64,000 bases of DNA, taken from assembly GCF_013122565.1 (NCBI RefSeq), contig NZ_CP053258.1. One strand, given 5' to 3'. This document shows, piece after piece, positions 1-64,000 of this stretch. The translations under genes were made by a program, and so were the position numbers. A model generated the notes under the pieces. The model was not told the origin of the DNA. It did not search any database and worked only from the letters and a program-made list of their open reading frames with translations. Within the stretch, counting starts at the first letter, position 1; every line of letters starts with the position of its first letter. This DNA is from Escherichia coli (GTDB taxonomy: Bacteria; Pseudomonadota; Gammaproteobacteria; Enterobacterales; Enterobacteriaceae).

Positions 1-505
1 TCTCGTCGATATACACTTCGAACTCAATCATATGCGCCACTTTGCCTGGATGAAGTACCACTTCATTTATCGCGGTGCTGATGCGCTTTTGGCAATCTTG
101 CTGACAGACTTGCGCTTCCAGCAAAAAACGTTTTTCGCTGATGTAGTGACCTTCCAGCACATCGGCTAATTGTTGCTGGGCGTTATCGGGGTCAAGGTCA
201 GTCAGGAAACCCAGGTTGCCACGGTTGATTCCAATAACTTTAATATCGTAGCGTGCGAGCGTGCGCGCCGCGCCCAGCATATTACCGTCGCCGCCAACGA
301 CTACCGCGAGATCAGCCAGTTGCCCAATCTCCGCGAGCGTGCCAGTTTTCACATTCTTCAGTTGCAGTTCGTGAGCGATTTGTTGCTCAACGATGACCTC
401 GTAACCTTTTGTGCACAGCCAGCGGTAGAGCATTTCATGTGTTGTCAGTGCAGTAGGGTGCCGTGGGTGTCCCACAATGCCAATACACTTGAAATGATTA
501 TTCAT
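1..505 (-). CDS. nadK: NAD kinase, N-terminal part (gene runs off the window start)
   Basis: Minus-strand ATG at 505 translates [14 protein letters not shown]..., matching NadK N-terminus; frame stays open to position 1. Divergent from grpE as in E. coli. Confidence 0.85.
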
Positions 506-553
506 TTTTCCGAGGTCCTTGTTGCGAAGATTGATGACAATGTGAGTGCTTCC

Positions 554-581
554 CTTGAAACCCTGAAACTGATCCCCATAA
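554..581 (+). promoter_or_regulatory. sigma32 heat-shock promoter of grpE (-35 CTTGAAA, -10 CCCCATAA)
   Basis: CTTGAAA at 554-560 and CCCCATAA at 574-581 with 13-bp spacer, 47 bp upstream of grpE ATG; matches sigma32 consensus CTTGAAA / CCCCATnT. Confidence 0.5.
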
Positions 582-594
582 TAAGCGAAGTTAG

Positions 595-1221
<627 letters not shown>

Positions 1222-1242
1222 TTTCTGTTTTCGTAATAATTC

Positions 1243-1277
1243 ACGGCCCAGCATGCGAATGCCGGGCCGTTTTTTTA
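1243..1277. terminator. rho-independent terminator between convergent grpE and yfjD
   Basis: GC stem CGGCCC / GGGCCG around a 14-nt loop followed by TTTTTTT (1271-1277). Confidence 0.55.
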
Positions 1278-2561
1278 CTCCGCCACACTCTCGCGCAGCG
1301 GTTTCACAGGAAAAACTTTTACCTGCTTAATCATATTGTCCTGTACGTCGAGAATATCGATATCGTACTCGCCAATACGCACGCGGGTGCCAGCGACAGG
1401 GATCTCTTCCAGAGCTTCAAGAATGACGCCATTAACCGTGCGGGCATCGTCTTCAGGTAGATGCCAGTTAAAGGCTTTGTTGATTTCCCGCACGTTGGCG
1501 GTGCCATCGATAATCACCGAACCGTCGTTTTGCGGCGTGACCTCTTCGGCAAGTGTTGGCGACATCGACGTAGTAAAATCGCCGACAATCTCTTCCAGAA
1601 TATCTTCAACCGTCACCAGCCCCTGAATGTCTCCATACTCGTTGACGACCAGACCGACTTTCTTTTTGTTGCGCTGAAACTTCACCAACTGCGTGCTGAG
1701 CGGCGTACCTTCGGGCACAAAATAGATCTCGTCCGCGGCGCGCAGCATGGTTTCTTTGGTGAACTCTTTTTTCTCCGACATCAACCGCCAGGCTTCACGT
1801 ACTCGCAGCATACTGATGGCGTCGTCCAGCGAATCACGGTAGAGCACGATGCGCCCGTGAGGTGAGTGGGAGAGTTGGCGCAGAATCGATTTCCAGTCAT
1901 CGTTGATATCAATACCGATAATTTCACTGCGCGGAACCATGATGTCATCAACGGTCATTTTTTCCAGATCGAGCACCGACAGCAGCATATCCTGATTGCG
2001 ACGGGAAATTTGTGAGCGCGATTCGTGCACGATAGTGCGCAACTCTTCTTTGCTCAAAGAGCCGCTAACCACGATATCGGTTTTGATACCCATCATGCGC
2101 ATCAGCATACGGGTGATAGCATTCAGCAACCAGACCAGCGGCATCATCAAAATTTGCAGCGGAGCCAGCAGAAAACTACTCGGATAAGCGACTTTTTCCG
2201 GGTACAGCGCGGCAATGGTTTTCGGCAATACCTCAGCAAAAACCAGTACGACAAAAGTCAGCACACCAGTCGCAATTGCCACGCCCGCATCGCCGTACAA
2301 ACGCATCCCAACAATAGTGCCGAGCGCGGAGGCAAGAATATTGACCAGGTTATTGCCGATTAACACCAGGCTTATCAGGCGGTCTGGCTTACGCAGCAAT
2401 TTTTCGACGCGTTTGGCCGAGCGATTACCCTGTTTCGCCATATGTCGCAGACGATAGCGGTTGAGGGTCATCATTCCGGTTTCGGACCCGGAAAAATAGG
2501 CTGAAATGACCACCATGATGATCAGAATAATGATCAACGTAGTAGTAGAAATGTGTTCCAG
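1275..2561 (-). CDS. yfjD: CNNM/CorC-family inner-membrane Mg/Co efflux protein with CBS domains (YfjD/CorB)
   Basis: ORF track 1275..2537 (420 aa; track start is TTG). Frame remains open upstream; a CTG at 2561 preceded by AGGAG would give 428 aa, the length I recall for K-12 YfjD. Start codon uncertain (2516 ATG, 2537 TTG or 2561 CTG). Confidence 0.8.
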   Translation of the reverse strand: MEHISTTTLIIILIIMVVISAYFSGSETGMMTLNRYRLRHMAKQGNRSAKRVEKLLRKPDRLISLVLIGNNLVNILASALGTIVGMRLYGDAGVAIATGVLTFVVLVFAEVLPKTIAALYPEKVAYPSSFLLAPLQILMMPLVWLLNAITRMLMRMMGIKTDIVVSGSLSKEELRTIVHESRSQISRRNQDMLLSVLDLEKMTVDDIMVPRSEIIGIDINDDWKSILRQLSHSPHGRIVLYRDSLDDAISMLRVREAWRLMSEKKEFTKETMLRAADEIYFVPEGTPLSTQLVKFQRNKKKVGLVVNEYGDIQGLVTVEDILEEIVGDFTTSMSPTLAEEVTPQNDGSVIIDGTANVREINKAFNWHLPEDDARTVNGVILEALEEIPVAGTRVRIGEYDIDILDVQDNMIKQVKVFPVKPLRESVAE

Positions 2562-2581
2562 GGGAAACTCCTTTTCTGGGT

Positions 2582-3373
2582 TTAGCTGATTAACTGCTGG
2601 ACAATTCGGCTGCCGAAGTAGGCCAGTGTCAGAATTACCGCGCCCGCAACGTTAAACCAGACGACGCGGCGTCCACGCCATCCTTCATGGTAATGTCCCC
2701 ACAGCAGCACAATATAGACAAACCACGCCACGATAGAGAGCACAGCCTTGTCGATATTTTCCATGCTAAATAGGTTGTGCATGTAGAACAGGCCAGTGCA
2801 AAGCGTGAGCGTTAGCAGCACCACGCCAATCTGCGTGATGTGGAACATTTTACGCTCGATACTCATCAATGGCGGCATTTCCTGGTTAAATGCCAGCTTC
2901 TTGTTCTTCAGTTGGTAATCAATCCACGCCAGTTGCAGCGCGTACAGGGCGGCGATAATTAGCGTGGCATAGGAAAAGAGCGATAAGCCAATGTGCACCA
3001 GCATCCCAGGCGTTGCTTCCAGATGGGTGATGTATTCATTGGGCATGAAGGTCGCCAGCGCCAGGTTGATAAGCGCAAAGGCATAGACAATGGGTAGCAG
3101 CAACCAGCCACGATTGCGAGAAGCCACAATGGTCATTACCGTACAGATCATCAAACTGACCAATGAACCAACGTTCAGCAGGCTGAGGTTTTGTCCGCTA
3201 TCACCGTCGGGCAGGATGCGGGCTTCCAGAGCGATTGCGTGGCAGACCAGCGCAATGACCGCAGAAATAATAGCCATGCGTCGCCAGCCGCCGTTTTTTT
3301 GCAGCAGACCGGGAACAATCAGCGCAAGACTGACGGAGTAGGCGACAAGCGCGAGCAGAGCAAAAACGGGCAT
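2582..3373 (-). CDS. ypjD: inner membrane protein YpjD (cytochrome c assembly CcsA-like family)
   Basis: ORF track 2582..3448; internal ATG at 3373 gives MPVFALLALVAYSV... and 263 aa, matching YpjD as I recall it. Multi-pass hydrophobic protein. Confidence 0.82.
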   Translation of the reverse strand: MPVFALLALVAYSVSLALIVPGLLQKNGGWRRMAIISAVIALVCHAIALEARILPDGDSGQNLSLLNVGSLVSLMICTVMTIVASRNRGWLLLPIVYAFALINLALATFMPNEYITHLEATPGMLVHIGLSLFSYATLIIAALYALQLAWIDYQLKNKKLAFNQEMPPLMSIERKMFHITQIGVVLLTLTLCTGLFYMHNLFSMENIDKAVLSIVAWFVYIVLLWGHYHEGWRGRRVVWFNVAGAVILTLAYFGSRIVQQLIS

Positions 3374-3539
3374 AGTAATGTCGACAGTTTGAGCAATAAG
3401 AAAGAGAAGCAGTATAGCGTCAGGTGAACGCTGCTCCAACCGTTGCATAACAACAAAGACGCCTTCATGTTATACTGCGGCAAAATACTGATGATGTGTC
3501 GCGATTGCGGCCAACCGTTTCCACCCCAGGCGAGAGACA

Positions 3540-4901
3540 ATGTTTGATAATTTAACCGATCGTTTGTCGCGCACGCTGCGCAATATCAGTGGCCGTGGAC
3601 GCCTCACTGAAGACAACGTAAAAGATACGCTGCGCGAAGTGCGCATGGCGCTGCTGGAGGCGGACGTCGCTCTGCCGGTAGTGCGTGAGTTTATCAATCG
3701 CGTAAAAGAGAAAGCGGTTGGTCATGAAGTTAATAAGAGCCTGACGCCGGGGCAGGAGTTCGTCAAAATCGTCCGTAACGAACTGGTTGCGGCGATGGGC
3801 GAAGAGAACCAGACCCTGAACCTGGCGGCGCAACCGCCTGCGGTCGTGCTGATGGCGGGCCTGCAAGGTGCCGGTAAAACAACCAGCGTTGGTAAACTCG
3901 GTAAGTTCCTGCGCGAGAAGCACAAGAAGAAAGTGCTGGTGGTTTCTGCCGACGTTTATCGCCCGGCGGCAATCAAACAGCTTGAGACGCTGGCAGAGCA
4001 GGTGGGCGTTGATTTCTTCCCTTCTGATGTTGGTCAGAAGCCGGTAGATATCGTTAACGCGGCGCTGAAAGAAGCCAAACTGAAATTCTACGACGTGCTG
4101 CTGGTGGATACCGCCGGTCGTCTGCACGTTGACGAAGCGATGATGGACGAGATCAAACAAGTCCATGCGTCGATTAACCCGGTTGAAACCCTGTTTGTGG
4201 TTGACGCCATGACCGGTCAGGATGCGGCCAATACGGCAAAAGCATTCAATGAAGCGTTACCGCTTACCGGCGTAGTGTTGACCAAAGTGGACGGCGATGC
4301 CCGCGGCGGTGCGGCGCTCTCTATTCGTCACATCACTGGCAAACCGATCAAGTTCCTCGGTGTTGGCGAGAAAACTGAGGCGCTGGAGCCGTTCCATCCG
4401 GACCGCATCGCGTCGCGTATTCTCGGCATGGGCGACGTACTGTCGCTGATCGAAGATATCGAAAGCAAAGTTGACCGCGCGCAGGCAGAGAAATTAGCCA
4501 GCAAGCTGAAAAAAGGCGACGGCTTCGATCTCAACGATTTTCTTGAGCAACTGCGCCAGATGAAAAATATGGGCGGCATGGCTAGCCTGATGGGCAAGCT
4601 GCCGGGCATGGGGCAGATCCCGGATAACGTCAAGTCGCAGATGGACGATAAAGTGCTGGTGCGTATGGAGGCCATCATCAACTCGATGACGATGAAAGAG
4701 CGCGCTAAGCCAGAAATCATCAAAGGTTCGCGTAAGCGTCGTATCGCCGCTGGTTGCGGGATGCAGGTACAGGACGTTAACCGCCTTCTGAAGCAGTTCG
4801 ACGACATGCAGCGCATGATGAAGAAAATGAAGAAGGGCGGAATGGCGAAGATGATGAGAAGCATGAAAGGGATGATGCCGCCGGGATTTCCTGGTCGCTA
4901 A
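3540..4901 (+). CDS. ffh: signal recognition particle protein Ffh
   Basis: 453-aa ORF with GTPase motifs (GLQGAGKTT, DTAGR, TKVDG) and Met-rich C-terminal M domain. Confidence 0.97.
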   Translation: MFDNLTDRLSRTLRNISGRGRLTEDNVKDTLREVRMALLEADVALPVVREFINRVKEKAVGHEVNKSLTPGQEFVKIVRNELVAAMGEENQTLNLAAQPPAVVLMAGLQGAGKTTSVGKLGKFLREKHKKKVLVVSADVYRPAAIKQLETLAEQVGVDFFPSDVGQKPVDIVNAALKEAKLKFYDVLLVDTAGRLHVDEAMMDEIKQVHASINPVETLFVVDAMTGQDAANTAKAFNEALPLTGVVLTKVDGDARGGAALSIRHITGKPIKFLGVGEKTEALEPFHPDRIASRILGMGDVLSLIEDIESKVDRAQAEKLASKLKKGDGFDLNDFLEQLRQMKNMGGMASLMGKLPGMGQIPDNVKSQMDDKVLVRMEAIINSMTMKERAKPEIIKGSRKRRIAAGCGMQVQDVNRLLKQFDDMQRMMKKMKKGGMAKMMRSMKGMMPPGFPGR

Positions 4902-4914
4902 TCGGCCTGGCTTG

Positions 4915-5006
4915 TTTGCCATTTTGGCACCGGGGTGTGCTCGTCATCCTCACGTACTGCGTGTACGCTCCGGTGACTGCGCGCACTCCGGCACCAAACT
5001 GGCTGC
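4915..5006. repeat. GC-rich dispersed intergenic repeat (boxC-like); second copy at 61622..61714
   Basis: About 90 bp sharing long identical blocks with 61622..61714 (TTTGCCA, GTGCTCG, ATCCTCACGTAC, CGTGTACGCTC, CCAAACTG, CTGCA); by-eye alignment roughly 70-75% identical. Confidence 0.45.
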
Positions 5007-5071
5007 ACCGCCGACGGCCTTTTACAGCAGAGTTAGCAACTGTTGATTGCAATTTCCGCAAAAATGAGTAA

Positions 5072-5398
<327 letters not shown>

Positions 5399-5416
5399 TC
5401 TGTCACGGTGGTCATG

Positions 5417-5965
5417 ATGAGCAAACAACTCACCGCGCAAGCACCTGTTGATCCCATCGTTTTGGGAAAAATGGGTTCGTCTTACGGTATTCGTGGGTGG
5501 CTCAGAGTGTTTTCTTCCACCGAAGACGCCGAAAGCATTTTTGACTATCAGCCCTGGTTTATCCAGAAGGCGGGTCAGTGGCAGCAAGTCCAGCTGGAAA
5601 GCTGGAAGCACCACAATCAGGACATGATCATCAAGCTGAAAGGCATTGACGATCGTGATGCGGCGAACCTGCTGACGAATTGTGAAATTGTCGTGGATTC
5701 ATCGCAGCTGCCTCAGCTTGAAGAGGGGGACTACTACTGGAAAGACCTGATGGGCTGCCAGGTAGTAACCACTGAAGGCTACGATCTCGGTAAAGTCGTC
5801 GATATGATGGAAACCGGATCCAATGACGTTCTCGTCATTAAGGCAAACCTGAAAGATGCGTTTGGTATCAAGGAACGTCTCGTACCGTTCCTCGATGGGC
5901 AGGTTATCAAGAAAGTCGATCTCACTACTCGTTCAATCGAAGTAGATTGGGATCCTGGTTTTTAA
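5417..5965 (+). CDS. rimM: ribosome maturation factor RimM
   Basis: ORF track 5408..5965; ATG at 5417 gives [31 protein letters not shown]..., 182 aa. Confidence 0.92.
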
Positions 5966-5995
5966 ACCACCGGATAAACGGTAAAAGACGGCGCT

Positions 5996-6763
5996 ATGTG
6001 GATTGGCATAATTAGCCTGTTTCCTGAAATGTTCCGCGCAATTACCGATTACGGGGTAACTGGCCGGGCAGTTAAAAATGGCCTGCTGAGCATCCAGAGC
6101 TGGAGTCCTCGCGACTTCACGCATGACCGGCACCGTACCGTGGACGATCGTCCTTACGGCGGCGGACCGGGGATGTTAATGATGGTGCAACCCTTGCGGG
6201 ACGCCATTCATGCAGCAAAAGCCGCGGCGGGTGAAGGCGCAAAGGTGATTTATCTGTCACCACAGGGACGCAAGCTTGATCAAGCGGGCGTCAGCGAACT
6301 GGCAACGAATCAAAAATTGATTCTGGTGTGCGGTCGCTACGAAGGTATAGATGAGCGCGTGATCCAAACCGAAATTGACGAAGAATGGTCAATCGGCGAT
6401 TACGTTCTCAGTGGTGGTGAGTTACCAGCAATGACGCTGATTGACTCCGTTTCCCGGTTTATTCCGGGAGTACTGGGACATGAAGCCTCAGCAACAGAAG
6501 ATTCCTTTGCTGAAGGATTGCTGGATTGCCCGCACTATACGCGGCCTGAGGTGTTAGAAGGGATGGAAGTTCCGCCAGTGTTACTGTCGGGCAACCATGC
6601 CGAGATACGTCGCTGGCGTTTGAAACAGTCGCTGGGCCGTACCTGGCTTAGAAGACCTGAACTTCTGGAAAACCTGGCTCTGACTGAAGAGCAAGCAAGG
6701 TTGCTGGCGGAGTTCAAAACGGAACACGCACAACAGCAACATAAACATGATGGGATGGCGTAA
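5996..6763 (+). CDS. trmD: tRNA (guanine37-N1)-methyltransferase TrmD
   Basis: 255-aa [16 protein letters not shown]... recognised as TrmD; position in rpsP-rimM-trmD-rplS operon. Confidence 0.96.
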
Positions 6764-6801
6764 GCCCCCGAGATATCAGTTTACCCAGGATAAGAGATTA
6801 A

Positions 6802-7152
<351 letters not shown>

Positions 7153-7182
7153 GATTTCGCTTAAGCGACATCCTGTTAAGAA

Positions 7183-7211
7183 GGGCTGGCCAATTGGCTG
7201 GCCCTTTTTTT
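7183..7211 (+). terminator. rho-independent terminator of the rpsP operon
   Basis: 9-bp stem (GGGCTGGCC / GGCTGGCCC with two G-U pairs), AATT loop, followed by TTTTTTT. Confidence 0.55.
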
Positions 7212-7228
7212 ATCTGTTTGCTCGTGTT

Positions 7229-7711
7229 TTAAGGGGTAGTAATCACCACTGCGACGCGGCGGTTCTCGGCGCGGCCCTGGGCGGTCTTGTTACTGGCTAT
7301 GGGATATTTTTTTCCTAAACCCTGTGTGGTGAGATTGCTGCGCGGAATTTGTCCACCCTTAGCCCATGCATCGGCCACGACATTCGCCCGTTTCAATGAT
7401 AAGCCTTCGTTGTAACTGTCTTCACCATAGTTATCGGTGTGTCCATCCATACGGGCATGTGTTAGCCCTGTCGAGGCCAATTTGGCTGCCATGGTTTGGA
7501 TCTGTTGCTGGCTTTCCGGGAGCAATTTGTAGTCATTTTTGGCGAACAGAATGGCATCTGATAAGCCCAGCGACCAGTCGCCGGCGGATTCAGTAAATCC
7601 ATAAGATTGCATAGCGGCGACTTGCTCAGGAGTAAACTTTCCCTGAGGGGACTGGCAGCCAGTCAGTATTAGTGAGGTGAAAATCAGGGGTGCTACCAGG
7701 TGCTTTATCAT
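7229..7711 (-). CDS. yfiB: OmpA-family outer-membrane lipoprotein YfiB (activator of DgcN)
   Basis: 160-aa ORF with lipoprotein signal (LILTGC) and OmpA-like C-terminal peptidoglycan-binding region (NTDNYGEDSYNEGLSLKRA, AENRRV). Confidence 0.9.
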   Translation of the reverse strand: MIKHLVAPLIFTSLILTGCQSPQGKFTPEQVAAMQSYGFTESAGDWSLGLSDAILFAKNDYKLLPESQQQIQTMAAKLASTGLTHARMDGHTDNYGEDSYNEGLSLKRANVVADAWAKGGQIPRSNLTTQGLGKKYPIASNKTAQGRAENRRVAVVITTP

Positions 7712-7726
7712 ATCGATATATCCTTG

Positions 7727-8953
7727 TTATCTCACCAGCTTTTCGGCACGCTGGTGTTTGGCCTGATACATATTGTGATCGGCAAGCTCTTGTAATTTTT
7801 CCGCAGAGGCGTGCTCAATGGTCATCGCGTAACCAATGCTTAATGTCATGGTGGTCTGATAGCCATTATGAAGATCAAACGGGAGATTAAAGATTTGTGT
7901 CAGTGCTGAACATATCTGCTGCACTTCAGATTCCGACTGTACATCATAGAGCACCATAGCGAATTCATCGCCGCCTATGCGGTATGCTTTATGTCGCAGC
8001 CCGCCAAATTCAGCTAACCGTTTTGCGATTTCAATCAAGACTCGATCGCCCGTCGCATGACCCCAGGTATCATTGATATATTTGAAATTATCGCCATCAA
8101 GAAATAGTAACGCCGACGTTTTTCGGGCATCGGAACTGTTCATCAACGTGTTGATACCGCTACGAAACGCTGCGCGGTTAGCCAGCCCGGTTAATGGGTC
8201 ATGTAGTGCGGTACGTAGAAGCTGCGCATTTTTGGCCTGTAAACGAAGCTGCCACTCTTCCATTTCATCCAGCAGACTGTTGAAGTCGAGAGCGAATCGG
8301 TGAAACTCAGCGATACGTTCTTCCGAAACTCGTCGGGAAAAATTGCGGTTGGAACGCACATCATGTACGACATCGGTGATATTTTTCAGCGCTTCCACCA
8401 GGCCATTGTGCAAATGGCGGGTGAGGGTAATTGCGATGCCTGATGCCAGCAGAATACAACCGGTCAGTACGGCGAGCGAAAACCAGATAAAATGGCTGAT
8501 TGAACTGTCGCGAGCGGTTAAGCGTACTTCGCCAATGGTTTCACCATTGTGACGAATCGGCTGAATAATGGGGGCAGGGAAGAGCCAGTGGCTTATGAAA
8601 TTGCTGAAAGTATCGCCTGGATCCTTACGGGTGTAATGCCAGGATGCCAGAATATTTTGCTGCTTATCACGTACTTCTGCAGTTGAAAATTGCCCTTGCT
8701 GGCCCAGCGCTGCCAGTGTTTCAGTTGCTGCAGGGCCATCGGCAAAAACGACAGCTGCTTCCAGACTGTAAGTCATTGTTGCTGCTGTCAGTGCCAGGTT
8801 TTTTTGCGCGTACTGTTTCAGGGTCAGCACCGAGGTCACGGAAAGCAGCAACCAGATCAGCATCATAGTGATAAATATGCTGGTCATACTGATGTTGCGT
8901 AATGCTCTTTTAAACGTGGGGCGCTTATTAAGAGAATTATCGTTATCCATCAT
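7727..8953 (-). CDS. dgcN: membrane diguanylate cyclase DgcN (YfiN), GGDEF domain
   Basis: 408-aa ORF with N-terminal transmembrane/periplasmic region, HAMP-like segment and RIGGDEF motif. Confidence 0.92.
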
Positions 8954-9461
8954 TTTTCTTCCGTGCGAGCATTAAGACATCCGGGTTGACCTTTACACCG
9001 CTACGCGATAAGGCATCCAGGTTTACGGCAAATCTGACGTCATTATTGTGGATGATCAGACAAAAGGCGCTACCAATAATGCACTCGGTATTTTGTTCGG
9101 CAATTAATAATAACGCCTTTGACGGATATTGTTCGGTTAATTCCATCTGGAATGTCGGTGACTCGTTGCCAAAATAAAAACCATTGCAGCCTGAAATCAT
9201 CGCCTCTTGTTGAGTGTGAATGATGACAGGCAGATAAGGCAAAGATGTCGCGGCATTCTCTTGTAGGGCGGTACTAAAACGTGAAGATGAAAAGATACAT
9301 AACTTTGGTGGCCCTGATAGCGCAGGCCAGCGGGTGTAACTGACAATACCGGAAACCATCATACGCACGTTTTTCGCAACGTCAGAAGGCTCCTGAGCGA
9401 GTATTGGTGCTCCCGTCAGCAGGAGAATCAGAAGTAAGAACAGTCGGTGAGAAAAACGCAT
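8943..9461 (-). CDS. yfiR: periplasmic repressor of DgcN, YfiR
   Basis: 172-aa ORF with signal peptide ([23 protein letters not shown]); overlaps dgcN start by 11 nt. Confidence 0.9.
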
Positions 9462-9610
9462 TCAGGGATCCCCACCATCTTCGCTCGAAATGCATCGATA
9501 TTTTTTCAGAATGCTCATTAAAATATCATTTTTTCATGCGATCGTCATCAATGTGAGAAATAAAACACAATGAGTAAAATCTTATGTTTAATTTATTTGT
9601 GGGGTTTTAA

Positions 9611-9976
9611 TTAATTTAATCGTATTGTGCTGGCATTTTCATCAGTCCCTTTTTGCCAAACTTCATGCAGTTGGCTGGCATTTTCAACATTGTTACAGCT
9701 GGCAGGAAAGCTTTTACCGGAAAGTCCCCGGGCATAAGTAAAATCGGTCTGGCAAGTTTTCTTTTGTCCTTCGGCATATCCTTTAAGGTATAGACCGCGA
9801 TCCGCCTGTGAATCGCTAAATGCATCGTCATCTTTTATGGCGCTGCCCGATATCGCATCTTCCATACCGACATCATACCAGTCGGTGCTGGTCAAGGTTG
9901 GCGCGTGAGTATAAGGATCAATCTGACATCCGCTAACCAGTAAAGCCAACAAGGGGGCGATAAACTTTTTCATCAT
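9611..9976 (-). CDS. yfiL: lipoprotein YfiL (DUF2799)
   Basis: ORF track 9611..10015; internal ATG at 9976 gives MMKKFIAPLLALLVSGCQ... with a lipobox; about 121 aa. Confidence 0.8.
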   Translation of the reverse strand: MMKKFIAPLLALLVSGCQIDPYTHAPTLTSTDWYDVGMEDAISGSAIKDDDAFSDSQADRGLYLKGYAEGQKKTCQTDFTYARGLSGKSFPASCNNVENASQLHEVWQKGTDENASTIRLN

Positions 9977-10021
9977 TTCTTTCTCCTTTTTCAAAGCATA
10001 GCGGATTGTTTTCAAAGGGAG

Positions 10022-10091
10022 TGTAAATTTATCTATACAGAGGTAAGGGTTGAAAGCGCGACTAAATTGCCTGTGTAAATAAAAATGTACG
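10022..10091. promoter_or_regulatory. TyrR boxes in the aroF-tyrA promoter region
   Basis: TGTAAA-N6-TATACA at 10022-10039 and TGTAAA-N6-TGTACG at 10074-10091 match TyrR box consensus TGTAAA-N6-TTTACA; about 95 bp upstream of aroF. Confidence 0.5.
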
Positions 10092-10185
10092 AAATATGGA
10101 TTGAAAACTTTACTTTATGTGTTATCGTTACGTCATCCTCGCTGAGGATCAACTATCGCAAACGAGCATAAACAGGATCGCCATC

Positions 10186-11256
10186 ATGCAAAAAGACGCG
10201 CTGAATAACGTACATATTACCGACGAACAGGTTTTAATGACTCCGGAACAACTGAAGGCCGCTTTTCCATTGAGCCTGCAACAAGAAGCCCAGATTGCTG
10301 ACTCGCGTAAAAGCATTTCAGATATTATCGCCGGGCGCGATCCTCGTCTGCTGGTAGTATGTGGTCCTTGTTCCATTCATGATCCTGAAACTGCTCTGGA
10401 ATATGCTCGTCGATTTAAAGCCCTTGCCGCAGAGGTCAGCGATAGCCTCTATCTGGTAATGCGCGTCTATTTTGAAAAACCCCGTACCACTGTCGGCTGG
10501 AAAGGGTTAATTAACGATCCCCATATGGATGGCTCTTTTGATGTAGAAGCCGGGCTGCAGATCGCGCGTAAATTGCTGCTTGAGCTGGTGAATATGGGAC
10601 TGCCACTGGCGACGGAAGCGTTAGATCCGAATAGCCCGCAATACCTGGGCGATCTGTTTAGCTGGTCAGCAATTGGTGCTCGTACAACGGAATCGCAAAC
10701 TCACCGTGAAATGGCCTCCGGGCTTTCCATGCCGGTTGGTTTTAAAAACGGCACCGATGGCAGTCTGGCAACGGCAATTAACGCTATGCGCGCCGCCGCC
10801 CAGCCGCACCGTTTTGTTGGCATTAACCAGGCAGGGCAGGTTGCGTTGCTACAAACTCAGGGAAATCCGGACGGGCATGTGATCCTGCGTGGTGGTAAAG
10901 CGCCGAACTATAGCCCTGCGGATGTTGCGCAATGTGAAAAAGAGATGGAACAGGCGGGACTGCGCCCGTCTCTGATGGTAGATTGCAGCCACGGTAATTC
11001 CAATAAAGATTATCGCCGTCAGCCTGCGGTGGCAGAATCCGTGGTTGCTCAAATCAAAGATGGCAATCGCTCAATTATTGGTCTGATGATCGAAAGTAAT
11101 ATCCACGAGGGCAATCAGTCTTCCGAGCAACCGCGCAGTGAAATGAAATACGGTGTATCCGTAACCGATGCCTGCATTAGCTGGGAAATGACCGATGCCT
11201 TGCTGCGTGAAATTCACCAGGATCTGAACGGGCAGCTGACGGCTCGCGTGGCTTAA
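10186..11256 (+). CDS. aroF: DAHP synthase, Tyr-sensitive (AroF)
   Basis: ORF track 10117..11256; ATG at 10186 gives [23 protein letters not shown]..., 356 aa. Confidence 0.95.
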
Positions 11257-11266
11257 GAGGTTTATT

Positions 11267-12388
11267 ATGGTTGCTGAATTGACCGCATTACGCGATCAAA
11301 TTGATGAAGTCGATAAAGCGCTGCTGAATTTATTAGCGAAGCGTCTGGAACTGGTTGCTGAAGTGGGCGAGGTGAAAAGCCGCTTTGGACTGCCTATTTA
11401 TGTTCCGGAGCGCGAGGCATCTATGCTGGCCTCACGTCGTGCAGAGGCGGAAGCTCTGGGTGTACCGCCAGATCTGATTGAGGATGTTTTGCGTCGGGTG
11501 ATGCGTGAATCTTACTCCAGTGAAAACGACAAAGGATTTAAAACACTTTGTCCGTCACTGCGTCCGGTGGTTATCGTCGGTGGTGGCGGTCAGATGGGAC
11601 GTCTGTTCGAGAAGATGCTGATACTCTCGGGTTATCAGGTGCGGATTCTGGAGCAACATGACTGGGATCGAGCGGCTGATATTGTTGCCGATGCTGGAAT
11701 GGTGATTGTTAGTGTGCCCATTCATGTTACTGAGCAAGTTATCGGCAAATTACCGCCTTTACCGAAAGATTGTATTCTGGTTGATCTGGCATCAGTGAAA
11801 AATGGACCGTTACAGGCCATGCTGGCGGCGCACGATGGCCCGGTACTGGGGTTACACCCAATGTTCGGTCCGGACAGCGGTAGCCTGGCAAAGCAAGTTG
11901 TGGTCTGGTGTGATGGACGTAAGCCGGAAGCATACCAATGGTTTCTGGAGCAAATTCAGGTCTGGGGCGCTCGGCTGCATCGTATTAGCGCTGTCGAGCA
12001 CGATCAGAATATGGCGTTTATTCAGGCTCTGCGCCACTTTGCTACTTTTGCTTATGGGCTGCACCTGGCAGAAGAAAATGTTCAGCTTGAGCAACTTCTG
12101 GCGCTCTCTTCGCCGATTTACCGCCTTGAACTGGCGATGGTTGGGCGACTGTTTGCTCAGGATCCGCAGCTTTATGCCGACATTATTATGTCGTCAGAGC
12201 GTAATCTGGCGTTAATCAAACGTTACTATAAGCGTTTCGGCGAGGCGATTGAGTTGCTGGAGCAGGGCGATAAGCAGGCGTTTATTGACAGTTTCCGCAA
12301 GGTGGAGCACTGGTTCGGCGATTACGCACAGCGTTTTCAGAGTGAAAGCCGCGTGTTATTGCGTCAGGCGAATGACAACCGCCAGTAA
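11267..12388 (+). CDS. tyrA: bifunctional chorismate mutase / prephenate dehydrogenase (TyrA)
   Basis: 373-aa [29 protein letters not shown]... recognised as TyrA. Confidence 0.96.
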
Positions 12389-12396
12389 TAATCCAG

Positions 12397-12428
12397 TGCC
12401 GGGTGATTCACATCATCCGGCACCTTTT
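12397..12428. terminator. bidirectional terminator between convergent tyrA and pheA
   Basis: Inverted repeat GTGCCGG ... CCGGCAC (12397-12423) followed by CTTTTCA on plus strand. Confidence 0.5.
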
Positions 12429-12430
12429 CA

Positions 12431-13591
12431 TCAGGTTGGATCAACAGGCACTACGTTCTCACTTGGGTAACAGCCCAATACCTTCATCGAACGGGTGATG
12501 TCCCCTAACTCTTTCAATGCTTTTTGCATTTCCGCTGATTCAAGATTGGCCTGAATATCCAGATAAAACATCTCTTCCCATGGATTACCGTGAATCGGGC
12601 GTGACTCCAGACGGGTCATAATCAGATTGTGGTTGCGCAATACCAGCAATGCTTCAACCAGCGCACCAGCTTGTTGTCCGGTCGCCATTAACAACGTCGT
12701 TTTCGCCGGAACCTGGTCAGACACATTAATGGCTTTACGTGCCAACACCACAAATCGGGTGAAGTTTTGTCGCTGATTCGCTTCAATACGCTCCAGTACC
12801 TGCAAACCGTACAAAGTGCCGCCAGCTTCGCTTCCCAACGCAGCAACATGCGGTGATTTTGCCTGTGCAACCTTTTCCATTGCCGCAGACGTACTTTCGG
12901 TATATTCAATCTTCCAGTGCGGATAACGATTAAGGAATTTGCTGCATTGCTGGAATGGCTGCGGATGGCTGTAGACCGTATTAATGGTGGATAAATCAGT
13001 CGTGCCGGAGACCAACAAACAATGGTCGATAGTTAACGTCATCTCGCCAATAATCGACAAGCTGGTATGTTGCAGCAGATCGTAAACGTCGTTTATGGCA
13101 CCGGAGCTGGTATTTTCAATCGGTACGACGGCATAGTCGGCCTGGCCGGTTTCCACCTGATTAAAAATATCGGCAAATTTGGCGCAGCCACTTTCAATGA
13201 ATTGCTCAAAGTGACGGGCAGCATACTGGCGCGCCGCAAGATGGGAATAAGAACCTTTGGGGCCGAGAAAAGCGATGCGTGCTGAGTGCGGATTAATTTT
13301 ATTGAGATGTTGCTGGAGCAAAGCCTGCTGAGTTAATACGGAATCTTCAATGATGAGCTGGAACAGGCGAGTAATGTAATGGGCGTCCAGATGGTGCGCT
13401 TTACCGAGCGTAATTAATCTTTCCAGTAAATCGCGTTCACGATCAATATCACGTACCGGGCGATGCGAGAGCAGTTTGGCTTTTCCCACCTCGACGGCCA
13501 GTTCGCGCCGCTCTGCGAGTAATGCTAATAATTTTTCATCCAGCGCGCTGATTTTCTCTCGCAGCGCCAGTAACGGGTTTTCCGATGTCAT
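12431..13591 (-). CDS. pheA: bifunctional chorismate mutase / prephenate dehydratase (PheA)
   Basis: 386-aa [35 protein letters not shown]... recognised as PheA. Confidence 0.96.
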
Positions 13592-13624
13592 AGTGTTGCC
13601 TTTTTGTTATCAATAAAAAAGGCC

Positions 13625-13652
13625 CCCCGATTTGGGAGGCCTTATTGTTCGT
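13625..13652 (-). terminator. pheA attenuator terminator
   Basis: On minus strand AAGGCCTCCC-AAATC-GGGGGGCC followed by TTTTTT, between pheL stop (13690) and pheA start (13591). Confidence 0.65.
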
Positions 13653-13689
13653 CTTCGCATTCTGTTTCACACGACGAAACGCCTCCCAT

Positions 13690-13737
13690 TCAGGGGAAGG
13701 TAAAAAAGAATGCGAAGAAAAACGGTGTGTGTTTCAT
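13690..13737 (-). CDS. pheL: pheA operon leader peptide (15 aa, 7 Phe codons)
   Basis: Minus-strand ATG AAA CAC ACA CCG TTT TTC TTC GCA TTC TTT TTT ACC TTC CCC TGA = [15 protein letters not shown]. Below the ORF-track size cutoff. Confidence 0.8.
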   Translation of the reverse strand: [15 protein letters not shown]

Positions 13738-13790
13738 GTTTGTTTCCTTAAGTGACTTTAGTACAGTACCCGTACTGTTTTCACGCTGTC

Positions 13791-13817
13791 AACAAAAAAC
13801 GCGCCCGAAGGCGCGTT
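13791..13817 (-). terminator. raiA rho-independent terminator (overlaps pheL promoter -35 TTGACA)
   Basis: On minus strand AACGCGCC-TTCG-GGCGCGTT followed by TTTTTT, 24 bp after raiA stop. Confidence 0.5.
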
Positions 13818-13840
13818 GGCGATACACTCAATATAAAGGA

Positions 13841-14236
<396 letters not shown>

Positions 14237-14403
14237 TCAAAATGTGTGATGGAAATCTCATAATTTTGTCACTTTTTGTCAACGAATCTTTTTTGTGAGA
14301 AATCGCAGGAAGAGGTGTTTTTTTACTTGAGGAATATCTCAAAGCGAGCCATATTTGATGAGATCGATAGTGACTAAATCGCTTCAGTTTCACAACTAAC
14401 AGA

Positions 14404-14436
14404 ATAAAAAAACGGCAGCTCAAGGGCTGCCGTTTT
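14404..14436 (-). terminator. bamD rho-independent terminator
   Basis: On minus strand AAACGGCAGC-CCTTGA-GCTGCCGTTT followed by TTTTTTT. Confidence 0.55.
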
Positions 14437-14452
14437 GTGTTTCAGGTTTTTG

Positions 14453-15190
14453 TTATGTATTGCTGCGGTTTGCAGCGATGATTTTCGCTACTTTTTCAGC
14501 TTGCGCATTCATCTGCATCTGGCGGTATGCATTTTCCATCAGCGGCAGCGCATCACGCGTAGCTTGGGTATCCGGGTAGTCGCGCAACATGCCTTCTACG
14601 CGGTTAACGACGGCAACCCATGCGCCACGTTCTGTATAGTACTCGGCAACGGAGTATTCATATTTCGCCAGACGATCTTTCAGGAATACCAGACGTTTGG
14701 TGGCATCGGTGGTGTACTGACTGTTCGGATAGCCGCGCACCAGTTTGGAAAAGTCACTAAACGCAGCTCGTGCATGTTGAGGATCGCGATCGCTACGATC
14801 GACGCCAAAGAACCCTTGCAGCGCACTGTCATCCAGCGCCATATTGGTCAGGCCACGCATGTACATAACATAATCGATATTCGGATGGGTCGGGTTAAGG
14901 CGAATAAAACGATCGATGGCAGCCTGTGCTAACGGCAAATCGGCGTTTTTATAGTAGGCGTAGATGAGATCCAGCTGCACCTGCTGCGAATACGGACCAA
15001 ACGGATAGCGATTATCTAACGCTTCCAGTTGCGTTATTGCCTGTCTCCAGTTACCGTCCTGCAGCTTTTGTTGTGCAGTCGCGTAAATTTCATTTGGCGG
15101 ATTATCAGGTACTTCTTCCTTTGACCCCGAGCAACCCGCCAAAAACAGGCTTAGTGTGGCGGCTGCCACCAGATATTTCATGCGCGTCAT
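14453..15190 (-). CDS. bamD: outer membrane protein assembly factor BamD (YfiO), TPR lipoprotein
   Basis: 245-aa [29 protein letters not shown]... with lipobox. Confidence 0.95.
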
Positions 15191-15324
15191 GACGTTTTGA
15201 CTTTCCTCAAAATGTAATACGGGAGATTCTCTGTTCCTGCTCCCGGTTAAGACCAGCTACAATAGCACACTATATTAAACGGCAAAGCCGTAAAACCCCA
15301 ACGATAAACGAAGAAGCAGTATAT

Positions 15325-16305
15325 ATGGCACAACGAGTACAGCTCACTGCAACGGTGTCCGAAAACCAACTCGGTCAACGCTTAGATCAGGCTTTGGCCG
15401 AAATGTTCCCGGATTATTCACGTTCGCGGATAAAAGAATGGATCCTCGACCAGCGCGTGCTGGTTAACGGCAAAGTTTGTGATAAGCCGAAAGAAAAAGT
15501 ATTGGGTGGCGAGCAGGTTGCCATCAACGCTGAGATTGAAGAAGAAGCGCGTTTTGAACCGCAGGATATCCCGCTGGATATCGTCTATGAAGATGAAGAC
15601 ATTATTATCATTAATAAACCGCGCGACCTGGTGGTACATCCTGGCGCGGGTAACCCGGATGGCACGGTACTGAATGCGTTGCTTCATTACTATCCACCCA
15701 TTGCCGATGTACCGCGTGCGGGCATCGTCCATCGTCTGGATAAAGACACCACTGGCCTGATGGTTGTGGCAAAAACCGTTCCGGCTCAGACGCGTTTAGT
15801 CGAATCTTTGCAACGGCGTGAAATTACTCGTGAGTATGAAGCGGTGGCGATTGGTCATATGACCGCAGGTGGCACGGTGGATGAGCCAATCAGTCGCCAC
15901 CCGACCAAACGTACTCACATGGCGGTGCATCCGATGGGCAAACCAGCGGTGACTCACTATCGCATCATGGAACACTTCCGTGTGCACACGCGTCTGCGGT
16001 TGCGTCTGGAAACTGGACGTACGCACCAGATCCGCGTGCATATGGCCCATATCACTCATCCGCTGGTGGGCGATCCGGTTTATGGTGGCCGTCCGCGTCC
16101 GCCAAAAGGTGCTTCGGAAGCGTTTATCTCCACGCTGCGTAAGTTTGACCGCCAGGCGCTTCATGCAACCATGCTGCGTCTTTATCACCCGATCTCCGGC
16201 ATCGAAATGGAATGGCATGCGCCTATTCCACAAGATATGGTGGAGCTGATTGAGGTGATGCGCGCCGATTTCGAAGAGCATAAGGATGAAGTGGACTGGT
16301 TATGA
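15325..16305 (+). CDS. rluD: 23S rRNA pseudouridine(1911/1915/1917) synthase RluD
   Basis: 326-aa ORF with S4 domain and pseudouridine synthase motif (HRLDKDTTGLMVVAK). Confidence 0.95.
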   Translation: MAQRVQLTATVSENQLGQRLDQALAEMFPDYSRSRIKEWILDQRVLVNGKVCDKPKEKVLGGEQVAINAEIEEEARFEPQDIPLDIVYEDEDIIIINKPRDLVVHPGAGNPDGTVLNALLHYYPPIADVPRAGIVHRLDKDTTGLMVVAKTVPAQTRLVESLQRREITREYEAVAIGHMTAGGTVDEPISRHPTKRTHMAVHPMGKPAVTHYRIMEHFRVHTRLRLRLETGRTHQIRVHMAHITHPLVGDPVYGGRPRPPKGASEAFISTLRKFDRQALHATMLRLYHPISGIEMEWHAPIPQDMVELIEVMRADFEEHKDEVDWL

Positions 16306-17033
16306 GTAAGCTGATTGTCCCGCAGTGGCCGCTGCCAAAAGGTGTTGCGGCCTGTAGCTCTACTCGTATCGGCGGCGTGAGCTTGCCCCCGTATGACTCG
16401 CTCAACCTCGGTGCTCATTGTGGCGATAATCCGGATCACGTTGAGGAGAATCGCAAGCGACTTTTTGCTGCGGGCAATTTGCCTTCTAAACCGGTCTGGC
16501 TTGAGCAGGTACACGGCAAAGATGTGCTTAAGCTTACTGGCGAACCTTATGCCTCAAAACGAGCAGATGCCTCTTATAGCAATACGCCCGGCACGGTTTG
16601 CGCAGTGATGACTGCCGACTGCCTCCCTGTGCTGTTTTGCAATCGAGCGGGAACGGAAGTCGCCGCCGCTCATGCTGGTTGGCGTGGACTGTGCGCAGGC
16701 GTGCTGGAAGAGACGGTTTCCTGTTTTGCTGATAATCCGGAAAATATTCTCGCCTGGTTAGGGCCGGCAATTGGTCCACGCGCGTTCGAAGTGGGGGCGG
16801 AGGTTCGCGAGGCGTTTATGGCAGCAGACGCCAAAGCGAGTACAGCTTTCATTCAGCATGGTGATAAGTATCTGGCAGATATTTATCAGCTTGCCCGGCA
16901 GCGTCTGGCGAGCGTTGGTGTTGAACAAATTTTCGGCGGCGACCGTTGTACATATACGGAAAATGAGACTTTCTTCTCTTATCGTCGCGACAAGACCACC
17001 GGTCGTATGGCAAGTTTCATTTGGCTGATATAA
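16302..17033 (+). CDS. pgeF: YfiH/PgeF family protein (purine nucleoside phosphorylase / laccase-like)
   Basis: 243-aa ORF; start overlaps rluD stop (ATGA). Confidence 0.9.
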   Translation: MSKLIVPQWPLPKGVAACSSTRIGGVSLPPYDSLNLGAHCGDNPDHVEENRKRLFAAGNLPSKPVWLEQVHGKDVLKLTGEPYASKRADASYSNTPGTVCAVMTADCLPVLFCNRAGTEVAAAHAGWRGLCAGVLEETVSCFADNPENILAWLGPAIGPRAFEVGAEVREAFMAADAKASTAFIQHGDKYLADIYQLARQRLASVGVEQIFGGDRCTYTENETFFSYRRDKTTGRMASFIWLI

Positions 17034-17095
17034 CCTAAAGAATCAAGACGATCCGGTACGCGTGATTTTCTTTTCACATTAATCTGGTCAATAAC

Positions 17096-17124
17096 CTTGA
17101 ATAATTGAGGGATGACCTCATTTA
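17096..17124 (+). promoter_or_regulatory. sigma32 heat-shock promoter of clpB
   Basis: CTTGAAT (17096-17102) and CCTCATTTA (17116-17124), 13-bp spacer, about 40 bp upstream of clpB ATG. Confidence 0.5.
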
Positions 17125-17162
17125 ATCTCCAGTAGCAACTTTGATCCGTTATGGGAGGAGTT

Positions 17163-19736
17163 ATGCGTCTGGATCGTCTTACTAATAAATTCCAGCTTGC
17201 TCTTGCCGATGCCCAATCACTTGCACTCGGGCACGACAACCAATTCATCGAACCACTTCATTTAATGAGCGCCCTGCTGAATCAGGAAGGGGGTTCGGTT
17301 AGTCCTTTGTTAACATCCGCTGGCATTAATGCTGGCCAGTTGCGCACAGATATCAATCAGGCATTAAATCGTTTACCGCAGGTTGAAGGTACTGGTGGTG
17401 ATGTCCAGCCATCACAAGATCTGGTGCGCGTTCTTAATCTTTGCGACAAGCTGGCGCAAAAACGTGGTGATAACTTTATCTCGTCAGAACTGTTCGTTCT
17501 GGCGGCACTTGAGTCTCGCGGCACGCTGGCCGACATCCTGAAAGCAGCAGGGGCGACCACCGCCAACATTACTCAAGCGATTGAACAAATGCGTGGAGGT
17601 GAAAGCGTGAACGATCAAGGTGCTGAAGACCAACGTCAGGCTTTGAAAAAATATACCATCGACCTTACCGAACGAGCCGAACAAGGCAAACTCGATCCGG
17701 TGATTGGTCGTGATGAAGAAATTCGCCGTACCATTCAGGTGCTGCAACGTCGTACTAAAAATAACCCGGTACTGATTGGTGAACCCGGCGTCGGTAAAAC
17801 TGCCATCGTTGAAGGTCTGGCGCAGCGTATTATCAACGGCGAAGTGCCGGAAGGGTTGAAAGGCCGCCGGGTACTGGCGCTGGATATGGGCGCGCTGGTG
17901 GCTGGGGCGAAATATCGCGGTGAGTTTGAAGAACGTTTAAAAGGCGTGCTTAACGATCTTGCCAAACAGGAAGGCAACGTCATCCTGTTTATCGACGAAT
18001 TACATACCATGGTCGGCGCGGGTAAAGCCGATGGCGCAATGGACGCCGGAAACATGCTGAAACCGGCGCTGGCGCGTGGTGAATTGCACTGCGTAGGTGC
18101 CACGACGCTTGACGAATATCGCCAGTACATCGAAAAAGATGCTGCGCTGGAACGTCGTTTCCAGAAAGTGTTTGTTGCCGAGCCTTCTGTTGAAGATACC
18201 ATTGCGATTCTGCGTGGCCTGAAAGAACGTTACGAATTGCACCACCATGTGCAAATTACTGACCCGGCAATTGTTGCAGCGGCGACGTTGTCTCATCGCT
18301 ACATTGCTGACCGTCAGCTGCCGGATAAAGCCATCGACCTGATCGATGAAGCAGCATCCAGCATTCGTATGCAGATTGACTCAAAACCAGAAGAACTCGA
18401 CCGACTCGATCGTCGTATCATCCAGCTCAAACTGGAACAACAGGCGTTAATGAAAGAGTCTGATGAAGCCAGTAAAAAACGCCTGGATATGCTCAACGAA
18501 GAACTGAGCGACAAAGAACGTCAGTACTCCGAGTTAGAAGAAGAGTGGAAAGCAGAGAAGGCATCGCTTTCTGGTACGCAGACCATTAAAGCGGAACTGG
18601 AACAGGCGAAAATCGCTATTGAACAGGCTCGCCGTGTGGGTGACCTGGCGCGGATGTCTGAACTGCAATACGGCAAAATCCCGGAACTGGAAAAGCAACT
18701 GGAAGCCGCAACGCAGCTCGAAGGCAAAACTATGCGTCTGTTGCGTAATAAAGTGACCGACGCCGAAATTGCTGAAGTGCTGGCGCGTTGGACGGGGATT
18801 CCGGTTTCTCGCATGATGGAAAGCGAGCGCGAAAAACTGCTGCGTATGGAGCAAGAACTGCACCATCGCGTAATTGGTCAGAACGAAGCGGTTGATGCGG
18901 TATCTAACGCTATTCGTCGTAGCCGTGCGGGGCTGGCGGATCCAAATCGCCCGATTGGTTCATTCCTGTTCCTCGGCCCAACTGGTGTGGGGAAAACAGA
19001 GCTTTGTAAGGCGCTGGCGAACTTTATGTTTGATAGCGACGAGGCGATGGTCCGTATCGATATGTCCGAGTTTATGGAGAAACACTCGGTGTCTCGTCTG
19101 GTTGGTGCGCCTCCGGGATATGTCGGTTATGAAGAAGGTGGCTACCTGACCGAAGCTGTGCGTCGTCGTCCGTATTCCGTCATCCTGCTGGATGAAGTGG
19201 AAAAAGCGCATCCGGATGTCTTCAATATTCTGTTGCAGGTACTGGATGATGGGCGTCTGACTGACGGGCAGGGGAGAACGGTCGACTTCCGTAATACGGT
19301 TGTCATTATGACCTCTAACCTCGGTTCCGATCTGATTCAGGAACGCTTCGGTGAACTGGATTATGCGCACATGAAAGAGCTGGTGCTCGGTGTGGTTAGC
19401 CATAACTTCCGTCCGGAATTCATTAACCGTATCGATGAAGTGGTGGTCTTCCATCCGCTGGGTGAACAGCACATTGCGTCGATTGCGCAGATTCAATTGA
19501 AACGTCTGTATAAACGTCTGGAAGAACGTGGTTATGAAATCCACATTTCTGACGAGGCGCTGAAACTGCTGAGCGAGAACGGTTACGATCCGGTCTATGG
19601 TGCACGTCCTCTGAAACGTGCAATTCAGCAGCAGATCGAAAACCCGCTGGCACAGCAAATACTGTCTGGTGAATTGGTTCCGGGTAAAGTGATTCGCCTG
19701 GAAGTTAATGAAGACCGGATTGTCGCCGTCCAGTAA
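17163..19736 (+). CDS. clpB: AAA+ disaggregase chaperone ClpB
   Basis: ORF track 17151..19736; ATG at 17163 after GGGAGGAG gives [19 protein letters not shown]..., 857 aa; two Walker A sites ([16 protein letters not shown]). Confidence 0.96.
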
Positions 19737-19741
19737 ATGAT

Positions 19742-19770
19742 AAAACGAGCCCTTCGGGGCTCGTTTTTGT
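19742..19770 (+). terminator. clpB rho-independent terminator
   Basis: AACGAGCCC-TTCG-GGGCTCGTT followed by TTTT, 6 bp after clpB stop. Confidence 0.65.
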
Positions 19771-19851
19771 CTATAAGTTAGACGGAAAAGACTATATTTA
19801 AGATGTTTTGCCTGAAAAGTAAGCGAACGATAAAGTTTTTATATTTTTCGC

Positions 19852-19879
19852 TTGTCAGGCCGGAATAACTCCCTATAAT
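19852..19879 (+). promoter_or_regulatory. rrnG promoter P1 (-35 TTGTCA, -10 TATAAT) with AT-rich UP element upstream
   Basis: TTGTCA 19852-19857, 16-bp spacer, TATAAT 19874-19879; AT-rich AAAGTTTTTATATTTTTCG immediately upstream; about 300 bp before 16S. Confidence 0.6.
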
Positions 19880-19970
19880 GCGCCACCACTGACACGGAAC
19901 AACGGCAAACACGCCGCCGGGTCAGCGGGGTTCTCCTGAGAATTCCGGCAGAGAAAGCAAAAATAAATGC

Positions 19971-19998
19971 TTGACTCTGTAGCGGGAAAGCGTATTAT
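19971..19998 (+). promoter_or_regulatory. rrnG promoter P2 (-35 TTGACT, -10 TATTAT)
   Basis: TTGACT 19971-19976, 16-bp spacer, TATTAT 19993-19998, about 120 bp downstream of P1. Confidence 0.6.
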
Positions 19999-20035
19999 GC
20001 ACACCCCGCGCCGCTGAGAAAAAGCGAAGCGGCAC

Positions 20036-20048
20036 TGCTCTTTAACAA
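20036..20048 (+). promoter_or_regulatory. rrn leader boxA antitermination element
   Basis: TGCTCTTTAACAA matches rrn boxA consensus, located in leader between P2 and 16S. Confidence 0.55.
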
Positions 20049-20179
20049 TTTATCAGACAATCTGTGTGGGCACTCGAAGATACGGATTCTTAACGTCGCA
20101 AGACGAAAAATGAATACCAAGTCTCAAGAGTGAACACGTAATTCATTACGAAGTTTAATTCTTTGAGCATCAAACTTTT

Positions 20180-21721
<1,542 letters not shown>

Positions 21722-21806
21722 CCTTAAAGAAGCGTTCTTTGAAGTGCTCACACAGATTGTCTGATAGAAAGTGAAAAGCAAGGCGTCTTGCGAAGCAGAC
21801 TGATAC

Positions 21807-21882
21807 GTCCCCTTCGTCTAGAGGCCCAGGACACCGCCCTTTCACGGCGGTAACAGGGGTTCGAATCCCCTAGGGGACGCCA
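21807..21882 (+). tRNA. gltW: tRNA-Glu (anticodon UUC) in the 16S-23S spacer
   Basis: GTCCCCTTCGTCTAGAGGCCCAGGACACCGCCCTTTCACGGCGGTAACAGGGGTTCGAATCCCCTAGGGGACGCCA, 76 nt ending CCA. Confidence 0.95.
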
Positions 21883-22066
21883 CTTGCTGGTTTGTGAGTG
21901 AAAGTCACCTGCCTTAATATCTCAAAACTCATCTTCGGGTGATGTTTGAGATATTTGCTCTTTAAAAATCTGGATCAAGCTGAAAATTGAAACACTGAAC
22001 AACGAATGTTGTTCGTGAGTCTCTCAAATTTTCGCAACTCTGAAGTGAAACATCTTCGGGTTGTGA

Positions 22067-24970
<2,904 letters not shown>

Positions 24971-25063
24971 ACAACGCCGAAGCTGTTTTGGCGGATTGAG
25001 AGAAGATTTTCAGCCTGATACAGATTAAATCAGAACGCAGAAGCGGTCTGATAAAACAGAATT

Positions 25064-25183
25064 TGCCTGGCGGCCTTAGCGCGGTGGTCCCACCTGACCC
25101 CATGCCGAACTCAGAAGTGAAACGCCGTAGCGCCGATGGTAGTGTGGGGTCTCCCCATGCGAGAGTAGGGAACTGCCAGGCAT
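25064..25183 (+). rRNA. rrfG: 5S ribosomal RNA
   Basis: TGCCTGGCGGCCTTAGCGCGGTGGTCCCACCTGACCCCATGCCGAACTCAG...GGGAACTGCCAGGCAT, 120 nt. Confidence 0.96.
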
Positions 25184-25195
25184 CAAATTAAGCGA

Positions 25196-25223
25196 AAGGC
25201 CATCCTGACGGATGGCCTTTTTG
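25196..25223 (+). terminator. rrn operon terminator T1
   Basis: AAAGGCCATCC-TGAC-GGATGGCCTTT followed by TT, 12 bp after 5S. Confidence 0.65.
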
Positions 25224-25240
25224 CATTGGCGCAGAAAAAA

Positions 25241-25268
25241 ATGCCTGATGCGACGCTGCGCGTCTTAT
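25241..25268. repeat. REP-like element (partial palindromic unit)
   Basis: ATGCCTGATGCGACGCTGCGCGTCTTAT resembles REP consensus. Confidence 0.3.
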
Positions 25269-25506
25269 ACTCCCACATATGCCAGATTCAGCAGCGAATA
25301 CGGCTTCCCCAACTTGCTCACTTCCATACGTGTCCTCCTTACCAGAAATCTATCGTTAAGCTCCTCAATAACCATTTTCCTGCTAACTAAATTCATGGTT
25401 AAGGTTGCATAATGATACGCAACAAATGTATAACATTTTCTTCACCAAAAGAAATAAACAAAAGCGACCGACAAAAGCATCGGATTACGGCAGGAGACAT
25501 AATGGC

Positions 25507-26805
25507 ATGGCTGAAAGTACTGTAACGGCAGACAGCAAACTGACAAGTAGTGATACTCGTCGCCGCATTTGGGCAATTGTGGGGGCCTCTTCAGGTAATC
25601 TGGTCGAGTGGTTCGATTTCTATGTCTACTCGTTCTGTTCACTCTACTTCGCCCACATCTTCTTCCCTTCCGGGAACACGACGACTCAACTACTACAAAC
25701 AGCAGGTGTTTTTGCTGCGGGATTCCTGATGCGCCCAATAGGCGGTTGGCTATTTGGCCGCATAGCCGATAAACATGGTCGCAAAAAATCGATGCTGCTA
25801 TCGGTGTGTATGATGTGTTTCGGCTCACTGGTAATCGCCTGTTTGCCTGGTTATGAAACAATCGGTACGTGGGCTCCGGCATTATTGCTTCTCGCGCGTT
25901 TATTTCAGGGATTATCCGTTGGCGGAGAATATGGCACCAGCGCCACCTATATGAGTGAAGTTGCCGTTGAAGGGCGCAAAGGTTTTTACGCATCATTTCA
26001 GTATGTGACGTTGATCGGCGGACAACTGCTAGCCCTACTGGTTGTCGTGGTTTTACAACACACCATGGAAGACGCTGCACTCAGAGAGTGGGGATGGCGT
26101 ATTCCTTTCGCGTTAGGAGCTGTGTTAGCTGTTGTGGCGTTGTGGTTACGTCGTCAGTTAGATGAAACTTCGCAACAAGAAACGCGCGCTTTAAAAGAAG
26201 CTGGATCTCTGAAAGGATTATGGCGCAATCGCCGTGCATTCATCATGGTTCTCGGTTTTACCGCTGCGGGCTCCCTTTGTTTCTATACCTTCACCACTTA
26301 TATGCAGAAGTATCTGGTAAACACTGCGGGAATGCATGCCAACGTGGCGAGTGGCATTATGACTGCCGCATTGTTTGTATTTATGCTTATTCAACCACTC
26401 ATTGGCGCGCTGTCGGATAAGATTGGTCGCCGTACCTCAATGTTATGTTTCGGTTCGCTGGCAGCCATTTTTACCGTTCCTATTCTCTCAGCATTGCAAA
26501 ACGTTTCCTCGCCTTATGCCGCTTTTGGTCTGGTGATGTGTGCCCTGCTGATCGTGAGTTTTTATACTTCAATCAGTGGAATACTGAAGGCTGAGATGTT
26601 TCCCGCACAGGTTCGTGCATTAGGTGTTGGTCTGTCATATGCGGTCGCCAATGCTATATTTGGTGGTTCGGCGGAGTACGTAGCGTTGTCGCTGAAATCA
26701 ATAGGAATGGAAACAGCCTTCTTCTGGTATGTGACCTTGATGGCCGTGGTGGCGTTTCTGGTTTCTTTGATGCTACATCGCAAAGGGAAGGGGATGCGTC
26801 TTTAG
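25507..26805 (+). CDS. kgtP: alpha-ketoglutarate:H+ symporter KgtP (MFS)
   Basis: ORF track 25405..26805; ATG at 25507 gives [41 protein letters not shown]..., 432 aa. Confidence 0.93.
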
Positions 26806-27125
26806 TGACGGGTCAGTTGCCAGACGGTATAGCCGGTGCTTGCACCGGCGACATCCCAGGCCAAATCTTTCCAGCTCCAGCCGCTCCCTTCGGGGCGGCT
26901 ATCCCAAAGCTCTTTTGACGCCCCCAGACTGACAGAGAACATCAATCCAAACATGGCACTGCGATCCCGGCTCATCCCCTGATGCTGTGAATATTCATTT
27001 CCGGCGGCGGAAAGCATCGCCGAGGCGATAAAGTGTTGAGCTTTATCCTGCCCGCTCCAGCTATCGTTAGCCATATGGCTGCATCCAGAAAGTAACAATA
27101 GCGAACAGACAAAAAGAATACGCAA
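26802..27125 (-). CDS. yfiM: lipoprotein YfiM (DUF2279)
   Basis: ORF track 26802..27146 (TTG). A second TTG at 27125 is preceded by GGAGG at 7-nt spacing and gives (M)[15 protein letters not shown]..., 107 aa. Start uncertain. 3' end overlaps kgtP stop by 4 nt (convergent). Confidence 0.75.
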
Positions 27126-27170
27126 AACGTGGCCTCCAAAAAACAAACCCCGTACAGGACGGGGTTGTGA

Positions 27171-28529
27171 TTACAGGATGCGGCTAATTAATCGGTCGAT
27201 GCGGATACGGCGCAAACGGCGGATGAGTTTACGAACCTTCACCGGATAATCGGCAATACTTTGCAGATCGCGATAGTGCTTAACGATGGTGGTATGCTCG
27301 CGGATCAGCTCCAGTTCTTTCTCTCGCTGTGGCGCAAGCTCCAGTTGCGGATCGTGGATCAAAATGGCGTTTTCCAGATCCAGACGCCAGGCGCGCGGGT
27401 TCAGGTTATTACCGGTGATCAACATCCACTTATCATCAACCCACATCCCTTTCAGGTGATAGGTGTTGTCGTCATCTTTCCATAACCGAACCACTAGCTG
27501 GTCAGTATTGACGTAATACTGCAAACGGCTCAGGAAACGACGCAGATTGATCTCATATAGATAAGGCAATGCGCCAATTATCTTGAAAGGTTCATCTTCC
27601 GGAATGTAGAAGTCATTCGCGGTTTTATCACCAACAATAATTTCGACCTTTTTCCCTTCGCGCAGCAACTGGATAATATTGCGCACAAGGATTGCTGGCA
27701 GGTTGAAGTATGGCGTACAGATGGTTAGTTTCTGCTCGGCACAAGGCATAAGATGGAAAATGGTCTTGTTCAACAGACTCGATTTCCCCAGCCCCACTAG
27801 CGGCGTTACGGAAAGCTGATCGTTGTCGGCATCGCCCTGGAAATGATAAGCGGCATCACGCAGCTCCTGGCGGAACAGACGAATATCGTTCTTGATTTCC
27901 GGGCTTTTTGGCCGATTAACATCATCCAGACGATTAACGCCGCGGCCATTCATAATATTCTGTGTAACCCATTCAAACATAATGTCTGACATCTTACGGT
28001 TACGGATCAGATGATAACGGTCGTAGCGATATTTATCGTGCTGATGCAGGTAAACATCGTTCAGGCTGGCACCGCTATAAAGTACGCTATCGTCGATGAT
28101 AAAGCCTTTAAAGTGCAGAACACCAAGGGCTTCACGGGTATTGATTGGAACGCCATAAACTGGAACATCTACGCCCGGATTTTCCTGCGCCATGCGGCAG
28201 TACCAGTCAGCGTTAGTGTTAGATGCCGCAGCGCCAATACGTCCACGTTGTGCACGATGCCAGTCGACCAGCACCCGTACATCCAGTTCCGGACGCTGCC
28301 TTTTAGCCTCATACAACGCGTTCAGAATGCCTTTGCCACCGTCATCCTGTTCGAGATACAGGGCGACAATGCAAATGCGCTGCTTCGCGCTGGCTATTTT
28401 TTCCAGCAGCGTCTCCCGGAAGTCGGCGGGAGCGTAAAAGAAATCGACATCATCAACTGATTGAGAAATCTTGGGTAGTTGGGCAAGGTGTTGTTGATGT
28501 TTATTACGCTTAAATTTTGACAACATCAC
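27171..28529 (-). CDS. pssA: CDP-diacylglycerol--serine O-phosphatidyltransferase (phosphatidylserine synthase)
   Basis: 452-aa ORF MLSKFKRNKHQQHLAQLPKISQSVDDVDFFY... recognised as PssA; PLD-like HxK motifs. Confidence 0.95.
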   Translation of the reverse strand: MMLSKFKRNKHQQHLAQLPKISQSVDDVDFFYAPADFRETLLEKIASAKQRICIVALYLEQDDGGKGILNALYEAKRQRPELDVRVLVDWHRAQRGRIGAAASNTNADWYCRMAQENPGVDVPVYGVPINTREALGVLHFKGFIIDDSVLYSGASLNDVYLHQHDKYRYDRYHLIRNRKMSDIMFEWVTQNIMNGRGVNRLDDVNRPKSPEIKNDIRLFRQELRDAAYHFQGDADNDQLSVTPLVGLGKSSLLNKTIFHLMPCAEQKLTICTPYFNLPAILVRNIIQLLREGKKVEIIVGDKTANDFYIPEDEPFKIIGALPYLYEINLRRFLSRLQYYVNTDQLVVRLWKDDDNTYHLKGMWVDDKWMLITGNNLNPRAWRLDLENAILIHDPQLELAPQREKELELIREHTTIVKHYRDLQSIADYPVKVRKLIRRLRRIRIDRLISRIL

Positions 28530-28639
28530 AGTGCATTTCTTCTCTGTTCATTGAAGGGTCCTCTGTGCAATGCAGACGACATAAGCGGGCAATAATAACA
28601 CCAGTCCCGATTAAGTGGTCAACATTTCCAGTACCTTAC

Positions 28640-31300
28640 TCATGATTCCTCGCGTTGGGCAAGATTTAGCGTAAGCCCAACGATCCCCTCTTCGAGCTGG
28701 ATATCAACGTTAAACCCGAGCTTGCGGGCCAGCGCCACCATGCCACGATTATTTGGCATCGTAATACCATTCAGACGTTGTAGTCCGTGATCTCGCGTAT
28801 AGGTAATCAACTTTTCCATTAAGCGTCGACCTAAGCCTAACCCTTTGAGATCCGAGCGAACCAGCACGGCAAATTCGGCATCGATGTTATCAGGGTCGGA
28901 GATCGCACGCGTGACGCCGAGGATCTCTTCCGTTTGATCAATACGTCGTACCGCTACAAACGCCATTTCCCGATCGTAGTCGATCTGCGTCATGTTGGCT
29001 AAATCTTCATGGGTAAATTCGTTGATCTCGCTAAAGTAGCGGTAATAAAGATCTTCTTTGGTGACCCGCGAAATGAATTGCTGAAGTTGTGGCTCATCTT
29101 CTGGCAAAATCGGGCGGAACAAGCAGCGTTCACCGTTTTTCAATTCTACCCATTCTTCCAGCTGATGCGGATAAGGGCGCACTGCCAGCCGACTCTCGTT
29201 ATCGCCTTCAAACGGCGCGATATCCAGCGTGACATCCAGCGCGGTAAATTCACTGCCAGAAGCCAGCAAAGGATGAATATCCAGACGCTGAATTTCCGGG
29301 CAATCGACAATCAAGTTAGAAACCTGCACCAGAAGCTGGCTCAAGCCTGCAACATCTAATGGGCGTAGCGCACTGCGCGCACGAATCTTTTTACTTTTGA
29401 TCCCCTGAATAACCAGATAGCGGGCCAGGTTCATGTTCAGCGGCGGTAGTGCGACGACGGCTTGATCTTCAGGACGCCACTCCACACCGCCTTCGCCCAG
29501 CATGATCAACGGCCCGAAAACCGGATCGTGCTCAACCACAACCCGCAACTCCTGAGCGCCAGCACGGTTAGCCATACTTTGCACCAACAGGCCGTGGACC
29601 CGCGCCTGCGGCCAGGCCATTTTTACGCGATCGAAAATGGCGTTTGCCGCTTGCTGGACTTCATTGGCTGTACGCAGGTAGAGCATGACGCCCTGAACTT
29701 CCGATTTATGTGGAATATCCGGCGAACGCAATTTCAGCGCCACCGGATAACCAATCTGTTCGGCAATATGCACCGCTTCGGTGCTATCGCTGGCAATCCA
29801 GGTGGGGAGCGTGTTCATGCCATACGCTTGCAGGATGGGCTGAACTTCATGGGTATCGAGCGACGTAGCCCCTTCGGCAATCGCCTGTTGCAACAGAAGA
29901 TGCGCTTCTGCGGTATTAGAGGTCAGATTGCTGGGCAGCGCCGGCGTTTCGCGTAGTTGCTTCTGATTACGCCGGTACTCCACCATATGCATAAAAGCAG
30001 TGATGGTTCCTTCCGGGGTACGGTAGGTCGGTAGTCCGGCTTCACTGAATAATCGTCGTGCCTCTTGCGAGGAGTGCTCGCCGCACCAGTTCGTCAGCAA
30101 AGAGACATATTTGCTGCGGGGATGATGCTTTATCGCTTCAATTAATACTTGCGCGCTTTCTGTTGCGGGAGCAGCGGCGCTGGGCGAATGAATAACCATC
30201 AGCGCATCAAAATCCTGGCTGTGGAGCAGAATGTCCAGCGTTTTGACATAATGCTCGCTGCTGGCGTCATCTCGCAGATCGAGCGGGTTAGAGACTGCCA
30301 CATGTTCTGGCAGTGCGTCGCGCAGTTTCTGGCAGGTTTCTTCGCTTAGCGTTGCCAGCTTGCCATTGCGTGACCATAAGGCATCCAGCGCCAGCGCGGC
30401 AGGCGCAGCACCGTTGCTGATAATCATCAACCGGTCGCCACGCAGCGGGCGCATATGGCTAAGGGTTTCCACCGCCGAAAACAGCTCGTGGGTGTCCTGT
30501 ACCCGCAACAAACCGGCACGCTGAATAGCCGCATCCCACGCCGGATCCATTCCTGCCGTCGTGTTGAGCAGTCGCTGTGCCGCCGGGCTACGTCCGCTTT
30601 TAATCACCAGAATCGGTTTGTTGCGAGAGGCACTACGGGCCGCCGAAACAAAGCGTCGCGCGTCGCTTAACTGTTCGAGATAAAGCAGGATGGCGCTGGT
30701 TTTACTGTCGCGGGCCAGATAGTCGAGCAATTCATCAACGTCGATATCCAGGCTGTCGCCGAGCGCAATAAAGTAGGAAAAGCCCATCTCACGCTGTTGC
30801 GCCCAGTCGAGGATGGTGTTGGAGACGGCAGCCGATTGTGAAATAAACGCCAGCTTGCCGCGTTTAATCGGCACAGGCGAAAAGCTGGCATTCAGACCTT
30901 GCCAGGGAGCCAGTAAACCCAGACTGTTTGGTCCAAGCAGGCGCATGTTATGGCGCAGGGCGCAGGCGCGGAGATCTTCGTGTTGCGATGCCGGGGCGGA
31001 AAGAATAATGCAGGTTTTACAGCCTTTCTCGCCGAGCTCTTCCAGAAGAGCAAGATTACGGCTGGCATTGGTACATAAAACCGCAAGGTCGGGTGTAAAG
31101 GGCAAGCTGGCAATATCCGGCCAGGCCAACACACCCAACACCGCTTTCCAGGCTGGCGTCACCGGGAGTACCGGTCCGTTAAAGCCTCCCGCCAGCAGGT
31201 TACGCATCATCAGGTAACCTGCGCGATTGGGTTTCATCGATGCGCCAATTACCGCAATCGATTTTGGTCGCAGTAGTGCTTCCAGTCCTCGCTGACTCAT
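28640..31300 (-). CDS. patZ: protein lysine acetyltransferase PatZ/Pka (acyl-CoA synthetase-like N-terminal region plus C-terminal GNAT)
   Basis: 886-aa ORF recognised as YfiQ/PatZ; CoA-binding and ATP-grasp regions and C-terminal GNAT segment. Confidence 0.93.
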   Translation of the reverse strand: MSQRGLEALLRPKSIAVIGASMKPNRAGYLMMRNLLAGGFNGPVLPVTPAWKAVLGVLAWPDIASLPFTPDLAVLCTNASRNLALLEELGEKGCKTCIILSAPASQHEDLRACALRHNMRLLGPNSLGLLAPWQGLNASFSPVPIKRGKLAFISQSAAVSNTILDWAQQREMGFSYFIALGDSLDIDVDELLDYLARDSKTSAILLYLEQLSDARRFVSAARSASRNKPILVIKSGRSPAAQRLLNTTAGMDPAWDAAIQRAGLLRVQDTHELFSAVETLSHMRPLRGDRLMIISNGAAPAALALDALWSRNGKLATLSEETCQKLRDALPEHVAVSNPLDLRDDASSEHYVKTLDILLHSQDFDALMVIHSPSAAAPATESAQVLIEAIKHHPRSKYVSLLTNWCGEHSSQEARRLFSEAGLPTYRTPEGTITAFMHMVEYRRNQKQLRETPALPSNLTSNTAEAHLLLQQAIAEGATSLDTHEVQPILQAYGMNTLPTWIASDSTEAVHIAEQIGYPVALKLRSPDIPHKSEVQGVMLYLRTANEVQQAANAIFDRVKMAWPQARVHGLLVQSMANRAGAQELRVVVEHDPVFGPLIMLGEGGVEWRPEDQAVVALPPLNMNLARYLVIQGIKSKKIRARSALRPLDVAGLSQLLVQVSNLIVDCPEIQRLDIHPLLASGSEFTALDVTLDIAPFEGDNESRLAVRPYPHQLEEWVELKNGERCLFRPILPEDEPQLQQFISRVTKEDLYYRYFSEINEFTHEDLANMTQIDYDREMAFVAVRRIDQTEEILGVTRAISDPDNIDAEFAVLVRSDLKGLGLGRRLMEKLITYTRDHGLQRLNGITMPNNRGMVALARKLGFNVDIQLEEGIVGLTLNLAQREES

Positions 31301-31331
31301 ACCGGTCTCCCGCAGAAGTGACCGAATGATT

Positions 31332-32030
31332 TTAAACGCTTTCTAACTGTTCTGCTGTGATGCTACCCAGATGTTGCGTTTTTCCTGCCAGATAGCGTGT
31401 TTTAAAGCGGGTAAAATGCTCGCCTAACCCTGCTGCCGCCCCGGTATCGCCGGCCATATCTAACAGTGCGATGGCTACCTCGGCAGTACAATATTGGCCT
31501 TCAGCCTGGGCTTCACGCAGGCGATAGGCAGAAAGTCGGGAAAGATCGACGGAAATGACGGGAAGATTATCCAGATACGGACTTTTACGAAACATCTTGC
31601 GAGCTTCCGGCCAGGTACCATCGAGCATGATAAATAGCGGAGGCTTACCGGCAGGTGGTGTGAAGATCACTTCCCGTTGCTCATCAGCATACGAGGCTGG
31701 AAAAACCACCATTGGCTGATAGTCCGGGTTTTGTACCAGATCCAGCAAATCCTGCGAGGGTTCGGTACGCGACCATTGAAACGCAACGGTATCAGGCAAA
31801 ATATCAGCAATCAGACGCCCGGTATTACTGGGCTTCATTGGCTCGGTGTCGAACATCAGCAAACAGAAGCGACTTTTTGCTTGTGCTGGGGTAATTGTCG
31901 AACAGAGACATAATTTCTCTGGTAAAAGGCAGCGTTGGCAGCGACGAACGCGATTACCGCGGGCAAGAAAAGGACGTGTTGCACGCGCAATACGCTCGGC
32001 GCGTAACTGGAGAACAGCGTTTTCGGTCAT
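31332..32030 (-). CDS. tapT: DTW-domain tRNA-uridine aminocarboxypropyltransferase (YfiP/TapT)
   Basis: ORF track 31332..32081; ATG at 32030 gives MTENAVLQLRAERIARATRPF..., 232 aa; DGTW motif present. Confidence 0.85.
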   Translation of the reverse strand: MTENAVLQLRAERIARATRPFLARGNRVRRCQRCLLPEKLCLCSTITPAQAKSRFCLLMFDTEPMKPSNTGRLIADILPDTVAFQWSRTEPSQDLLDLVQNPDYQPMVVFPASYADEQREVIFTPPAGKPPLFIMLDGTWPEARKMFRKSPYLDNLPVISVDLSRLSAYRLREAQAEGQYCTAEVAIALLDMAGDTGAAAGLGEHFTRFKTRYLAGKTQHLGSITAEQLESV

Positions 32031-32098
32031 AAGAGAGCGTCGAAAAAACGCCATTGTCGCAGAGGAGAAAACGGGGCACAAGATGCGCCCCGGTAAGA

Positions 32099-32518
32099 TT
32101 AAAGAGATTCGTTCAGCCAGCTATCAAACGGCGCTTTCGGTACTGCGCCATTAAGCATGTCGACAACCTGACCGTTTTTGAAAATCATGATCGTCGGTAT
32201 ACTACGAATTCCAAAGCGGCTGCTTAATTCACGTTCAGCTTCGGTATTCACTTTCACAAAGCGCACTTTACCGCTACGCTCTTGCGCGACATCTTCAAAA
32301 ATTGGTGCGAAATTACGGCAGGGGCCGCACCACGGTGCCCAGAAGTCGATCACCACAGGTAGATCATCTTTCAGCAATTTGTCGAGCGTTTCACCGGTCG
32401 CATTAATCACCTCTCCGTCAAACAAGTCGTGACCGCAGCGTCCGCATTTTGCCGCATCTTCGATCCGATCGTCGGGAATGCGATTGATGGCCTGACAATG
32501 GGTACAAACGGTATTCAT
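32099..32518 (-). CDS. trxC: thioredoxin 2
   Basis: 139-aa ORF with N-terminal zinc-finger cysteines (CTHC, CGRC) and WCGPC active site. Confidence 0.95.
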
Positions 32519-32724
32519 AACTAACCTCGGGATGAGTAAGGAGACTTATCGGCAACGACGCCGGTATGTTTCTAATATGTTACATATTATCGGGGACATT
32601 GTTCCAGACAACAATCTGTTTTATTCAATAGGTATGATAGTCGTAGGCTTTGGTACGAAATCATGGCGAACCGCGCGGACTTCGGGTAATCTGCGCGCTT
32701 CGCGCAGCGCTGGGGGAGAAAAGC

Positions 32725-33762
32725 ATGAACGATGAAATGAAAGGTAAAAGCGGCAAGGTCAAAGTGATGTATGTCCGCAGTGATGATGATTCTGATAAAC
32801 GTACCCACAACCCGCGTACCGGGAAAGGGGGCGGGCGTCCAGGAAAATCTCGTGCTGACGGTGGCCGTCGCCCCGCCCGCGATGACAAACAGAGTCAGCC
32901 CCGTGACCGCAAGTGGGAAGAGTCGCCGTGGCGCACAGTTTCCCGCGCGCCGGGTGATGAGACGCCGGAAAAGGCCGATCACGGTGGTATCAGTGGTAAA
33001 AGTTTTATTGATCCGGAAGTGTTGCGTCGTCAGCGTGCGGAAGAAACCCGCGTCTACGGCGAAAACGCCTGTCAGGCACTGTTCCAGAGCCGCCCGGAAG
33101 CGATTGTTCGCGCCTGGTTTATTCAGAGTGTAACGCCGCGTTTTAAAGAAGCCTTGCGCTGGATGGCAGCAAACCGCAAAGCGTACCATGTGGTAGATGA
33201 AGCGGAATTGACAAAAGCGTCAGGCACGGAACATCACGGCGGCGTTTGCTTCCTGATCAAAAAGCGTAATGGCACAACTGTGCAGCAGTGGGTAAGCCAG
33301 GCAGGCGCGCAGGATTGTGTTCTGGCACTGGAAAACGAATCTAACCCGCATAACCTGGGTGGCATGATGCGCAGCTGTGCGCACTTCGGCGTGAAAGGTG
33401 TTGTGGTGCAGGATGCGGCACTGCTGGAGTCGGGTGCGGCTATCCGTACCGCAGAAGGCGGCGCAGAGCACGTTCAGCCGATTACTGGCGACAACATTGT
33501 TAACGTGCTGGATGATTTCCGTCAGGCGGGTTACACCGTAGTGACAACTTCCAGCGAGCAGGGGAAACCGCTGTTCAAAACCAGCCTGCCAGCGAAAATG
33601 GTACTGGTGCTGGGTCAGGAATATGAAGGGTTACCGGATGCCGCACGCGATCCGAACGATCTGCGCGTGAAGATTGACGGTACGGGCAACGTTGCCGGGC
33701 TGAATATCTCTGTTGCAACAGGCGTTTTGCTTGGTGAATGGTGGCGTCAGAATAAAGCCTGA
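32725..33762 (+). CDS. yfiF: SpoU-family RNA methyltransferase YfiF
   Basis: ORF track 32650..33762; ATG at 32725 gives [22 protein letters not shown]..., 345 aa; basic N-terminal region and SpoU methylase fold. Confidence 0.85.
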
Positions 33763-33809
33763 TAAATCAGCCGGGTGGCAACTCTGCCATCCGGCATTTT
33801 CCCGCAAAT

Positions 33810-34499
33810 TTACTCACTCTCTGCCGGTAATACTGGCATCCAGTCAATCGGCGTCTCGCCATGTTGTTCCAGCCACTGATTTGCCAGCACAAAATGGTTA
33901 CAGCCAAAGAATCCACGATGCGCAGAAAGCGGTGACGGATGCGGTGCTTTCAGTACGTGATGGCGTTGCTTATCTATAATCGCCCCTTTCTTTTGCGCAT
34001 GCGATCCCCACAACAAAAACACCACGCCTTCGCGATGCTGGTTAATCAGGCTGATCACTTTATCGGTGAAGGTTTCCCAGCCGAGGCTGGCGTGGGAATG
34101 CGCCTGACCTGCGCGTACCGTCAACACAGTATTGAGTAGCAGAACGCCCTGACGCGCCCAGCTTTCAAGATAACCATGATTAGGGCGGGTGAAGCCCGGA
34201 ATAGTATTTTCCAGCTCTTTATACATATTCAGCAGTGACGGAGGAGTGGCGATTCCGGGGCGAACGGAAAATGCCAGCCCATGCGCCTGTCCCGGTCCGT
34301 GATAAGGATCCTGGCCGAGAATCACCACTTTAACGTCACCCAACTCTGTAAAGCGGAACGCGTTAAAGACATCCTTTTGTGGCGGATAGATAGTGACGCC
34401 GGCCTGCCGCTCGCTGGCGACGGTCTGTAGGGTATTAAGAAAATAGGGTTGTTGCTTCTCTTCAGCCAGCACGTCATGCCAGGTTAATTCGTTTGCCAT
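33810..34499 (-). CDS. ung: uracil-DNA glycosylase
   Basis: 229-aa [28 protein letters not shown]... with GQDPYH motif. Confidence 0.96.
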
Positions 34500-34682
34500 C
34501 TCGCTCTCCCGCGAATCTTCAATCCGCCTAGCTTAACTGCTTCTTTCTACAGAACAAAATCATGCTCATTTTTTAGACTTAAACGAGTGCAAAAAAATGT
34601 AAATTGGTAAAATTTCACACCTGCATAAGTTGATGTAAAACAATAAAATCCATTTGCGACCATACTTGATGTGTGGTTTTTA

Positions 34683-34696
34683 TTGATTTAAATCAA
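34683..34696. promoter_or_regulatory. FNR/CRP-family binding site upstream of grcA
   Basis: Perfect TTGAT-TTAA-ATCAA palindrome about 110 bp upstream of grcA ATG. Confidence 0.55.
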
Positions 34697-34803
34697 AGAT
34701 TCAAGGGTGTTTGAGGAGTATATATACACTCAAGCAACAATGGTTTTACCAATTGGCCGCGACAGGCTGAACAAATCAAATAATTTTGCCGGGGAGGCAT
34801 CAC

Positions 34804-35187
34804 ATGATTACAGGTATCCAGATTACTAAAGCCGCTAACGACGATCTGCTGAACTCTTTCTGGCTGCTGGACAGCGAAAAAGGCGAAGCGCGTTGCATCG
34901 TTGCAAAAGCAGGTTATGCAGAAGATGAAGTGGTTGCAGTAAGCAAACTGGGTGACATTGAATACCGTGAAGTTCCAGTAGAAGTGAAACCAGAAGTTCG
35001 CGTTGAAGGTGGTCAACACCTGAACGTTAACGTTCTGCGTCGTGAAACTCTGGAAGATGCAGTTAAGCATCCGGAAAAATATCCGCAGCTGACCATCCGT
35101 GTATCCGGATATGCAGTTCGCTTTAACTCTCTGACTCCGGAACAGCAGCGCGACGTTATTGCTCGTACCTTTACTGAAAGCCTGTAA
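34804..35187 (+). CDS. grcA: autonomous glycyl radical cofactor GrcA (YfiD)
   Basis: ORF track 34786..35187; ATG at 34804 gives [27 protein letters not shown]..., 127 aa; glycyl-radical motif RVSGYAV. Confidence 0.95.
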
Positions 35188-35209
35188 GGCTTAAGTAGCA
35201 AGTTACTAA

Positions 35210-35240
35210 GCGGAAGAGGGCGACTTCTTCCGCTTTTTTT
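35210..35240. terminator. rho-independent terminator after grcA (bidirectional with eamB)
   Basis: GCGGAAGA-loop-TCTTCCGC followed by TTTTTTT. Confidence 0.6.
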
Positions 35241-35242
35241 CG

Positions 35243-35830
35243 TTAATAGAAAATGCGTACCGCGCAATAGACCAGCAACAGTGCAAGCACGATATTCAAC
35301 TGGCGACCATACTGGCGAAACAATCGCTGAAACAGATGCCCCGCCAGCGCCCAGCACACATTGCCAAACGTCCCAATCATCGCCAGCAAAACGCTGACGC
35401 CAACTACCCAGCTTAACGCCTGTGTTTGCGGCAGAACAAATGTCGACAGTGCCGTAACACCGTACAAAATGATTTTGACGTTCACAAACTGCAAAGCAAA
35501 GCTGGCCCAAAAACTGATTGGTTTTGTCTGAAGCCCGTCTTCCTTTGTTGGACTGGTAGCGATTTTCCACGCCAGCCAGACAATATATGCCGCTCCTGCC
35601 CAACTCAACAGATGCACTGCTGCCGGGTCGATAACAGCCAGTGAAAACGAAATGCCCGCACACAGCAACATGACGATTAAAAATCCCAGACTCATCCCTG
35701 CCAGCACGCGAGTACTCTGACGAAATCCGTGCGTTGTAGCTGAGCTAAGGGCGAGAATATTGTTCGGTCCTGGCGTCATGGCGGTAATCAGGGTGTAAGT
35801 CCAAAAAGCACTTAAAAGGGTCGGTGTCAC
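35243..35830 (-). CDS. eamB: cysteine/O-acetylserine exporter EamB (YfiK), LysE family
   Basis: 195-aa hydrophobic ORF MTPTLLSAFWTYTLITAMTPGPNNILAL... Confidence 0.9.
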   Translation of the reverse strand: MTPTLLSAFWTYTLITAMTPGPNNILALSSATTHGFRQSTRVLAGMSLGFLIVMLLCAGISFSLAVIDPAAVHLLSWAGAAYIVWLAWKIATSPTKEDGLQTKPISFWASFALQFVNVKIILYGVTALSTFVLPQTQALSWVVGVSVLLAMIGTFGNVCWALAGHLFQRLFRQYGRQLNIVLALLLVYCAVRIFY

Positions 35831-35932
35831 TTGTTATCTCCTCTGTTTTGGTAGACAGTACCCGACACGGAACATTTAAAAAAATGAATGTTTTTACATT
35901 CTAAATTCGATATTTTCGATAGGTTTGGGGTT

Positions 35933-36814
35933 ATGGATCTGCGCCGTTTTATTACGCTTAAAACCGTGGTGGAAGAGGGTTCCTTTTTGCGTGCTTCGCA
36001 AAAATTGTGCTGCACACAATCGACGGTGACTTTTCATATTCAGCAGCTTGAGCAGGAGTTCTCGGTACAGTTATTTGAGAAAATTGGCCGACGGATGTGC
36101 CTCACTCGCGAAGGTAAAAAGCTGCTGCCGCACATTTATGAACTCACCAGAGTGATGGATACCCTTCGTGAGGCTGCCAAAAAAGAGTCGGATCCGGACG
36201 GGGAGCTGCGCGTTGTTTCGGGCGAAACGTTGCTCTCTTACCGAATGCCGCAGGTGTTGCAGCGTTTTCGGCAACGCGCACCAAAAGTACGTTTATCGTT
36301 GCAGTCACTGAACTGTTACGTGATCCGTGATGCGCTACTGAATGATGAGGCCGATGTCGGAGTTTTTTATCGCGTAGGGAATGATGATGCTCTGAACCGA
36401 CGAGAGTTGGGTGAACAATCGCTGGTGCTGGTGGCTTCACCGCAAATTGCAGATGTCGATTTTACTGAGCCGGGAAGACATAACGCCTGTAGTTTTATAA
36501 TCAATGAACCGCAATGTGTCTTCCGGCAGATATTTGAGAGCACGCTGCGCCAGCGACGGATCACGGTGGAAAACACCATTGAGCTTATAAGTATCGAAAG
36601 CATCAAGCGTTGTGTCGCGGCGAATATCGGGGTCAGTTACTTACCGCGTTTTGCGGTGGTAAAAGAGTTGGAGTGCGGAGAATTAATTGAATTGCCTTTT
36701 GGCGAACAGTCGCAGACCATTACGGCAATGTGCGCACACCATGCTGGAAAAGCGGTTAGCCCGGCGATGCACACTTTTATTCAGTGTGTTGAAGAGAGTT
36801 TTGTGGCTGGATAA
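35933..36814 (+). CDS. yfiE: LysR-family transcriptional regulator YfiE
   Basis: ORF track 35888..36814; ATG at 35933 gives MDLRRFITLKTVVEEGSFLRASQKL..., 293 aa; N-terminal HTH. Confidence 0.85.
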   Translation: MDLRRFITLKTVVEEGSFLRASQKLCCTQSTVTFHIQQLEQEFSVQLFEKIGRRMCLTREGKKLLPHIYELTRVMDTLREAAKKESDPDGELRVVSGETLLSYRMPQVLQRFRQRAPKVRLSLQSLNCYVIRDALLNDEADVGVFYRVGNDDALNRRELGEQSLVLVASPQIADVDFTEPGRHNACSFIINEPQCVFRQIFESTLRQRRITVENTIELISIESIKRCVAANIGVSYLPRFAVVKELECGELIELPFGEQSQTITAMCAHHAGKAVSPAMHTFIQCVEESFVAG

Positions 36815-36871
36815 AAATAATGTCGGGATTAAACCCGGCATTTAACTTGTCGACAAAGTGCGCTTTATTCA

Positions 36872-36971
36872 TGCCGGATGCGGCGTGAACGCCTTATCCG
36901 GCCTACAAGATCGTGCAAATTCAATATATTGCATGAGCCACGTAGGCCTGATAAGCGTAGCGCATCAGGCA
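36872..36971. repeat. BIME: two inverted REP palindromic units
   Basis: TGCCGGATGCGGCGTGAACGCCTTATCCGGCCTACA and inverted GTAGGCCTGATAAGCGTAGCGCATCAGGCA. Confidence 0.7.
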
Positions 36972-37022
36972 GTTTTGCGTTTGCCAGCACTTTTAATACC
37001 AGGCTTAAACCCGGCATTGAGA

Positions 37023-38357
37023 TTACTCTTCTGTCGTTTGCGGTGGCACGCCCGTTCCGCTTGGTTTACGGCGCTTACCAATATTTTTGGTGTCGCGATG
37101 GCGTTTTTTCACCCGCGGCTTCTCTTTCTCTTTAGCTTTTTTCTTCTCGGCGCGTTTTGCCAGTACTTTCTTCGATGGCTTGCCGGTCTGCTTCTCGCTT
37201 GGCGCACGCGTTTTCGGGCGTAACTCATCAATTACGCGAGCTTTAATTGGCTCTTCAATATAGCGACCAACTTTGCCCAGCAGCAGATGGTCATGGGCTT
37301 CTACCAGCGAAATTGCGGTGCCTTTACGACCGGCGCGCGCGGTACGTCCGATACGGTGCAAATAAGTATCGCCACTGCGCGGCATATCGAAGTTAAAGAC
37401 GTGGCTGACGTCAGGAATGTCGATACCGCGCGCGGCAACATCGGTTGCAACCAGTACGTTTACGCGACCTTCGGTCAAACGCTTGATCGCTTCGTTACGC
37501 TTGCCTTGTACCATCTCACCTTCGAGATAGCAGTTGTTGATGCCCGCTTCGCGCAGCCAGTTTGCCAGCTCATGCACACGTTCACGCTTACGCACAAACA
37601 CAATTGAGCGGGTCGCTTCCGGCTGTTTTAACAGATGCACCAGCAACGCGGTTTTATGCTCAAGATCATCGGCACGGTAATACCACTGATGAATTTTTTT
37701 GCGCTCACGGGTGGACGGATTGGCAGAAACTTCCACCGGATCTTCCAGCAGACGCTCGGCAAAGTCCTGAATCGCATCGCCTTCCAGCGTTGCCGAAAAG
37801 AGCAGGGTCTGTTTACGCCAGCGCGTTTCGCCAGCAATATGCTCGATATCCTGAGCGAAGCCCATATCCAGCATACGGTCTGCTTCGTCGAGGATCAGCG
37901 TTTCAACCGCGCGGCAATCGAAGTTCTCTTCTTTTATGTATTGCAGCAGACGTCCGGTCGTGGCGACCACGATGTCCTGATTTTCGCTGAACACTTCCGC
38001 GTGGTTCATATAGGCTACGCCGCCGGTGATGGTGGCGATATCCAGATGCGTATGTTTCGCCAGTTCGCGGGCATGATCGGCTACCTGCATCGCCAGCTCG
38101 CGAGTTGGGGTGAGGATCAAAATACGCGGCGGACCGGATTTCTTACGTGGGAAATCGAGCAGGTGCTGCAACGCTGGCAGCAGATACGCCGCCGTTTTAC
38201 CGGTGCCTGTCGGCGCAGAACCGAGTACATCACGGCCATCGAGCGCAGGCGGAATGGCGGCAGCCTGAATGGCGGTCGGGCGAGTGAAACCTTTATCCTG
38301 GAGGGCTTCCAGCAGGCTTTCGTCGAGTTCAAGTTCGGAAAAAGTCGTTACAGTCAT
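37023..38357 (-). CDS. srmB: DEAD-box ATP-dependent RNA helicase SrmB
   Basis: 444-aa ORF with [17 protein letters not shown] and HRIGRTAR motifs and basic C-terminal tail. Confidence 0.95.
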
Positions 38358-38488
38358 GTTCTACCTCTGTGTGGGGCGCTGATTATAGACGTTACGGCTG
38401 CAATCTTCATCTGTTTGTATGGATATCGCTTCTCGGGTATTGTTCTCACCCGGTGCTATCGCCGTTTTTCCTGCAAGGTTTTATTTTC

Positions 38489-40842
<2,354 letters not shown>

Positions 40843-41130
40843 TTAATTTACTAAACACGGTTTGGTCAGCATAGCATCATGTTGTGCGAATAAACACCTG
40901 CTATTTTAATATTTGTTACAGTGGCTAAACACGCTGACGCAGGGCGGCGAGAAAAAGAGAAGTTACTGGCTGGTGGAGGATTAGGTGGTGAAATAAAAAG
41001 GCCGTTGGGTTACTCTTCAGGCAGTTAAATGGGCATTTCTACACAGATAATGCGATGTTCAGATTCTGTAGACTTATAATGATAGATAATGATCCGTCTA
41101 CAGCATGACAAACAAAAACAGATGCGTTAC

Positions 41131-41158
41131 GGAACTTTACAAAAACGAGACACTCTAA
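41131..41158 (+). promoter_or_regulatory. sigmaE-dependent rpoE promoter (-35 GGAACTT, -10 TCTAA)
   Basis: GGAACTT at 41131-41137, 16-nt spacer, TCTAA at 41154-41158, about 85 bp upstream of rpoE ATG. Confidence 0.55.
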
Positions 41159-41240
41159 CCCTTTGCTTGCTCAAATTGCAGCTAATGGAGTGGCGTTTCG
41201 ATAGCGCGTGGAAATTTGGTTTGGGGAGACTTTACCTCGG

Positions 41241-41816
41241 ATGAGCGAGCAGTTAACGGACCAGGTCCTGGTTGAACGGGTCCAGAAGGGAGATCAGAAA
41301 GCCTTTAACTTACTGGTAGTGCGCTATCAGCATAAAGTGGCGAGTCTGGTTTCCCGCTATGTGCCGTCGGGTGATGTTCCCGATGTGGTACAAGAAGCTT
41401 TTATTAAAGCCTATCGTGCGCTGGATTCGTTCCGGGGAGATAGCGCTTTTTATACATGGCTGTATCGGATTGCTGTAAATACAGCGAAAAATTACCTGGT
41501 TGCTCAGGGGCGTCGTCCACCTTCCAGTGATGTGGATGCCATTGAAGCTGAAAACTTCGAAAGTGGCGGCGCGTTGAAAGAAATTTCGAACCCTGAGAAC
41601 TTAATGTTGTCAGAAGAACTGAGACAGATAGTTTTCCGAACTATTGAGTCCCTCCCGGAAGATTTACGCATGGCAATAACCTTGCGGGAGCTGGATGGCC
41701 TGAGCTATGAAGAGATAGCCGCTATCATGGATTGTCCGGTAGGTACGGTGCGTTCACGTATCTTCCGAGCGAGGGAAGCTATTGATAACAAAGTTCAACC
41801 GCTTATCAGGCGTTGA
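41241..41816 (+). CDS. rpoE: RNA polymerase sigma factor sigma-E (sigma24)
   Basis: ORF track 41208..41816; ATG at 41241 gives MSEQLTDQVLVERVQKGDQKAFNLLVVRYQHK..., 191 aa. Confidence 0.96.
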   Translation: MSEQLTDQVLVERVQKGDQKAFNLLVVRYQHKVASLVSRYVPSGDVPDVVQEAFIKAYRALDSFRGDSAFYTWLYRIAVNTAKNYLVAQGRRPPSSDVDAIEAENFESGGALKEISNPENLMLSEELRQIVFRTIESLPEDLRMAITLRELDGLSYEEIAAIMDCPVGTVRSRIFRAREAIDNKVQPLIRR

Positions 41817-41848
41817 CGATAGCGGGATACTGGATAAGGGTATTAGGC

Positions 41849-42499
41849 ATGCAGAAAGAACAACTTTCCGCTTTAATGGATGGCGAAACGCTGGATAGTG
41901 AGCTGCTTAACGAACTGGCTCATAACCCAGAAATGCAGAAAACCTGGGAAAGCTATCACTTAATCCGTGACTCAATGCGGGGTGATACTCCCGAGGTGCT
42001 CCATTTCGATATCTCTTCACGCGTGATGGCCGCCATTGAAGAAGAGCCAGTACGTCAACCGGCGACATTGATCCCGGAAGCCCAGCCTGCGCCGCATCAA
42101 TGGCAGAAAATGCCATTCTGGCAGAAAGTACGTCCGTGGGCGGCACAGCTTACCCAAATGGGCGTAGCCGCATGCGTATCGCTTGCAGTTATCGTTGGCG
42201 TCCAGCACTATAATGGACAATCTGAAACGTCCCAGCAGCCCGAAACGCCGGTATTTAATACACTGCCGATGATGGGTAAAGCCAGCCCGGTAAGCCTGGG
42301 AGTACCTTCTGAAGCGACCGCAAACAATGGTCAACAGCAGCAGGTACAGGAGCAGCGTCGTCGCATTAATGCAATGTTGCAGGATTACGAACTGCAACGC
42401 CGACTCCACTCTGAACAGCTTCAGTTTGAGCAGGCGCAAACCCAGCAAGCCGCTGTACAGGTGCCAGGAATTCAAACTTTAGGAACGCAATCGCAGTAA
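41849..42499 (+). CDS. rseA: anti-sigma-E factor RseA
   Basis: ORF track 41813..42499; ATG at 41849 gives MQKEQLSALMDGETLDSELLNELAHNPE..., 216 aa. Confidence 0.95.
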   Translation: MQKEQLSALMDGETLDSELLNELAHNPEMQKTWESYHLIRDSMRGDTPEVLHFDISSRVMAAIEEEPVRQPATLIPEAQPAPHQWQKMPFWQKVRPWAAQLTQMGVAACVSLAVIVGVQHYNGQSETSQQPETPVFNTLPMMGKASPVSLGVPSEATANNGQQQQVQEQRRRINAMLQDYELQRRLHSEQLQFEQAQTQQAAVQVPGIQTLGTQSQ

Positions 42500-43455
42500 T
42501 GAAGCAACTTTGGTTTGCCATGTCATTAGTGACAGGTAGCCTGTTATTCTCTGCTAACGCCTCGGCCACTCCCGCGTCCGGGGCGTTATTACAGCAGATG
42601 AACCTGGCCAGTCAGTCACTGAATTACGAGCTGTCATTCATCAGCATCAATAAACAGGGTGTTGAGTCTCTGCGTTATCGACATGCACGCCTCGATAACC
42701 GTCCTCTTGCACAATTGTTGCAAATGGATGGCCCGCGCCGGGAAGTGGTACAGCGCGGCAATGAAATCAGCTATTTTGAACCGGGACTTGAACCGTTCAC
42801 GCTTAATGGCGATTACATTGTTGATTCTCTGCCATCGCTCATCTATACCGATTTCAAACGCCTTTCTCCTTACTACGACTTTATCTCCGTCGGGCGCACG
42901 CGTATTGCTGATCGTCTTTGCGAAGTTATTCGCGTGGTTGCCCGAGATGGTACACGCTACAGCTACATCGTGTGGATGGACACCGAATCGAAATTACCGA
43001 TGAGGGTTGATCTCCTTGATCGCGATGGTGAAACGCTGGAACAATTTCGCGTGATTGCTTTTAATGTCAATCAGGATATCAGCAGCAGTATGCAGACGCT
43101 GGCGAAGGCAAATTTGCCGCCGTTGCTTTCTGTTCCTGTAGGTGAAAAAGCTAAATTCAGCTGGACGCCAACCTGGTTGCCACAGGGTTTTAGCGAAGTT
43201 TCCAGTAGTCGACGTCCGCTACCGACGATGGACAACATGCCTATCGAATCACGTCTCTATTCCGACGGATTATTCAGCTTCTCGGTAAACGTTAACCGCG
43301 CTACGCCATCGAGCACCGATCAGATGTTGCGCACCGGACGCAGAACCGTCAGTACAAGCGTACGTGATAACGCCGAAATCACCATTGTCGGTGAACTGCC
43401 GCCGCAAACGGCGAAACGCATTGCCGAGAATATTAAGTTCGGGGCAGCGCAATGA
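42499..43455 (+). CDS. rseB: sigma-E regulatory protein RseB
   Basis: 318-aa ORF with signal peptide MKQLWFAMSLVTGSLLFSANASA; start overlaps rseA stop. Confidence 0.95.
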   Translation: MKQLWFAMSLVTGSLLFSANASATPASGALLQQMNLASQSLNYELSFISINKQGVESLRYRHARLDNRPLAQLLQMDGPRREVVQRGNEISYFEPGLEPFTLNGDYIVDSLPSLIYTDFKRLSPYYDFISVGRTRIADRLCEVIRVVARDGTRYSYIVWMDTESKLPMRVDLLDRDGETLEQFRVIAFNVNQDISSSMQTLAKANLPPLLSVPVGEKAKFSWTPTWLPQGFSEVSSSRRPLPTMDNMPIESRLYSDGLFSFSVNVNRATPSSTDQMLRTGRRTVSTSVRDNAEITIVGELPPQTAKRIAENIKFGAAQ

Positions 43456-43931
43456 TCAAAGAGTGGGCTACCGTCGTCTCCTGGCAAAACGGGCAGGCGC
43501 TGGTCAGTTGTGATGTTAAAGCCTCATGCAGCAGCTGCGCTTCACGCGCCGGTTGCGGTAGCCGCGTGTTGAATAAACTTGGCCCGCAAACCACGCATAC
43601 CATTGTCGTACCCTGTGATGAGCCGTTAGTGCCGGGGCAAAAAGTGGAATTGGGGATCGCCGAAGGCAGCCTGCTTAGCTCCGCATTACTGGTTTATATG
43701 TCGCCGCTGGTGGGATTATTCCTCATCGCTTCGCTATTTCAGCTACTCTTTGCTTCTGACGTCGCAGCATTATGTGGTGCTGTCCTCGGCGGTATTAGCG
43801 GGTTCCTGATTGCGCGTGGCTACTCGCGTAAGTTTGCTGCCCGGGCAGAATGGCAACCGATCATCTTAAGCGTGGCATTGCCGCCTGGCCTTGTGCGATT
43901 TGAAACATCTTCGGAAGACGCGAGCCAGTGA
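43452..43931 (+). CDS. rseC: sigma-E regulatory protein RseC
   Basis: 159-aa ORF MIKEWATVVSWQNGQALVSCDVKASCSSC...; overlaps rseB stop. Confidence 0.93.
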   Translation: MIKEWATVVSWQNGQALVSCDVKASCSSCASRAGCGSRVLNKLGPQTTHTIVVPCDEPLVPGQKVELGIAEGSLLSSALLVYMSPLVGLFLIASLFQLLFASDVAALCGAVLGGISGFLIARGYSRKFAARAEWQPIILSVALPPGLVRFETSSEDASQ

Positions 43932-44128
43932 TTTCACTGGCTTTGTTGCATTTTGCATAACAAATGCGAGGACGTTTCCAGATACCACAATCCATACGGT
44001 ATGAACATTTCCTCGCCTCAATGTTGTAGTGTAGAATGCGGCGTTTCTATTAATACAGACGTTAAGCTCAGAACAGCGACTTCTAAAAGCCTGGTTAACC
44101 GGGCATTAAGGCACAATAATCATACTTT

Positions 44129-45928
<1,800 letters not shown>

Positions 45929-45943
45929 CCCTTAGGAGTTGGC

Positions 45944-46918
45944 ATGGCGAATATGTTTGCCCTGATTCTGGTGATTGCCACACTGGTGACGGGCATTTTA
46001 TGGTGCGTGGATAAATTCTTTTTCGCACCTAAACGGCGGGAACGTCAGGCAGCGGCGCAGGCGGCTGCCGGGGACTCACTGGATAAAGCAACGTTGAAAA
46101 AGGTTGCGCCGAAGCCTGGCTGGCTGGAAACCGGTGCTTCTGTATTTCCGGTGCTGGCTATCGTATTGATTGTGCGTTCGTTTATTTATGAACCGTTCCA
46201 GATCCCGTCAGGTTCGATGATGCCGACTCTGTTAATCGGTGATTTTATTCTGGTAGAGAAGTTTGCTTATGGCATTAAAGATCCTATCTACCAGAAAACG
46301 CTGATCGAAACCGGTCATCCTAAACGCGGCGATATCGTGGTCTTTAAATATCCGGAAGATCCAAAGCTTGATTACATCAAGCGCGCGGTTGGTTTACCAG
46401 GCGATAAAGTCACTTATGATCCGGTCTCAAAAGAGCTGACGATTCAACCGGGATGCAGTTCCGGCCAGGCATGTGAAAACGCGCTGCCGGTCACCTACTC
46501 AAACGTGGAACCGAGCGATTTCGTTCAGACCTTCTCACGCCGTAATGGTGGGGAAGCGACCAGCGGATTCTTTGAAGTGCCGAAAAACGAAACCAAAGAA
46601 AATGGAATTCGTCTTTCCGAGCGTAAAGAGACACTGGGTGATGTGACGCACCGAATTCTGACAGTGCCGATTGCGCAGGACCAGGTGGGGATGTATTACC
46701 AGCAGCCAGGGCAACAACTGGCAACCTGGATTGTTCCGCCGGGACAATACTTCATGATGGGCGACAACCGCGACAACAGCGCGGACAGCCGTTACTGGGG
46801 CTTTGTGCCGGAAGCGAATCTGGTCGGTCGGGCAACGGCTATCTGGATGAGCTTCGATAAGCAAGAAGGCGAATGGCCGACTGGTCTGCGCTTAAGTCGC
46901 ATTGGCGGCATCCATTAA
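45944..46918 (+). CDS. lepB: signal peptidase I
   Basis: 324-aa ORF MANMFALILVIATLVTGILWCVDKFFFAPK... with catalytic SGSMMPTL motif. Confidence 0.96.
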   Translation: MANMFALILVIATLVTGILWCVDKFFFAPKRRERQAAAQAAAGDSLDKATLKKVAPKPGWLETGASVFPVLAIVLIVRSFIYEPFQIPSGSMMPTLLIGDFILVEKFAYGIKDPIYQKTLIETGHPKRGDIVVFKYPEDPKLDYIKRAVGLPGDKVTYDPVSKELTIQPGCSSGQACENALPVTYSNVEPSDFVQTFSRRNGGEATSGFFEVPKNETKENGIRLSERKETLGDVTHRILTVPIAQDQVGMYYQQPGQQLATWIVPPGQYFMMGDNRDNSADSRYWGFVPEANLVGRATAIWMSFDKQEGEWPTGLRLSRIGGIH

Positions 46919-46930
46919 TAGCCATCTTCG

Positions 46931-46970
46931 TTCACGTTGTCGCCGTTATGGCGACAACGTGAATTATTTA
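46931..46970 (+). terminator. perfect 14-bp hairpin after lepB (probable lepA-lepB terminator)
   Basis: TTCACGTTGTCGCC-GTTAT-GGCGACAACGTGAA followed by TTATTTA. Confidence 0.5.
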
Positions 46971-47062
46971 TGAGATAAATCTCCCGTGGCTAACGACATC
47001 CCCCGTCGTTGTGTATAGAATATTCCCCCGAAGTTTAAGGTTGGCACCTCCAGGTTGCCACG

Positions 47063-47156
47063 GCACACGAAACAGCGTTGGTCCCCATATACCGGTAAAC
47101 TGAAACTGCAGCGAAGCAGTTAGCAGAACCATGTATATCAGGTCTGTTTCGTGTGC
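47063..47156 (+). promoter_or_regulatory. rnc 5' leader stem-loop (candidate RNase III autoregulatory processing site)
   Basis: GCACACGAAACAG (47063-47075) pairs with CTGTTTCGTGTGC (47144-47156), a 13-bp long-range stem enclosing about 68 nt, just upstream of rnc ATG at 47190. Confidence 0.5.
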
Positions 47157-47159
47157 TGA

Positions 47160-48772
<1,613 letters not shown>

Positions 48773-48783
48773 GAGTCACTCCG

Positions 48784-49512
48784 ATGGAAGGCTGGCAGCG
48801 CGCATTTGTCCTGCATAGTCGCCCGTGGAGCGAAACCAGCCTGATGCTGGACGTCTTCACGGAGGAATCGGGTCGCGTGCGTCTGGTTGCCAAAGGCGCA
48901 CGCTCTAAACGCTCTACTCTGAAAGGTGCATTACAGCCTTTCACCCCTCTCTTGCTACGTTTCGGCGGGCGTGGTGAAGTCAAAACGCTGCGCAGTGCTG
49001 AAGCTGTCTCGCTGGCGCTGCCATTAAGCGGTATCACGCTTTACAGCGGTCTGTACATCAACGAACTTCTCTCCCGCGTACTGGAATACGAGACGCGCTT
49101 CTCTGAACTCTTTTTCGATTACTTACATTGCATTCAGTCTCTGGCCGGTGCCACTGGTACGCCAGAACCCGCGCTGCGCCGCTTTGAACTGGCACTGCTC
49201 GGGCATCTGGGCTATGGCGTCAATTTTACCCATTGTGCGGGTAGCGGCGAGCCGGTAGATGACACCATGACGTATCGTTATCGCGAAGAAAAAGGGTTTA
49301 TCGCAAGCGTCGTTATCGACAATAAAACGTTCACCGGAAGGCAGTTAAAAGCGTTAAACGCGCGGGAATTTCCTGACGCAGACACACTACGCGCCGCGAA
49401 ACGCTTTACCCGCATGGCGCTTAAGCCGTATCTTGGCGGTAAACCATTAAAGAGCAGGGAACTGTTCCGGCAGTTTATGCCTAAGCGAACGGTGAAAACA
49501 CATTATGAATGA
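48784..49512 (+). CDS. recO: DNA repair protein RecO
   Basis: 242-aa [43 protein letters not shown]... Confidence 0.95.
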
Positions 49513-49523
49513 TGAGGATTGTC

Positions 49524-50255
49524 ATGGCTGAATTACTGTTAGGCGTCAACATTGACCATATTGCAACGCTGCGTAACGCACGCGGTACTGCTTACCCGGA
49601 TCCGGTGCAGGCGGCGTTTATTGCTGAGCAGGCGGGAGCAGACGGCATTACCGTGCATTTACGTGAAGATCGCCGCCACATTACTGACCGCGATGTGCGC
49701 ATCCTGCGTCAGACGCTGGATACCCGCATGAATCTGGAGATGGCAGTGACCGAAGAGATGCTGGCGATCGCCGTTGAGACGAAGCCACATTTTTGCTGCC
49801 TGGTACCGGAAAAGCGTCAGGAAGTCACGACCGAAGGCGGCCTGGACGTCGCAGGGCAGCGTGACAAAATGCGAGATGCCTGCAAACGTCTGGCGGATGC
49901 CGGGATTCAGGTTTCTCTGTTTATCGACGCCGATGAAGAGCAGATCAAAGCTGCGGCAGAGGTTGGCGCACCGTTTATCGAGATCCACACTGGTTGCTAT
50001 GCTGATGCCAAAACTGACGCCGAACAGGCGCAAGAGCTGGCGCGTATCGCCAAAGCCGCGACCTTTGCCGCTAGTCTCGGTCTGAAAGTTAACGCTGGTC
50101 ACGGTCTGACCTATCACAACGTGAAAGCCATTGCCGCCATTCCTGAGATGCACGAACTGAATATCGGTCATGCCATTATTGGTCGTGCAGTGATGACCGG
50201 ACTGAAAGATGCGGTGGCAGAAATGAAGCGTCTGATGCTGGAAGCGCGTGGCTAA
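49524..50255 (+). CDS. pdxJ: pyridoxine 5'-phosphate synthase
   Basis: ORF track 49509..50255; ATG at 49524 gives [27 protein letters not shown]..., 243 aa. Confidence 0.95.
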
Positions 50256-50635
50256 TGGCAATATTAGGTTTAGGTACGGATATTGTGGAGATCGCTCGCA
50301 TAGAAGCGGTGATCGCCCGATCCGGTGATCGCCTGGCACGCCGCGTATTAAGCGATAACGAATGGGCAATCTGGAAAACGCACCACCAGCCGGTGCGTTT
50401 TCTGGCGAAGCGTTTTGCTGTGAAAGAAGCGGCGGCAAAAGCGTTTGGCACCGGGATCCGCAATGGTCTGGCGTTTAATCAATTTGAAGTATTCAATGAT
50501 GAGCTCGGCAAACCACGGCTACGGCTATGGGGGGAGGCATTAAAACTGGCGGAAAAGCTCGGCGTTGTAAATATGCATGTAACGCTGGCAGATGAACGCC
50601 ACTATGCTTGTGCCACGGTAATTATTGAAAGTTAA
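50255..50635 (+). CDS. acpS: holo-[acyl-carrier-protein] synthase
   Basis: 126-aa [35 protein letters not shown]...; start overlaps pdxJ stop by 1 nt. Confidence 0.95.
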
Positions 50636-50654
50636 AAAAATACCGTTCTCTTTA

Positions 50655-50730
50655 TAAAGTAAAACCCCCGAACTGGTAAGGAACGGGGGTTTTACTTTAT
50701 TTTGTGCAGCACGCACCCTCAATGAGGATA
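50655..50730 (-). ncRNA. ohsC: candidate OhsC antitoxin sRNA (antisense regulator of shoB); boundaries approximate
   Basis: Minus-strand RNA from about 50725 to the terminator at 50661-50693 would carry the complement of 50704-50725, which is a near-copy of 50951-50972 in the shoB 5' UTR (19/22 identical; two differences become G-U pairs). Candidate -10 CATAAT (plus 50731-50736) and -35 TTGTAA (plus 50755-50760) on minus strand. Confidence 0.45.
50661..50699. terminator. bidirectional rho-independent terminator (acpS operon on plus strand; likely also ohsC on minus strand)
   Basis: AAAACCCCCG-13-nt loop-CGGGGGTTTT, flanked by T-runs on both strands. Confidence 0.6.
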
Positions 50731-51045
50731 ATTATGGATCAGTGTGGTTATCTTTTACAAGCAACTTGCAATCTTTAGTATAAAAACTCGAGCCTTGACG
50801 AAGAAATCGATATTGATGGCAAGATTAACGTGACCGCCAATTCATAAGTACATTAAAATTGGCTTCGTTATTAGAGATTTTGCTGTGCTTTACACCATGC
50901 CACTGAATTCCCCCATTGAAACGAGTGGTGTCGTCAAAGCTCTGGTGTGGAGTGCAGCATGTACCCTCAATAACTCGCACGTTCAGTTTTGGGGAGATGT
51001 AAGGGCTAATCTGAACGGCTGCATTCCTTGTTTAAGGAAAAACGA

Positions 51046-51126
51046 ATGACTGATTGCCGATACCTGATTAAACGGGTCATCAAAATCATCATTGCTGTTT
51101 TACAGCTGATCCTTCTGTTCTTATAA
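51046..51126 (+). CDS. shoB: type I toxin ShoB, 26-aa hydrophobic peptide
   Basis: ATG at 51046 translates MTDCRYLIKRVIKIIIAVLQLILLFL then TAA; single predicted transmembrane helix; below ORF-track cutoff. Hairpin GCGTCCG/CGGACGC at 51149-51172 downstream. Confidence 0.8.
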   Translation: MTDCRYLIKRVIKIIIAVLQLILLFL

Positions 51127-51319
51127 CACAAGGAAACGTACTTAAGGTGCGTCCGGTGAACCAGTCGGACGCGCCTTTAATAACTATAAATAAGTGTCTG
51201 GGCAGATACTATATAAATTAACTTAGTGAATGATTATGCCAATGTCATCAATCAAAAAAATATAATAGCGTTAAGGTTTCTCTATAAAATAATTAACACT
51301 CTACATCCAGAGTAGAATA

Positions 51320-51616
<297 letters not shown>

Positions 51617-51635
51617 TTATACGCGCATTCTTTAC

Positions 51636-52484
51636 TCAGACCAGTTTTTTCACCAGCGCTTCACTATGACGAATACGTTCTGGTGCCAGTTCCAGATCCT
51701 GCTGAATCAGCGCAATGAACAGCAAATCCGTTAACATTCCCTGCGCGTGACAAGCAGAGATTGAAGCACTGTTTGTCGCTTGTTCTTCGGCAATGGTATA
51801 CAGGCAATGAGAAGCACGCTGTTGCAGGGCATTGGGAGTAAAGCCGGTAATCGCCAGCACTTTTCCGCCCACTCGCAGCATCTCATCTGCTGCCAGGTTT
51901 AACTCGCGTCGTACACCGGTGTAAGAAATGGCTAATAACAGATCGTCAGGGGACGACGCCTGTACGGTAGCGAGTAGCGCATGCATATCGCGCACTGCGG
52001 CAGCATTGAAGCCAATCTTCATCAGCTTCCAGGCAAAGTTTTGCGCCACCAGACCCGAAGCGCCAATACCGGTCAGAATTATCCGCCGCGCAGAGCGCAA
52101 CATTGTTACGCATTCATGCAGTTTCTCTTCACTATTAACGTTTAGCGTTGCGTACATAGCGGCAGTATTTTCTTTAATCAGTTTTTCGCCGACCAGCCGT
52201 AACGGATCATCACCGCGGATTTGGTTATGAATGGGCACGGAGGGAGATTCCGGCTGGCTTGCCAGCGCTTCACTCAATGCTAACTTAAGCGCCGGAAAAC
52301 CTTTATAGCCGAGTTTTTGTGCGAACTTCACGACGCTGGACTGACTGACTCCGGCTTCGTTGGCCAGTTGCTGAGAGCTTAAATGGCGCGCCGTATCAGG
52401 TTGTAGCAGCAGATAATCCGCCAGTTTTTTATCACTCTGGGCAAGCCCCTGGTAACGCTGACGGATACGAAGTAAGCCGTTCAT
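51636..52484 (-). CDS. yfhH: RpiR/MurR-family transcriptional regulator with SIS domain (YfhH)
   Basis: ORF track 51636..52556; ATG at 52484 gives MNGLLRIRQRYQGLAQSDKKLADYLL..., 282 aa; N-terminal HTH and C-terminal SIS. Confidence 0.85.
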   Translation of the reverse strand: MNGLLRIRQRYQGLAQSDKKLADYLLLQPDTARHLSSQQLANEAGVSQSSVVKFAQKLGYKGFPALKLALSEALASQPESPSVPIHNQIRGDDPLRLVGEKLIKENTAAMYATLNVNSEEKLHECVTMLRSARRIILTGIGASGLVAQNFAWKLMKIGFNAAAVRDMHALLATVQASSPDDLLLAISYTGVRRELNLAADEMLRVGGKVLAITGFTPNALQQRASHCLYTIAEEQATNSASISACHAQGMLTDLLFIALIQQDLELAPERIRHSEALVKKLV

Positions 52485-52692
52485 ATCTTTCCTCGCGATG
52501 AAATAGTGGCGACAACAGGCAATATGAGACAAACGCGAGTGAATTTTATATTCCATTGCCGCTAATTGCCATGAATTAAAAATTCCAGTTAGCCATGATG
52601 CGGTCGATTGTTGCCGGAAAAGTGATGATCTATCTGTTAGGCTATGTAGTAGCGAAAATTAATCAGGATGTTTCAGTCCAGAGGAGTATGGT

Positions 52693-53328
52693 TTGGCAAC
52701 TCACGAGCGTCGTGTGGTGTTTTTTGACTTAGATGGAACATTGCATCAGCAGGATATGTTCGGCAGTTTTTTGCGTTATTTACTGCGTCGCCAACCGCTG
52801 AATGCGTTGCTTGTCCTGCCGTTGTTGCCGATCATAGCCATTGCGTTATTGATAAAAGGCCGTGCGGCACGCTGGCCGATGAGTCTGCTTCTGTGGGGAT
52901 GCACTTTTGGTCACAATGAAGCGCGTTTGCAGGCGTTGCAGGCCGATTTCGTACGCTGGTTTCGTGACAATGTTACCGCCTTTCCGCTGGTTCAGGAGCG
53001 ATTAACCACCTACCTGTTAAGTTCCGATGCTGATATCTGGTTGATTACCGGCTCTCCGCAGCCGCTGGTTGAAGCGGTTTATTTTGATACGCCCTGGCTG
53101 CCGCGGGTTAATCTTATCGCCAGTCAGATTCAGCGTGGCTATGGTGGTTGGGTATTGACGATGCGTTGCCTCGGGCATGAGAAGGTCGCGCAACTGGAGC
53201 GTAAAATCGGCACGCCACTGCGGTTGTACAGTGGCTATAGCGACAGTAATCAGGACAATCCGCTGCTTTATTTCTGTCAGCATCGTTGGCGAGTAACCCC
53301 GCGCGGTGAACTCCAGCAACTGGAATAG
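52693..53328 (+). CDS. pgpC: phosphatidylglycerophosphatase C (HAD family), TTG start
   Basis: 211-aa ORF (M)ATHERRVVFFDLDGTLHQQ... with HAD motif DLDGT; TTG start at 52693 preceded by GAGGAG. Confidence 0.88.
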   Translation: MATHERRVVFFDLDGTLHQQDMFGSFLRYLLRRQPLNALLVLPLLPIIAIALLIKGRAARWPMSLLLWGCTFGHNEARLQALQADFVRWFRDNVTAFPLVQERLTTYLLSSDADIWLITGSPQPLVEAVYFDTPWLPRVNLIASQIQRGYGGWVLTMRCLGHEKVAQLERKIGTPLRLYSGYSDSNQDNPLLYFCQHRWRVTPRGELQQLE

Positions 53329-53340
53329 AGTAAAGCATAG

Positions 53341-55442
<2,102 letters not shown>

Positions 55443-55607
55443 TTAGTTAATTCTCTGTGTCGTGCGCGTCCCAGCTTGAAAAAACGTAATAATAGTGAAA
55501 GGTTTACTCATAAATGAGCGGCATTTTGCGTAAACCTGCGCCAGATGGCAACTTATTACAGCCATTGGCGGCACGCGTTGCTAATTCACGATGGTGATTT
55601 TATTTCC

Positions 55608-55623
55608 ACGCAAACGGTTTCGT
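55608..55623. promoter_or_regulatory. PurR operator (pur box) upstream of purL
   Basis: ACGCAAACGGTTTCGT matches pur-box consensus ACGCAAACGTTTGCGT at 14/16; 77 bp upstream of purL ATG. Confidence 0.5.
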
Positions 55624-55699
55624 CAGCGCATCAGATTCTTTATAATGACGCCCGTTTCCCCCCCTTGGGTACACCGAAAGCTTAGAAGACGAGAGACTT

Positions 55700-58600
55700 A
55701 TGATGGAAATTCTGCGTGGTTCGCCTGCATTGTCGGCATTCCGAATCAACAAACTGCTGGCACGTTTTCAGGCTGCCAGGCTCCCGGTTCACAATATTTA
55801 CGCCGAGTATGTCCATTTTGCTGACCTCAATGCGCCGTTAAACGATGATGAGCACGCACAACTTGAACGCCTGCTGAAATATGGCCCGGCACTCGCCAGC
55901 CACGCCCCGCAAGGCAAACTCCTGCTGGTGACCCCGCGTCCTGGCACCATCTCTCCCTGGTCTTCGAAAGCGACCGATATTGCCCATAACTGCGGGCTAC
56001 AACAGGTAAACCGCCTTGAGCGCGGCGTTGCTTACTATATAGAAGCCGGTACGCTGACCAATGAACAATGGCAGCAGGTTACCGCTGAACTGCACGACCG
56101 CATGATGGAAACGGTCTTTTTTGCTTTAGATGATGCAGAGCAGTTGTTTGCCCACCATCAACCGACTCCGGTTACCAGCGTTGATTTGCTGGGGCAGGGC
56201 CGTCAGGCGCTGATCGACGCTAACCTGCGTCTTGGCCTGGCTCTGGCGGAAGATGAAATTGACTATCTGCAGGATGCTTTCACAAAGCTTGGTCGTAACC
56301 CGAACGACATCGAGCTGTATATGTTCGCTCAGGCGAACTCTGAGCACTGCCGCCACAAAATTTTTAATGCCGACTGGATTATCGACGGTGAACAGCAGCC
56401 GAAATCGCTGTTTAAGATGATCAAAAACACCTTCGAAACCACGCCGGATCACGTTCTCTCTGCTTATAAAGATAACGCCGCCGTAATGGAAGGTTCTGAA
56501 GTGGGCCGCTACTTTGCTGACCACGAAACGGGCCGCTACGATTTCCATCAGGAACCGGCGCATATCCTGATGAAAGTTGAAACTCACAACCACCCGACGG
56601 CGATTTCTCCGTGGCCGGGTGCGGCGACCGGTTCCGGCGGTGAAATCCGCGATGAAGGTGCCACCGGGCGCGGCGCAAAGCCGAAAGCGGGTCTGGTTGG
56701 TTTCTCCGTTTCCAACCTGCGAATTCCTGGCTTCGAACAGCCGTGGGAAGAAGATTTCGGTAAGCCTGAGCGCATTGTCACCGCGCTGGACATCATGACC
56801 GAAGGCCCGCTGGGCGGCGCGGCGTTTAACAACGAATTTGGTCGTCCGGCTCTGAATGGCTACTTCCGTACTTATGAAGAAAAAGTGAACAGCCACAACG
56901 GCGAAGAGCTGCGCGGTTATCACAAACCGATCATGCTGGCGGGCGGGATCGGCAACATTCGCGCCGATCACGTACAAAAAGGCGAGATCAACGTCGGTGC
57001 GAAGCTGGTCGTTCTCGGCGGCCCGGCAATGAACATCGGTCTTGGCGGCGGAGCGGCGTCTTCCATGGCGTCAGGTCAGTCTGATGCCGACCTCGACTTT
57101 GCTTCCGTACAGCGCGACAACCCGGAGATGGAGCGTCGCTGCCAGGAAGTGATCGACCGTTGCTGGCAGCTTGGTGATGCCAACCCAATCCTGTTTATCC
57201 ACGACGTCGGCGCTGGCGGTCTTTCTAACGCGATGCCGGAACTGGTGAGCGACGGCGGGCGCGGCGGTAAATTTGAACTGCGCGATATTCTAAGCGACGA
57301 ACCGGGCATGAGCCCGCTGGAAATCTGGTGTAACGAATCCCAGGAACGCTACGTGCTGGCGGTTGCTGCCGATCAATTACCGCTGTTTGACGAACTGTGT
57401 AAGCGTGAGCGCGCGCCATACGCGGTGATTGGTGAAGCGACCGAAGAACTGCATCTTTCTCTGCACGATCGTCATTTTGATAATCAGCCGATCGATCTGC
57501 CGCTGGACGTCCTGCTTGGTAAAACGCCGAAGATGACCCGCGATGTACAAACGCTGAAAGCGAAGGGCGATGCGCTGGTCCGTGAAGGGATCACCATTGC
57601 AGACGCGGTGAAACGCGTACTGCATCTGCCGACCGTGGCGGAGAAAACTTTCCTGGTGACCATCGGTGACCGCAGCGTAACCGGCATGGTGGCGCGCGAT
57701 CAGATGGTGGGGCCGTGGCAGGTGCCGGTCGCTAACTGCGCGGTCACTACCGCCAGCCTCGACAGCTACTACGGTGAAGCGATGGCGATTGGCGAGCGTG
57801 CGCCGGTTGCGCTGCTGGATTTCGCCGCCTCTGCCCGTCTGGCGGTCGGTGAAGCGTTAACCAATATTGCCGCAACACAGATTGGCGATATCAAACGCAT
57901 CAAACTTTCCGCCAACTGGATGGCGGCGGCAGGCCACCCTGGTGAAGATGCGGGCCTGTATGAAGCCGTTAAAGCCGTGGGCGAAGAGCTTTGTCCGGCG
58001 CTGGGCCTGACGATCCCGGTGGGTAAAGACTCCATGTCGATGAAAACCCGCTGGCAGGAAGGTAACGAAGAGCGTGAAATGACGTCGCCGCTGTCGCTGG
58101 TGATTTCTGCATTTGCCCGCGTGGAAGATGTACGTCACACCATCACGCCGCAGCTTTCTACCGAAGATAACGCACTGCTGCTGATTGATTTGGGCAAAGG
58201 CAATAACGCGCTGGGCGCAACGGCGCTGGCGCAGGTTTATCGTCAGCTTGGCGACAAACCGGCAGATGTACGCGATGTCGCGCAACTGAAAGGCTTCTAT
58301 GACGCGATTCAGGTGCTGGTTGCACAGCGTAAGCTGCTCGCATACCACGACCGCTCTGATGGCGGCCTGCTGGTAACGCTGGCGGAAATGGCCTTTGCTG
58401 GTCATTGCGGCATTGACGCAGATATCGCCTCTCTGGGTGACGATCGCCTGGCGGCGTTGTTTAACGAAGAACTGGGGGCGGTGATTCAGGTTCGTGCCGC
58501 TGACCGTGAAGCGGTCGAGTCCGTACTGGCACAGCATGGGCTTGCTGATTGCGTCCATTATGTTGGGCAGGCGGTTTCCGGTGACCGTTTTGTGATTACC

Positions 58601-59587
58601 GCCAATGGGCAGACTGTATTCAGCGAAAGCCGCACTACGTTGCGTGTCTGGTGGGCAGAAACTACCTGGCAGATGCAGCGCCTGCGTGACAACCCGGAGT
58701 GTGCCGATCAGGAGCATCAGGCGAAATATAACGACGCCGATCCGGGCCTGAATGTAAAACTGTCGTTCGATATCAACGAAGATGTGGCAGCACCGTATAT
58801 TGCCACTGGCGCACGTCCGAAAGTTGCCGTACTGCGTGAGCAGGGCGTGAACTCGCATGTTGAAATGGCGGCAGCTTTCCACCGTGCGGGCTTTGATGCT
58901 ATCGACGTGCATATGAGCGACCTGCTGACTGGACGCACGGGACTGGAGGATTTCCACGCCCTGGTCGCGTGCGGCGGTTTCTCCTACGGTGATGTACTGG
59001 GTGCCGGTGAAGGTTGGGCGAAGTCTATCCTGTTCAATGACCGTGTACGCGATGAGTTTGCAACCTTCTTCCATCGTCCGCAAACGCTGGCGCTGGGGGT
59101 ATGTAACGGTTGCCAGATGATGTCTAACCTGCGCGAACTGATCCCAGGTAGTGAGTTGTGGCCACGTTTTGTGCGCAATACCTCCGATCGCTTTGAAGCG
59201 CGTTTCAGCCTGGTTGAAGTAACCCAAAGCCCGTCTCTGCTGTTGCAGGGGATGGTGGGCTCGCAAATGCCGATTGCTGTCTCTCATGGTGAAGGGCGCG
59301 TGGAAGTGCGTGATGCGGCGCATCTGGCGGCACTGGAAAGCAAAGGGCTGGTGGCACTGCGCTATGTCGATAACTTCGGCAAAGTCACTGAAACCTACCC
59401 GGCTAACCCGAACGGTTCACCGAACGGTATTACGGCGGTTACGACTGAAAGCGGTCGAGTTACCATTATGATGCCGCACCCGGAACGTGTTTTCCGTACT
59501 GTCAGCAACTCCTGGCATCCGGAAAACTGGGGCGAGGATGGCCCATGGATGCGCATTTTCCGCAATGCGCGTAAGCAGTTGGGGTAA
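55700..59587 (+). CDS. purL: phosphoribosylformylglycinamidine synthase
   Basis: 1295-aa [32 protein letters not shown]... with C-terminal glutamine amidotransferase domain. Confidence 0.97.
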
Positions 59588-59610
59588 GTCGTCAGCCCAT
59601 TGGTTTTGCA

Positions 59611-59641
59611 GCCCGGATGAGGCATTCACGCCGCATCCGGC
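59611..59641. repeat. REP palindromic unit
   Basis: GCCCGGATGAGGCATTCACGCCGCATCCGGC, an imperfect palindrome typical of REP, just after purL stop. Confidence 0.6.
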
Positions 59642-59663
59642 ATTAAGCACCAACCACTATCAT

Positions 59664-59690
59664 AAGCTCCCAACTCCGGGAGCTTTTTTG
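59664..59690 (+). terminator. purL rho-independent terminator
   Basis: AAGCTCCC-AACTCC-GGGAGCTT followed by TTTT. Confidence 0.65.
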
Positions 59691-59804
59691 TGTCTGTAAA
59701 TCACGACAATGGGTGGTTTGCCGTGTCGCTTTTTGGTGACACATAACTGATTGATTTTACTGAAATCTAATAAGTTTATCTTAAGTTGTCTCTTTTTGGC
59801 GACA
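59691..59804. promoter_or_regulatory. three GlrR (QseF) activator binding sites, TGTC-N10-GACA
   Basis: TGTCtgtaaatcacGACA 59691-59708, TGTCgctttttggtGACA 59724-59741, TGTCtctttttggcGACA 59787-59804; upstream of the sigma54 promoter. Confidence 0.6.
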
Positions 59805-59892
59805 CAGTGGCTGAATTACATTCAAATAGCGAAGAAGCCATAAATCCCTCAAAGCAGCGTATAATCAGTACGTTACCAAACTATTTTCTTTA

Positions 59893-59912
59893 TTGGCACA
59901 GTTACTGCATAA
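59893..59912 (+). promoter_or_regulatory. glmY sigma54 promoter overlapping an extended -10 sigma70 element
   Basis: TTGGCAC-AGTTA-CTGCA matches sigma54 -24/-12 (TGGCAC-N5-TTGCA) with one mismatch; TGCATAAT (59905-59912) is an extended -10. Confidence 0.6.
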
Positions 59913-59920
59913 TAGTAAGC

Positions 59921-60104
59921 AGTGGCTCATTCACCGACTTATGTCAGCCCCTTCGGGACGTGCTACATAAAATTCGAATGACGCACAACAAGGTGCCTGC
60001 CGTCCAACTTCTGATATCAGCGTAGCTATATCAACCATCGGGCGAAACGTCGAGTTAGGCACCGCCTTATTCCATAACAAAGCCGGGTAATTCCCGGCTT
60101 TGTT
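59921..60104 (+). ncRNA. glmY: small RNA GlmY
   Basis: Predicted start about 12 nt after sigma54 -12 GC; ends at strong terminator ACAAAGCCGGG-TAATT-CCCGGCTTTGT (60077-60103) followed by TGTATCT; about 184 nt. 5' and 3' ends approximate. Confidence 0.7.
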
Positions 60105-60162
60105 GTATCTGAACTTCCCCTCGGTTAGCATCAGGCTATTCGCGTCTGACGAGAGTAACACC

Positions 60163-61590
60163 TTGAAACGCTGGCCCGTTTTTCCCCGCTCATTACGACA
60201 ACTGGTAATGCTGGCATTTTTGCTGATTCTGCTGCCCCTGTTGGTGCTGGCATGGCAAGCCTGGCAAAGCCTGAATGCGCTTAGCGACCAGGCGGCGCTG
60301 GTCAACCGCACCACGCTTATCGATGCCCGGCGCAGTGAAGCGATGACCAACGCGGCGCTGGAGATGGAGCGTAGCTACCGTCAGTATTGCGTGCTGGATG
60401 ACCCTACGCTTGCGAAGGTTTATCAAAGCCAGCGCAAGCGTTACAGCGAAATGCTCGATGCCCACGCAGGCGTACTGCCAGACGATAAACTTTACCAGGC
60501 ATTGCGTCAGGATTTGAACAATCTGGCCCAACTTCAGTGTAACAACAGTGGTCCCGATGCTGCCGCCGCCGCGCGTCTTGAAGCCTTTGCCAGTGCCAAT
60601 ACCGAAATGGTGCAGGCCACGCGCACAGTGGTGTTCTCTCGTGGGCAGCAACTTCAGCGTGAAATCGCCGAACGTGGGCAATATTTTGGTTGGCAATCGC
60701 TGGTGCTATTTCTGGTGAGTCTGGTGATGGTGCTACTTTTCACGCGGATGATTATCGGGCCGGTGAAAAATATTGAACGGATGATCAATCGGTTGGGGGA
60801 AGGGCGTTCTCTGGGCAATAGCGTTTCGTTCAGTGGACCGAGCGAGTTACGCTCGGTTGGGCAACGTATTCTTTGGTTAAGTGAGCGCCTGTCATGGCTG
60901 GAATCCCAACGCCATCAATTTTTAAGACATTTATCTCATGAATTAAAAACGCCACTGGCGAGTATGCGCGAGGGCACTGAATTACTGGCCGATCAGGTTG
61001 TCGGGCCGCTTACGCCAGAGCAAAAAGAGGTGGTGAGCATTCTTGATAGCAGCAGCCGCAATTTGCAAAAACTGATCGAACAACTGCTTGATTACAACCG
61101 TAAACAGGCGGACAGTGCGGTGGAACTGGAGAATGTTGAATTAGCACCGCTGGTGGAGACAGTGGTTTCTGCTCATAGCCTGCCCGCACGGGCTAAAATG
61201 ATGCATACCGACGTCGATCTCAAAGCAACAGCTTGCCTGGCGGAGCCAATGCTGCTGATGAGCGTACTGGATAATCTTTACTCCAATGCGGTGCACTACG
61301 GGGCTGAATCCGGTAACATTTGCCTTCGCAGCAGTTTACATGGTGCGCGGGTTTATATTGATGTCATCAATACAGGCACACCCATTCCGCAAGAGGAACG
61401 CGCCATGATCTTCGAACCCTTTTTTCAGGGAAGCCACCAGCGAAAAGGGGCGGTGAAGGGCAGCGGTCTGGGATTAAGCATTGCCAGGGATTGTATTCGC
61501 CGTATGCAAGGGGAACTGTATCTGGTCGACGAGAGCGGGCAAGACGTTTGTTTCCGCATTGAATTGCCGTCGTCGAAAAACACGAAATAA
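60163..61590 (+). CDS. glrK: sensor histidine kinase GlrK (QseE/YfhK)
   Basis: ORF track 60100..61590 begins inside the GlmY terminator; TTG at 60163 gives (M)KRWPVFPRSLRQLVMLAFLLILLP..., 475 aa; HAMP, H-box HELKTPL and ATPase domain. Confidence 0.85.
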   Translation: MKRWPVFPRSLRQLVMLAFLLILLPLLVLAWQAWQSLNALSDQAALVNRTTLIDARRSEAMTNAALEMERSYRQYCVLDDPTLAKVYQSQRKRYSEMLDAHAGVLPDDKLYQALRQDLNNLAQLQCNNSGPDAAAAARLEAFASANTEMVQATRTVVFSRGQQLQREIAERGQYFGWQSLVLFLVSLVMVLLFTRMIIGPVKNIERMINRLGEGRSLGNSVSFSGPSELRSVGQRILWLSERLSWLESQRHQFLRHLSHELKTPLASMREGTELLADQVVGPLTPEQKEVVSILDSSSRNLQKLIEQLLDYNRKQADSAVELENVELAPLVETVVSAHSLPARAKMMHTDVDLKATACLAEPMLLMSVLDNLYSNAVHYGAESGNICLRSSLHGARVYIDVINTGTPIPQEERAMIFEPFFQGSHQRKGAVKGSGLGLSIARDCIRRMQGELYLVDESGQDVCFRIELPSSKNTK

Positions 61591-61621
61591 TGCTAACAGC
61601 CTATCCCATCAGGCTATTTTA

Positions 61622-61714
61622 TTTGCCAGTTCGGCCCCGGGCAGTGCTCGAAATCCTCACGTACGACGTGTACGCTCTGGTTTCTCCGCACGGTCCATGT
61701 CCAAACTGCCTGCA
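61622..61714. repeat. GC-rich dispersed intergenic repeat (boxC-like), partner of 4915..5006
   Basis: See 4915..5006; lies between glrK stop and qseG start. Confidence 0.45.
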
Positions 61715-61754
61715 ACAATTATGCCCACTGGGAAAGGCTTTAAGTCTGGTGAAT

Positions 61755-62468
61755 ATGCGACACATTTTTCAACGATTATTGCCCCGACGGCTGTGGCTGG
61801 CAGGGCTGCCATGTCTGGCATTGCTGGGTTGCGTGCAGAGTCACAATAAGCCAGCCATTAATACGCCAGCAGAAGAAAAAATTCCGGTTTATCAACTGGC
61901 TGACTATCTTTCTACTGAATGTAGCGACATCTGGGCGCTGCAAGGTAAATCAACCGAAACCAATCCGCTTTACTGGCTGCGGGCGATGGATTGTGCTGAT
62001 CGTTTAATGCCTGCGCAGTCGCGTCAGCAAGCTCGCCAATATGACGACGGCAGCTGGCAAAATACCTTTAAACAAGGGATTTTGCTCGCCGACGCCAAAA
62101 TTACGCCGTATGAGCGCCGCCAGCTGGTCGCGCGTATTGATGAGTTAAGTACCGAGATCCCGGCACAGGTTCGCCCTCTGTATCAACTCTGGCGCGACGG
62201 TCAGGCGCTGCAACTGCAACTGGCGGAAGAGCGCCAACGCTACGGCAAGCTCCAGCAATCCAGCGACAGCGAGCTGGATACATTGCGCCAGCAACATCAC
62301 GTTCTACAGCAGCAACTGGAACTCACCACCCGCAAGCTGGAAAACCTGACCGATATTGAACGCCAGCTCTCGACCCGCAAACCGGCTGGAAATTTCTCGC
62401 CGGATACGCCGCACGAGGGTGAAAAGCCCGCGCCATCCACCCATGAGGTCACTCCTGATGAGCCATAA
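61755..62468 (+). CDS. qseG: outer-membrane lipoprotein QseG (YfhG)
   Basis: ORF track 61590..62468; ATG at 61755 gives MRHIFQRLLPRRLWLAGLPCLALLGCVQ... with lipobox, 237 aa. Confidence 0.85.
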   Translation: MRHIFQRLLPRRLWLAGLPCLALLGCVQSHNKPAINTPAEEKIPVYQLADYLSTECSDIWALQGKSTETNPLYWLRAMDCADRLMPAQSRQQARQYDDGSWQNTFKQGILLADAKITPYERRQLVARIDELSTEIPAQVRPLYQLWRDGQALQLQLAEERQRYGKLQQSSDSELDTLRQQHHVLQQQLELTTRKLENLTDIERQLSTRKPAGNFSPDTPHEGEKPAPSTHEVTPDEP

Positions 62469-63792
62469 ACCTGCGCATTTATTATTGGTCGATGACGATC
62501 CGGGATTGCTGAAACTGCTTGGCCTGCGCCTGACCAGCGAAGGCTACAGTGTGGTCACGGCGGAAAGTGGCGCTGAAGGATTACGGGTACTGAATCGCGA
62601 AAAAGTAGATTTAGTTATCAGCGACCTGCGGATGGATGAAATGGACGGTATGCAGCTGTTTGCTGAAATCCAGAAAGTGCAGCCGGGAATGCCGGTAATT
62701 ATCCTTACCGCGCATGGTTCTATTCCCGATGCCGTTGCAGCAACACAGCAGGGCGTTTTTAGTTTCCTCACCAAGCCTGTCGATAAAGACGCGCTATATC
62801 AGGCAATTGACGATGCGCTGGAACAATCCGCGCCAGCCACCGACGAACGCTGGCGCGAGGCGATTGTCACCCGCAGCCCGCTGATGCTGCGTTTGCTGGA
62901 ACAGGCGCGGCTGGTGGCGCAATCAGACGTCAGCGTTTTGATTAACGGCCAGAGCGGCACCGGGAAAGAGATTTTCGCCCAGGCTATCCACAACGCCAGC
63001 CCGCGCAATAGCAAACCATTTATTGCTATTAACTGTGGCGCATTGCCCGAGCAATTGCTGGAGTCGGAGCTGTTTGGTCATGCGCGTGGCGCGTTTACTG
63101 GCGCTGTCAGCAATCGCGAAGGTTTATTCCAGGCGGCGGAAGGCGGTACGCTATTTCTCGATGAGATTGGCGATATGCCCGCACCGTTGCAGGTCAAACT
63201 GCTGCGCGTGTTGCAGGAGCGTAAAGTGCGCCCGCTGGGCAGTAACCGCGATATTGATATCGACGTGCGGATTATTTCCGCCACTCACCGCGACCTGCCA
63301 AAAGCGATGGCGCGCGGGGAATTCCGTGAAGATCTCTATTACCGCCTCAACGTTGTCAGCCTGAAAATTCCGGCTCTGGCGGAGCGCACAGAAGATATTC
63401 CGCTACTGGCAAATCACCTGTTGCGCCAGGCGGCAGAGCGACATAAACCGTTTGTCCGCGCGTTCTCCACCGATGCGATGAAACGCCTGATGACTGCGAG
63501 CTGGCCGGGTAATGTACGCCAGTTGGTCAACGTGATTGAACAGTGCGTGGCGCTGACCTCATCTCCGGTGATTAGTGATGCATTAGTAGAGCAGGCGCTG
63601 GAGGGCGAAAACACGGCGCTGCCAACCTTTGTCGAAGCGCGTAATCAGTTTGAACTCAACTATTTGCGTAAGCTGCTGCAAATCACCAAAGGTAACGTCA
63701 CCCATGCGGCGAGAATGGCGGGGCGCAACCGGACAGAATTTTATAAACTGCTTTCCCGACACGAGCTGGATGCAAACGATTTCAAGGAATGA
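62458..63792 (+). CDS. glrR: sigma54-dependent response regulator GlrR (QseF/YfhA)
   Basis: ORF track 62356..63792; ATG at 62458 gives [20 protein letters not shown]..., 444 aa; receiver domain, AAA+ sigma54-interaction domain (GESGTGKE-like, GAFTGA), C-terminal HTH; overlaps qseG stop. Confidence 0.93.
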
Positions 63793-63816
63793 ATTGGCGT
63801 TATGTGTTACGTTTAG

Positions 63817-64000
<184 letters not shown>

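What the first reader, a model, noticed from the sequence alone, without database searches (positions are those of the whole stretch)
34683..34696. Perfect FNR-type palindrome upstream of grcA
TTGAT-TTAA-ATCAA is an exact match to the FNR/CRP-family half-site consensus and lies about 110 bp upstream of the grcA (yfiD) start, in the 304-bp ung-grcA gap. grcA is known to be strongly induced anaerobically and at low pH through FNR.
Basis: partly seen in the sequence, partly recalled or inferred. Interest (0 to 1): 0.25.

Follow-up and report, generated by a model that had tools for sequence, protein, structure and literature searches.

The report
Known FNR activator site of grcA
The palindrome is the already well-characterised main binding site (centred at -40.5) through which the oxygen sensor FNR switches on the E. 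coli grcA (yfiD) gene when oxygen is scarce, so the finding is correct but ordinary.

Summary
TTGATTTAAATCAA is at window 34683-34696. It is the only exact TTGAT-N4-ATCAA in 64 kb (0.09 expected). It lies in the 304-bp ung-grcA gap, with its centre 114.5 bp before the grcA ATG.

The window is E. coli, collinear with K-12 at 98-99% identity. From 34623 to the ATG the promoter is identical to K-12.

The palindrome is the published FNR I site of the yfiD/grcA promoter, centred at -40.5 (+1 = window 34730). Myers et al. 2013 list this 14-mer under an FNR ChIP-seq peak. It has the highest score of all predicted FNR sites in K-12, and yfiD is classed as directly FNR-activated.

A weaker box, TTGATGTAAAACAA (34630-34643), lies 53 bp upstream.

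A TATATA -10, a PdhR-like box at about +17 and a published predicted ArcA site (-10/+22) complete the region.

Among 111 grcA loci from five gammaproteobacterial orders, 108 have an FNR box with at most one mismatch upstream, and 80 have the 52/53-bp pair.

The claim of low-pH induction "through FNR" could not be verified. Already known; low interest.

The parts
34683..34696 (.). FNR I: perfect FNR box TTGATTTAAATCAA, centred at -40.5 relative to the grcA transcription start; class II activating site (the finding)
   Evidence: sequence, unique in the window. (Myers 2013: same 14-mer, ChIP-seq bound, -40.5, activated). (the 78-bp yfiD-P1 oligo contains only this box). (conserved).
34630..34643 (.). 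FNR II: weaker FNR box TTGATGTAAAACAA (one mismatch), centre 53 bp upstream of FNR I, i.e. -93.5; published down-regulating site
   Evidence: one-mismatch hit. (the yfiD-m oligo mutates the G and the C of exactly this motif; the paper calls it 'FNR II'). (Myers Table S6: TTGTTTTACATCAA, 13.87 bits, ChIP-bound, 53 bp from FNR I). (52/53-bp pair in 80 of 111 loci).
34719..34724 (+). -10 hexamer TATATA (-11 to -6); no recognisable -35, as expected for an activator-dependent promoter
   Evidence: GGTATATA is conserved in register with FNR I across 72 loci; no consensus sigma-70 promoter (-35 plus -10) is found in the gap. Position inferred from +1 = 34730.
34730..34730 (+). grcA transcription start (+1), transferred from K-12
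   Evidence: Park 2013 give an ArcA site spanning U00096.2 2714524-2714555 as -10/+22, so +1 = 2714545. Mapping through the identical sequence gives window 34730. FNR I centre 34689.5 is then -40.5, as published.
34738..34754 (.). PdhR-like operator CAATGGT-TTT-ACCAATT, centred at about +17
   Evidence: sequence. 14 of 17 identical to the pdhR operator AATTGGTCTTACCAATT (PMC3265435 Table 4). PdhR repression of yfiD is stated. Conserved in Enterobacteriaceae, Yersinia, Serratia, Edwardsiella and Proteus, absent from Vibrionaceae and Aeromonas. The exact published coordinates of the PdhR site were not available to me.
34720..34751 (.). Predicted ArcA-P site (three direct repeats, weak, 10.5 bits) under an ArcA ChIP peak in K-12
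   Evidence: Park 2013 supplement: TGGTAAAACCATTGTTGCTTGAGTGTATATAT, which is the reverse complement of window 34720-34751.
34677..34681 (+). T-tract (GGTTTTTA) directly upstream of FNR I, -53 to -49; conserved; possibly an alpha-CTD/UP-like contact (inference)
   Evidence: conserved in register; invariant within Escherichia.
34730..34803 (+). 74-nt grcA 5'UTR with Shine-Dalgarno GGAGG (34793-34797)
   Evidence: nearly invariant across E. coli lineages and E. albertii.
34804..35187 (+). grcA (yfiD) coding sequence, 127 aa, autonomous glycyl radical cofactor
   Evidence: TIGR04365, 234 bits.
35208..35235 (+). Intrinsic terminator-like hairpin plus T-run after grcA
   Evidence: 12 pairs, 6 G-C, followed by TTTTTCGTT.
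33810..34499 (-). ung, the divergent neighbour that shares the control region
   Evidence: divergent ung upstream of grcA in 102 of 102 loci with enough flank.

Best explanation
The palindrome is the promoter-proximal FNR operator (FNR I) of the grcA/yfiD promoter. When oxygen is scarce, FNR acquires its [4Fe-4S] cluster and dimerises. One dimer binds this perfect TTGAT-N4-ATCAA box centred at -40.5, where it takes the place of a -35 element. From there it recruits and activates sigma-70 RNA polymerase, which is class II activation (established knowledge of FNR). Transcription starts at window 34730 from the TATATA -10 and yields a 74-nt leader plus grcA. A second, lower-affinity box 53 bp upstream (FNR II, -93.5) fills only when active FNR is abundant and then damps the promoter, so the wild-type promoter is most active under microaerobic conditions. 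PdhR (box at about +17, relieved by pyruvate) and ArcA add further control. Shown: the sequence, its position, its identity with K-12, and its conservation. Taken from the literature for the identical K-12 sequence: in vivo FNR occupancy, FNR-dependent expression, and the effect of removing or mutating FNR II. Inferred: that this particular strain behaves the same way, and the polymerase contact details.
For: Sequence and chance.
Identity with K-12 from 34623 to the ATG. Collinearity of the whole window with K-12.
Myers 2013: yfiD is in Category 1 (directly FNR-activated), site at -40.5, ChIP peak. Table S6 lists TTGATTTAAATCAA (17.25 bits, highest of the whole table) and TTGTTTTACATCAA 53 bp away, both at a ChIP-seq peak. 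Table S8 lists yfiD as 'Activated' in the WT versus delta-fnr comparison.
TSS: Park 2013 give the ArcA site as -10/+22, which fixes +1 at window 34730 and puts FNR I at -40.5.
PMC10208419: the 78-bp yfiD-P1 fragment, which contains only this box, and the yfiD-m promoter with FNR II mutated both gave much higher fluorescence than wild type, similar to or above lacUV5. yfiD-m was very low in oxygen, while yfiD-P1 had moderate to high aerobic basal expression. The wild type is reported as more active microaerobically.
Conservation: 108 of 111 grcA loci from Enterobacterales, Pasteurellales, Vibrionales, Aeromonadales and Orbales have a box with at most one mismatch (about 3% in shuffles). 80 of 111 have the 52/53-bp pair (0 in shuffles). 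In these pairs the proximal box is always the better or equal one. The -10 is conserved in register. Both boxes are invariant in divergent E. coli lineages and E. albertii, while the spacer between them varies.
Against: Nothing contradicts it. Caveats: all functional data are from K-12 and are transferred by sequence identity. The primary promoter papers (Green 1998, Marshall 2001, Wyborn 2002) are not in the held library, so I rely on later papers that cite and reuse them. Myers Table S2 labels the sigma-70 peak at yfiD/ung 'Aerobic'; I did not interpret this, since the peak also covers the divergent ung promoter.
Confidence: 0.97

Rival explanations
1. A chance palindrome in an AT-rich intergenic region with no regulatory role.
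For: The 14-mer is AT-rich and short, and 9 of 100 shuffles of the window produce at least one exact match.
Against: It is ChIP-bound in K-12 and has the top PWM score genome-wide. It is conserved at a fixed distance from the -10 in dozens of genera. It is invariant where the neighbouring spacer mutates freely.
Confidence: 0.005
2. The box is chiefly a site for another CRP/FNR-family regulator (for example CRP) rather than FNR.
For: The family shares the helix-turn-helix fold and a palindromic half-site architecture. Reciprocity of FNR and CRP site recognition is documented (reference 127).
Against: The half-sites are TTGAT/ATCAA with a 4-bp spacer, which is the FNR consensus. They are not the CRP core TGTGA-N6-TCACA (read directly; the consensus is established knowledge). 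FNR ChIP and fnr-dependent expression are published.
Confidence: 0.01
3. The box, or the pair of boxes, also or mainly controls the divergent ung gene.
For: The control region is shared, and the ung-grcA divergent pair is conserved in 102 of 102 loci. Myers label the peak 'yfiD/ung'.
Against: FNR I is 190.5 bp from the ung ATG. Read on the ung strand, neither box is followed by a good -10 at class II distance (my reading). ung did not appear next to the yfiK and yfiD rows (b2578, b2579) in the b-number-ordered excerpt of Myers Table S8 that I saw; I did not read the whole table or search it for ung.
Confidence: 0.05
4. The palindrome belongs to an RNA-level element: a small terminator-like hairpin plus T-run at 34658-34682 runs into its left half and could stop upstream plus-strand transcription.
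For: flags 34658-34678 as terminator-like. Folding gives -11.4 kcal/mol, z = -2.7. A stem plus T-run on the grcA strand occurs between the boxes in 30 of 80 loci, against 9 of 80 on the other strand and about 3.6 of 80 in shuffles.
Against: No plus-strand gene or promoter lies upstream. The stems are weak (5-10 pairs, 2-4 G-C). The excess is partly produced by the conserved T-tract and by relatedness of the loci. E. albertii loses the pairing, and E. coli variants change the arms without consistent compensation. No Rfam family matches. No published 3' end was found.
Confidence: 0.03

Closest known systems
FNR I (-40.5) site of the E. coli K-12 yfiD/grcA promoter (Green et al. 1998; Marshall et al. 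2001; Myers et al. 2013)
   Same: Identical 14-mer and identical flanks from FNR II through the ATG. Same distance to the -10, the TSS and the ATG, and the same gene neighbours.
   Different: Nothing in the site itself. The window is a different E. coli lineage (98-99% identical to K-12 overall), with one SNP at 34623, 7 bp upstream of FNR II.
Other class II FNR-activated promoters with near-consensus boxes (narK and nirB TTGATTTACATCAA; dmsA; ydfZ)
   Same: TTGAT-N4-ATCAA box centred at -40.5 or -41.5, replacing a -35 element; ChIP-bound; FNR-activated.
   Different: grcA additionally has a second FNR box at -93.5 that down-regulates, giving a microaerobic optimum. nirB and narG instead combine FNR with NarL/NarP, Fis and IHF.
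Tandem-FNR-box promoters listed in Myers Table S6 (cydA, ompW, ydfZ)
   Same: Two predicted FNR boxes under one ChIP peak; the cydA pair is 52 bp apart, close to the 53 bp here.
   Different: The roles of the boxes differ: at cydA FNR is a repressor (my recollection, not tested here).

Membership tests
FNR operator (CRP/FNR-family site, FNR type) | Inverted repeat TTGAT-N4-ATCAA | tested here: met
   Exact 10 of 10 match at 34683-34696.
FNR operator (CRP/FNR-family site, FNR type) | In vivo occupancy by FNR | tested here: met
   Published ChIP-seq and ChIP-chip peak at yfiD/ung in K-12, with this 14-mer listed as bound. Transferred to the window through 100% sequence identity. Not measured in this strain.
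Class II FNR-activated promoter | Box centred near -41.5 (plus or minus 1) relative to the transcription start, overlapping the -35 position | tested here: met
   +1 = window 34730, derived from the Park 2013 coordinates, so the centre is at -40.5. Myers give -40.5. A TATATA hexamer is conserved 22 bp after the box end. No consensus -35 is present.
Class II FNR-activated promoter | FNR-dependent increase of transcription without oxygen | tested here: met
   Literature only. yfiD is 'Activated' in the WT versus delta-fnr comparison (Myers Table S8) and is about 9-fold higher anaerobically (Table S12 ratio 0.11). The minimal promoter with only this box gave high fluorescence in anaerobic reporter assays, though with raised aerobic basal expression.
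yfiD-type tandem-FNR 'microaerobic' promoter architecture (Marshall et al. 2001) | A second, weaker FNR box at -93.5 (53 bp upstream) that down-regulates | tested here: met
   TTGATGTAAAACAA at 34630-34643. Identified as FNR II by the mutagenic oligo m097. Bound in ChIP. The functional down-regulation is literature-based.
Orthologous regulon member (phylogenetic footprint) | Box conserved upstream of orthologous genes | tested here: met
   108 of 111 loci have a box with at most one mismatch, and 80 of 111 have the 52/53-bp pair. This agrees with Ravcheev 2007, who predict Fnr at yfiD in 9 of 10 genomes.
CRP operator | TGTGA-N6-TCACA core | tested here: not met
   The half-sites are TTGAT/ATCAA with a 4-bp spacer.
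Known structured RNA (Rfam) | Match reaching a family's gathering score | tested here: not met
   The only hit is a plant miRNA model at 22.5 bits against a gathering score of 100, E = 0.28.

The most novel reading that the evidence does not exclude
The exact two-box design is an ancient, conserved oxygen 'band-pass' device. It consists of a strong proximal FNR box and a weaker box 53 bp (five helical turns) upstream, and it travels with the divergent ung-grcA pair across Enterobacterales, Vibrionales and Aeromonadales. Pasteurellaceae have rewired it to a 43/44-bp spacing with the perfect box in the distal position. Between the proximal box and an extended -10 they also carry a family-specific TTTGAA-N3-TTCAAA palindrome. 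This predicts a different oxygen-response curve in that family.
Probability: 0.45. Interest if true: 0.2.

Novelty: already known. Interest (0 to 1): 0.05.

Why it matters
It matters little as a discovery. This is one of the best-characterised FNR sites in E. coli and is already used as an oxygen-responsive part in metabolic engineering. As a quality check it does show that the first-stage reader can recognise a genuine operator from sequence alone. The comparative by-product may interest people who study how promoter architecture tunes oxygen-response curves. That by-product is strict 53-bp spacing of the two boxes across three orders, a different arrangement in Pasteurellaceae, and an always-divergent ung-grcA pair. 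It is an incremental observation.

Tried and rejected
1. Consensus sigma-70 promoter scan of 34400-35300 found nothing. This is expected for an activator-dependent promoter without a -35 and is not evidence against a promoter.
2. Rfam scan of 34300-35400 at E up to 1 gave only a spurious plant miRNA hit on the palindromic DNA.
3. Hairpin/terminator between the two boxes (34658-34682). It is enriched on the grcA strand across taxa. However, the stems are weak, the count is confounded by the conserved T-tract and by relatedness, the pairing is lost in E. albertii, and E. coli variants do not compensate. There is no upstream plus-strand gene. I rejected it as a supported feature and kept it as a passing note.
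4. FNR II as a class II site for ung. Read on the minus strand, the box is followed at the required 21-23 nt by ACCAAT/TACCAA, a poor -10 (my reading). Rejected.
5. The primary papers (Green 1998, Marshall 2001, Wyborn 2002, Ogasawara 2007) are not held. As a result, the published PdhR and ArcA footprints of Wyborn et al. and the regulator dependence of the pH response could not be checked.
6. A literature search for Term-seq or 3'-end data mentioning grcA found nothing.
7. I did not count the exact 14-mer in all 5,425 E. coli genomes. I have only identity bands for a 151-bp query and four divergent representatives plus E. albertii.

Full report
**Observation**

The sequence TTGATTTAAATCAA lies at window 34683-34696, exactly as reported. 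It is the only exact match to TTGAT-N4-ATCAA on either strand of the 64-kb window. Dinucleotide-preserving shuffles give 0.09 matches per window.

ung runs on the minus strand and starts at 34499. The next plus-strand gene starts at 34804. The gap is therefore 304 bp, and the centre of the box is 114.5 bp before the ATG. The downstream ORF is GrcA (TIGR04365, 234 bits against a cut-off of 170), and RefSeq E. coli genomes annotate it as such.

**Where the window comes from**

A 1-kb query around the site hits 5,425 of 5,426 complete E. coli genomes. The best identity is 99.2%.

The whole window is collinear with K-12 MG1655 positions 2,751,335 down to 2,687,261, in reverse orientation, at 98.1-98.9% identity. 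There are no large insertions.

In the ung-grcA gap the window differs from K-12 at a single base, 34623, 7 bp upstream of the distal box. From 34623 onward through the ATG the two are identical. Published K-12 data therefore apply to this DNA base for base.

**What the site is**

- Myers et al. 2013 (PMC3688515) place yfiD among operons directly activated by FNR, with a ChIP peak and a site at -40.5.
- Their Table S6 lists the very 14-mer TTGATTTAAATCAA at yfiD/ung as a predicted site lying at an FNR ChIP-seq peak. Its PatSer score of 17.25 is the highest in the whole table; narK and nirB follow at 17.06.
- The same table lists a second bound site, TTGTTTTACATCAA, 53 bp away. In the window this is TTGATGTAAAACAA at 34630-34643, which my one-mismatch search also found.
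- Which box is which is settled by the oligonucleotides in the supplement of PMC10208419. [quoted passage not shown] The paper's 78-bp yfiD-P1 promoter (oligo m098), described as having the upstream FNR site deleted, retains only TTGATTTAAATCAA.
- The finding is therefore FNR I, the activating site. The upstream box is FNR II, the -93.5 site named in the title of Green et al. 1998.

**Transcription start**

Park et al. 2013 (PMC3798270, supplement) give a predicted ArcA site spanning U00096.2 2,714,524-2,714,555 and describe it as -10/+22. This fixes +1 at 2,714,545.

Mapping through the identical sequence uses two anchors. Myers' 14-mer starts at 2,714,579, and the window 14-mer ends at 34696 in the opposite orientation. 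This puts +1 at window 34730.

The centre of the palindrome (34689.5) is then at -40.5 and the distal box at -93.5, matching the literature exactly. A TATATA hexamer at 34719-34724 (-11 to -6) serves as the -10.

A consensus scan finds no -35/-10 pair in the gap. That is what one expects when the activator occupies the -35 position.

**How it works**

The mechanism follows established knowledge of FNR together with the cited papers.

- Without oxygen, FNR holds a [4Fe-4S] cluster, dimerises and binds the perfect box at -40.5. From there it activates RNA polymerase as a class II activator.
- The lower-affinity box at -93.5 fills only at high levels of active FNR and then damps transcription. 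As a result the wild-type promoter is more active microaerobically than in full anaerobiosis (PMC10208419 citing Marshall 2001; PMC3181329).
- Removing or mutating FNR II gave much higher fluorescence than wild type, comparable to or above lacUV5. yfiD-m stayed very low in oxygen, while yfiD-P1 had moderate to high aerobic basal expression.
- PdhR represses yfiD and is released by pyruvate.
- I find a PdhR-like box, CAATGGT-TTT-ACCAATT, at 34738-34754, centred at about +17. It is 14 of 17 identical to the pdhR operator AATTGGTCTTACCAATT.
- ArcA also binds here in ChIP experiments. ArcA is said to act by antagonising FNR at the distal site (citing Wyborn 2002).

The polymerase contacts and the behaviour of this particular strain are inferred. 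Everything else is either read from the sequence or published for the identical K-12 DNA.

**Conservation**

I collected grcA loci without reference to their promoters, using a degenerate DNA pattern for the GrcA N-terminus against one genome per species. This gave 120 loci. Of these, 114 encode a full-length GrcA-like protein, and the rest are cut by the locus end.

- Of the 111 loci with at least 250 bp of upstream DNA, 65 have a perfect FNR box and 43 have a one-mismatch box within 320 bp. In shuffled upstream sequences the fractions are 0.1% and 3.2%.
- In 80 of 111 loci a second box lies 53 bp (72 loci) or 52 bp (8 loci) further upstream. This never occurred in the shuffles.
- In every such pair the proximal box is the better or equal one: 51 perfect and 29 with one mismatch, against 62 with one and 18 with two mismatches for the distal box.
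- The pairs occur in Enterobacterales, Vibrionales and Aeromonadales.
- Anchoring the sequences on the proximal box shows four features conserved in register: the distal box, a T-tract directly upstream of FNR I, GGTATATA at the -10 position, and the PdhR-like box. The PdhR-like box is present in most Enterobacterales only.
- Within Escherichia, both boxes, the -10, the PdhR-like box and almost the whole 5'UTR are invariant in three divergent E. coli lineages and E. albertii. Substitutions accumulate in the spacer between the boxes and between FNR I and the -10.
- ung is the divergent upstream neighbour in all 102 loci with enough flank.
- This agrees with Ravcheev et al. 2007, who predicted Fnr sites at yfiD in nine of ten genomes from three families.

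Two points need amending. The clause 'at low pH through FNR' could also not be verified. Acid and pyruvate induction are documented. The sources I could read link that induction to PdhR, pyruvate or unspecified stress, and the primary study (Wyborn et al. 2002) is not in the held library.

**Side issue followed and dropped**

The terminator scan flagged a small hairpin plus T-run at 34658-34678 on the grcA strand, between the boxes. Together with the palindrome it folds at -11.4 kcal/mol, z = -2.7.

A stem plus T-run occurs there in 30 of 80 loci, against 9 of 80 on the opposite strand and about 3.6 of 80 in shuffles. The stem sequences differ between Enterobacteriaceae, Photobacterium and Aeromonas.

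Several things weigh against it. The stems are weak. The conserved T-tract and the relatedness of the loci inflate the count. E. albertii has lost the pairing, and E. coli variants alter the arms without consistent compensation. No plus-strand gene or promoter lies upstream. No Rfam family matches, and no 3'-end report was found.

I regard the T-tract as the conserved element, possibly an alpha-CTD contact, and the hairpin as unsupported.

**Verdict**

This is a real, functional and thoroughly characterised FNR operator: FNR I of the grcA/yfiD promoter. It is already known, and interest is low (0.05). The only mildly new material is comparative. The 53-bp two-box design is strictly conserved across three orders, and Pasteurellaceae show a different arrangement, with a 43/44-bp spacing and the perfect box distal.

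Noticed in passing
window 34630-34643: Second FNR box TTGATGTAAAACAA (one mismatch) exactly 53 bp upstream of the reported palindrome.
   Followed up: yes
window 34738-34754: PdhR-like operator CAATGGT-TTT-ACCAATT at about +17, 14 of 17 identical to the pdhR operator. It is conserved in most Enterobacterales but absent from Vibrionaceae and Aeromonas grcA leaders. It overlaps the ArcA site predicted by Park 2013 (34720-34751).
   Followed up: partly
window 34658-34682: Inverted repeat ACCATAC/GTGTGGT followed by TTTTT between the two FNR boxes, terminator-like on the grcA strand. It is enriched across taxa (30 of 80 loci against 9 of 80 on the other strand), but the stems are weak, it is lost in E. 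albertii, and no upstream plus-strand gene exists. The T-tract itself is well conserved and may be an alpha-CTD/UP-like contact.
   Followed up: partly
L003, L013, L036, L071, L080, L084, L097, L111, L114 (Pasteurellaceae grcA loci), 150 bp upstream of the ATG: In Pasteurellaceae the two FNR boxes are 43/44 bp apart, usually with the better or perfect one distal. Many of these loci also carry a family-specific palindrome TTTGAA-N3-TTCAAA between the proximal box and a conserved extended -10 (TGATAAAAT). This palindrome has the wrong spacing for FNR, and its binding factor is unknown.
   Followed up: partly
L041, L043, L068, L090, L110, L122, L052, L007 (Orbaceae: Gilliamella, Schmidhempelia): A single FNR box (TTGACTTTAATCAA type) only about 73 bp before the grcA ATG, preceded by a T7 run. 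A TATATT hexamer lies just 14 nt after the box, closer than in a standard class II promoter.
   Followed up: no
102 loci of L003-L122: ung is the divergent upstream neighbour of grcA in every locus with enough flank (102 of 102; median gap about 316 bp). This spans Enterobacterales, Pasteurellales, Vibrionales, Aeromonadales and Orbales, an unusually stable pairing of two functionally unrelated genes.
   Followed up: partly
window 21787-21806: The only break in collinearity with K-12. In the 16S to tRNA-Glu spacer of the rrnG operon, about 20 bp in the window replace about 106 bp in K-12 (2,729,445-2,729,550). This is probably ordinary rrn spacer heterogeneity.
   Followed up: no
window about 32570-32700 (trxC-yfiF divergent intergenic region): K-12 ChIP data report both an FNR peak (Myers Table S5, U00096.2 2,716,583) and an ArcA peak with a strong predicted site (Park 2013, 18.9 bits, 2,716,706) in this gap. 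My one-mismatch search found no FNR box there.
   Followed up: no
window 42637-42650: The one-mismatch FNR-like box TTCATCAGCATCAA lies inside rseB. It corresponds to TTGATGCTGATGAA, 'Within rseB', which Myers Table S6 lists as predicted but not bound in ChIP-seq. The other one-mismatch hits (2083, 2856, 30417, 57363) were not examined, except that 30417 maps inside patZ.
   Followed up: partly
L075: A grcA N-terminal pattern match in a contig titled Neisseria sp. MVDL19-042950, a betaproteobacterium. All other hits with a named taxon are Gammaproteobacteria, so this may reflect a mislabelled or contaminated assembly or horizontal transfer. The locus is only 1.4 kb.
   Followed up: no

What the first reader, a model, noticed from the sequence alone, without database searches (positions are those of the whole stretch)
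36872..36971. BIME (paired inverted REP units) between yfiE and srmB; single REP after purL
Two REP palindromic units in inverted orientation separated by about 34 bp form a classic BIME in the 208-bp gap between convergent yfiE and srmB; a single REP follows purL (59611-59641) and a REP-like half follows the rrnG terminator (25241-25268). These are typical of E. coli intergenic regions, not mobile DNA.
Basis: partly seen in the sequence, partly recalled or inferred. Interest (0 to 1): 0.15.

Follow-up and report, generated by a model that had tools for sequence, protein, structure and literature searches.

The report
BIME-1 repeat inserted at a terminator
This is an ordinary, already-described E. 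coli intergenic repeat (a BIME-1: two inverted REP hairpins around an IHF-type site), but it is an insertion that about half of E. coli genomes lack, and it duplicated the terminator hairpin it landed on.

Summary
Two perfect REP units lie at 36872-36906 (+, y type) and 36942-36971 (-, z1 type), separated by a 35-bp linker, in the 208-bp gap between convergent yfiE and srmB. They are the only full REP-consensus matches in the 64 kb.

The element is specifically a BIME-1 (RIB/RIP class). It carries the conserved L linker with an IHF-type site and conserved outer flanks, so the full element is about 36843-36993.

"Not mobile DNA" is not supported:
- About 2,450 of 5,426 complete E. coli genomes, plus E. 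albertii and Citrobacter, have an "empty" site with one terminator hairpin.
- The window has hairpin-BIME-hairpin, a 176-bp insertion with a 24/25-nt duplication.
- One Escherichia lineage has two tandem units.
- Some strains carry IS1397 or IS621 inside the REPs.

The same hairpin-length flank duplication occurs at 8 of 20 independent BIME-1 sites, and empty alleles confirm it at 5 loci. I found no description of it in the papers I could read, but the original 1990s BIME papers were not available.

The purL REP is a degenerate y unit and the rrnG one is a truncated z2-like unit.

Verdict: a known element, of modest interest because of the insertion footprint.

The parts
36818..36842 (.). Left copy of the duplicated terminator hairpin (TAATGTCGGGATTAAACCCGGCATT). 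It differs from the single ancestral copy by 2 substitutions.
   Evidence: Direct repeat D1. The empty allele has one copy, TAATGCCGGGCTTAAACCCGGCATT. That copy plus its T-run is scored as a srmB-strand terminator in the empty allele but not in the window.
36843..36871 (+). Conserved A-side outer flank of the BIME-1 (TAACTTGTCGACAAAGTGCGCTTTATTCA; family consensus TCAGATTGTTGACAAAGTGCGCTTTGTTCA).
   Evidence: Conservation across 18 sites extends to 31 nt before the y REP head and then drops to background. Alignment with the fepA-entD and tsx-yajD copies.
36872..36906 (+). y-type REP / palindromic unit.
   Evidence: 0 mismatches to the REP consensus. In some strains IS1397 is inserted in its loop, with a 4-bp GAAC duplication at 36887-36890.
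36907..36941 (+). L linker of the BIME-1, with an IHF-type site ATTCAATATATTG at 36919-36931 (12 of 13 matches to WATCAANNNNTTR).
   Evidence: Sequence. It matches Rfam ES036/CssrF at 49.9 bits, a model that also hits the linkers of other BIME-1 copies. Ton-Hoang 2012 describes the L linker as conserved and IHF-binding.
36942..36971 (-). z1-type (short) REP, inverted relative to the y unit.
   Evidence: 0 mismatches. Identical to the short REP query GCCTGATGCGCTACGCTTATCAGGCCTACG used by Durrant 2024. It contains the IS621 target ATCAGGCCTAC, and IS621 sits at 36944/45 in some strains.
36972..36993 (+). Conserved B-side outer flank (GTTTTGCGTTTGCCAGCACTTT; family consensus ATTTTGCGTTTGTCATCAGTCT).
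   Evidence: Conservation extends about 23 nt past the z1 head and then drops. The consensus ends form a 12/14 terminal inverted repeat.
36994..37018 (.). Right copy of the duplicated terminator hairpin (TAATACCAGGCTTAAACCCGGCATT).
   Evidence: Direct repeat D1, 176 nt from the left copy. Its two G-to-A changes leave G.U pairs in the srmB-sense RNA. K-12 carries a further C-to-T that restores an A-T pair.
35888..36814 (+). yfiE (LysR-type regulator), the left convergent gene.
   Evidence: ORF; annotation.
37023..38357 (-). srmB (DEAD-box RNA helicase), the right convergent gene. Inferred from sequence (not measured): its 3' UTR would contain the BIME-1 in this allele.
   Evidence: ORF; annotation. 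100% identity to the E. coli and E. albertii SrmB loci.
59608..59642 (-). Solitary, degenerate y-type REP between purL and glmY.
   Evidence: (35 bits).
25243..25268 (+). Truncated z2-like REP half downstream of rrfG (rrnG operon).
   Evidence: and the z2 sequence quoted.

Best explanation
The feature is the core of a BIME-1 element (also called RIB or RIP). This is a roughly 150-bp non-autonomous REP-derived repeat made of an A flank, a y REP, a 35-bp L linker with an IHF-type site, an inverted z1 REP and a B flank (window 36843-36993).

Shown: it sits where related genomes have only a single terminator hairpin downstream of srmB. In this allele that hairpin is present on both sides of the element (36818-36842 and 36994-37018). 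The locus therefore looks like an insertion with a hairpin-length (24/25-bp) target duplication. The 176-bp unit occurs in 0, 1 or 2 copies across Escherichia.

Inferred: the element was inserted by a structure-directed reaction at the foot of the hairpin, most plausibly involving the REP-associated Y1 transposase (RAYT/TnpA-REP). Staggered breaks at the two feet of the extruded hairpin, followed by fill-in, would duplicate the hairpin. Later gain or loss of units would go through recombination or slippage between the hairpin repeats.

Inferred from published REP/BIME work: at this site the linker binds and bends with IHF. The REP stem-loops become part of the srmB (and possibly yfiE) 3' UTR, where they act as partial terminators and barriers to 3' exonucleases. 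The T-run terminator copy now lies distal to the element.
For: Identity: both REPs are perfect consensus matches and are the only ones in 64 kb. There is a full-length match to a BIME-1 profile (161.9 bits, 36843-36992). Identity is 83-90% to the fepA-entD and tsx-yajD BIME-1 copies, flanks included. The published definition is y + z1 + conserved L linker with an IHF site.

Insertion: 4,971 of 5,426 genomes carry the locus and only 2,524 carry the filled form; the rest are 176 bp shorter. The empty allele has one perfect hairpin. E. albertii and two Citrobacter species are empty, Escherichia sp. MOD1-EC7003 has 1 unit and Escherichia sp. E1V33 has 2.1 tandem units of period 176. The family's conservation boundaries coincide within 1 nt with the segment between the repeats.

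Generality: 7 of 18 metagenome-derived sites, plus 1 of 2 sites in an independent 250 kb of K-12, have abutting hairpin direct repeats. They score 10-18, against a null 99th percentile of 9. Empty alleles with a single hairpin were confirmed at tsx-yajD, mog-satP, rutG-ymdF and yqeA-yqeB. Of the 40 abutting flanks, 23 fold at -8 kcal/mol or better, against 0 of 40 controls (p = 7e-8).

Function context: the terminator is predicted only in the empty allele. The whole unit folds with z = -5.9 and -6.5 on the two strands.
Against: No transposition of a BIME has ever been demonstrated, and known Y1 (IS200/IS605) transposases make no target duplication, so the proposed enzymology is conjecture. 12 of 20 sites lack a two-sided duplication. 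At dacB-obgE the insertion abuts the hairpin without duplicating it. Loss of one copy is documented at one locus only (tsx-yajD). The distribution of filled and empty alleles across E. coli lineages is patchy, so repeated loss or recombination is also needed. IHF binding, transcript ends and mRNA stability were not measured here. The hairpin copies in the window are partly degenerate, so their present terminator activity is uncertain.
Confidence: 0.85

Rival explanations
1. A static, host-owned regulatory REP pair: an ancient fixture of the srmB/yfiE 3' region that was never inserted. The 176-bp shorter alleles would then be simple deletions between the two hairpin repeats.
For: The direct repeats would make precise deletion easy. 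Earlier work called BIME-1 absence "excision" (Bachellier 1997 as summarised; the abstract itself is recalled from memory). REPs do have local regulatory roles (abstract).
Against: E. albertii and Citrobacter have the single-hairpin state. The single hairpin of empty E. coli alleles is a perfect palindrome that cannot be produced by one crossover between the window's two diverged copies. The same element with the same boundaries sits at at least 20 unrelated loci, each flanked by that locus's own hairpin.
Confidence: 0.08
2. The linker encodes a small RNA gene (Rfam ES036/CssrF) and the REPs are its flanking structures.
For: The Rfam match at 36907-36949 scores 49.9 bits against a gathering score of 37.6. 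CssrF was detected by northern blot in Shigella.
Against: The 43-nt model is the repeated BIME-1 linker. It also hits the linkers at mog-satP, fepA-entD and rutG-ymdF. The original CssrF locus, dacB/yhbZ, holds a BIME-1 in K-12. No promoter-like or terminator-like site is found in 36700-37150. Any RNA here is more simply read-through of the srmB or yfiE 3' UTR.
Confidence: 0.03
3. The flanking hairpin repeats come from an independent local tandem duplication of the terminator, into which a BIME-1 later fell. They would not be a footprint of the insertion itself.
For: Tandem duplication at this locus does happen (the 2-unit allele).
Against: No allele with two hairpins and no BIME was seen. The same arrangement recurs at 8 of 20 sites with different hairpins, always abutting the element ends within 0-2 nt. 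That is very unlikely under independent events.
Confidence: 0.04

Closest known systems
BIME-1 / RIB / RIP elements of E. coli (Gilson 1991; Bachellier 1994, 1997; Boccard & Prentki 1993; Oppenheim 1993; summarised in Ton-Hoang 2012, PMC3333891)
   Same: y REP + conserved long L linker with an IHF-type site + inverted z1 REP. About 145-150 bp conserved, extragenic at 3' ends of genes, a single unit, and present or absent among isolates.
   Different: Nothing at the level of the element itself. The hairpin-length duplication of the target terminator and the 2-unit tandem allele are features I did not find described in the papers I could read. BIME-1 are stated to "occur as single copies".
REPINs (REP doublets) and RAYT/TnpA-REP of Pseudomonas and enterobacteria (Bertels & Rainey; Nunvar 2010)
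   Same: Two inverted REPs with a spacer, treated as the replicating unit. Non-autonomous, intergenic, often between convergent genes. The presumed mobilising enzyme is a Y1 HUH transposase.
   Different: REPIN descriptions give no target duplication, and IS200/IS605-type enzymes make none. Here a 20-28-bp structure-defined duplication is seen. Association of this copy with a RAYT gene was not tested.
Correia elements / bacterial MITEs
   Same: About 150 bp, terminal inverted repeats, a central IHF site, flanking target duplication, able to fold into a long stem-loop, intergenic (Delihas 2011).
   Different: MITE duplications are short and of fixed length (for example TA). Here the duplication equals the whole target hairpin and varies with its size. 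No cognate DDE transposase is known. Delihas states that REPs "do not display MITE signatures".
BIME-2 and atypical BIMEs
   Same: They are built from REP units, vary in copy number between strains and are targets of IS1397.
   Different: BIME-2 use z2 REPs with short S and s/l/r linkers, occur as tandem arrays and bind gyrase rather than IHF. The window's element has z1 and L.
Mobile elements that target terminator hairpins (class C group II introns; recalled from memory, not tested)
   Same: Insertion immediately 3' of an intrinsic-terminator stem-loop, recognised by structure rather than sequence.
   Different: Those insert through an RNA intermediate without duplicating the hairpin, and they encode or depend on a reverse transcriptase.

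Membership tests
REP / palindromic unit | Match to the consensus GCCKGATGCGRCGY...RCGYCTTATCMGGCCTAC, an imperfect palindrome with a GTAG/CTAC tail | tested here: met
   Two hits with 0 mismatches at 36873-36906 (+) and 36942-36970 (-); 0.02 expected by chance.
BIME-1 (RIB/RIP) | One y and one z1 REP in inverted orientation | tested here: met
   The y and short-z sequences are identical to published type sequences. The orientation is given by inverted-repeat pairs I1 and I3.
BIME-1 (RIB/RIP) | Long conserved L linker carrying an IHF consensus | tested here: met
   A 35-nt linker, conserved across 20 sites. ATTCAATATATTG at 36919-36931 matches WATCAANNNNTTR at 12 of 13 positions. The consensus is taken from established knowledge.
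BIME-1 (RIB/RIP) | IHF actually binds the linker | not testable with these tools
   Needs a gel shift, footprinting or ChIP.
BIME-1 (RIB/RIP) | About 145-150 bp conserved as a unit, including outer flanks; extragenic, at the 3' end of transcription units | tested here: met
   nhmmer match to model positions 3-152 at 161.9 bits. Conservation profile. Location between the two stop codons.
BIME-1 (RIB/RIP) | Occurs as a single unit per locus | tested here: met
   One unit in the window (one search finds no tandem array). Escherichia sp. E1V33 has 2.1 units at the same locus, which is an exception to the published rule.
REPIN mobilised by RAYT | Evidence of replication to new sites, and dependence on a RAYT gene in the genome | tested here: inconclusive
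   Insertion polymorphism was shown at 6 loci.
MITE | Terminal inverted repeats plus target-site duplication of fixed short length, and a cognate transposase | tested here: not met
   The consensus ends form a 12/14 TIR and a duplication is present. However, its length varies (20-28 bp) with the target hairpin, and no cognate transposase is known.
Rfam RF02751 ES036 (CssrF) sRNA | Score above the gathering threshold and an independent transcription unit | tested here: inconclusive
   The score is met (49.9 against 37.6). The model equals the repeated BIME-1 linker, and no promoter-like site was found.
BIME-2 | z2 REPs with S and s/l/r linkers in tandem arrays | tested here: not met
   The second unit is the short z1 type and the linker is L.

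The most novel reading that the evidence does not exclude
BIME-1 elements may be MITE-like mobile units (about 150 bp, 12/14 terminal inverted repeats, a central IHF bend site). On this reading they integrate at the foot of intrinsic-terminator hairpins, recognised by structure rather than sequence, and duplicate the entire hairpin. That would give a variable-length target duplication set by the size of the hairpin (20, 23, 24, 26 and 28 bp at five loci). I did not find this footprint reported for REP, BIME or REPIN elements. It would directly constrain the still-unknown insertion mechanism, pointing to staggered cleavage at the two feet of an extruded hairpin or cruciform. It would also explain why these elements sit at gene 3' ends and are lost precisely.
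Probability: 0.3. Interest if true: 0.6.

Novelty: already known. Interest (0 to 1): 0.3.

Why it matters
As an object this is routine: one of the BIME-1 repeats of E. coli, sitting where such repeats usually sit. Three points make it more than an annotation item.

1. It is a segregating insertion. About half of complete E. coli genomes lack it, so the 3' ends of srmB and yfiE differ between strains. The T-run terminator copy is moved 176 nt away from srmB in the filled allele.

2. Its REPs are natural landing pads for IS1397 and for IS621, the bridge-RNA recombinase. Both are seen occupied at this very locus.

3. The filled and empty alleles here and at five other loci give a clean insertion footprint: a duplication of the whole target hairpin. 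How REP/BIME/REPIN elements insert is an open question, still called "not fully established" in a 2026 preprint. This footprint can be tested with a plasmid-borne terminator target.

Tried and rejected
- **K-12 REP annotation.** I looked for it in the RefSeq record, but the copy held lists only CDS and RNA features in this region.
- **Tandem repeat and promoter/terminator scans.** Tandem Repeats Finder finds nothing in the window. The promoter/terminator scan finds nothing in 36700-37150.
- **sRNA reading.** The Rfam ES036 hit was followed up and rejected, because the model is the repeated linker. naRNA4 hits on the REPs are below threshold.
- **REP-like target hairpins.** I considered that the hairpin at yfiE-srmB and tsx-yajD (same stem, AATGCCGG../..CCGGCATT) marks a REP-like sequence-specific target. 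I rejected this because hairpins at other sites are unrelated in sequence.
- **Mobile unit = hairpin + BIME.** Rejected, because each locus's hairpin matches its own empty allele.
- **Empty allele from one crossover.** Rejected as the origin of the empty allele from the present filled allele, because the substitution pattern would need three exchanges.
- **Loci that gave no test.** fruA-psuK has no simple empty allele. fepA-entD is fixed in E. coli.
- **Collection scans.** A viral-contig scan for z1 gave only 2 loci.
- **Unavailable papers.** Bachellier 1997 (PMC1207841) and Gilson 1991 (PMC333889) are not held, so whether the flank duplication was described before could not be checked.

Full report
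**1. What is in the sequence**

The 208-bp gap between the stop codons of yfiE (+ strand, ends 36814) and srmB (- strand, ends 37023) contains two REP units:
- TGCCGGATGCGGCGTGAACGCCTTATCCGGCCTAC at 36872-36906
- the inverted unit GTAGGCCTGATAAGCGTAGCGCATCAGGCA at 36942-36971
- 35 nt between them

The repeat finder reports the corresponding inverted arms (I1, I2, I3). I scanned both strands of the 64 kb with the Stern REP consensus, allowing two mismatches per half. It returns exactly these two units, each with no mismatch. Fifty first-order Markov simulations of the window gave 0.02 hits per sequence. Gene identities come from RefSeq annotation of identical or near-identical loci.

**2. The two side claims**

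- **After purL.** The minus strand at 59608-59642 reads TGCCGGATGCGGCGTGAATGCCTCATCCGGGCTGC. This is a y-type REP with four mismatches. It fails the strict scan but is picked up by a BIME-1 profile at 35 bits. K-12 annotation confirms purL and glmY on either side.
- **After rrfG.** Positions 25243-25268 carry GCCTGATGCGACGCTGCGCGTCTTAT. This is the 5' arm and centre of the long (z2-like) REP type, and the 3' arm and CTAC tail are missing.

"Single REP" and "REP-like half" are fair descriptions.

**3. Which kind of BIME**

The first unit is the y type. The second is the short z type, identical to the REP query GCCTGATGCGCTACGCTTATCAGGCCTACG quoted by Durrant et al.. Ton-Hoang et al. define BIME-1 as y + z1 separated by a long, well-conserved L linker that frequently carries an IHF site, occurring as single copies. 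BIME-2 use z2 and short linkers in tandem arrays.

The linker here contains ATTCAATATATTG (36919-36931). That matches the IHF consensus WATCAANNNNTTR at 12 of 13 positions (the consensus is taken from established knowledge).

Similarity to other copies extends beyond the REPs. The fepA-entD copy is about 90% identical and the tsx-yajD copy about 83% identical, over about 150 bp. I built a profile from 25 copies. It matches the window from 36843 to 36992 at 161.9 bits.

Per-column conservation over 18 distinct sites runs from 31 nt before the y head (consensus TCAGATTGTTGACAAAGTGCGCTTTGTTCAT) to about 23 nt after the z1 head (AATTTTGCGTTTGTCATCAGTCT). It then falls to background. The element is therefore a complete BIME-1 (RIB/RIP class), about 36843-36993. 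Its consensus ends form a 12/14 terminal inverted repeat.

**4. The Rfam hit**

Rfam reports ES036 (CssrF) at 36907-36949, at 49.9 bits against a gathering score of 37.6. This 43-nt model is the BIME-1 linker plus the start of z1:
- It also hits the linkers at mog-satP, fepA-entD and rutG-ymdF.
- CssrF was originally mapped to dacB/yhbZ in Shigella, a locus that holds a BIME-1 in K-12.
- No promoter-like site is found here.

I read the hit as a repeat fragment, not as evidence for an sRNA gene at this locus.

**5. The locus is an insertion polymorphism**

A 25-nt direct repeat brackets the element: TAATGTCGGGATTAAACCCGGCATT at 36818-36842 and TAATACCAGGCTTAAACCCGGCATT at 36994-37018, 176 nt apart.

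Counts in 5,426 complete E. coli genomes:

| Query | Genomes covering at least 80% |
|---|---|
| 1,051-bp query across the locus | 4,971 |
| 281-bp "filled" query | 2,524 |

The remainder, about 2,450 genomes, match in two pieces spanning 875 instead of 1,051 bp. That is exactly 176 bp shorter.

Three such alleles, including O157:H7, read ...GATAAAAATAATGCCGGGCTTAAACCCGGCATTGAGATTAC.... They have one perfect hairpin, scored as a srmB-strand terminator with its T-run. Each of the window's two copies differs from that sequence at two positions. The pattern of differences (left, right, left, right) cannot be produced by a single crossover between them. The single hairpin therefore looks ancestral rather than a recent deletion product.

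Outgroups agree:
- E. albertii, Citrobacter werkmanii and C. youngae have one hairpin next to yfiE.
- Escherichia sp. MOD1-EC7003 has hairpin-BIME-hairpin.
- Escherichia sp. E1V33 has hairpin-BIME-hairpin-BIME-hairpin (period 176, 2.1 copies, 97% identity), with all three hairpins identical.

The segment between the repeats coincides within 1 nt with the family's conservation boundaries. The simplest reading is a BIME-1 insertion that duplicated the 24-nt hairpin. Copy-number change through the repeats followed. Within E. coli the patchy distribution also requires later losses or recombination.

**6. Is the hairpin duplication a peculiarity of this locus?**

It is not. A metagenome scan with the linker core gave 31 BIME-1 copies at 18 distinct sites.

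I aligned the 45 nt outside the A end with the 45 nt outside the B end at each site. Seven sites score 10-18. The null from 306 mismatched left/right pairings has mean 6.2, 99th percentile 9 and maximum 11. In all seven sites the repeats abut the element within 0-2 nt and are themselves stem-loops.

An independent 250 kb of K-12 contains two full copies:
- yqeA-yqeB is flanked by a perfect 27/28-nt hairpin repeat.
- dacB-obgE has a hairpin on the A side only.

Empty alleles in E. coli genomes confirm a single hairpin at four more loci, and one locus shows insertion without duplication:

| Locus | Indel relative to filled allele | Hairpin duplicated? |
|---|---|---|
| mog-satP | 173 bp | yes |
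| rutG-ymdF | 174 bp | yes |
| yqeA-yqeB | 180 bp | yes |
| tsx-yajD | 139 bp in the O157 allele | yes in a metagenome allele; the O157 allele has lost the B end and right copy |
| dacB-obgE | 146-152 bp | no; the element abuts the 3' foot of the hairpin |

Across the 20 sites:
- 23 of 40 abutting 30-nt flanks fold at -8 kcal/mol or better, against 0 of 40 control 30-mers taken 60-90 nt away (Mann-Whitney p = 7e-8).
- 16 of 20 sites have at least one abutting hairpin.

The duplicated length follows the hairpin (20, 23, 24, 26 and 28 nt), and the hairpins are unrelated in sequence.

**7. How it most likely works**

Shown:
- the anatomy of the element
- the insertion polymorphism
- the hairpin duplication
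- the recurrence of that duplication at other sites

Inferred:
- The target is recognised by structure.
- Breaks at the two feet of the extruded hairpin, one on each strand, followed by joining and fill-in, would duplicate exactly the hairpin.
- The enzyme is unknown. RAYT/TnpA-REP is the only candidate with REP-specific cleavage and strand-transfer activity. However, Y1 transposases are not known to make duplications, and no BIME transposition has been observed.
- The central IHF site would fold a 150-bp duplex so that its two ends meet, as in Correia elements. This is an analogy, not a test.

At the RNA level, the hairpin next to srmB has lost its T-run, which now follows the distal copy. 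srmB transcripts should therefore run through the z1 and y stem-loops before the T-run copy. No canonical terminator is predicted in this allele. The whole unit is strongly structured, with z = -5.9 and -6.5 on the two strands.

Published work assigns REPs partial termination and protection from 3' decay. It also reports elevated expression of convergent gene pairs that have REPs between them (abstract). None of this was measured for this locus.

The substitutions in the two hairpin copies are wobble-compatible on the strand of the adjacent gene, and K-12 has one compensatory change. This hints that both copies are kept as RNA structures, but the sample is three or four changes.

**8. Other mobile elements at the locus**

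- In strain AF46 an IS1397 sits in the loop of the y REP, with a 4-bp GAAC duplication at 36887-36890.
- In strain 2013C_3277 an IS621 sits at 36944/45, at the CT core of ATCAGGCCTAC on the minus strand.

Both match the published specificities of these elements.

**9. Comparison with what is known, and novelty**

The element is a textbook BIME-1, and every sequence-level defining feature is met. IHF binding cannot be tested here. BIME-1 presence/absence among isolates is published.

I did not find the hairpin-length duplication of the target terminator, or the two-unit allele, in the searchable literature:
- Only five held papers mention "BIME-1".
- Delihas (2011) states that REPs lack MITE signatures.
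- A 2026 preprint calls the insertion mechanism not fully established.

The primary 1990s papers are not held, so prior description cannot be excluded.

**10. Verdict**

The finding as given is real and correctly named, and it is already known. Its interpretation needs one correction: this is, or was, mobile DNA. Interest is modest overall. It is raised only by the insertion footprint, which would need a genome-wide census and an experiment to establish.

Noticed in passing
36818-36842 and 36994-37018; also L217:12400-12610, L211:370-570, L214:395-600, L186, L104, L121, L143, L185: BIME-1 copies at many unrelated loci are flanked on both sides by direct-repeat copies of the local terminator-like hairpin, abutting the element ends within 0-2 nt. 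This holds at 8 of 20 sites, and empty alleles with one hairpin were confirmed at 5 loci. The duplicated length tracks the size of the hairpin (20-28 nt).
   Followed up: yes
L012:3840-4216 (Escherichia sp. E1V33): The yfiE-srmB locus holds two tandem 176-bp units (hairpin + BIME-1; 97% identical), although BIME-1 are described as single-copy per locus.
   Followed up: partly
36887-36890 (L004) and 36944-36945 (L005): Some E. coli strains carry IS1397 in the loop of the y REP (4-bp GAAC duplication). Others carry IS621 at the CT core of ATCAGGCCTAC in the z1 tail, which is exactly the natural target of the bridge-RNA recombinase.
   Followed up: yes
36907-36949: Rfam family ES036 (CssrF sRNA) is in effect a model of the BIME-1 L linker. 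It also scores above its gathering threshold on the linkers at mog-satP, fepA-entD and rutG-ymdF.
   Followed up: yes
36794-36811 (last codons of yfiE): Filled and empty haplotypes differ at 4 of 21 nt just left of the hairpin, which changes the YfiE C-terminus. The window has ..SFVAG*, against ..CFLPG* in empty E. coli alleles and E. albertii. E1V33 shares VAG; MOD1-EC7003 keeps LPG. Substitutions also cluster next to the tsx-yajD insertion.
   Followed up: partly
36994-37018 vs L001 (K-12): The srmB-proximal hairpin copy has two G-to-A changes that remain G.U pairs in srmB-sense RNA. K-12 adds a C-to-T that restores an A-T pair. The yfiE-proximal copy has a C-to-T that is a U.G pair only in yfiE-sense RNA. 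This may mean the two copies have specialised, one for each gene, but it rests on very few changes.
   Followed up: partly
L215:2904-3006 (IMG/VR contig): A y-L-z1 core without the usual A and B flanks is bracketed by two similar hairpins (CCCTCTCCGTGAGGAGAGGG and CCTTCTCCATGTGGAGAGGG). This may be a variant of the same insertion pattern in another host.
   Followed up: no
L218:30429-30579 (K-12 dacB-obgE): This BIME-1 abuts the 3' foot of the dacB terminator hairpin, and its B end lies 2 nt from the obgE stop codon. The empty allele has TTTTGCT where the filled allele has CT plus the element, so there is no hairpin duplication here.
   Followed up: partly
43416-44247 (-), 47030-47244 (+), 50656-50720 (-), 17044-17182 (+), 59921-60068 (+): Other Rfam matches in the window: AsrC antisense RNA, rncO, OhsC, RyfD and GlmY. 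All are ordinary for this E. coli region.
   Followed up: no

What the first reader, a model, noticed from the sequence alone, without database searches (positions are those of the whole stretch)
41066..41103. Inverted repeat with AT-rich 22-bp core in the nadB-rpoE regulatory region
CTGTAGAC (41066-41073) and GTCTACAG (41096-41103) flank TTATAATGATAGATAATGATCC, which contains a TATAAT hexamer, about 30 bp upstream of the sigmaE-type promoter at 41131-41158. The 407-bp nadB-rpoE gap is known to hold several rpoE promoters; this palindrome could be a regulator binding site or part of one of those promoters. I looked for a sigma54 -24/-12 element in this gap and found no convincing match.
Basis: seen in the sequence. 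Interest (0 to 1): 0.3.

Follow-up and report, generated by a model that had tools for sequence, protein, structure and literature searches.

The report
Hairpin around an rpoE upstream promoter
The inverted repeat is real; its AT-rich centre holds the -10 box and start site of a known upstream promoter of the stress sigma factor gene rpoE and the start codon of the leader peptide gene rseD. Its arms look like a conserved stem-loop in the longer rpoE leader RNAs, so it is mostly known biology with one modest new detail.

Summary
In detail: CTGTAGAC (41066-41073) and GTCTACAG (41096-41103) flank a 22-nt AT-rich spacer. On its own this is weak evidence, since a shuffled 407-bp gap gives such a repeat 16.5% of the time.

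- **A working promoter.** TATAAT (41075-41080) is the -10 box of a real promoter. Published SMRT-Cappable-seq data place primary 5' ends at window 41088 and 41099. They also show 41023/24 (an upstream promoter) and 41165 (the sigmaE promoter).
- **The rseD start codon.** The ATG of the annotated rpoE leader peptide gene rseD lies at 41089, one base after the 41088 start site. The right arm encodes rseD codons 3-5.

Across 25 Enterobacteriaceae the core ACTTATAATGA is almost invariant. The arms change sequence but stay complementary:
- A helix of at least 6 bp occurs in 80% of species, against 27% at control positions.
- G·U pairs outnumber A·C pairs (10 species against 2).

This argues against a fixed dimeric-regulator site. 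It favours a plus-strand RNA stem-loop in leaders that start at the upstream promoters. What that stem-loop does is unknown.

The promoter and rseD are already known. The covarying hairpin is a modest new detail.

The parts
41066..41073 (+). Left arm of the inverted repeat (CTGTAGAC). It lies at -22 to -15 relative to the 41088 start site, so it is transcribed only from upstream promoters.
   Evidence: Pairing with the right arm has probability 0.98-1.0 in leaders folded from 40914 or 41023.
41096..41103 (+). Right arm (GTCTACAG). It lies at +9 to +16 of the 41088 transcript and covers codons 3-5 (R L Q) of rseD.
41074..41095 (+). The 22-nt AT-rich spacer, which forms the hairpin loop. It is part of the conserved core ACTTATAATGA.(G)A.AA.GA.
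   Evidence: Alignments A1, A2 and A3: the TATAAT columns are invariant or nearly so.
41075..41080 (+). TATAAT, the -10 hexamer of an upstream rpoE promoter. No matching -35 hexamer is present.
   Evidence: A primary 5' end lies 8 nt downstream. No canonical -35/-10 pair was found. The hexamer is conserved across genera.
41088..41088 (+). Transcription start site (MG1655 2710165, reverse strand), one base before the rseD AUG.
   Evidence: SMRT-Cappable-seq Supplementary Data 2 of PMC6131387.
41085..41090 (+). GATAAT, a second -10-like hexamer 10 bp downstream. It is a candidate -10 for the 41099 start site but is not conserved as a -10 in other genera.
   Evidence: Direct repeat D9. Start site 2710154 maps to 41099. 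Variants GATAAG and GATAAC appear.
41099..41099 (+). Second mapped primary 5' end, inside the right arm.
41089..41244 (+). rseD, the 51-aa rpoE leader peptide gene. Its stop codon overlaps the rpoE start codon (ATGA).
   Evidence: RefSeq annotation. NCBIfam NF033697 matches at E = 3e-30. Its translation is reported in PMC12350097.
41023..41024 (+). Upstream start site (MG1655 2710230/29). Its transcripts contain both arms. It is preceded by GTGAAA (40988-93), a 17-nt spacer and TACTCT (41011-16).
   Evidence: The upstream block is conserved in alignment A1.
41131..41165 (+). SigmaE-dependent promoter (GGAACTT, 16 nt, TCTAA) with its start site at 41165. It lies inside rseD.
   Evidence: Start site 2710088 is.
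41241..41816 (+). rpoE coding sequence.

Best explanation
The element has two layers.

(1) DNA level (shown). The AT-rich spacer is the core of a sigma70-family promoter of the rseD-rpoE-rseABC operon that lacks a -35 box. TATAAT (41075-80) is its -10 and transcription starts at A41088. This is probably the promoter called rpoE P5 (-153) by Klein et al. 2016, but that identification rests on my memory because the paper is not held in the library. In E. coli this transcript begins one base before the rseD AUG, so rseD is nearly leaderless on this isoform.

(2) RNA level (inferred). Only transcripts that start further upstream carry both arms; mapped starts include 41023/24 and, by report, others further up. 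In those transcripts the arms pair into an 8-bp stem with a 22-nt loop that displays the AU-rich core and the upstream-ORF start codons. Selection has kept this stem while its sequence drifted.

What the stem does is not established. My best guess is that it organises the long leader by keeping the AU-rich start region as a defined loop, which could affect rseD/uORF initiation or leader stability. It does not act on the rpoE Shine-Dalgarno sequence directly: the predicted accessibility of that sequence is the same in all isoforms (about 0.5).
For: - **Start sites.** Primary 5' ends of rpoE operon transcripts lie at MG1655 2710229/30, 2710165, 2710154 and 2710088 (PMC6131387 Supplementary Data 2). 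These map to window 41024/23, 41088, 41099 and 41165. The window has no indels against MG1655 and only 3 SNPs in the gap, none of them in the repeat.
- **Conserved core.** ACTTATAATGA is invariant or nearly so in 15 of 17, then 21, then 25 Enterobacteriaceae. Within E. coli the 91-bp segment is at least 99% identical in 5370 of 5425 genomes.
- **Arms differ but stay complementary.** Examples are TGTAGAC/GTCTACA, CAGAC/GTCTG, AGCGGA/TCCGCT, GCGGAA/TTCCGC, GTGAAC/GTTCGC, CCATGAA/TTCGTGG and CGCGAAA/TTTCGCG.
- **Pair counts on unfitted MAFFT alignments.**
  - Paired cells are 67.7% and 63.1%, against 28-47% when the partner is slid.
  - 7 of 8 pairs show changes on both sides.
  - The covariation score is 0.265 and 0.264, against 0.06-0.17 for slid partners, except the -1 slide of A3 (0.229), which is the register used by a second group of genera.
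  - Only 4/500 and 17/500 shuffles reach the observed score.
- **Helix length.** A contiguous helix of at least 6 bp at the homologous anchor occurs in 80% of 25 species, against 27% at control anchors in the same intergenic regions.
- **Strand.** Allowing G·U lengthens the helix more than allowing A·C in 10 species against 2, which points to plus-strand RNA.
- **Consensus folding.** RNAalifold recovers the hairpin in each of the two register groups.
- **Single-sequence folding.** Pair probabilities are 0.98-1.0 in leaders folded from 40914 or 41023.
- **Literature.** Reviews state that rpoE has six promoters, five of them distal to the sigmaE promoter. All lie upstream of or within rseD.
Against: - RNAalifold on all 21 sequences together predicts no structure, because two groups of genera use registers one base apart.
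- The shuffle tests are only moderately extreme. The tool's own documentation says related sequences can reach such values without any structure.
- Folding energies show no preference for the plus strand over the minus strand.
- With a lenient duplex-energy measure the true site is only modestly better than control sites (mean percentile 0.27 over all positions, 0.16 over intergenic positions).
- The innermost pairs (AGAC/GTCT) are conserved in sequence in most genera. A protein site or a promoter-spacer constraint could also explain that.
- K. pneumoniae, Superficieibacter, Pluralibacter and Enterobacter sp. R1 have only interrupted helices.
- No experiment in the papers I could read addresses the stem.
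- No function can be derived from sequence: the stem does not occlude the rpoE ribosome binding site.
Confidence: 0.5

Rival explanations
1. The palindrome is the operator of a dimeric or tetrameric regulator that sits over the -10 and start site of this promoter (half-sites at -22/-15 and +9/+16, centres 30 bp apart) and represses or activates it.
For: The symmetry centre (41084.5) lies about 4 bp upstream of the mapped start site 41088, a typical repressor position. The promoter lacks a -35 box, so it may depend on a factor. The inner AGAC...GTCT is conserved in sequence in about 15 of 25 genera.
Against: The arms are replaced by unrelated complementary sequences in other genera (GCGGAA/TTCCGC, CGCGAAA/TTTCGCG, CCATGAA/TTCGTGG, GGCA/TGCC), while the core and the rest of the promoter region stay conserved. 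G·U-type half-changes are tolerated on one strand. No Fur-box match within 3 mismatches exists anywhere in the window. By eye, LexA, IHF, CpxR and RcsB consensus sequences do not fit. None of the reviews read mentions a site here.
Confidence: 0.15
2. Only the TATAAT promoter core and the rseD start codon matter. The flanking 8-bp repeat is a neutral by-product (chance, or quasi-palindrome correction) with no function of its own.
For: Such a repeat arises in 16.5% of shuffled gaps. The single-sequence z-score is -1.85. RNAalifold on the full alignment gives nothing. Several genera have only 4-5 bp or interrupted helices. The duplex-energy percentile is modest.
Against: A helix at the same homologous position occurs in 80% of 25 species against 27% at control anchors. 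Pairing peaks sharply at registers 0 and -1 compared with the other slid registers. There are repeated double-sided changes and a G·U over A·C asymmetry.
Confidence: 0.2
3. The symmetry acts at the DNA level. One version is a bidirectional promoter, with the minus strand reading TAGACG-16-TATAAG towards nadB. The other is a supercoiling-sensitive cruciform whose loop pre-melts the -10 and start region.
For: Shimada et al. 2014 (PMC3946193) found an RpoD-holoenzyme SELEX peak in the rpoE-nadB spacer. They predicted a nadB-direction promoter TAGACT-16-TATAAG, which matches the minus strand of this palindrome apart from one letter. The spacer is AT-rich and the plus-strand promoter has no -35 box.
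Against: The only nadB start site in the Cappable-seq operon table is 2710391 (window 40862), 200 bp away. The hexamers in that paper are pattern predictions, not mapped starts. The arms that would supply the minus-strand -35 are not conserved. A cruciform would not tolerate strand-specific G·T pairs. A 22-nt spacer disfavours extrusion (general knowledge).
Confidence: 0.08

Closest known systems
rpoE distal promoters P1-P5 (Klein et al. 2016, J Biol Chem 291:22999); specifically P5, which I recall at -153
   Same: There is a start site at 41088, which is -153 from the rpoE ATG, with another at 41023 (-218). Both lie distal to the sigmaE promoter. Reviews by the same authors confirm six promoters, with P6 being the sigmaE one.
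   Different: The primary paper is not held in the library, so the numbering, the sigma-factor assignment and any regulator of P5 could not be checked. The positions -153 and -218 are from my memory. Only the independent Cappable-seq data support them here.
rseD (ORF51), the rpoE leader peptide translationally coupled to rpoE (Yakhnin et al. 2017, J Bacteriol 199:e00484-17)
   Same: The ORF at 41089-41244 is annotated as rseD in RefSeq, matches NCBIfam NF033697, and has an ATGA overlap with rpoE.
   Different: That work, as summarised and as I remember its abstract, concerns CsrA sites near the rpoE ribosome binding site and translational coupling. It does not concern the repeat around the rseD start. 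The full-length ORF is limited to Escherichia, Shigella, Citrobacter and Salmonella, whereas the core and hairpin are family-wide.
Leaderless mRNAs (for example lambda cI from PRM, Tn1721 tetR)
   Same: The mapped 5' end (41088) is adjacent to an annotated AUG (41089), and no Shine-Dalgarno sequence precedes it.
   Different: There is a 1-nt leader, and start-site tables can be off by one base. Translation of rseD from this isoform is untested. The AUG at this position is present in only about half of the genera.
rpoS leader stem-loop with an upstream (AAN)4 Hfq site
   Same: Both are sigma-factor genes with a long leader from upstream promoters. Here a local stem-loop is followed by an A-rich ARN-type tract (AACAAAAACAGA, 41108-41119).
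   Different: Here the stem does not sequester the rpoE ribosome binding site and no small RNA partner is known. The A-rich tract is equally well explained as the UP element of the sigmaE promoter. This resemblance is a lead only.

Membership tests
sigma70-family promoter | A -10 hexamer close to TATAAT | tested here: met
   TATAAT at 41075-80 matches 6 of 6 and is conserved across genera.
sigma70-family promoter | A primary (5'-triphosphate) transcript end 6-9 nt downstream of the -10 | tested here: met
   The SMRT-Cappable-seq start site 2710165 maps to window 41088, 8 nt after T41080.
sigma70-family promoter | A -35 hexamer 16-18 bp upstream, or an extended -10 TGn | tested here: not met
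   No canonical pair was found. The -35 region is not conserved. No TG is present at -15/-14. The promoter may depend on an activator or on sigmaS.
Operator of a dimeric transcription factor | Half-site sequence conserved among species that keep the regulated promoter | tested here: not met
   The arms differ between genera while the core is invariant.
Operator of a dimeric transcription factor | Protein occupancy (footprint or ChIP) | not testable with these tools
   No binding data were accessible, and none of the reviews read mentions a site here.
Conserved cis-acting RNA stem-loop | Both arms are transcribed on the same strand | tested here: met
   Start sites at 41023/24 lie upstream of the left arm.
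Conserved cis-acting RNA stem-loop | Base pairs are maintained by compensatory changes | tested here: inconclusive
   Support: 7 of 8 pairs have double-sided changes, the covariation score exceeds most slid controls, and only 4/500 and 17/500 shuffles reach it. A helix of at least 6 bp occurs in 80% of species against 27% at controls. Against: RNAalifold finds nothing on the full alignment and finds the hairpin only within each register group.
Conserved cis-acting RNA stem-loop | Match to a curated RNA family | tested here: not met
   The best Rfam matches have E above 1 and lie far below the gathering scores.
Intrinsic terminator or attenuator | A G+C-rich stem followed by a U run | tested here: not met
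   No terminator-like site lies in 40800-41300 on either strand. The right arm is followed by an A-rich tract.
rseD leader peptide gene | An ORF matching the RseD model whose stop codon overlaps the rpoE start codon | tested here: met
   NF033697 matches at E = 3.2e-30, RefSeq annotates a CDS here, and the ATGA overlap is present.
Dispersed repeat (REP/BIME-like) | Multiple copies per genome | tested here: not met
   There is one place per genome in 5425 E. coli genomes.

The most novel reading that the evidence does not exclude
The arms form a previously undescribed, family-wide RNA stem-loop in the long rpoE leaders. The stem encloses an internal promoter and the start codons of rseD and other upstream ORFs. 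It would distinguish two classes of rpoE mRNA. The first class is long, stem-containing leaders from the sigma54, sigma70 and sigmaS promoters. The second is short isoforms, nearly leaderless for rseD, that start inside the loop. The two classes would differ in rseD translation, and therefore in translational coupling to rpoE, or in stability.
Probability: 0.3. Interest if true: 0.45.

Novelty: new member of a known kind. Interest (0 to 1): 0.3.

Why it matters
SigmaE is essential in E. coli and its level is tightly controlled. Six promoters and a coupled leader peptide are already known. If the stem-loop is functional, it adds a post-transcriptional difference between the mRNA isoforms made by different sigma factors. 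It would explain why an internal promoter core is bracketed by a covarying helix across the family. It would also give a simple handle (arm and compensatory mutants) for asking how rseD translation is started. If the stem is not functional, the finding reduces to features already described: a known promoter -10 box and the rseD start codon.

Tried and rejected
**Regulator and terminator motifs**
- Fur box: the GATAAT-type repeats in the core suggested it, but there is no match within 3 mismatches and the repeats are not contiguous hexamers.
- Sigma54 -24/-12 element: no match within 3 mismatches in the upstream part of the gap on the rpoE strand.
- Intrinsic terminator on either strand: none.
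- LexA (CTGT-N8-ACAG), IHF, CpxR and RcsB boxes: checked by eye against consensus sequences recalled from memory; the spacing or sequence does not fit.

**RNA structure**
- Known RNA family: none in Rfam.
- RNase III-type long stem: the 21-nt imperfect arms add only two weak pairs in the fold.
- Anti-Shine-Dalgarno role: the right arm shares only GUCU/AGAC with the rpoE Shine-Dalgarno region, and the predicted accessibility of that region does not change between isoforms.

**Searches that gave little**
Only 3 of the 80 stretches listed were rpoE loci.
- A hairpin search in more distant Enterobacterales was too noisy to interpret. The Pantoea Mb-10, Acerihabitans and Rahnella/Serratia cases are suggestive only.
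- The primary papers could not be read. The start-site supplements tried from four other papers were cut, empty or not held.

**Strand**
- Comparing folding energies of the two strands gave no signal.

Full report
**Observation**

The sequence is as described. CTGTAGAC lies at 41066-41073 and GTCTACAG at 41096-41103, around the 22-nt spacer TTATAATGATAGATAATGATCC. TATAAT is at 41075-41080. The repeat finder places the pair inside a longer imperfect repeat.

By itself the repeat is unremarkable. The window holds 51 perfect 8-bp inverted repeats with a 3-40 nt spacer, against 27.8 +/- 4.9 in shuffles. 16.5% of shuffled 407-bp gaps contain at least one. As RNA the hairpin folds at -11.7 kcal/mol, z = -1.85.

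**Context**

The window is E. coli. The 407-bp gap is 100% identical to an O157:H7 chromosome and is present once in 5425 of 5426 complete genomes. nadB runs leftwards from 40833 and rpoE starts at 41241.

This is rseD, the 51-aa rpoE leader peptide, at window 41089-41244, and it matches NCBIfam NF033697 at E = 3e-30. Three consequences follow:
- Its ATG lies inside the spacer.
- The right arm is rseD codons 3-5.
- The sigmaE promoter (GGAACTT at 41131, TCTAA at 41154) lies inside rseD.

rseD is reported to be translated (PMC12350097). Reviews state that rpoE has six promoters, with P6 the sigmaE one and P2/P3 sharing a start (PMC6358824 and PMC8745692). All lie upstream of or within rseD (PMC8595263).

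**Start sites**

The primary papers (Klein 2016, Yakhnin 2017) are not held in the library. Supplementary Data 2 of the SMRT-Cappable-seq paper (PMC6131387) lists primary 5' ends for the rpoE operon and for nadB. The window maps to MG1655 by w = 2751253 - coordinate. There are no indels and only three SNPs in the gap, none of them in the repeat.

| MG1655 coordinate | Window position | Interpretation |
|---|---|---|
| 2710229/30 (reverse) | 41024/23 | Upstream rpoE promoter |
| 2710165 (reverse) | 41088 | Start 8 nt after TATAAT |
| 2710154 (reverse) | 41099 | Start 9 nt after GATAAT (41085-90) |
| 2710088 (reverse) | 41165 | SigmaE promoter |
| 2710391 (forward) | 40862 (minus strand) | nadB promoter |

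The 41088 and 41023 sites are -153 and -218 from the rpoE ATG. Those are the positions I recall for Klein's P5 and P4, but this is memory and is not verified.

So the TATAAT in the spacer is the -10 of a genuine promoter. It has no usable -35. In E. coli its transcript begins one base before the rseD AUG. The start-site table may be off by one base.

**Comparison between species**

I collected rpoE loci in four ways:
- 80 species genomes.
- Salmonella, K. pneumoniae and further E. coli, by exact RpoE look-up.
- Nine more genera through their RseA proteins.
- Three metagenome hits.

In Enterobacteriaceae the core ACTTATAATGA.(G)A.AA.GA is almost invariant. The flanks differ in sequence but remain complementary:

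| Genus or group | Left arm / right arm |
|---|---|
| Escherichia, Salmonella, Citrobacter | TGTAGAC / GTCTACA |
| Intestinirhabdus | GTTGTAGAC / GTCTGCAGC (two U·G pairs) |
| Enterobacter | CAGAC / GTCTG, plus an outer ATCG / CGAT |
| Kosakonia | CGTTTGCAGA / TTTGCGAACG |
| Enterobacter sp. Ag1 | AGCGGA / TCCGCT |
| Franconibacter | GCGGAA / TTCCGC |
| Cronobacter | GTGAAC / GTTCGC |
| Buttiauxella | CCATGAA / TTCGTGG |
| Shimwellia | CGCGAAA / TTTCGCG |
| K. pneumoniae | GGCA / TGCC, plus GCAAC / GTTGC |

Intestinirhabdus keeps the core and helix although nadB is absent upstream. Mangrovibacter has lost the core.

**How strong is the covariation**

Pair counts were made on unfitted MAFFT alignments in the E. 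coli register:

| Measure | 21 sequences (A2) | 25 sequences (A3) |
|---|---|---|
| Cells paired | 67.7% | 63.1% |
| Cells paired when the partner is slid | 34-46% | 28-47% |
| Pairs with changes on both sides | 7 of 8 | 7 of 8 |
| Covariation score | 0.265 | 0.264 |
| Covariation score when slid | 0.06-0.17 | 0.08-0.13, and 0.229 at the -1 slide |
| Shuffles reaching the observed score | 4/500 | 17/500 |

The -1 slide in A3 is the register used by a second group of genera.

Further tests:
- A contiguous helix of at least 6 bp (Watson-Crick plus G·U) at the homologous anchor occurs in 80% of 25 species, against 27% of control anchors in the same intergenic regions. For at least 7 bp the figures are 52% against 14%.
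- Allowing G·U lengthens the helix more than allowing A·C in 10 species against 2, with 13 ties. A·C is the minus-strand equivalent of G·U, so this favours plus-strand RNA.
- Against the stem, RNAalifold predicts nothing on the full alignment. It recovers the hairpin only in each register group separately.
- A lenient duplex-energy measure is only modestly better than controls.
- Plus-strand and minus-strand folding energies do not differ.

I rate the evidence for a selected helix as moderate.

**Interpretation**

The arms lie at -22/-15 and +9/+16 of the 41088 start. The short transcript therefore cannot form the stem. Only leaders that start upstream can, such as those from 41023/24 and from the more distal promoters. 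In those leaders the stem is predicted with pair probability about 1.

The stem does not change the predicted accessibility of the rpoE Shine-Dalgarno sequence. It is not a terminator and matches no Rfam family.

The full-length rseD ORF is confined to Escherichia, Shigella, Citrobacter and Salmonella. Salmonella starts its version at the ATG of TATAATG, because a 1-nt indel in the spacer shifts the frame. Most other genera have short, non-homologous upstream ORFs that start at that same conserved AUG. The stem is therefore older than rseD. Its role, if any, is more likely general: leader organisation, stability, or presentation of the AU-rich start region.

**Rivals**

- **Dimeric-regulator operator.** It fits the position over the -10 and start site and the partly conserved AGAC/GTCT. 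It does not fit the replacement of the arms between genera.
- **Neutral palindrome.** This cannot be excluded.
- **DNA-level symmetry.** A bidirectional promoter is hinted at by Shimada et al. 2014. They predicted a nadB-direction promoter TAGACT-16-TATAAG inside an RpoD-holoenzyme SELEX peak. The minus strand of this palindrome reads TAGACG-16-TATAAG. No minus-strand start is listed there.

**Verdict**

The spacer is part of a known promoter and holds the known rseD start codon. The arms are probably a conserved leader stem-loop of unknown function. Interest is modest.

Noticed in passing
window 40888-40901 (SNP at 40889): The window has A at 40889 where K-12 MG1655 has G. In K-12 this gives GG (40888-89), 10 nt, then GC (40900-01), which is sigma54 -24/-12 core spacing ahead of 40914. 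That position is -327, where I recall the RpoN-dependent rpoE P2 start (from memory). The window allele breaks the GG. The exact 41-mer carrying A occurs in 2792 of 5426 E. coli genomes. Even the K-12 version is a poor match to the full consensus.
   Followed up: partly
window 40840-40862: A NadR-type palindrome, TGTTTAatttacTAAACA (40840-40857), lies just downstream of the mapped nadB start site (40862, minus strand). TAAACAC recurs three times, at 40852, 40891 and 40926.
   Followed up: no
window 41077-41091: All three stop codons (TAA TGA TAG, 41077-41085) lie in tandem in the rseD frame, one codon (ATA) before its ATG. A second AUG (41079, inside TATAATG) opens a 9-codon ORF that ends at 41108.
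   Followed up: partly
L204 1040-1204 (Salmonella) compared with window 41079-41244: Salmonella has a 54-aa RseD-like ORF that starts at the ATG overlapping TATAATG. A 1-nt indel in the spacer puts E. coli in another frame with a start 10 nt downstream. The protein search returned RseD entries only under Escherichia, Shigella and Citrobacter names, plus one partial entry labelled Pseudomonas aeruginosa.
   Followed up: partly
window 40988-41024: GTGAAA (40988-93), a 17-nt spacer and TACTCT (41011-16) precede the mapped start sites 41023/24. The block GTGATGAAATAAAA...GTTACTCT is conserved across Enterobacteriaceae. It is probably the promoter reported as the sigmaS-dependent P4 (position from memory).
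   Followed up: partly
window 41108-41119: An A-rich tract, AACAAAAACAGA (four ARN triplets), is conserved as AAAAACAAAGG directly after the right arm. It could be the UP element of the sigmaE promoter or an Hfq distal-face site.
   Followed up: no
L218 (Intestinirhabdus alba) 1-893: nadB is absent upstream of rpoE; a methyltransferase gene lies there instead. The conserved core and a 9-bp helix with two U·G pairs are retained.
   Followed up: partly
L084, L090 and L099: These three metagenome contigs share a nearly identical 64-nt match to my search pattern (ACTTATAATTAAGAGAAATGCC...GGAACTT). Nine other loci gave matches of the same length but were not inspected. The sequence is unrelated to rpoE and looks like a recurrent sequence from some abundant organism.
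   Followed up: no

What the first reader, a model, noticed from the sequence alone, without database searches (positions are those of the whole stretch)
47063..47156. Long-range stem in the rnc leader consistent with RNase III autoregulation
GCACACGAAACAG and its exact complement CTGTTTCGTGTGC are 68 nt apart, immediately upstream of the rnc start codon. rnc expression in E. coli is known to be autoregulated by RNase III cleavage of a leader stem-loop. Together with the perfect 14-bp hairpin after lepB (46931-46963), this explains the 271-bp lepB-rnc gap without needing a gene.
Basis: partly seen in the sequence, partly recalled or inferred. Interest (0 to 1): 0.3.

Follow-up and report, generated by a model that had tools for sequence, protein, structure and literature searches.

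The report
Known RNase III autoregulatory leader (rncO)
The inverted repeat is the base of the long hairpin in the E. coli rnc mRNA leader (rncO) that RNase III cuts to limit its own synthesis, a textbook, already catalogued element, so the finding is correct but ordinary.

Summary
GCACACGAAACAG (47063-47075) and its exact complement (47144-47156) lie 68 nt apart in the 271-bp lepB-rnc gap. A perfect 14-nt hairpin lies at 46931-46963. Rfam family RF00552 (rncO) matches 47030-47244 end to end at 258.8 bits against a gathering score of 43. The region is 100% identical to E. coli K-12 MG1655, the strain in which RNase III cleavage of this leader hairpin and the resulting mRNA decay were demonstrated. 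The arms pair with probability 0.97 or higher in every transcript context folded. They pair in all 78 other Enterobacteriaceae leaders examined, and two of the 13 pairs show compensatory changes. The gap is fully accounted for: lepB terminator, sigma-70 promoter, transcription start at about 47030, and a 160-nt 5' UTR. The one modest addition is comparative. The conserved unit is a roughly 47-nt hairpin. The roughly 50-nt apical extension seen in E. coli occurs in only about a third of the leaders sampled. I could not read the mapped cleavage positions because the primary papers are not held. Novelty: already known. Interest: low.

The parts
46930..46974 (+). Intrinsic-terminator-like hairpin after lepB. 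The stem spans 46930-46964, with a perfect 14-bp core at 46931-46963, followed by the tail TATTTATGAG.
   Evidence: 16 pairs, 8 of them G-C, and a 3-nt loop. It is the only terminator-like site in 46800-47300; a hairpin at the same place in 76 of 79 related loci, with many compensatory stem changes and a conserved AAUUAUUU tail.
46993..47021 (+). rnc promoter (sigma-70 type): -35 ACGACA at 46993-46998, a 17-bp spacer, and -10 TAGAAT at 47016-47021.
   Evidence: 9 of 12 consensus matches. CTAACGACA...GTATAGAAT is conserved across the Enterobacteriaceae leaders. [quoted passage not shown]
47030..47030 (+). Inferred transcription start (+1) of the rnc-era-recO mRNA.
   Evidence: This is an inference. 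The Rfam rncO model starts here. PMC10037077 gives the rnc 5' UTR as nucleotides 1-160, and 47190-160 = 47030. The position is 8 nt after the -10 hexamer.
47030..47244 (+). rncO, the post-transcriptional 'operator' of the rnc operon (Rfam RF00552).
   Evidence: 258.8 bits against gathering score 43, E = 8e-62, model positions 1-214 of 214. One search returns the same hit at the gathering threshold in a scan of the whole window.
47042..47060 (+). rncO stem-loop I (7 pairs).
   Evidence: 5 of its 7 pairs show compensatory changes across 72 distinct leaders.
47061..47158 (+). rncO stem-loop II, the 98-nt irregular hairpin that is the RNase III substrate.
   Evidence: Nucleotides 1-129 of the UTR (47030-47158, which is stems I plus II exactly) are used as a cleavable RNase III substrate in PMC10037077.
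47063..47075 (+). It lies in the base helix of stem-loop II.
   Evidence: GCACACGAAA is invariant in 72 distinct Enterobacteriaceae leaders.
47144..47156 (+).
   Evidence: Pair probabilities are 0.97-1.00.
47083..47136 (+). Apical extension of stem-loop II. It is lineage-specific and variable in length.
   Evidence: It is absent from 53 of 79 leaders, where stem-loop II totals 47-52 nt. It is present but divergent in sequence in Escherichia, Citrobacter, Salmonella, Phytobacter and a Raoultella-like group, where stem-loop II totals 88-122 nt.
47159..47189 (+). Conserved A/U-rich single-stranded linker between stem II and the AUG. It holds the weak ribosome-binding site and is a likely RNase E entry region after cleavage (inferred).
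   Evidence: unpaired or weakly paired; nearly invariant; length fixed at 31-32 nt in all 79 leaders. The RNase E role is inferred from the mechanism described in PMC3867540.
47190..47870 (+). rnc coding sequence (RNase III, 226 aa).
   Evidence: annotated as rnc in E. coli genomes.
47210..47229 (+). rncO stem-loop III (8 pairs), inside the first codons of rnc.
   Evidence: 95.7% of cells are paired, with no compensatory change; the sequence is also constrained by coding.

Best explanation
The two arms form the foot of stem-loop II of rncO, the 5' leader of the rnc-era-recO mRNA. Transcription starts at about 47030 from a sigma-70 promoter just downstream of the lepB terminator. The first 129 nt fold into a small hairpin (I) and a 98-nt irregular hairpin (II). 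While intact, these 5' structures protect the mRNA. RNase III recognises hairpin II as double-stranded RNA and cuts within it. The cut removes the protective 5' structure and leaves a monophosphorylated, unstructured 5' end. RNase E then attacks, and the whole operon message decays. When RNase III is titrated by abundant substrates such as rRNA precursors, less leader is cut and more enzyme is made, which gives negative feedback. Shown here: the sequence, the fold, the family match, conservation and identity to K-12. Taken from the literature: cleavage, destabilisation and the RNase E step. Inferred: the exact transcription start and RNase E entry in the A/U-rich linker.
For: The Rfam RF00552 match covers the full model at 258.8 bits against gathering score 43, and recurs at the gathering threshold in the whole-window scan. 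The minimum-free-energy fold pairs the arms, with z = -3.2 against shuffles. Pair probabilities are 0.97 or higher in five contexts, including read-through from lepB. The region is identical to MG1655 over 46900-47260 and present in 5425 of 5426 complete E. coli genomes. The arms pair in the minimum-free-energy fold of all 79 Enterobacteriaceae leaders even though the loop between them varies from about 17 to 92 nt. Compensatory changes occur at A47074-U47145 (C-G in 37 distinct leaders, A-U in 28). They also occur at A47070-U47149, which is C-G in Photorhabdus, Xenorhabdus and Proteus. All 20 Enterobacteriaceae loci scanned and all 8 more distant Enterobacterales loci reach the rncO gathering score. 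Literature: RNase III cleaves a hairpin in its own 5' UTR, creating a 5'-monophosphate end recognised by RNase E (PMC3867540; PMC5371410; PMC10582724). The UTR is 160 nt, and nt 1-129 are cleaved by RNase III in vivo by primer extension (PMC10037077). The known rnc sites were re-detected by 5'-P sequencing (PMC6212723).
Against: Nothing found contradicts it. There are three limits. The primary papers (Bardwell 1989; Matsunaga 1996) and the supplementary table with mapped sites are not held, so I could not place the cleavage positions on the sequence. Some lineages carry A.C, A.G or G.G mismatches in the helix.
Confidence: 0.95

Rival explanations
1. The helix is only a 5' stabiliser hairpin that blocks 5'-end-dependent decay, and it is not itself the site where RNase III acts.
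For: A stable structure near a 5' end is a generic mRNA stabiliser, and the literature model itself gives the intact leader this role. I could not read the mapped cleavage coordinates.
Against: Held papers state that RNase III cleaves the hairpin in this UTR. A fragment ending exactly at the foot of stem II (nt 1-129) is cleaved by RNase III in vivo. The conserved core is about 21 helical positions long (15 bp, a 2x2 loop, then 4 bp), which is the size of a minimal RNase III substrate (the size comparison is from my own knowledge).
Confidence: 0.03
2. The inverted repeat works at the DNA level, as a palindromic operator for a dimeric transcription factor that controls rnc.
For: Both arms are almost invariant in sequence across genera, which is more than base pairing alone demands.
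Against: The distance between the arms varies from about 17 to 92 nt among species while the arms stay fixed. That is incompatible with a fixed protein-DNA geometry. The repeat lies 33-126 nt downstream of the inferred start, not over the promoter. Two positions change on both arms together so that pairing is kept. [quoted passage not shown]
Confidence: 0.01
3. Stem II is a transcription attenuator or terminator, or it masks the ribosome-binding site to control translation.
For: It is a strong G+C-containing hairpin within a leader, upstream of a weak ribosome-binding site.
Against: No run of U follows the 3' arm (UGAAUUGUUGAC), and the terminator scan finds only the lepB hairpin in 46800-47300. 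The helix ends 31 nt before the AUG and does not include the ribosome-binding site. The title of Matsunaga et al. 1997, cited in PMC5371410, states that autoregulation is independent of rnc translation.
Confidence: 0.01
4. The repeat is a chance match.
For: Thirteen nucleotides is short, and a few such repeats occur in any genome.
Against: The expected number is 0.12 per 64 kb. The repeat is conserved in 79 of 79 Enterobacteriaceae leaders and has a full-length Rfam match.
Confidence: 0

Closest known systems
rncO (Rfam RF00552); Bardwell et al. 1989, Matsunaga et al. 1996
   Same: It is this element. It has the same locus (the rnc 5' UTR), the same three stem-loops and a sequence identical to the K-12 leader that was studied.
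   Different: There is no difference in E. coli. Comparatively, the Rfam consensus carries the long apical domain, but 53 of the 79 Enterobacteriaceae leaders sampled here have a 47-52-nt stem-loop II without it. In the middle of the helix, the conserved UUGG/UCAG pairing differs in register from the Rfam consensus pairs C47084-G47142 and C47085-G47141.
rpsO-pnp intercistronic hairpin (PNPase autoregulation)
   Same: RNase III cleavage of a leader hairpin starts rapid decay of the downstream message.
   Different: There the autoregulator is PNPase and RNase III is a helper. Here the enzyme that cuts is the product of the regulated gene.
rne 5' UTR (RNase E autoregulation)
   Same: A ribonuclease senses its own activity through the decay of its own mRNA, directed by the 5' UTR.
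   Different: The nuclease is RNase E, which cuts single-stranded RNA. The UTR hairpins act as sensors rather than as double-stranded cleavage substrates (from my own knowledge).
Phage T7 R1.1-type RNase III processing signals
   Same: Both are irregular hairpins of about two helical turns with an internal loop. The conserved 47-nt core here has 15 bp, a 2x2 loop and 4 bp.
   Different: T7 signals are processing sites whose products are stable. Here cleavage destabilises the mRNA (from my own knowledge).

Membership tests
rncO (RF00552) | Sequence and secondary structure match the curated covariance model above its gathering score. | tested here: met
   258.8 bits against 43, E = 8e-62, model positions 1-214 of 214, not truncated. 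The hit is reproduced at the gathering threshold.
rncO (RF00552) | It lies in the 5' untranslated leader of rnc, downstream of the rnc promoter and running into the first codons. | tested here: met
   The match spans 47030-47244 and the rnc ATG is at 47190. A promoter-like site lies at 46993-47021. The published UTR length of 160 nt puts +1 at 47030.
rncO (RF00552) | It has three stem-loops, with II a long irregular hairpin. | tested here: met
   The model's structure maps to I 47042-47060, II 47061-47158 and III 47210-47229. The thermodynamic fold agrees for I and II. Covariation supports I strongly and II at 2 of 15 base pairs. It gives no support for III, which lies in coding sequence.
rncO (RF00552) | RNase III cleaves within stem-loop II. 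| not testable with these tools
   This is an experimental property. The sequence is identical to MG1655, for which held papers report cleavage. I could not read the exact positions.
rncO (RF00552) | Cleavage lowers rnc-era mRNA stability and RNase III synthesis (negative feedback). | not testable with these tools
   This rests on the literature only.
Intrinsic (rho-independent) terminator: the hairpin after lepB | A G+C-rich stem-loop followed directly by a U-rich tract, at the end of a gene. | tested here: met
   16 pairs (8 G-C), a 3-nt loop and a tail with 5 T in 8, lying 12 nt after the lepB stop. The structure is kept with compensatory changes in 76 of 79 loci. The U tract is interrupted (UAUUUAU), so termination efficiency is unknown and was not tested.

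The most novel reading that the evidence does not exclude
The evolutionarily conserved RNase III-responsive module is only the roughly 47-nt core hairpin: a 15-bp base, a CG/GU internal loop and a UUGG/UCAG helix. The roughly 50-nt apical domain studied in E. coli and Salmonella would then be a lineage-specific add-on. Eleven of the 15 base pairs and the internal-loop nucleotides are invariant across about 70 species, while neighbouring stem I covaries freely. This points to a sequence-specific constraint beyond pairing. The constraint could be precise positioning or single-strand restriction of the RNase III cut, or binding of a second factor.
Probability: 0.25. Interest if true: 0.3.

Novelty: already known. 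Interest (0 to 1): 0.08.

Why it matters
It matters little as a discovery. rncO has been known since 1989-1996, is a curated Rfam family, and is used today as a standard RNase III reporter substrate. The result is useful as a calibration point, because a reader working from raw sequence alone found and correctly interpreted a real regulatory RNA. RefSeq annotates nothing in this 271-bp gap in MG1655. The comparative by-product, a short conserved core with a variable apex, could guide the minimal design of RNase III-responsive leaders. It also raises the question of whether autoregulation works the same way in genera that have only the short hairpin.

Tried and rejected
I tried to read the primary papers (PMC1369450, PMC401487), the Court et al. 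review (PMC6311387) and Hauk et al. 2023. None is held. The supplementary table of PMC6212723 that lists the mapped rnc sites is not held either. The cleavage positions therefore remain unplaced. A full-text search for 'rncO' returned mostly chemistry papers about isocyanates.

The minus-strand Rfam hit at 47061-47158 scores 23.9 bits, below the gathering score. I rejected it as an echo of the near-palindromic helix. The mir-2001 hit on the lepB hairpin (20.1 bits against 74) is noise.

I considered small ORFs in the gap: 30 aa on the plus strand, and 34, 45 and 92 aa on the minus strand. None has a Pfam match at E of 1 or below. Gap length varies from 170 to 295 bp, and stem-loop II length differs between species by amounts that are mostly not multiples of three. 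I rejected coding on these grounds.

I considered a second promoter at TTGACG 47164-47169. No -10 hexamer lies at a usable spacing, and the scan did not report one.

The best-80 cap of the genome scan returned only close relatives (96-100% protein identity). I therefore fetched eight more distant Enterobacterales loci by protein look-up.

Full report
**Observation**

The window around the finding is the E. coli lepA-lepB-rnc-era-recO cluster, all on the plus strand. lepB ends at 46918 and rnc starts at 47190, which leaves a 271-bp gap.
- Arms 47063-47075 (GCACACGAAACAG) and 47144-47156 (CTGTTTCGTGTGC) are 13 nt, 100% complementary and 68 nt apart.
- Arms 46931-46944 and 46950-46963 are 14 nt, 100% complementary, with a 5-nt loop.

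Such repeats are rare. In the whole 64-kb window only three distinct perfect inverted repeats of 13 nt or more with a loop of 120 nt or less exist, and two of them are in this gap. Simulated sequence with the same dinucleotide make-up gives a mean of 0.12 per window.

**Identity**

A scan of 46600-47500 against Rfam gives a full-length match of family RF00552, rncO, at 47030-47244 on the plus strand. The score is 258.8 bits against a gathering score of 43, with E = 8e-62 and model positions 1-214 of 214. The same hit appears in a gathering-threshold scan of the whole window.

Mapping the model's structure onto the sequence gives:

| Element | Window coordinates |
|---|---|
| Stem-loop I | 47042-47060 |
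| Stem-loop II | 47061-47158 |
| Stem-loop III | 47210-47229, inside the first codons of rnc |

C47061-G47158 and G47062-U47157 extend the helix by two pairs.

The stretch 46900-47260 is 100% identical to E. coli K-12 MG1655 and is present in 5425 of 5426 complete E. coli genomes. RefSeq annotates no feature in the gap.

**Structure**

Folding 47040-47200 as RNA pairs the arms exactly as proposed: -52.5 kcal/mol, z = -3.2 against dinucleotide shuffles. Partition-function folding was run in five contexts: the UTR alone, the UTR plus 60 or 210 nt of coding sequence, the whole gap, and read-through from lepB. In each, every one of the 13 pairs has a probability of 0.97-1.00.

**Comparative evidence**

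I fetched 80 rnc loci from other Enterobacteriaceae species and aligned 78 leaders, counting the window.
- All 20 loci scanned against Rfam hit rncO at 149-231 bits.
- In all 79 leaders (78 loci plus the window) the arms pair in the minimum-free-energy fold.
- The foot of the helix lies a constant 31-32 nt from the ATG.
- The base helix is almost frozen in sequence. Eleven of 15 pairs never vary.
- A47074-U47145 alternates with C-G: C-G in 37 distinct leaders, A-U in 28.
- Stem I covaries freely, with 5 of 7 pairs showing compensatory changes.

I then fetched eight more distant Enterobacterales loci.
- Photorhabdus, Xenorhabdus, Proteus and Symbiopectobacterium keep stem II.
- In the first three genera there is a second compensatory change, A47070-U47149 to C-G, and a conserved A.G mismatch at the C47066-G47153 position.
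- Limnobaculum and Serratia microhaemolytica have no recognisable stem II.

RNAalifold on 15 short-form hairpins predicts the 15-bp base plus a 4-bp UUGG/UCAG helix. Five of its 19 pairs show compensatory change.

**Why the repeat acts as RNA**

The distance between the two arms varies from about 17 to 92 nt among species while the arms themselves stay fixed. This rules out a fixed-geometry DNA operator and fits an RNA helix. No U tract follows the 3' arm, and the terminator scan finds only the lepB hairpin, so the helix is not an attenuator. The helix ends 31 nt before the AUG and does not cover the ribosome-binding site.

**What fills the gap**

- A hairpin begins 12 nt after the lepB stop at 46930-46964. 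It has 16 pairs and is followed by TATTTATGAG. It is the only terminator-like site in the region.
- A hairpin occupies the same place in 76 of 79 related loci, with many compensatory stem changes and a conserved AAUUAUUU tail.
- A sigma-70-like promoter follows, with -35 ACGACA at 46993 and -10 TAGAAT ending at 47021. It is conserved across genera.
- The Rfam model begins at 47030. PMC10037077 gives the rnc 5' UTR as nucleotides 1-160, which also puts +1 at 47030.
- The four small ORFs in the gap have no Pfam match. Gap length varies from 170 to 295 bp, with indels that do not preserve reading frame.

**Mechanism (from the literature, not tested here)**

- RNase III cleaves an irregular hairpin in its own 5' UTR. 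This creates an unstructured 5'-monophosphate end that RNase E recognises, and the mRNA decays rapidly (PMC3867540).
- The feedback works because abundant substrates such as rRNA titrate the scarce enzyme (PMC5371410).
- era is co-regulated with rnc (PMC10582724).
- Nucleotides 1-129 of the UTR, which are exactly stems I plus II (47030-47158), are cleaved by RNase III in vivo as measured by primer extension (PMC10037077).
- A 5'-P sequencing study states that it detected the known rnc sites (PMC6212723).

The primary papers and that study's supplementary table are not held. I therefore could not place the cleavage positions on the sequence, and that step remains unverified here. My recollection of Matsunaga et al. 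1996 is that cleavage lies within stem II and that the intact 5' structures act as a stabiliser. This is memory, not a tool result.

**The one thing beyond the known**

Stem-loop II varies in length between lineages:

| Stem-loop II length | Leaders | Genera |
|---|---|---|
| 47-52 nt | 53 of 79 | Enterobacter, Kluyvera, Kosakonia, Pluralibacter, Trabulsiella, Atlantibacter, Klebsiella oxytoca and others |
| 88-104 nt | remainder, apart from one 64-nt form (Citrobacter youngae) | Escherichia, Citrobacter, Salmonella, Phytobacter |
| 120-122 nt | 5 | a Raoultella-like group |

The conserved unit is thus a roughly 47-nt hairpin: 15 bp, a 2x2 internal loop (CG opposite GU) and 4 bp. That is about two helical turns, the size of a minimal RNase III substrate (the size comparison is my own knowledge). 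The E. coli apex is a lineage-specific extension. Whether the short form supports autoregulation, and why the base helix is frozen in sequence rather than merely in pairing, are small open questions.

**Verdict**

The element is the already known rncO stem-loop II. Interest is low.

Noticed in passing
window 47083-47136; loci L001-L080 (about 1390-1470 in locus coordinates): The apical part of rncO stem-loop II is a length-variable insert. Stem-loop II totals 47-52 nt in 53 of 79 Enterobacteriaceae leaders. It totals 88-104 nt in Escherichia, Citrobacter, Salmonella and Phytobacter, and 120-122 nt in a Raoultella-like group (L046, L052, L070, L071, L073). The Rfam consensus reflects the long form.
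   Followed up: yes
window 47076-47082 with 47137-47143: The conserved UUGG/UCAG helix above a CG/GU 2x2 internal loop is supported by all short-form leaders and by RNAalifold. It differs in register from the Rfam consensus pairs C47084-G47142 and C47085-G47141.
   Followed up: partly
window 46930-46974; first 70 nt after the lepB stop in L001-L080: The lepB terminator hairpin is kept by structure with abundant compensatory changes and a conserved AAUUAUUU tail. L041 (Entomohabitans) and L079 (Franconibacter) have gaps of 170-171 bp and lack the hairpin. L018's lepB end was not resolved by my script.
   Followed up: partly
proteins P0004 (311 aa) and P0008 (297 aa): Public protein records of RNase III carry N-terminal extensions that translate the rncO leader. 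For example, '...HTKPRWFFQVGFVC...' spells both arms of stem II. These are probably wrong start-codon calls in species whose short leader happens to be open in frame. P0001 (282 aa) has an internal duplication and P0010 a frameshifted C-terminus.
   Followed up: partly
L083 (Limnobaculum, Budviciaceae) and L088 (Serratia microhaemolytica), about 820-900: These rnc leaders reach the rncO gathering score only through stem I, the linker and stem III. Stem-loop II is absent or unrecognisable. In L083 the gene after rnc is a 186-aa ORF with no Pfam hit rather than era.
   Followed up: partly
L069 (CACSKA010000009.1): The record is titled Chryseobacterium sp. 18061. It nonetheless carries an rnc locus 97% identical in protein to E. 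coli, with a typical enterobacterial rncO leader. The assembly is probably contaminated or mislabelled.
   Followed up: no
window 46992-47010: A short inverted repeat, AACGAC/GTCGTT, lies within the spacer of the rnc promoter. It is only partly conserved in other genera.
   Followed up: no
window 50654-50700: A perfect 17-nt inverted repeat (ATAAAGTAAAACCCCCG / CGGGGGTTTTACTTTAT) coincides with the Rfam ohsC_RNA hit at 50656-50720 on the minus strand. This is the known OhsC/ShoB antitoxin sRNA region.
   Followed up: no
window, whole: The Rfam gathering scan found other known RNA features. They are an rRNA operon (16S 20180-21721, tRNA 21807-21879, 23S 22067-24970, 5S 25066-25181) and the Phe leader (13613-13738, minus strand). 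The rest are RyfD (17044-17182), ES036 (36907-36949), AsrC antisense of rseC (43416-44247, minus strand) and GlmY (59921-60068).
   Followed up: no

Follow-up and report, generated by a model that had tools for sequence, protein, structure and literature searches.

Type I toxins and their small RNAs (sRNAs) escape both protein-only annotation and open reading frame (ORF) tracks with a length cut-off. [quoted passage not shown] Like shoB/ohsC, the other three systems combine a small hydrophobic toxin with a long structured 5' UTR that requires 5' processing, and the 5' end of the divergent sRNA pairs with 18-21 nt of the leader (~34 nt for agrB), far from the ribosome-binding site (RBS) (PMC3919570, PMC5397157, PMC5066626).

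In K-12, OhsC is expressed and shoB is repressed by it, according to Fozo 2008 as cited in PMC3919570 and PMC5066626. The 5' end of OhsC is complementary to the shoB leader across 19 nt (PMC3919570), and RNase III cleavage has been reported in vivo inside the shoB/OhsC duplex region (PMC6212723). The shoB mRNA has published forms of ~320 nt and ~280 nt (PMC5397157), and the translated mRNA is the processed form only, which starts 41 nt downstream (PMC5066626, PMC5397157). Excess ShoB depolarises the membrane in K-12 (PMC8309996), and over-production of the K-12 peptide, identical to the one described below, is toxic (PMC8309996, PMC5397157). A standby-site mechanism has been proposed for shoB, modelled on tisB and zorO (PMC5397157).

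The DNA analysed in this study is a stretch of 64,000 nucleotides from E. coli, hereafter the window. [quoted passage not shown]

50255..50635, plus strand: acpS (holo-ACP synthase), left flank; a 126-aa ORF, annotated in strain CX12 (99.9% identical) and syntenic in K-12.
51320..51580, minus strand: yfhL (4Fe-4S ferredoxin), right flank; ORF present, annotated in CX12 and in K-12.

Since acpS ends at 50635 and the minus-strand yfhL ends at 51320, the gap measures 684 nt, in agreement with the ~685 bp of a preliminary description made from the sequence without database searches. A 751-nt query spanning the gap found matches in 5,425 of the 5,426 complete E. coli genomes, and all 5,464 matching places are chromosomal. 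The RefSeq feature at the matched place is 'shoB: type I toxin-antitoxin system toxin ShoB', with acpS on one side and yfhL on the other. In strains that are 99.9-100% identical, CX12 (99.9%) among them, RefSeq annotates shoB at the same place and leaves ohsC unannotated. The window and strain AH04 share 100% identity across 561 nt, and the K-12 locus is 94% identical overall. Two genomes gave irregular matches: in LHM10-1 (NZ_CP037903.1) an IS1 family transposase is annotated beneath the two-piece match to the gap query, and EC96 (NZ_CP060748.1) keeps short matching segments alone (59 nt of the 561-nt locus query and 39 nt of the block query described below). A cross-species scan of species representatives found ShoB in E. 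albertii, E. whittamii, two unnamed Escherichia species, and two representatives labelled E. coli, and none outside Escherichia.

The toxin side of the locus comprises the following features.

51046..51126 (stop included), plus strand: shoB CDS, a 26-aa hydrophobic toxin, MTDCRYLIKRVIKIIIAVLQLILLFL; WP_000128776.1, ShoB, in CX12.
50830..50859, plus strand: shoB promoter from a consensus scan, with -35 GTGACC, an 18-nt spacer, and -10 TAAAAT.
50866..51045, plus strand: shoB 5' UTR, ~180 nt, its start placed 7 nt downstream of the -10 box.
51024..51039, plus strand: hairpin UUCCUU/AAGGAA sequestering the Shine-Dalgarno (SD) sequence in the predicted minimum-free-energy fold of the full-length mRNA.
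51139..51182, no strand assigned: inverted repeat 3' of shoB (repeat search), a putative shoB terminator that may also serve the convergent yfhL.

The preliminary description had recognised the 26-codon ORF as hydrophobic and had matched it to ShoB, and both points hold: the peptide is 100% identical to K-12 ShoB (b4687), with a GRAVY value of 1.59 overall and 2.94 in the last 16 residues. Substitutions among alleles are conservative only (V/A/I and I/V/L). An NCBIfam HMM scan with the 26-aa peptide matched no family; therefore, the name ShoB given by NCBI evidently does not come from the NCBIfam HMMs. The promoter hexamers are those listed for shoB in Table 2 of PMC11264685. The predicted transcript (50866-51186) is 321 nt long, and shifting its start 41 nt downstream leaves 280 nt, so that the plus-strand mRNA of about 300 nt first expected would be better described as two forms, ~320 nt at full length and ~280 nt after processing, as published (PMC5397157). 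The SD sequence AAGGAA lies at 51034-51039, 6 nt 5' of the ATG, and this RBS is 100% conserved (PMC11264685). In silico, its mean unpaired probability is 0.21 in the 321-nt form and 0.51 in the 280-nt form. The hairpin at 51139-51182 folds with -22.6 kcal/mol on the plus strand, and its role as a terminator is only putative because its U-tract is poor.

The antitoxin gene lies on the opposite strand, next to acpS.

50654..50723, minus strand: ohsC antitoxin sRNA gene, predicted ~70 nt, 5' end at 50723; ends mapped from the annotated ohsC of K-12 (locus L002, 1521-1599).
50731..50760, minus strand: ohsC promoter from a consensus scan, with -35 TTGTAA (50760-50755), an 18-nt spacer, and -10 CATAAT (50736-50731).
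50654..50700, no strand assigned: perfect 17-bp inverted repeat with a 13-nt loop (arms 50654-50670 and 50684-50700), a terminator hairpin common to acpS (plus) and OhsC (minus).

The Rfam model RF02495 (ohsC_RNA) matches 50656-50720 on the minus strand with 73.4 bits, against a gathering score of 50, over model positions 1-77 and with two deletions of 3 nt and 9 nt relative to the model; the K-12 sequence scores 106.8 bits and a class-2 allele (see below) 101.3 bits. When the K-12 ncRNA ohsC (b4608) is aligned to the window on the minus strand, its 5' end falls at 50723 and its 3' end at ~50654. The predicted +1 (50723) is 7 nt past the -10 box, and the hexamers are those listed for ohsC in Table 2 of PMC11264685. 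Thus the suggestion that a minus-strand RNA here would fit OhsC is borne out by the model match, by the alignment, and by the published promoter.

The bidirectional terminator suggested earlier at 50661-50693 is a genuine hairpin, but that interval is only the G+C core of the longer repeat at 50654-50700, whose arms are 17 nt each. The hairpin forms the 3' two thirds of OhsC and equals the 3' stem of RF02495; it folds with -26.9 kcal/mol on the plus strand and -26.3 kcal/mol on the minus strand. A simple terminator scan of the locus, with a loop limit of 8 nt that both hairpins exceed, called no terminator, and the hairpins were assessed by RNA folding since their loops are longer than 8 nt. 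In the predicted fold of the 70-nt OhsC, a largely open 5' end is followed by 3 nt and then by the 17-bp terminator hairpin; the K-12 fold has the same parts with a linker of 12 nt.

Because the terminator is nearly palindromic (50652-50700), the plus strand also matches the 3' half of the ohsC model with 34.3 bits. Sub-threshold Rfam matches on the same hairpin (Thr_leader with 35.8 against 55 bits, His_leader, STnc370, several miRNA families, and IS128) were rejected as terminator look-alikes. Elsewhere in the window, Rfam matches above the gathering score are the Phe leader (13613-13738), RyfD (17044-17182), ES036 (36907-36949), AsrC, the antisense of rseC (43416-44247), rncO (47030-47244), and GlmY (59921-60068), as well as an rrn operon at 20180-25181 with 16S, tRNA-Glu, 23S, and 5S and a StyR-44 match in the spacer.

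The two sides of the locus are connected by a short repeat.

50704..50723, minus strand: OhsC 5'-terminal target-recognition block, with 18 Watson-Crick and 2 G-U pairs and no mismatch.
50952..50971, plus strand: site in the shoB leader targeted by OhsC, lying 75 nt before the start codon, from the repeat and duplex prediction.

A repeat search returned these segments as a direct repeat of 20 nt with 90% identity and 2 differences. The degenerate 20-mer occurs at only two sites in the 64 kb, and at least two matches were found in 0 of 100 shuffles. The preliminary description had paired 50704-50725 with 50951-50972; the repeat itself is real, but its register on the shoB side was one base out, and the correct 22-nt partner is 50952-50973. 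In this version there are three differences: the two T/C ones yield G-U pairs, and the A/G one yields an A-C mismatch. This agrees with the earlier expectation that a minus-strand RNA would pair with the leader over about 20 nt and that two of the three differences would be tolerated as G-U. RNAduplex gives -38.7 kcal/mol for OhsC nt 1-20 with leader 50952-50971, compared with -41.4 for the cognate K-12 duplex.

To follow this pairing across alleles, 12 further E. coli alleles over the identity range and six Escherichia species representatives were sampled. E. albertii, E. whittamii, and E. coli E69 were left out of the pair count; the fetched loci of the first two begin too near shoB to contain ohsC, and the ohsC of E69 is seen in the alignment outside the anchor pattern. 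The leader block of E. albertii (L016, 140-160; fetched without ohsC) reads GTGCAGCACGCATCCTCAAT and differs by three changes from that of the window. Overall, the pairing blocks fall into two classes that differ by an exchange of ACCCT for GATTC; the exchange affects ohsC and the leader alike and so amounts to five compensatory pairs. The window and K-12 belong to class 1, with GTGCAGCA[T/C]GCACCCTCAA in ohsC and GTGCAGCATG[C/T]ACCCTCAAT in the leader, and class 2 (O157:H7 and others) has GTGCAGCACACGATTCCAAC in ohsC and GTGCAGCACTCGATTCCAAT in the leader. When the 8 distinct allele pairs were joined into artificial leader-loop-OhsC sequences and aligned, standard pairing held in 98.1% of cells; both partners have changed in five of the pairs and only one partner in three, and one pair is U-U in class 2. 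Slid registers of the same alignment are 24-50% paired, with at most one pair changed on both sides. The predicted duplexes range from -34 to -43 kcal/mol for cognate partners, whereas cross-class partners, the window being counted with class 1, reach only -19 to -28 kcal/mol.

A BLAST search with the concatenated blocks across all 5,426 complete E. coli genomes gave the following counts.

ohsC class 1 with leader class 1: 3,637 genomes.
ohsC class 2 with leader class 2: 1,694 genomes.
ohsC class 2 with leader class 1: 1 genome (Z1323CEC0015).
ohsC class 1 with leader class 2: 0 genomes.

Class 2 accounts for ~31% of complete genomes, in agreement with the 33.1% reported for the ohsC -35 variant TTGTAC (PMC11264685). 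The single mixed genome, Z1323CEC0015 (L015, NZ_CP148423.1, from chicken; ~1449-1930), is a recombinant with the breakpoint just past the ohsC promoter, and its predicted duplex is ~-21 kcal/mol against ~-41. The five compensatory pairs are contiguous, a single block that probably reflects one or two events, for example conversion between the repeat copies. Since the two blocks are tightly linked, 248 nt apart, the classes would stay matched even without selection, and their association in the population is not put forward as proof of it. Nevertheless, the joint change of the variable pairing regions across the 5,426 genomes supports base pairing as the selected function.

In the window, the linker that joins the pairing block of OhsC to the terminator stem is 9 nt shorter than in the 79-nt OhsC of K-12, lacking TTAACTTTA (K-12 plus strand). 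The deletion falls between window positions 50699 and 50700, and these 9 nt are present in nearly all other alleles. Two Watson-Crick pairs of K-12 are G-U pairs in the window, one through C in place of T at 50712 (ohsC) and the other through T in place of C at 50962 (leader). In addition, the ohsC +1 is A, not G; 7 of the 8 positions directly upstream of it differ from K-12; and the terminator stem is followed on the minus strand by AUAAAG in place of the UU(A) of K-12, which is a weaker U-tract. The exact allele pair of the window, searched with a block query that includes the deletion junction, occurs in ~14 of the 5,426 complete E. coli genomes. Since the promoter, pairing block, and terminator are all intact, the shortened OhsC is probably still functional.

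In the mechanism proposed for the locus, which builds on the ORF identity, the sRNA covariance-model match, the promoters, the complementarity with its covariation, and the hairpins observed here, shoB would be transcribed rightwards from GTGACC/TAAAAT as a ~320-nt mRNA, whose ~180-nt structured leader would hide the RBS in a hairpin. From the divergent TTGTAA/CATAAT promoter, ohsC would be transcribed leftwards into a ~70-nt sRNA ending in the hairpin that may also terminate acpS. The first 20 nt of OhsC would then pair with leader 50952-50971, far upstream of the RBS, and block ShoB synthesis, probably by competition with a ribosome standby or entry site, by stabilisation of an inactive fold, or by both, and the duplex would be open to RNase III. 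ShoB, once made, would enter the inner membrane and cause depolarisation. Toxicity, repression by OhsC, the activating 5' processing of the mRNA, and RNase III cleavage are carried over in this scheme from the K-12 literature. Repression of the standby-site type is a proposal, for K-12 as for the window.

It could be argued that the minus-strand match is merely the palindromic terminator of acpS and that the 20-nt repeat is a remnant without antisense function. The 3' region of ohsC is indeed almost palindromic (PMC11264685), the plus strand matches the 3' half of the model, and several unrelated families match weakly. However, the full-length match (model 1-77) is found on the minus strand only, 7 nt downstream of a promoter identical to the published ohsC promoter and where the ohsC ncRNA of K-12 is annotated. 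Furthermore, the pairing survives the replacement of a 5-nt block on both sides, and RNase III cleavage is reported in the duplex region (PMC6212723), all of which makes the terminator-only account exceedingly improbable. It is also very improbable, if slightly less so, that ShoB translation is tied to an upstream frame in the manner of hok/mok, with OhsC blocking that frame. A 72-codon frame on the plus strand (50834-51049) does cross the leader and the OhsC target, its TGA overlaps the shoB ATG (ATGA, 51046-51049), and it is open in 20 of the 20 alleles examined, but an open frame is weak evidence at ~95% nucleotide identity among alleles. None of its possible starts is preceded by a convincing SD sequence, the active ~280-nt form begins downstream of its ATG and first GTG, and its substitutions are mostly nonsynonymous (for example 5 vs 2 in E. 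albertii and 3 vs 0 in E69). The coupling frame was judged unsupported on account of the nonsynonymous changes and the lack of an SD sequence.

A different objection accepts the locus as shoB/ohsC and holds that the ohsC allele of the window is weakened or decaying, with lower OhsC stability or pairing, so that shoB is less tightly repressed. The 9-nt deletion, the two G-U pairs, and the poorer U-tract point this way, as do the Rfam score of 73.4 bits against 106.8 in K-12, the rarity of the exact allele, and the distance of just ~3 nt between the 5' hairpin and the terminator stem in the fold. On the other hand, the promoter, all 20 nt of the pairing block, and the perfect 17-bp hairpin of the terminator are intact, +1 is still a purine, and the duplex loses only ~2.7 kcal/mol. 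The same two G-U pairs are present in E69 (L021), which has no deletion; the window allele has been found in dog, cattle, beef, human, bear, and poultry isolates; and an OrzO-OhsC chimera indicates that the 3' part of OhsC is mainly a stabilising scaffold (PMC3919570). A decaying allele thus appears unlikely, though it is the least improbable of the three alternatives.

The preferred reading is that the locus is a true member of the shoB/ohsC family and more than a look-alike, because every defining feature that sequence can test appears to be present. The alignment with K-12 proposed in the preliminary description returned an identical peptide and placed ohsC at ~50654-50723, and its view that this is known biology and not a new system agrees with all sequence-level tests. 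The system is thus already known, textbook biology, and what is new is descriptive only: a shortened OhsC allele that is rare, and pairing blocks that vary in concert as two classes. From these it can be conjectured, with about even chances of being right, that E. coli carries two functionally insulated shoB/ohsC classes with cross-class silencing absent, that the window, with its 70-nt OhsC and wobble-weakened duplex, stands for a third, rare state, and that the toxin of Z1323CEC0015 is mismatched and possibly de-repressed. If true, insulated classes would answer the question left open in PMC11264685, whether the highly variable shoB/ohsC pairing regions keep their pairing potential across strains. 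Natural controls for specificity are at hand in class 1, class 2, the 70-nt OhsC allele, and the recombinant.

The window locus shares with shoB/ohsC of K-12 MG1655 an identical ShoB peptide, the flanking genes, the promoter hexamers, the RBS, and the terminator hairpin, as well as the same divergent sRNA layout, in which OhsC uses its 5' end to pair with the leader, ~75 nt ahead of the start codon. The class-2 allele (O157:H7, JJ1886, and many human, urinary-tract, and poultry isolates) shares the architecture and encodes an identical or almost identical peptide; it differs in the GATTC pairing block on both sides, in one U-U mismatch, and in the ohsC -35 TTGTAC. Within the divergent group, the toxin and sRNA sequences of tisB/istR-1, zorO/orzO, and dinQ/agrB are unrelated to those of shoB/ohsC, and the shoB promoter is without LexA control. 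For tisB and zorO the standby-site mechanism has been demonstrated, and for shoB it is only proposed. Systems of the hok/sok type likewise have a small membrane toxin repressed by an antisense RNA, but Sok overlaps its target gene and acts via the coupled mok frame, whereas OhsC is encoded 248 nt away and has only a 20-nt block in common with its target.

What the first reader, a model, noticed from the sequence alone, without database searches (positions are those of the whole stretch)
59691..60110. GlmY sRNA locus with sigma54 promoter and three GlrR sites, directly upstream of glrK
The purL-glrK gap (about 575 bp) has no protein gene but contains three evenly built TGTC-N10-GACA sites, a sigma54 -24/-12 element overlapped by an extended -10 (TGCATAAT), and a strong intrinsic terminator about 185 nt downstream. 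This is the architecture described for glmY, whose transcription is activated by the GlrK/GlrR two-component system encoded immediately downstream. The ORF track's ATG at 60100 for glrK sits inside the sRNA terminator, so the TTG at 60163 is the more plausible start.
Basis: partly seen in the sequence, partly recalled or inferred. Interest (0 to 1): 0.5.

Follow-up and report, generated by a model that had tools for sequence, protein, structure and literature searches.

The report
glmY small RNA gene, already known

Summary
The finding is confirmed and already known. Window 59921-60104 (+) is glmY. It matches Rfam RF00128 at 147 bits (E 9e-34) and differs from E. coli K-12 glmY (b4441) at 1 of 184 nt. 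The upstream region has the published architecture:
- three exact TGTC-N10-GACA GlrR/QseF sites at -230, -197 and -134, the only three in the 64 kb;
- two IHF-like boxes;
- one sigma-54 element, TGGCAC-N5-CTGCA, identical to the ChIP-seq-mapped K-12 site;
- the overlapping sigma-70 -10 hexamer CATAAT.

A 14-bp terminator hairpin (60074-60106) ends the RNA. glrK, qseG and glrR follow, as in K-12. Nine loci from other Enterobacterales genera show the same layout.

It aligns with a TTG or GTG start in all nine other genera, and it lies 25 bp downstream of the published qseEGF transcription start.

Two details were wrong. The codon at 60100 is TTG, not ATG. "Extended -10" is loose, because the TG directly abuts CATAAT.

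The mechanism is taken from the literature: GlmY is a decoy RNA that sequesters RapZ, which protects GlmZ and so raises glmS expression. Nothing here is novel and interest is low.

The parts
59664..59685 (+). purL intrinsic terminator hairpin. Its T-tract runs directly into ABS1.
   Evidence: Terminator scan: 8-bp stem with 5 GC pairs, then TTTTGTGTCT.
59691..59708 (.). GlrR/QseF activator binding site 1 (ABS1), TGTCTGTAAATCACGACA, -230 to -213 from glmY +1
   Evidence: Exact TGTC-N10-GACA match. Identical in K-12. Found at the same offset in Citrobacter, Kluyvera, Enterobacter and RIT714. Literature: PMC3045617.
59724..59741 (.). GlrR/QseF activator binding site 2 (ABS2), TGTCGCTTTTTGGTGACA, -197 to -180
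   Evidence: The half-sites are invariant against K-12; two substitutions fall in the N10 spacer. Conserved across genera. Reported essential for the sigma-54 promoter in K-12 (PMC3045617).
59744..59756 (-). Distal IHF-like box, AATCAATCAGTTA (WATCARNNNNTTR), between ABS2 and ABS3
   Evidence: 0 mismatches. The TTAACTnATTGAT block is conserved in 9 of the 10 loci; Rahnella has a variant. Binding of IHF and the need for the distal site are shown in K-12 (PMC3045617). The motif count alone is not above chance.
59787..59804 (.). GlrR/QseF activator binding site 3 (ABS3), TGTCTCTTTTTGGCGACA, -134 to -117
   Evidence: One spacer substitution against K-12. Most other genera carry TGTT...GACA at the same offset.
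59863..59875 (+). Proximal IHF-like box, AATCAGTACGTTA, -58 to -46
   Evidence: it matches WATCARNNNNTTR exactly. A similar box sits at the same position in five of the nine other loci: Citrobacter, Kluyvera, Winslowiella, Enterobacter MAG and RIT714. Its function is inferred from PMC3045617.
59894..59909 (+). Sigma-54 promoter, TGGCAC-N5-CTGCA (GG at 59895-59896, GC at 59907-59908)
   Evidence: The only match in the window. Identical to the K-12 sigma-54 ChIP-seq motif for glmY (PMC4591121). TGGCA-N6-xTGC is present at -27 or -26 in all 9 other genera.
59908..59913 (+). Sigma-70 -10 hexamer CATAAT, overlapping the sigma-54 -12 element; both promoters start at 59921
   Evidence: Sequence. The published -10 is CATAAT (PMC3045617). 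Conserved in Citrobacter, Kluyvera, Enterobacter MAG and RIT714.
59921..60104 (+). glmY primary transcript (184 nt). 59921-60068 is the 148-nt processed, active core.
   Evidence: RF00128 at 147.1 bits. 183/184 identical to K-12 b4441. Fold z = -5.2. 7 of 40 consensus pairs show compensatory changes across 10 genera. The 184-to-148 nt processing is from PMC4152352.
60074..60106 (+). glmY intrinsic terminator: 14-bp stem (ATAACAAAGCCGGG / CCCGGCTTTGTTGT) with loop TAATT
   Evidence: Fold. Identical in K-12. The simple terminator scan missed it because the T-tract is part of the extended stem.
60126..60131 (+). -10 hexamer TAGCAT of the qseEGF (glrK) sigma-70 promoter. The inferred start is 60138. 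The candidate -35, TTGTAT at 60103-60108, lies in the glmY terminator tail.
   Evidence: A TAGCAT block is conserved 35-40 nt upstream of the glrK start in 8 of 10 genera. [quoted passage not shown] The hexamer assignment is my inference.
60163..61590 (+). glrK/qseE sensor kinase CDS (475 aa), TTG start
   Evidence: Same start and length as K-12 NP_417051.2 and PGAP WP_001297612.1. The aligned start codon is TTG or GTG in all 10 loci. Histidine-kinase family matches.
61755..62468 (+). qseG lipoprotein CDS (237 aa)
   Evidence: NF007997 at 358 bits, cutoff 234. Same length as in K-12.
62458..63792 (+). glrR/qseF sigma-54-dependent response regulator CDS (444 aa)
   Evidence: NF011695 at 982 bits, cutoff 763, full length. 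The 11-nt overlap with qseG is the same as in K-12.

Best explanation
This is the glmY locus of an Escherichia coli-like genome, organised exactly as in E. coli K-12.

Shown here: the sequence elements, their positions, their conservation across genera, the RNA family match and the gene neighbourhood.

Taken from published K-12 work and not tested here: phosphorylated GlrR/QseF, encoded three genes downstream, binds the three TGTC-N10-GACA sites at -230, -197 and -134. IHF bends the DNA between them and the promoter. GlrR then activates sigma-54 RNA polymerase bound at TGGCAC-N5-CTGCA. A weak sigma-70 promoter, whose -10 hexamer CATAAT overlaps the sigma-54 -12 element, gives basal transcription from the same start (59921). 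Transcription ends at the hairpin 60074-60106, giving a 184-nt RNA that is trimmed to about 148 nt.

The processed GlmY does not base-pair with glmS. It mimics GlmZ and sequesters the RNase E adaptor RapZ. Full-length GlmZ therefore survives and activates glmS translation when glucosamine-6-phosphate is low. GlcN6P-free RapZ in turn stimulates GlrK/GlrR, which closes the loop.

glrK is a separate transcription unit. It starts from its own weak sigma-70 promoter at about 60138 and is translated from the TTG at 60163.
For: - RNA family: RF00128 hit at 147 bits, E 9e-34, covering the full model.
- Identity to K-12: 183/184 nt identical to glmY b4441, with the same 58-nt spacing to glrK.
- The region is present once in 5425 of 5426 complete E. 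coli genomes.
- GlrR sites: three exact sites, the only ones in 64 kb.
- Sigma-54 element: a single match, identical to the ChIP-seq motif in K-12 (PMC4591121).
- Structure: stable fold with terminator, z = -5.2; compensatory changes in 7 of 40 pairs across 10 genera.
- Conservation: the same promoter layout and glrK synteny in 9 other Enterobacterales genera.
- Neighbours: QseG and GlrR equivalog matches above their curated cutoffs.
- Decoy rather than pairing RNA: the 3' linker lacks the glmS-pairing sequence. GlmY gives -5.1 kcal/mol (87/500 shuffles as good), against -19.0 kcal/mol (1/500) for K-12 GlmZ.
- Published mechanism: PMC3045617, PMC4152352, PMC6075780, PMC7073468.
Against: I found nothing substantive against it.

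- No expression data exist for this particular strain. rpoN, rapZ, glmZ and glmS lie outside the window, so the rest of the circuit is assumed.
- The window differs from K-12 at two positions in the ABS2 spacer, one in the ABS3 spacer, one in the distal IHF box, one at -2, and one in an unpaired internal loop of the RNA (U54 against A54). Their quantitative effect is unknown.
- The simple terminator and sigma-70 scans did not list the glmY terminator or either sigma-70 promoter.
Confidence: 0.97

Rival explanations
1. glmY is mainly the 5' leader of a glmY-glrK-qseG-glrR operon. Read-through of the hairpin at 60074-60106 would supply much of the glrK mRNA, so the sigma-54 promoter would autoregulate the two-component system.
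For: The genes are co-oriented with only 58 nt between the RNA 3' end and glrK. A Proteus mirabilis study states that glmY-qseE-qseG-qseF form an operon (PMC8745638 abstract). The terminator T-tract (TTTGTTGT) is interrupted by G residues.
Against: In K-12, lacZ fusions with or without the whole glmY locus upstream gave indistinguishable qseE expression. qseF and qseG deletions had no effect. RT-PCR indicated that read-through 'does virtually not occur' (PMC6075780). The 14-bp hairpin is identical to that of K-12. A conserved TAGCAT -10 sits at the right distance from the published qseE transcription start.
Confidence: 0.08
2. The RNA is a GlmZ-type base-pairing sRNA that acts directly on glmS mRNA, not the decoy GlmY.
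For: GlmY and GlmZ are homologous and belong to the same Rfam clan, CL00011. A lower-scoring overlapping clan match was suppressed.
Against: GlmY_tke1 won the clan competition at 147 bits. The locus sits next to purL and glrK, not next to hemY and aslA as K-12 glmZ does. The 12-nt linker has no significant complementarity to the glmS leader, whereas the GlmZ linker does.
Confidence: 0.01
3. The gap encodes a small protein: ORF 59786-60025 (+, 79 aa) or ORF 59931-60350 (-, 139 aa). The RNA-like features would then be incidental.
For: Both ORFs appear in the mechanical ORF list.
Against: Neither matches any NCBIfam family. Neither is annotated in K-12 or by PGAP. The + ORF runs across ABS3, the promoter and half of the RNA. 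The - ORF is antisense to glmY and to the glrK 5' end. The conservation pattern is that of an RNA with compensatory pair changes.
Confidence: 0.01

Closest known systems
E. coli K-12 glmY (b4441; SroF/Tke1; Rfam RF00128), with the dual sigma-54/sigma-70 promoter described by Reichenbach 2009 and Gopel 2011
   Same: 183/184 nt of the RNA. Identical sigma-54 element, -10 hexamer, terminator and glmY-glrK spacer. The three ABS half-sites and ABS1 are identical. Same offsets (-230, -197, -134) and same flanking genes.
   Different: About 20 substitutions in the 333 bp upstream of +1: two in the ABS2 spacer, one in the ABS3 spacer, one in the distal IHF box and one at -2. U54 replaces A54 in an unpaired loop of the RNA. 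There is an 18-bp REP-element indel at 59620-59637. No difference touches a defining feature.
GlmZ (RF00083 clan partner; K-12 b4456)
   Same: Homologous 5' stem-loops, and the central stem-loop that RapZ binds. Same Rfam clan.
   Different: GlmZ has a 23-nt linker that pairs with the glmS leader (-19.0 kcal/mol, 1/500 shuffles). The window RNA has a 12-nt linker with no such pairing. The genomic location differs. In E. coli, glmZ has a plain sigma-70 promoter (PMC3045617).
glmY loci of other Enterobacterales (Citrobacter, Kluyvera, Enterobacter, Erwinia, Rahnella, Winslowiella)
   Same: RF00128 hits of 117-147 bits. The sigma-54 element is at -27 or -26. ABS-like palindromes sit at matching offsets, and glrK lies downstream with a TTG or GTG start.
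   Different: ABS3, and sometimes ABS1, carries one mismatch (TGTT...GACA). The CATAAT -10 is absent in Rahnella, Winslowiella and E. mallotivora. The spacer to glrK is longer.

Membership tests
GlmY sRNA (Rfam RF00128) | Covariance-model score above the curated gathering threshold, over the full model | tested here: met
   147.1 bits against a gathering score of 33, model positions 1-163 of 163, no non-canonical pairs flagged.
GlmY sRNA (Rfam RF00128) | Located immediately upstream of, and co-oriented with, glrK-qseG-glrR | tested here: met
   GlrK at 60163-61590, QseG (NF007997) and GlrR (NF011695), both above their cutoffs. Same order as K-12 and as 9 other genera. Synteny is described in PMC3045617.
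GlmY sRNA (Rfam RF00128) | Conserved secondary structure supported by covariation | tested here: met
   MFE -67.2 kcal/mol, z = -5.2. 7 of 40 consensus pairs have compensatory double changes across 10 genera.
GlmY sRNA (Rfam RF00128) | No glmS-pairing sequence in the 3' single-stranded linker (decoy, not base-pairing RNA) | tested here: met
   Linker TTATTCCATAAC gives -5.1 kcal/mol, with 87/500 shuffles as good. The K-12 GlmZ linker gives -19.0 kcal/mol, 1/500. Caveat: the test covers the linker only, and the glmS leader used is from K-12.
GlmY sRNA (Rfam RF00128) | Binds RapZ and protects GlmZ; the 184-nt RNA is processed to 148 nt | not testable with these tools
   Known for K-12 (PMC4152352; PMC7073468). 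Here only the sequence identity of the RNA supports it.
GlrR/QseF-activated sigma-54 promoter | -24 GG / -12 GC element with TGGCAC-N5-TTGCW spacing, upstream of the start | tested here: met
   TGGCACAGTTACTGCA at 59894-59909, the only match in 64 kb. Identical to the K-12 ChIP-seq site (PMC4591121).
GlrR/QseF-activated sigma-54 promoter | Three TGTC-N10-GACA activator sites more than 100 bp upstream | tested here: met
   Sites at 59691, 59724 and 59787. Expected 0.93 per 64 kb, and all three fall within 114 bp. Consensus from PMC3045617.
GlrR/QseF-activated sigma-54 promoter | IHF site(s) between the activator sites and the promoter | tested here: inconclusive
   Two WATCARNNNNTTR matches at 59744-59756 and 59863-59875. 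The distal box is conserved across most genera, but the window-wide motif count is not above chance. IHF binding is shown only in K-12.
GlrR/QseF-activated sigma-54 promoter | Transcription depends on rpoN, glrR and glrK | not testable with these tools
   Requires reporter or Northern assays in mutants. Shown in K-12 (PMC3045617, PMC7073468).
GlmZ sRNA | Linker complementary to the glmS leader; location next to hemCDXY | tested here: not met
   No linker complementarity. The locus lies between purL and glrK, whereas K-12 glmZ lies between aslA and hemY.

The most novel reading that the evidence does not exclude
The evidence does not exclude a strain-specific quantitative change. The lineage-specific substitutions are two in the ABS2 spacer, one in the ABS3 spacer, one in the distal IHF box and one at -2. 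Together with the fact that the candidate -35 of the glrK promoter lies inside the glmY terminator tail, they could alter GlrR/IHF affinity. They could also couple glmY termination to glrK promoter occupancy differently from K-12.
Probability: 0.05. Interest if true: 0.2.

Novelty: already known. Interest (0 to 1): 0.07.

Why it matters
It matters only for annotation.

- It confirms that a 575-bp 'empty' gap holds a functional, well-characterised regulatory RNA gene. Routine PGAP annotation of E. coli genomes leaves this gene unlabelled.
- It confirms that the longest-ORF start for glrK (TTG at 60100, inside the sRNA terminator) is an over-extension.

GlmY itself is important biology: it controls cell-envelope precursor synthesis and is linked to virulence. 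All of that is already established.

Tried and rejected
111 of the 120 loci were chance matches in unrelated phyla. Only 9 Enterobacterales loci were usable; they were enough.
2. Whole-molecule RNA duplex prediction of GlmY or GlmZ against the glmS leader gave meaningless, very long interaction structures. I replaced it with a linker-only test using shuffles. A sliding-window scan still gave -26.7 kcal/mol for GlmY nt 111-136. That segment is GC-rich and buried in a stem, so I discounted it.
3. Counting IHF consensus matches across the window is uninformative: 56 found against 53 expected.
4. The simple promoter and terminator scan found the purL terminator. It missed the glmY terminator and both weak sigma-70 promoters.
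5. I considered and rejected the two mechanical ORFs in the gap, which have no family matches.
6. I considered and rejected GlmZ identity.

Full report
**Observation**

The sequence was read directly. purL, the 1295-aa ORF at 55700-59587, ends at 59587. The next long ORF, glrK, begins mechanically at TTG 60100.

The pattern TGTC-N10-GACA occurs exactly three times in the whole 64-kb window, at 59691-59708, 59724-59741 and 59787-59804. Dinucleotide shuffles give 0.93 matches per window. By my own rough estimate, all three falling within 114 bp by chance is of order 1e-6. The centre-to-centre spacings are 33 and 63 bp, about 3 and 6 helical turns.

The sigma-54 pattern TGGCAC-N5-YTGCW occurs once, at 59894-59909. 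The hexamer CATAAT (59908-59913) overlaps its -12 GC.

Folding 59921-60107 as RNA gives -67.2 kcal/mol, z = -5.2, with 0 of 200 shuffles as stable. It ends in a 14-bp hairpin at 60074-60106.

**Identity**

Rfam places GlmY_tke1 (RF00128) at 59921-60068. The score is 147.1 bits against a gathering score of 33, E 8.8e-34, covering the full model with no non-canonical pairs flagged.

In E. coli K-12 MG1655 the same arrangement is annotated as purL, glmY (b4441, 184 nt), glrK, qseG, glrR, glnB. The alignment to K-12 shows:
- The RNA differs at one position. U54 replaces A54, which is unpaired in the fold.
- The promoter core, the terminator and the 58-nt spacer to glrK are identical.
- About 20 substitutions and an 18-bp indel fall in the 333 bp upstream of +1.
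- None of these touches a TGTC or GACA half-site.

The gap sequence is present once in 5425 of 5426 complete E. coli genomes, at 90-99% identity. PGAP does not annotate the sRNA there.

The downstream proteins match the NCBIfam equivalogs for QseG (358 bits, cutoff 234) and GlrR (982 bits, cutoff 763). GlrK matches histidine-kinase models. The two mechanical ORFs inside the gap match nothing.

**Related loci**

One scan of genome contigs with a 14-base GlmY 5' pattern mostly returned chance matches. It did bring in nine Enterobacterales loci: Rahnella, Citrobacter, Kluyvera, two Enterobacter, two Erwinia, Winslowiella and strain RIT714. All nine carry RF00128 hits of 117-147 bits. Further observations on these loci:
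- In every one, a TGGCA-N6-xTGC element sits at -27 or -26.
- Palindromes matching TGTC-N10-GACA, exactly or with one mismatch, sit at about -230, -197 and -134, shifted by a few bases in Erwinia, Rahnella and Winslowiella. E. rhapontici lacks a detectable ABS1, and the third site of E. mallotivora is doubtful.
- An IHF-like block TTAACTnATTGAT follows ABS2 in most loci.
- glrK lies downstream.
- A consensus fold of the ten RNAs has 40 pairs, 7 of them with compensatory double changes.

**glrK start**

The codon at 60100 is TTG, not ATG, and it lies in the 3' arm of the terminator hairpin. Four observations favour the TTG at 60163:
- It gives the 475-aa protein annotated in K-12 (NP_417051.2) and by PGAP.
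- In the ten aligned loci the homologous codon is TTG (8) or GTG (2). In seven of the nine other loci it is the first possible in-frame start.
- The peptide (M)K-x-W..FPRSLRQLV is conserved from that codon on.
- The alternative ATG 15 codons downstream is absent in Kluyvera.

A GAGAG Shine-Dalgarno-like motif lies 7 nt upstream.

[quoted passage not shown] They also report that read-through from glmY virtually does not occur (PMC6075780). That places the start at 60138, downstream of 60100. A TAGCAT block at 60126-60131, conserved in 8 of 10 genera at a fixed distance from the start codon, fits the -10 of that promoter. This hexamer assignment is my inference.

**Mechanism**

The mechanism comes from the literature and was not tested here.
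- GlrR binds the three TGTC-N10-GACA motifs and activates the sigma-54 promoter. ABS2 and ABS3 are essential and ABS1 is dispensable.
- IHF is required, and so is the distal IHF site.
- The sigma-70 promoter (CATAAT) overlaps the sigma-54 promoter and starts at the same nucleotide (PMC3045617).
- Sigma-54 ChIP-seq in K-12 maps a site with the motif TTGGCACAGTTACTGCA at glmY, identical to window 59893-59909 (PMC4591121).
- GlmY is 184 nt and is processed to a 148-nt active form. The Rfam hit here is also exactly 148 nt long.
- GlmY is not a base-pairing RNA. It sequesters RapZ and so protects GlmZ, which activates glmS (PMC4152352).
- GlcN6P-free RapZ stimulates QseE/QseF and hence glmY transcription (PMC7073468).

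One feature I could test. The single-stranded 3' linker of the window RNA (12 nt) has no significant complementarity to the K-12 glmS leader: -5.1 kcal/mol, with 87/500 shuffles as good. The K-12 GlmZ linker pairs at -19.0 kcal/mol, 1/500, at the published site.

**Rivals**
- Operon or leader reading. Terminator read-through feeding glrK is reported for Proteus (PMC8745638). K-12 reporter and RT-PCR data argue against it, and the terminator here is identical to that of K-12.
- GlmZ identity. Rejected on Rfam clan competition, location and the missing pairing linker.
- Coding ORFs in the gap. Rejected on absence of homology and on the RNA-type conservation pattern.

**Verdict**

The locus is a textbook, experimentally dissected system, so the novelty class is 'already known' and interest is low.

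In that sequence the TG abuts the CATAAT hexamer instead of being separated from it by one base.

Noticed in passing
window 59608-59645: A REP-like palindrome (GCCCGGATGAGGCATTCACGCCGCATCCGGC) lies between the purL stop codon and the purL terminator. K-12 lacks 18 bp of it (window 59620-59637), while E. coli ST866 has the full copy.
   Followed up: partly
window 60103-60138: A TAGCAT block (60126-60131) is conserved between the glmY terminator and glrK in 8 of 10 genera. It fits the -10 of the published qseEGF sigma-70 promoter, whose start is 25 bp upstream of the start codon, i.e. 60138. The best -35 candidate, TTGTAT at 60103-60108, overlaps the glmY terminator tail.
   Followed up: partly
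window 55700-63800: No complete E. coli genome among 5426 is more than 98.4% identical over this 8.1-kb core-genome stretch, and none exceeds 98.1% over the glmY gap. The source lineage seems to lie outside the RefSeq complete-genome set. It could be a Shigella or a divergent Escherichia lineage, but I did not determine which.
   Followed up: no
window 61590-62468: The mechanical ORF for qseG (292 aa, ATG at 61590) is also over-extended. The 237-aa form starting at 61755 matches the QseG equivalog and the K-12 annotation.
   Followed up: partly
L111 (Erwinia rhapontici), -15..-8 relative to glmY +1: A perfect extended -10, TGCTATAAT, overlaps the sigma-54 -12 element. Gopel 2011 does not list Erwinia among the genera with an overlapping sigma-70 promoter.
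   Followed up: no
window 13613-13738, 17044-17182, 20180-25181, 36907-36949, 43416-44247, 47030-47244, 50656-50720: Other Rfam gathering-level hits in the window: Phe leader (-), RyfD, a complete rRNA operon with a spacer tRNA and StyR-44, ES036, AsrC antisense RNA (-), rncO, and OhsC (-).
   Followed up: no
window 59691-59700: ABS1 starts 6 nt after the purL terminator stem. The terminator's T-tract (TTTTGTGTCT) runs into the TGTC half-site.
   Followed up: no
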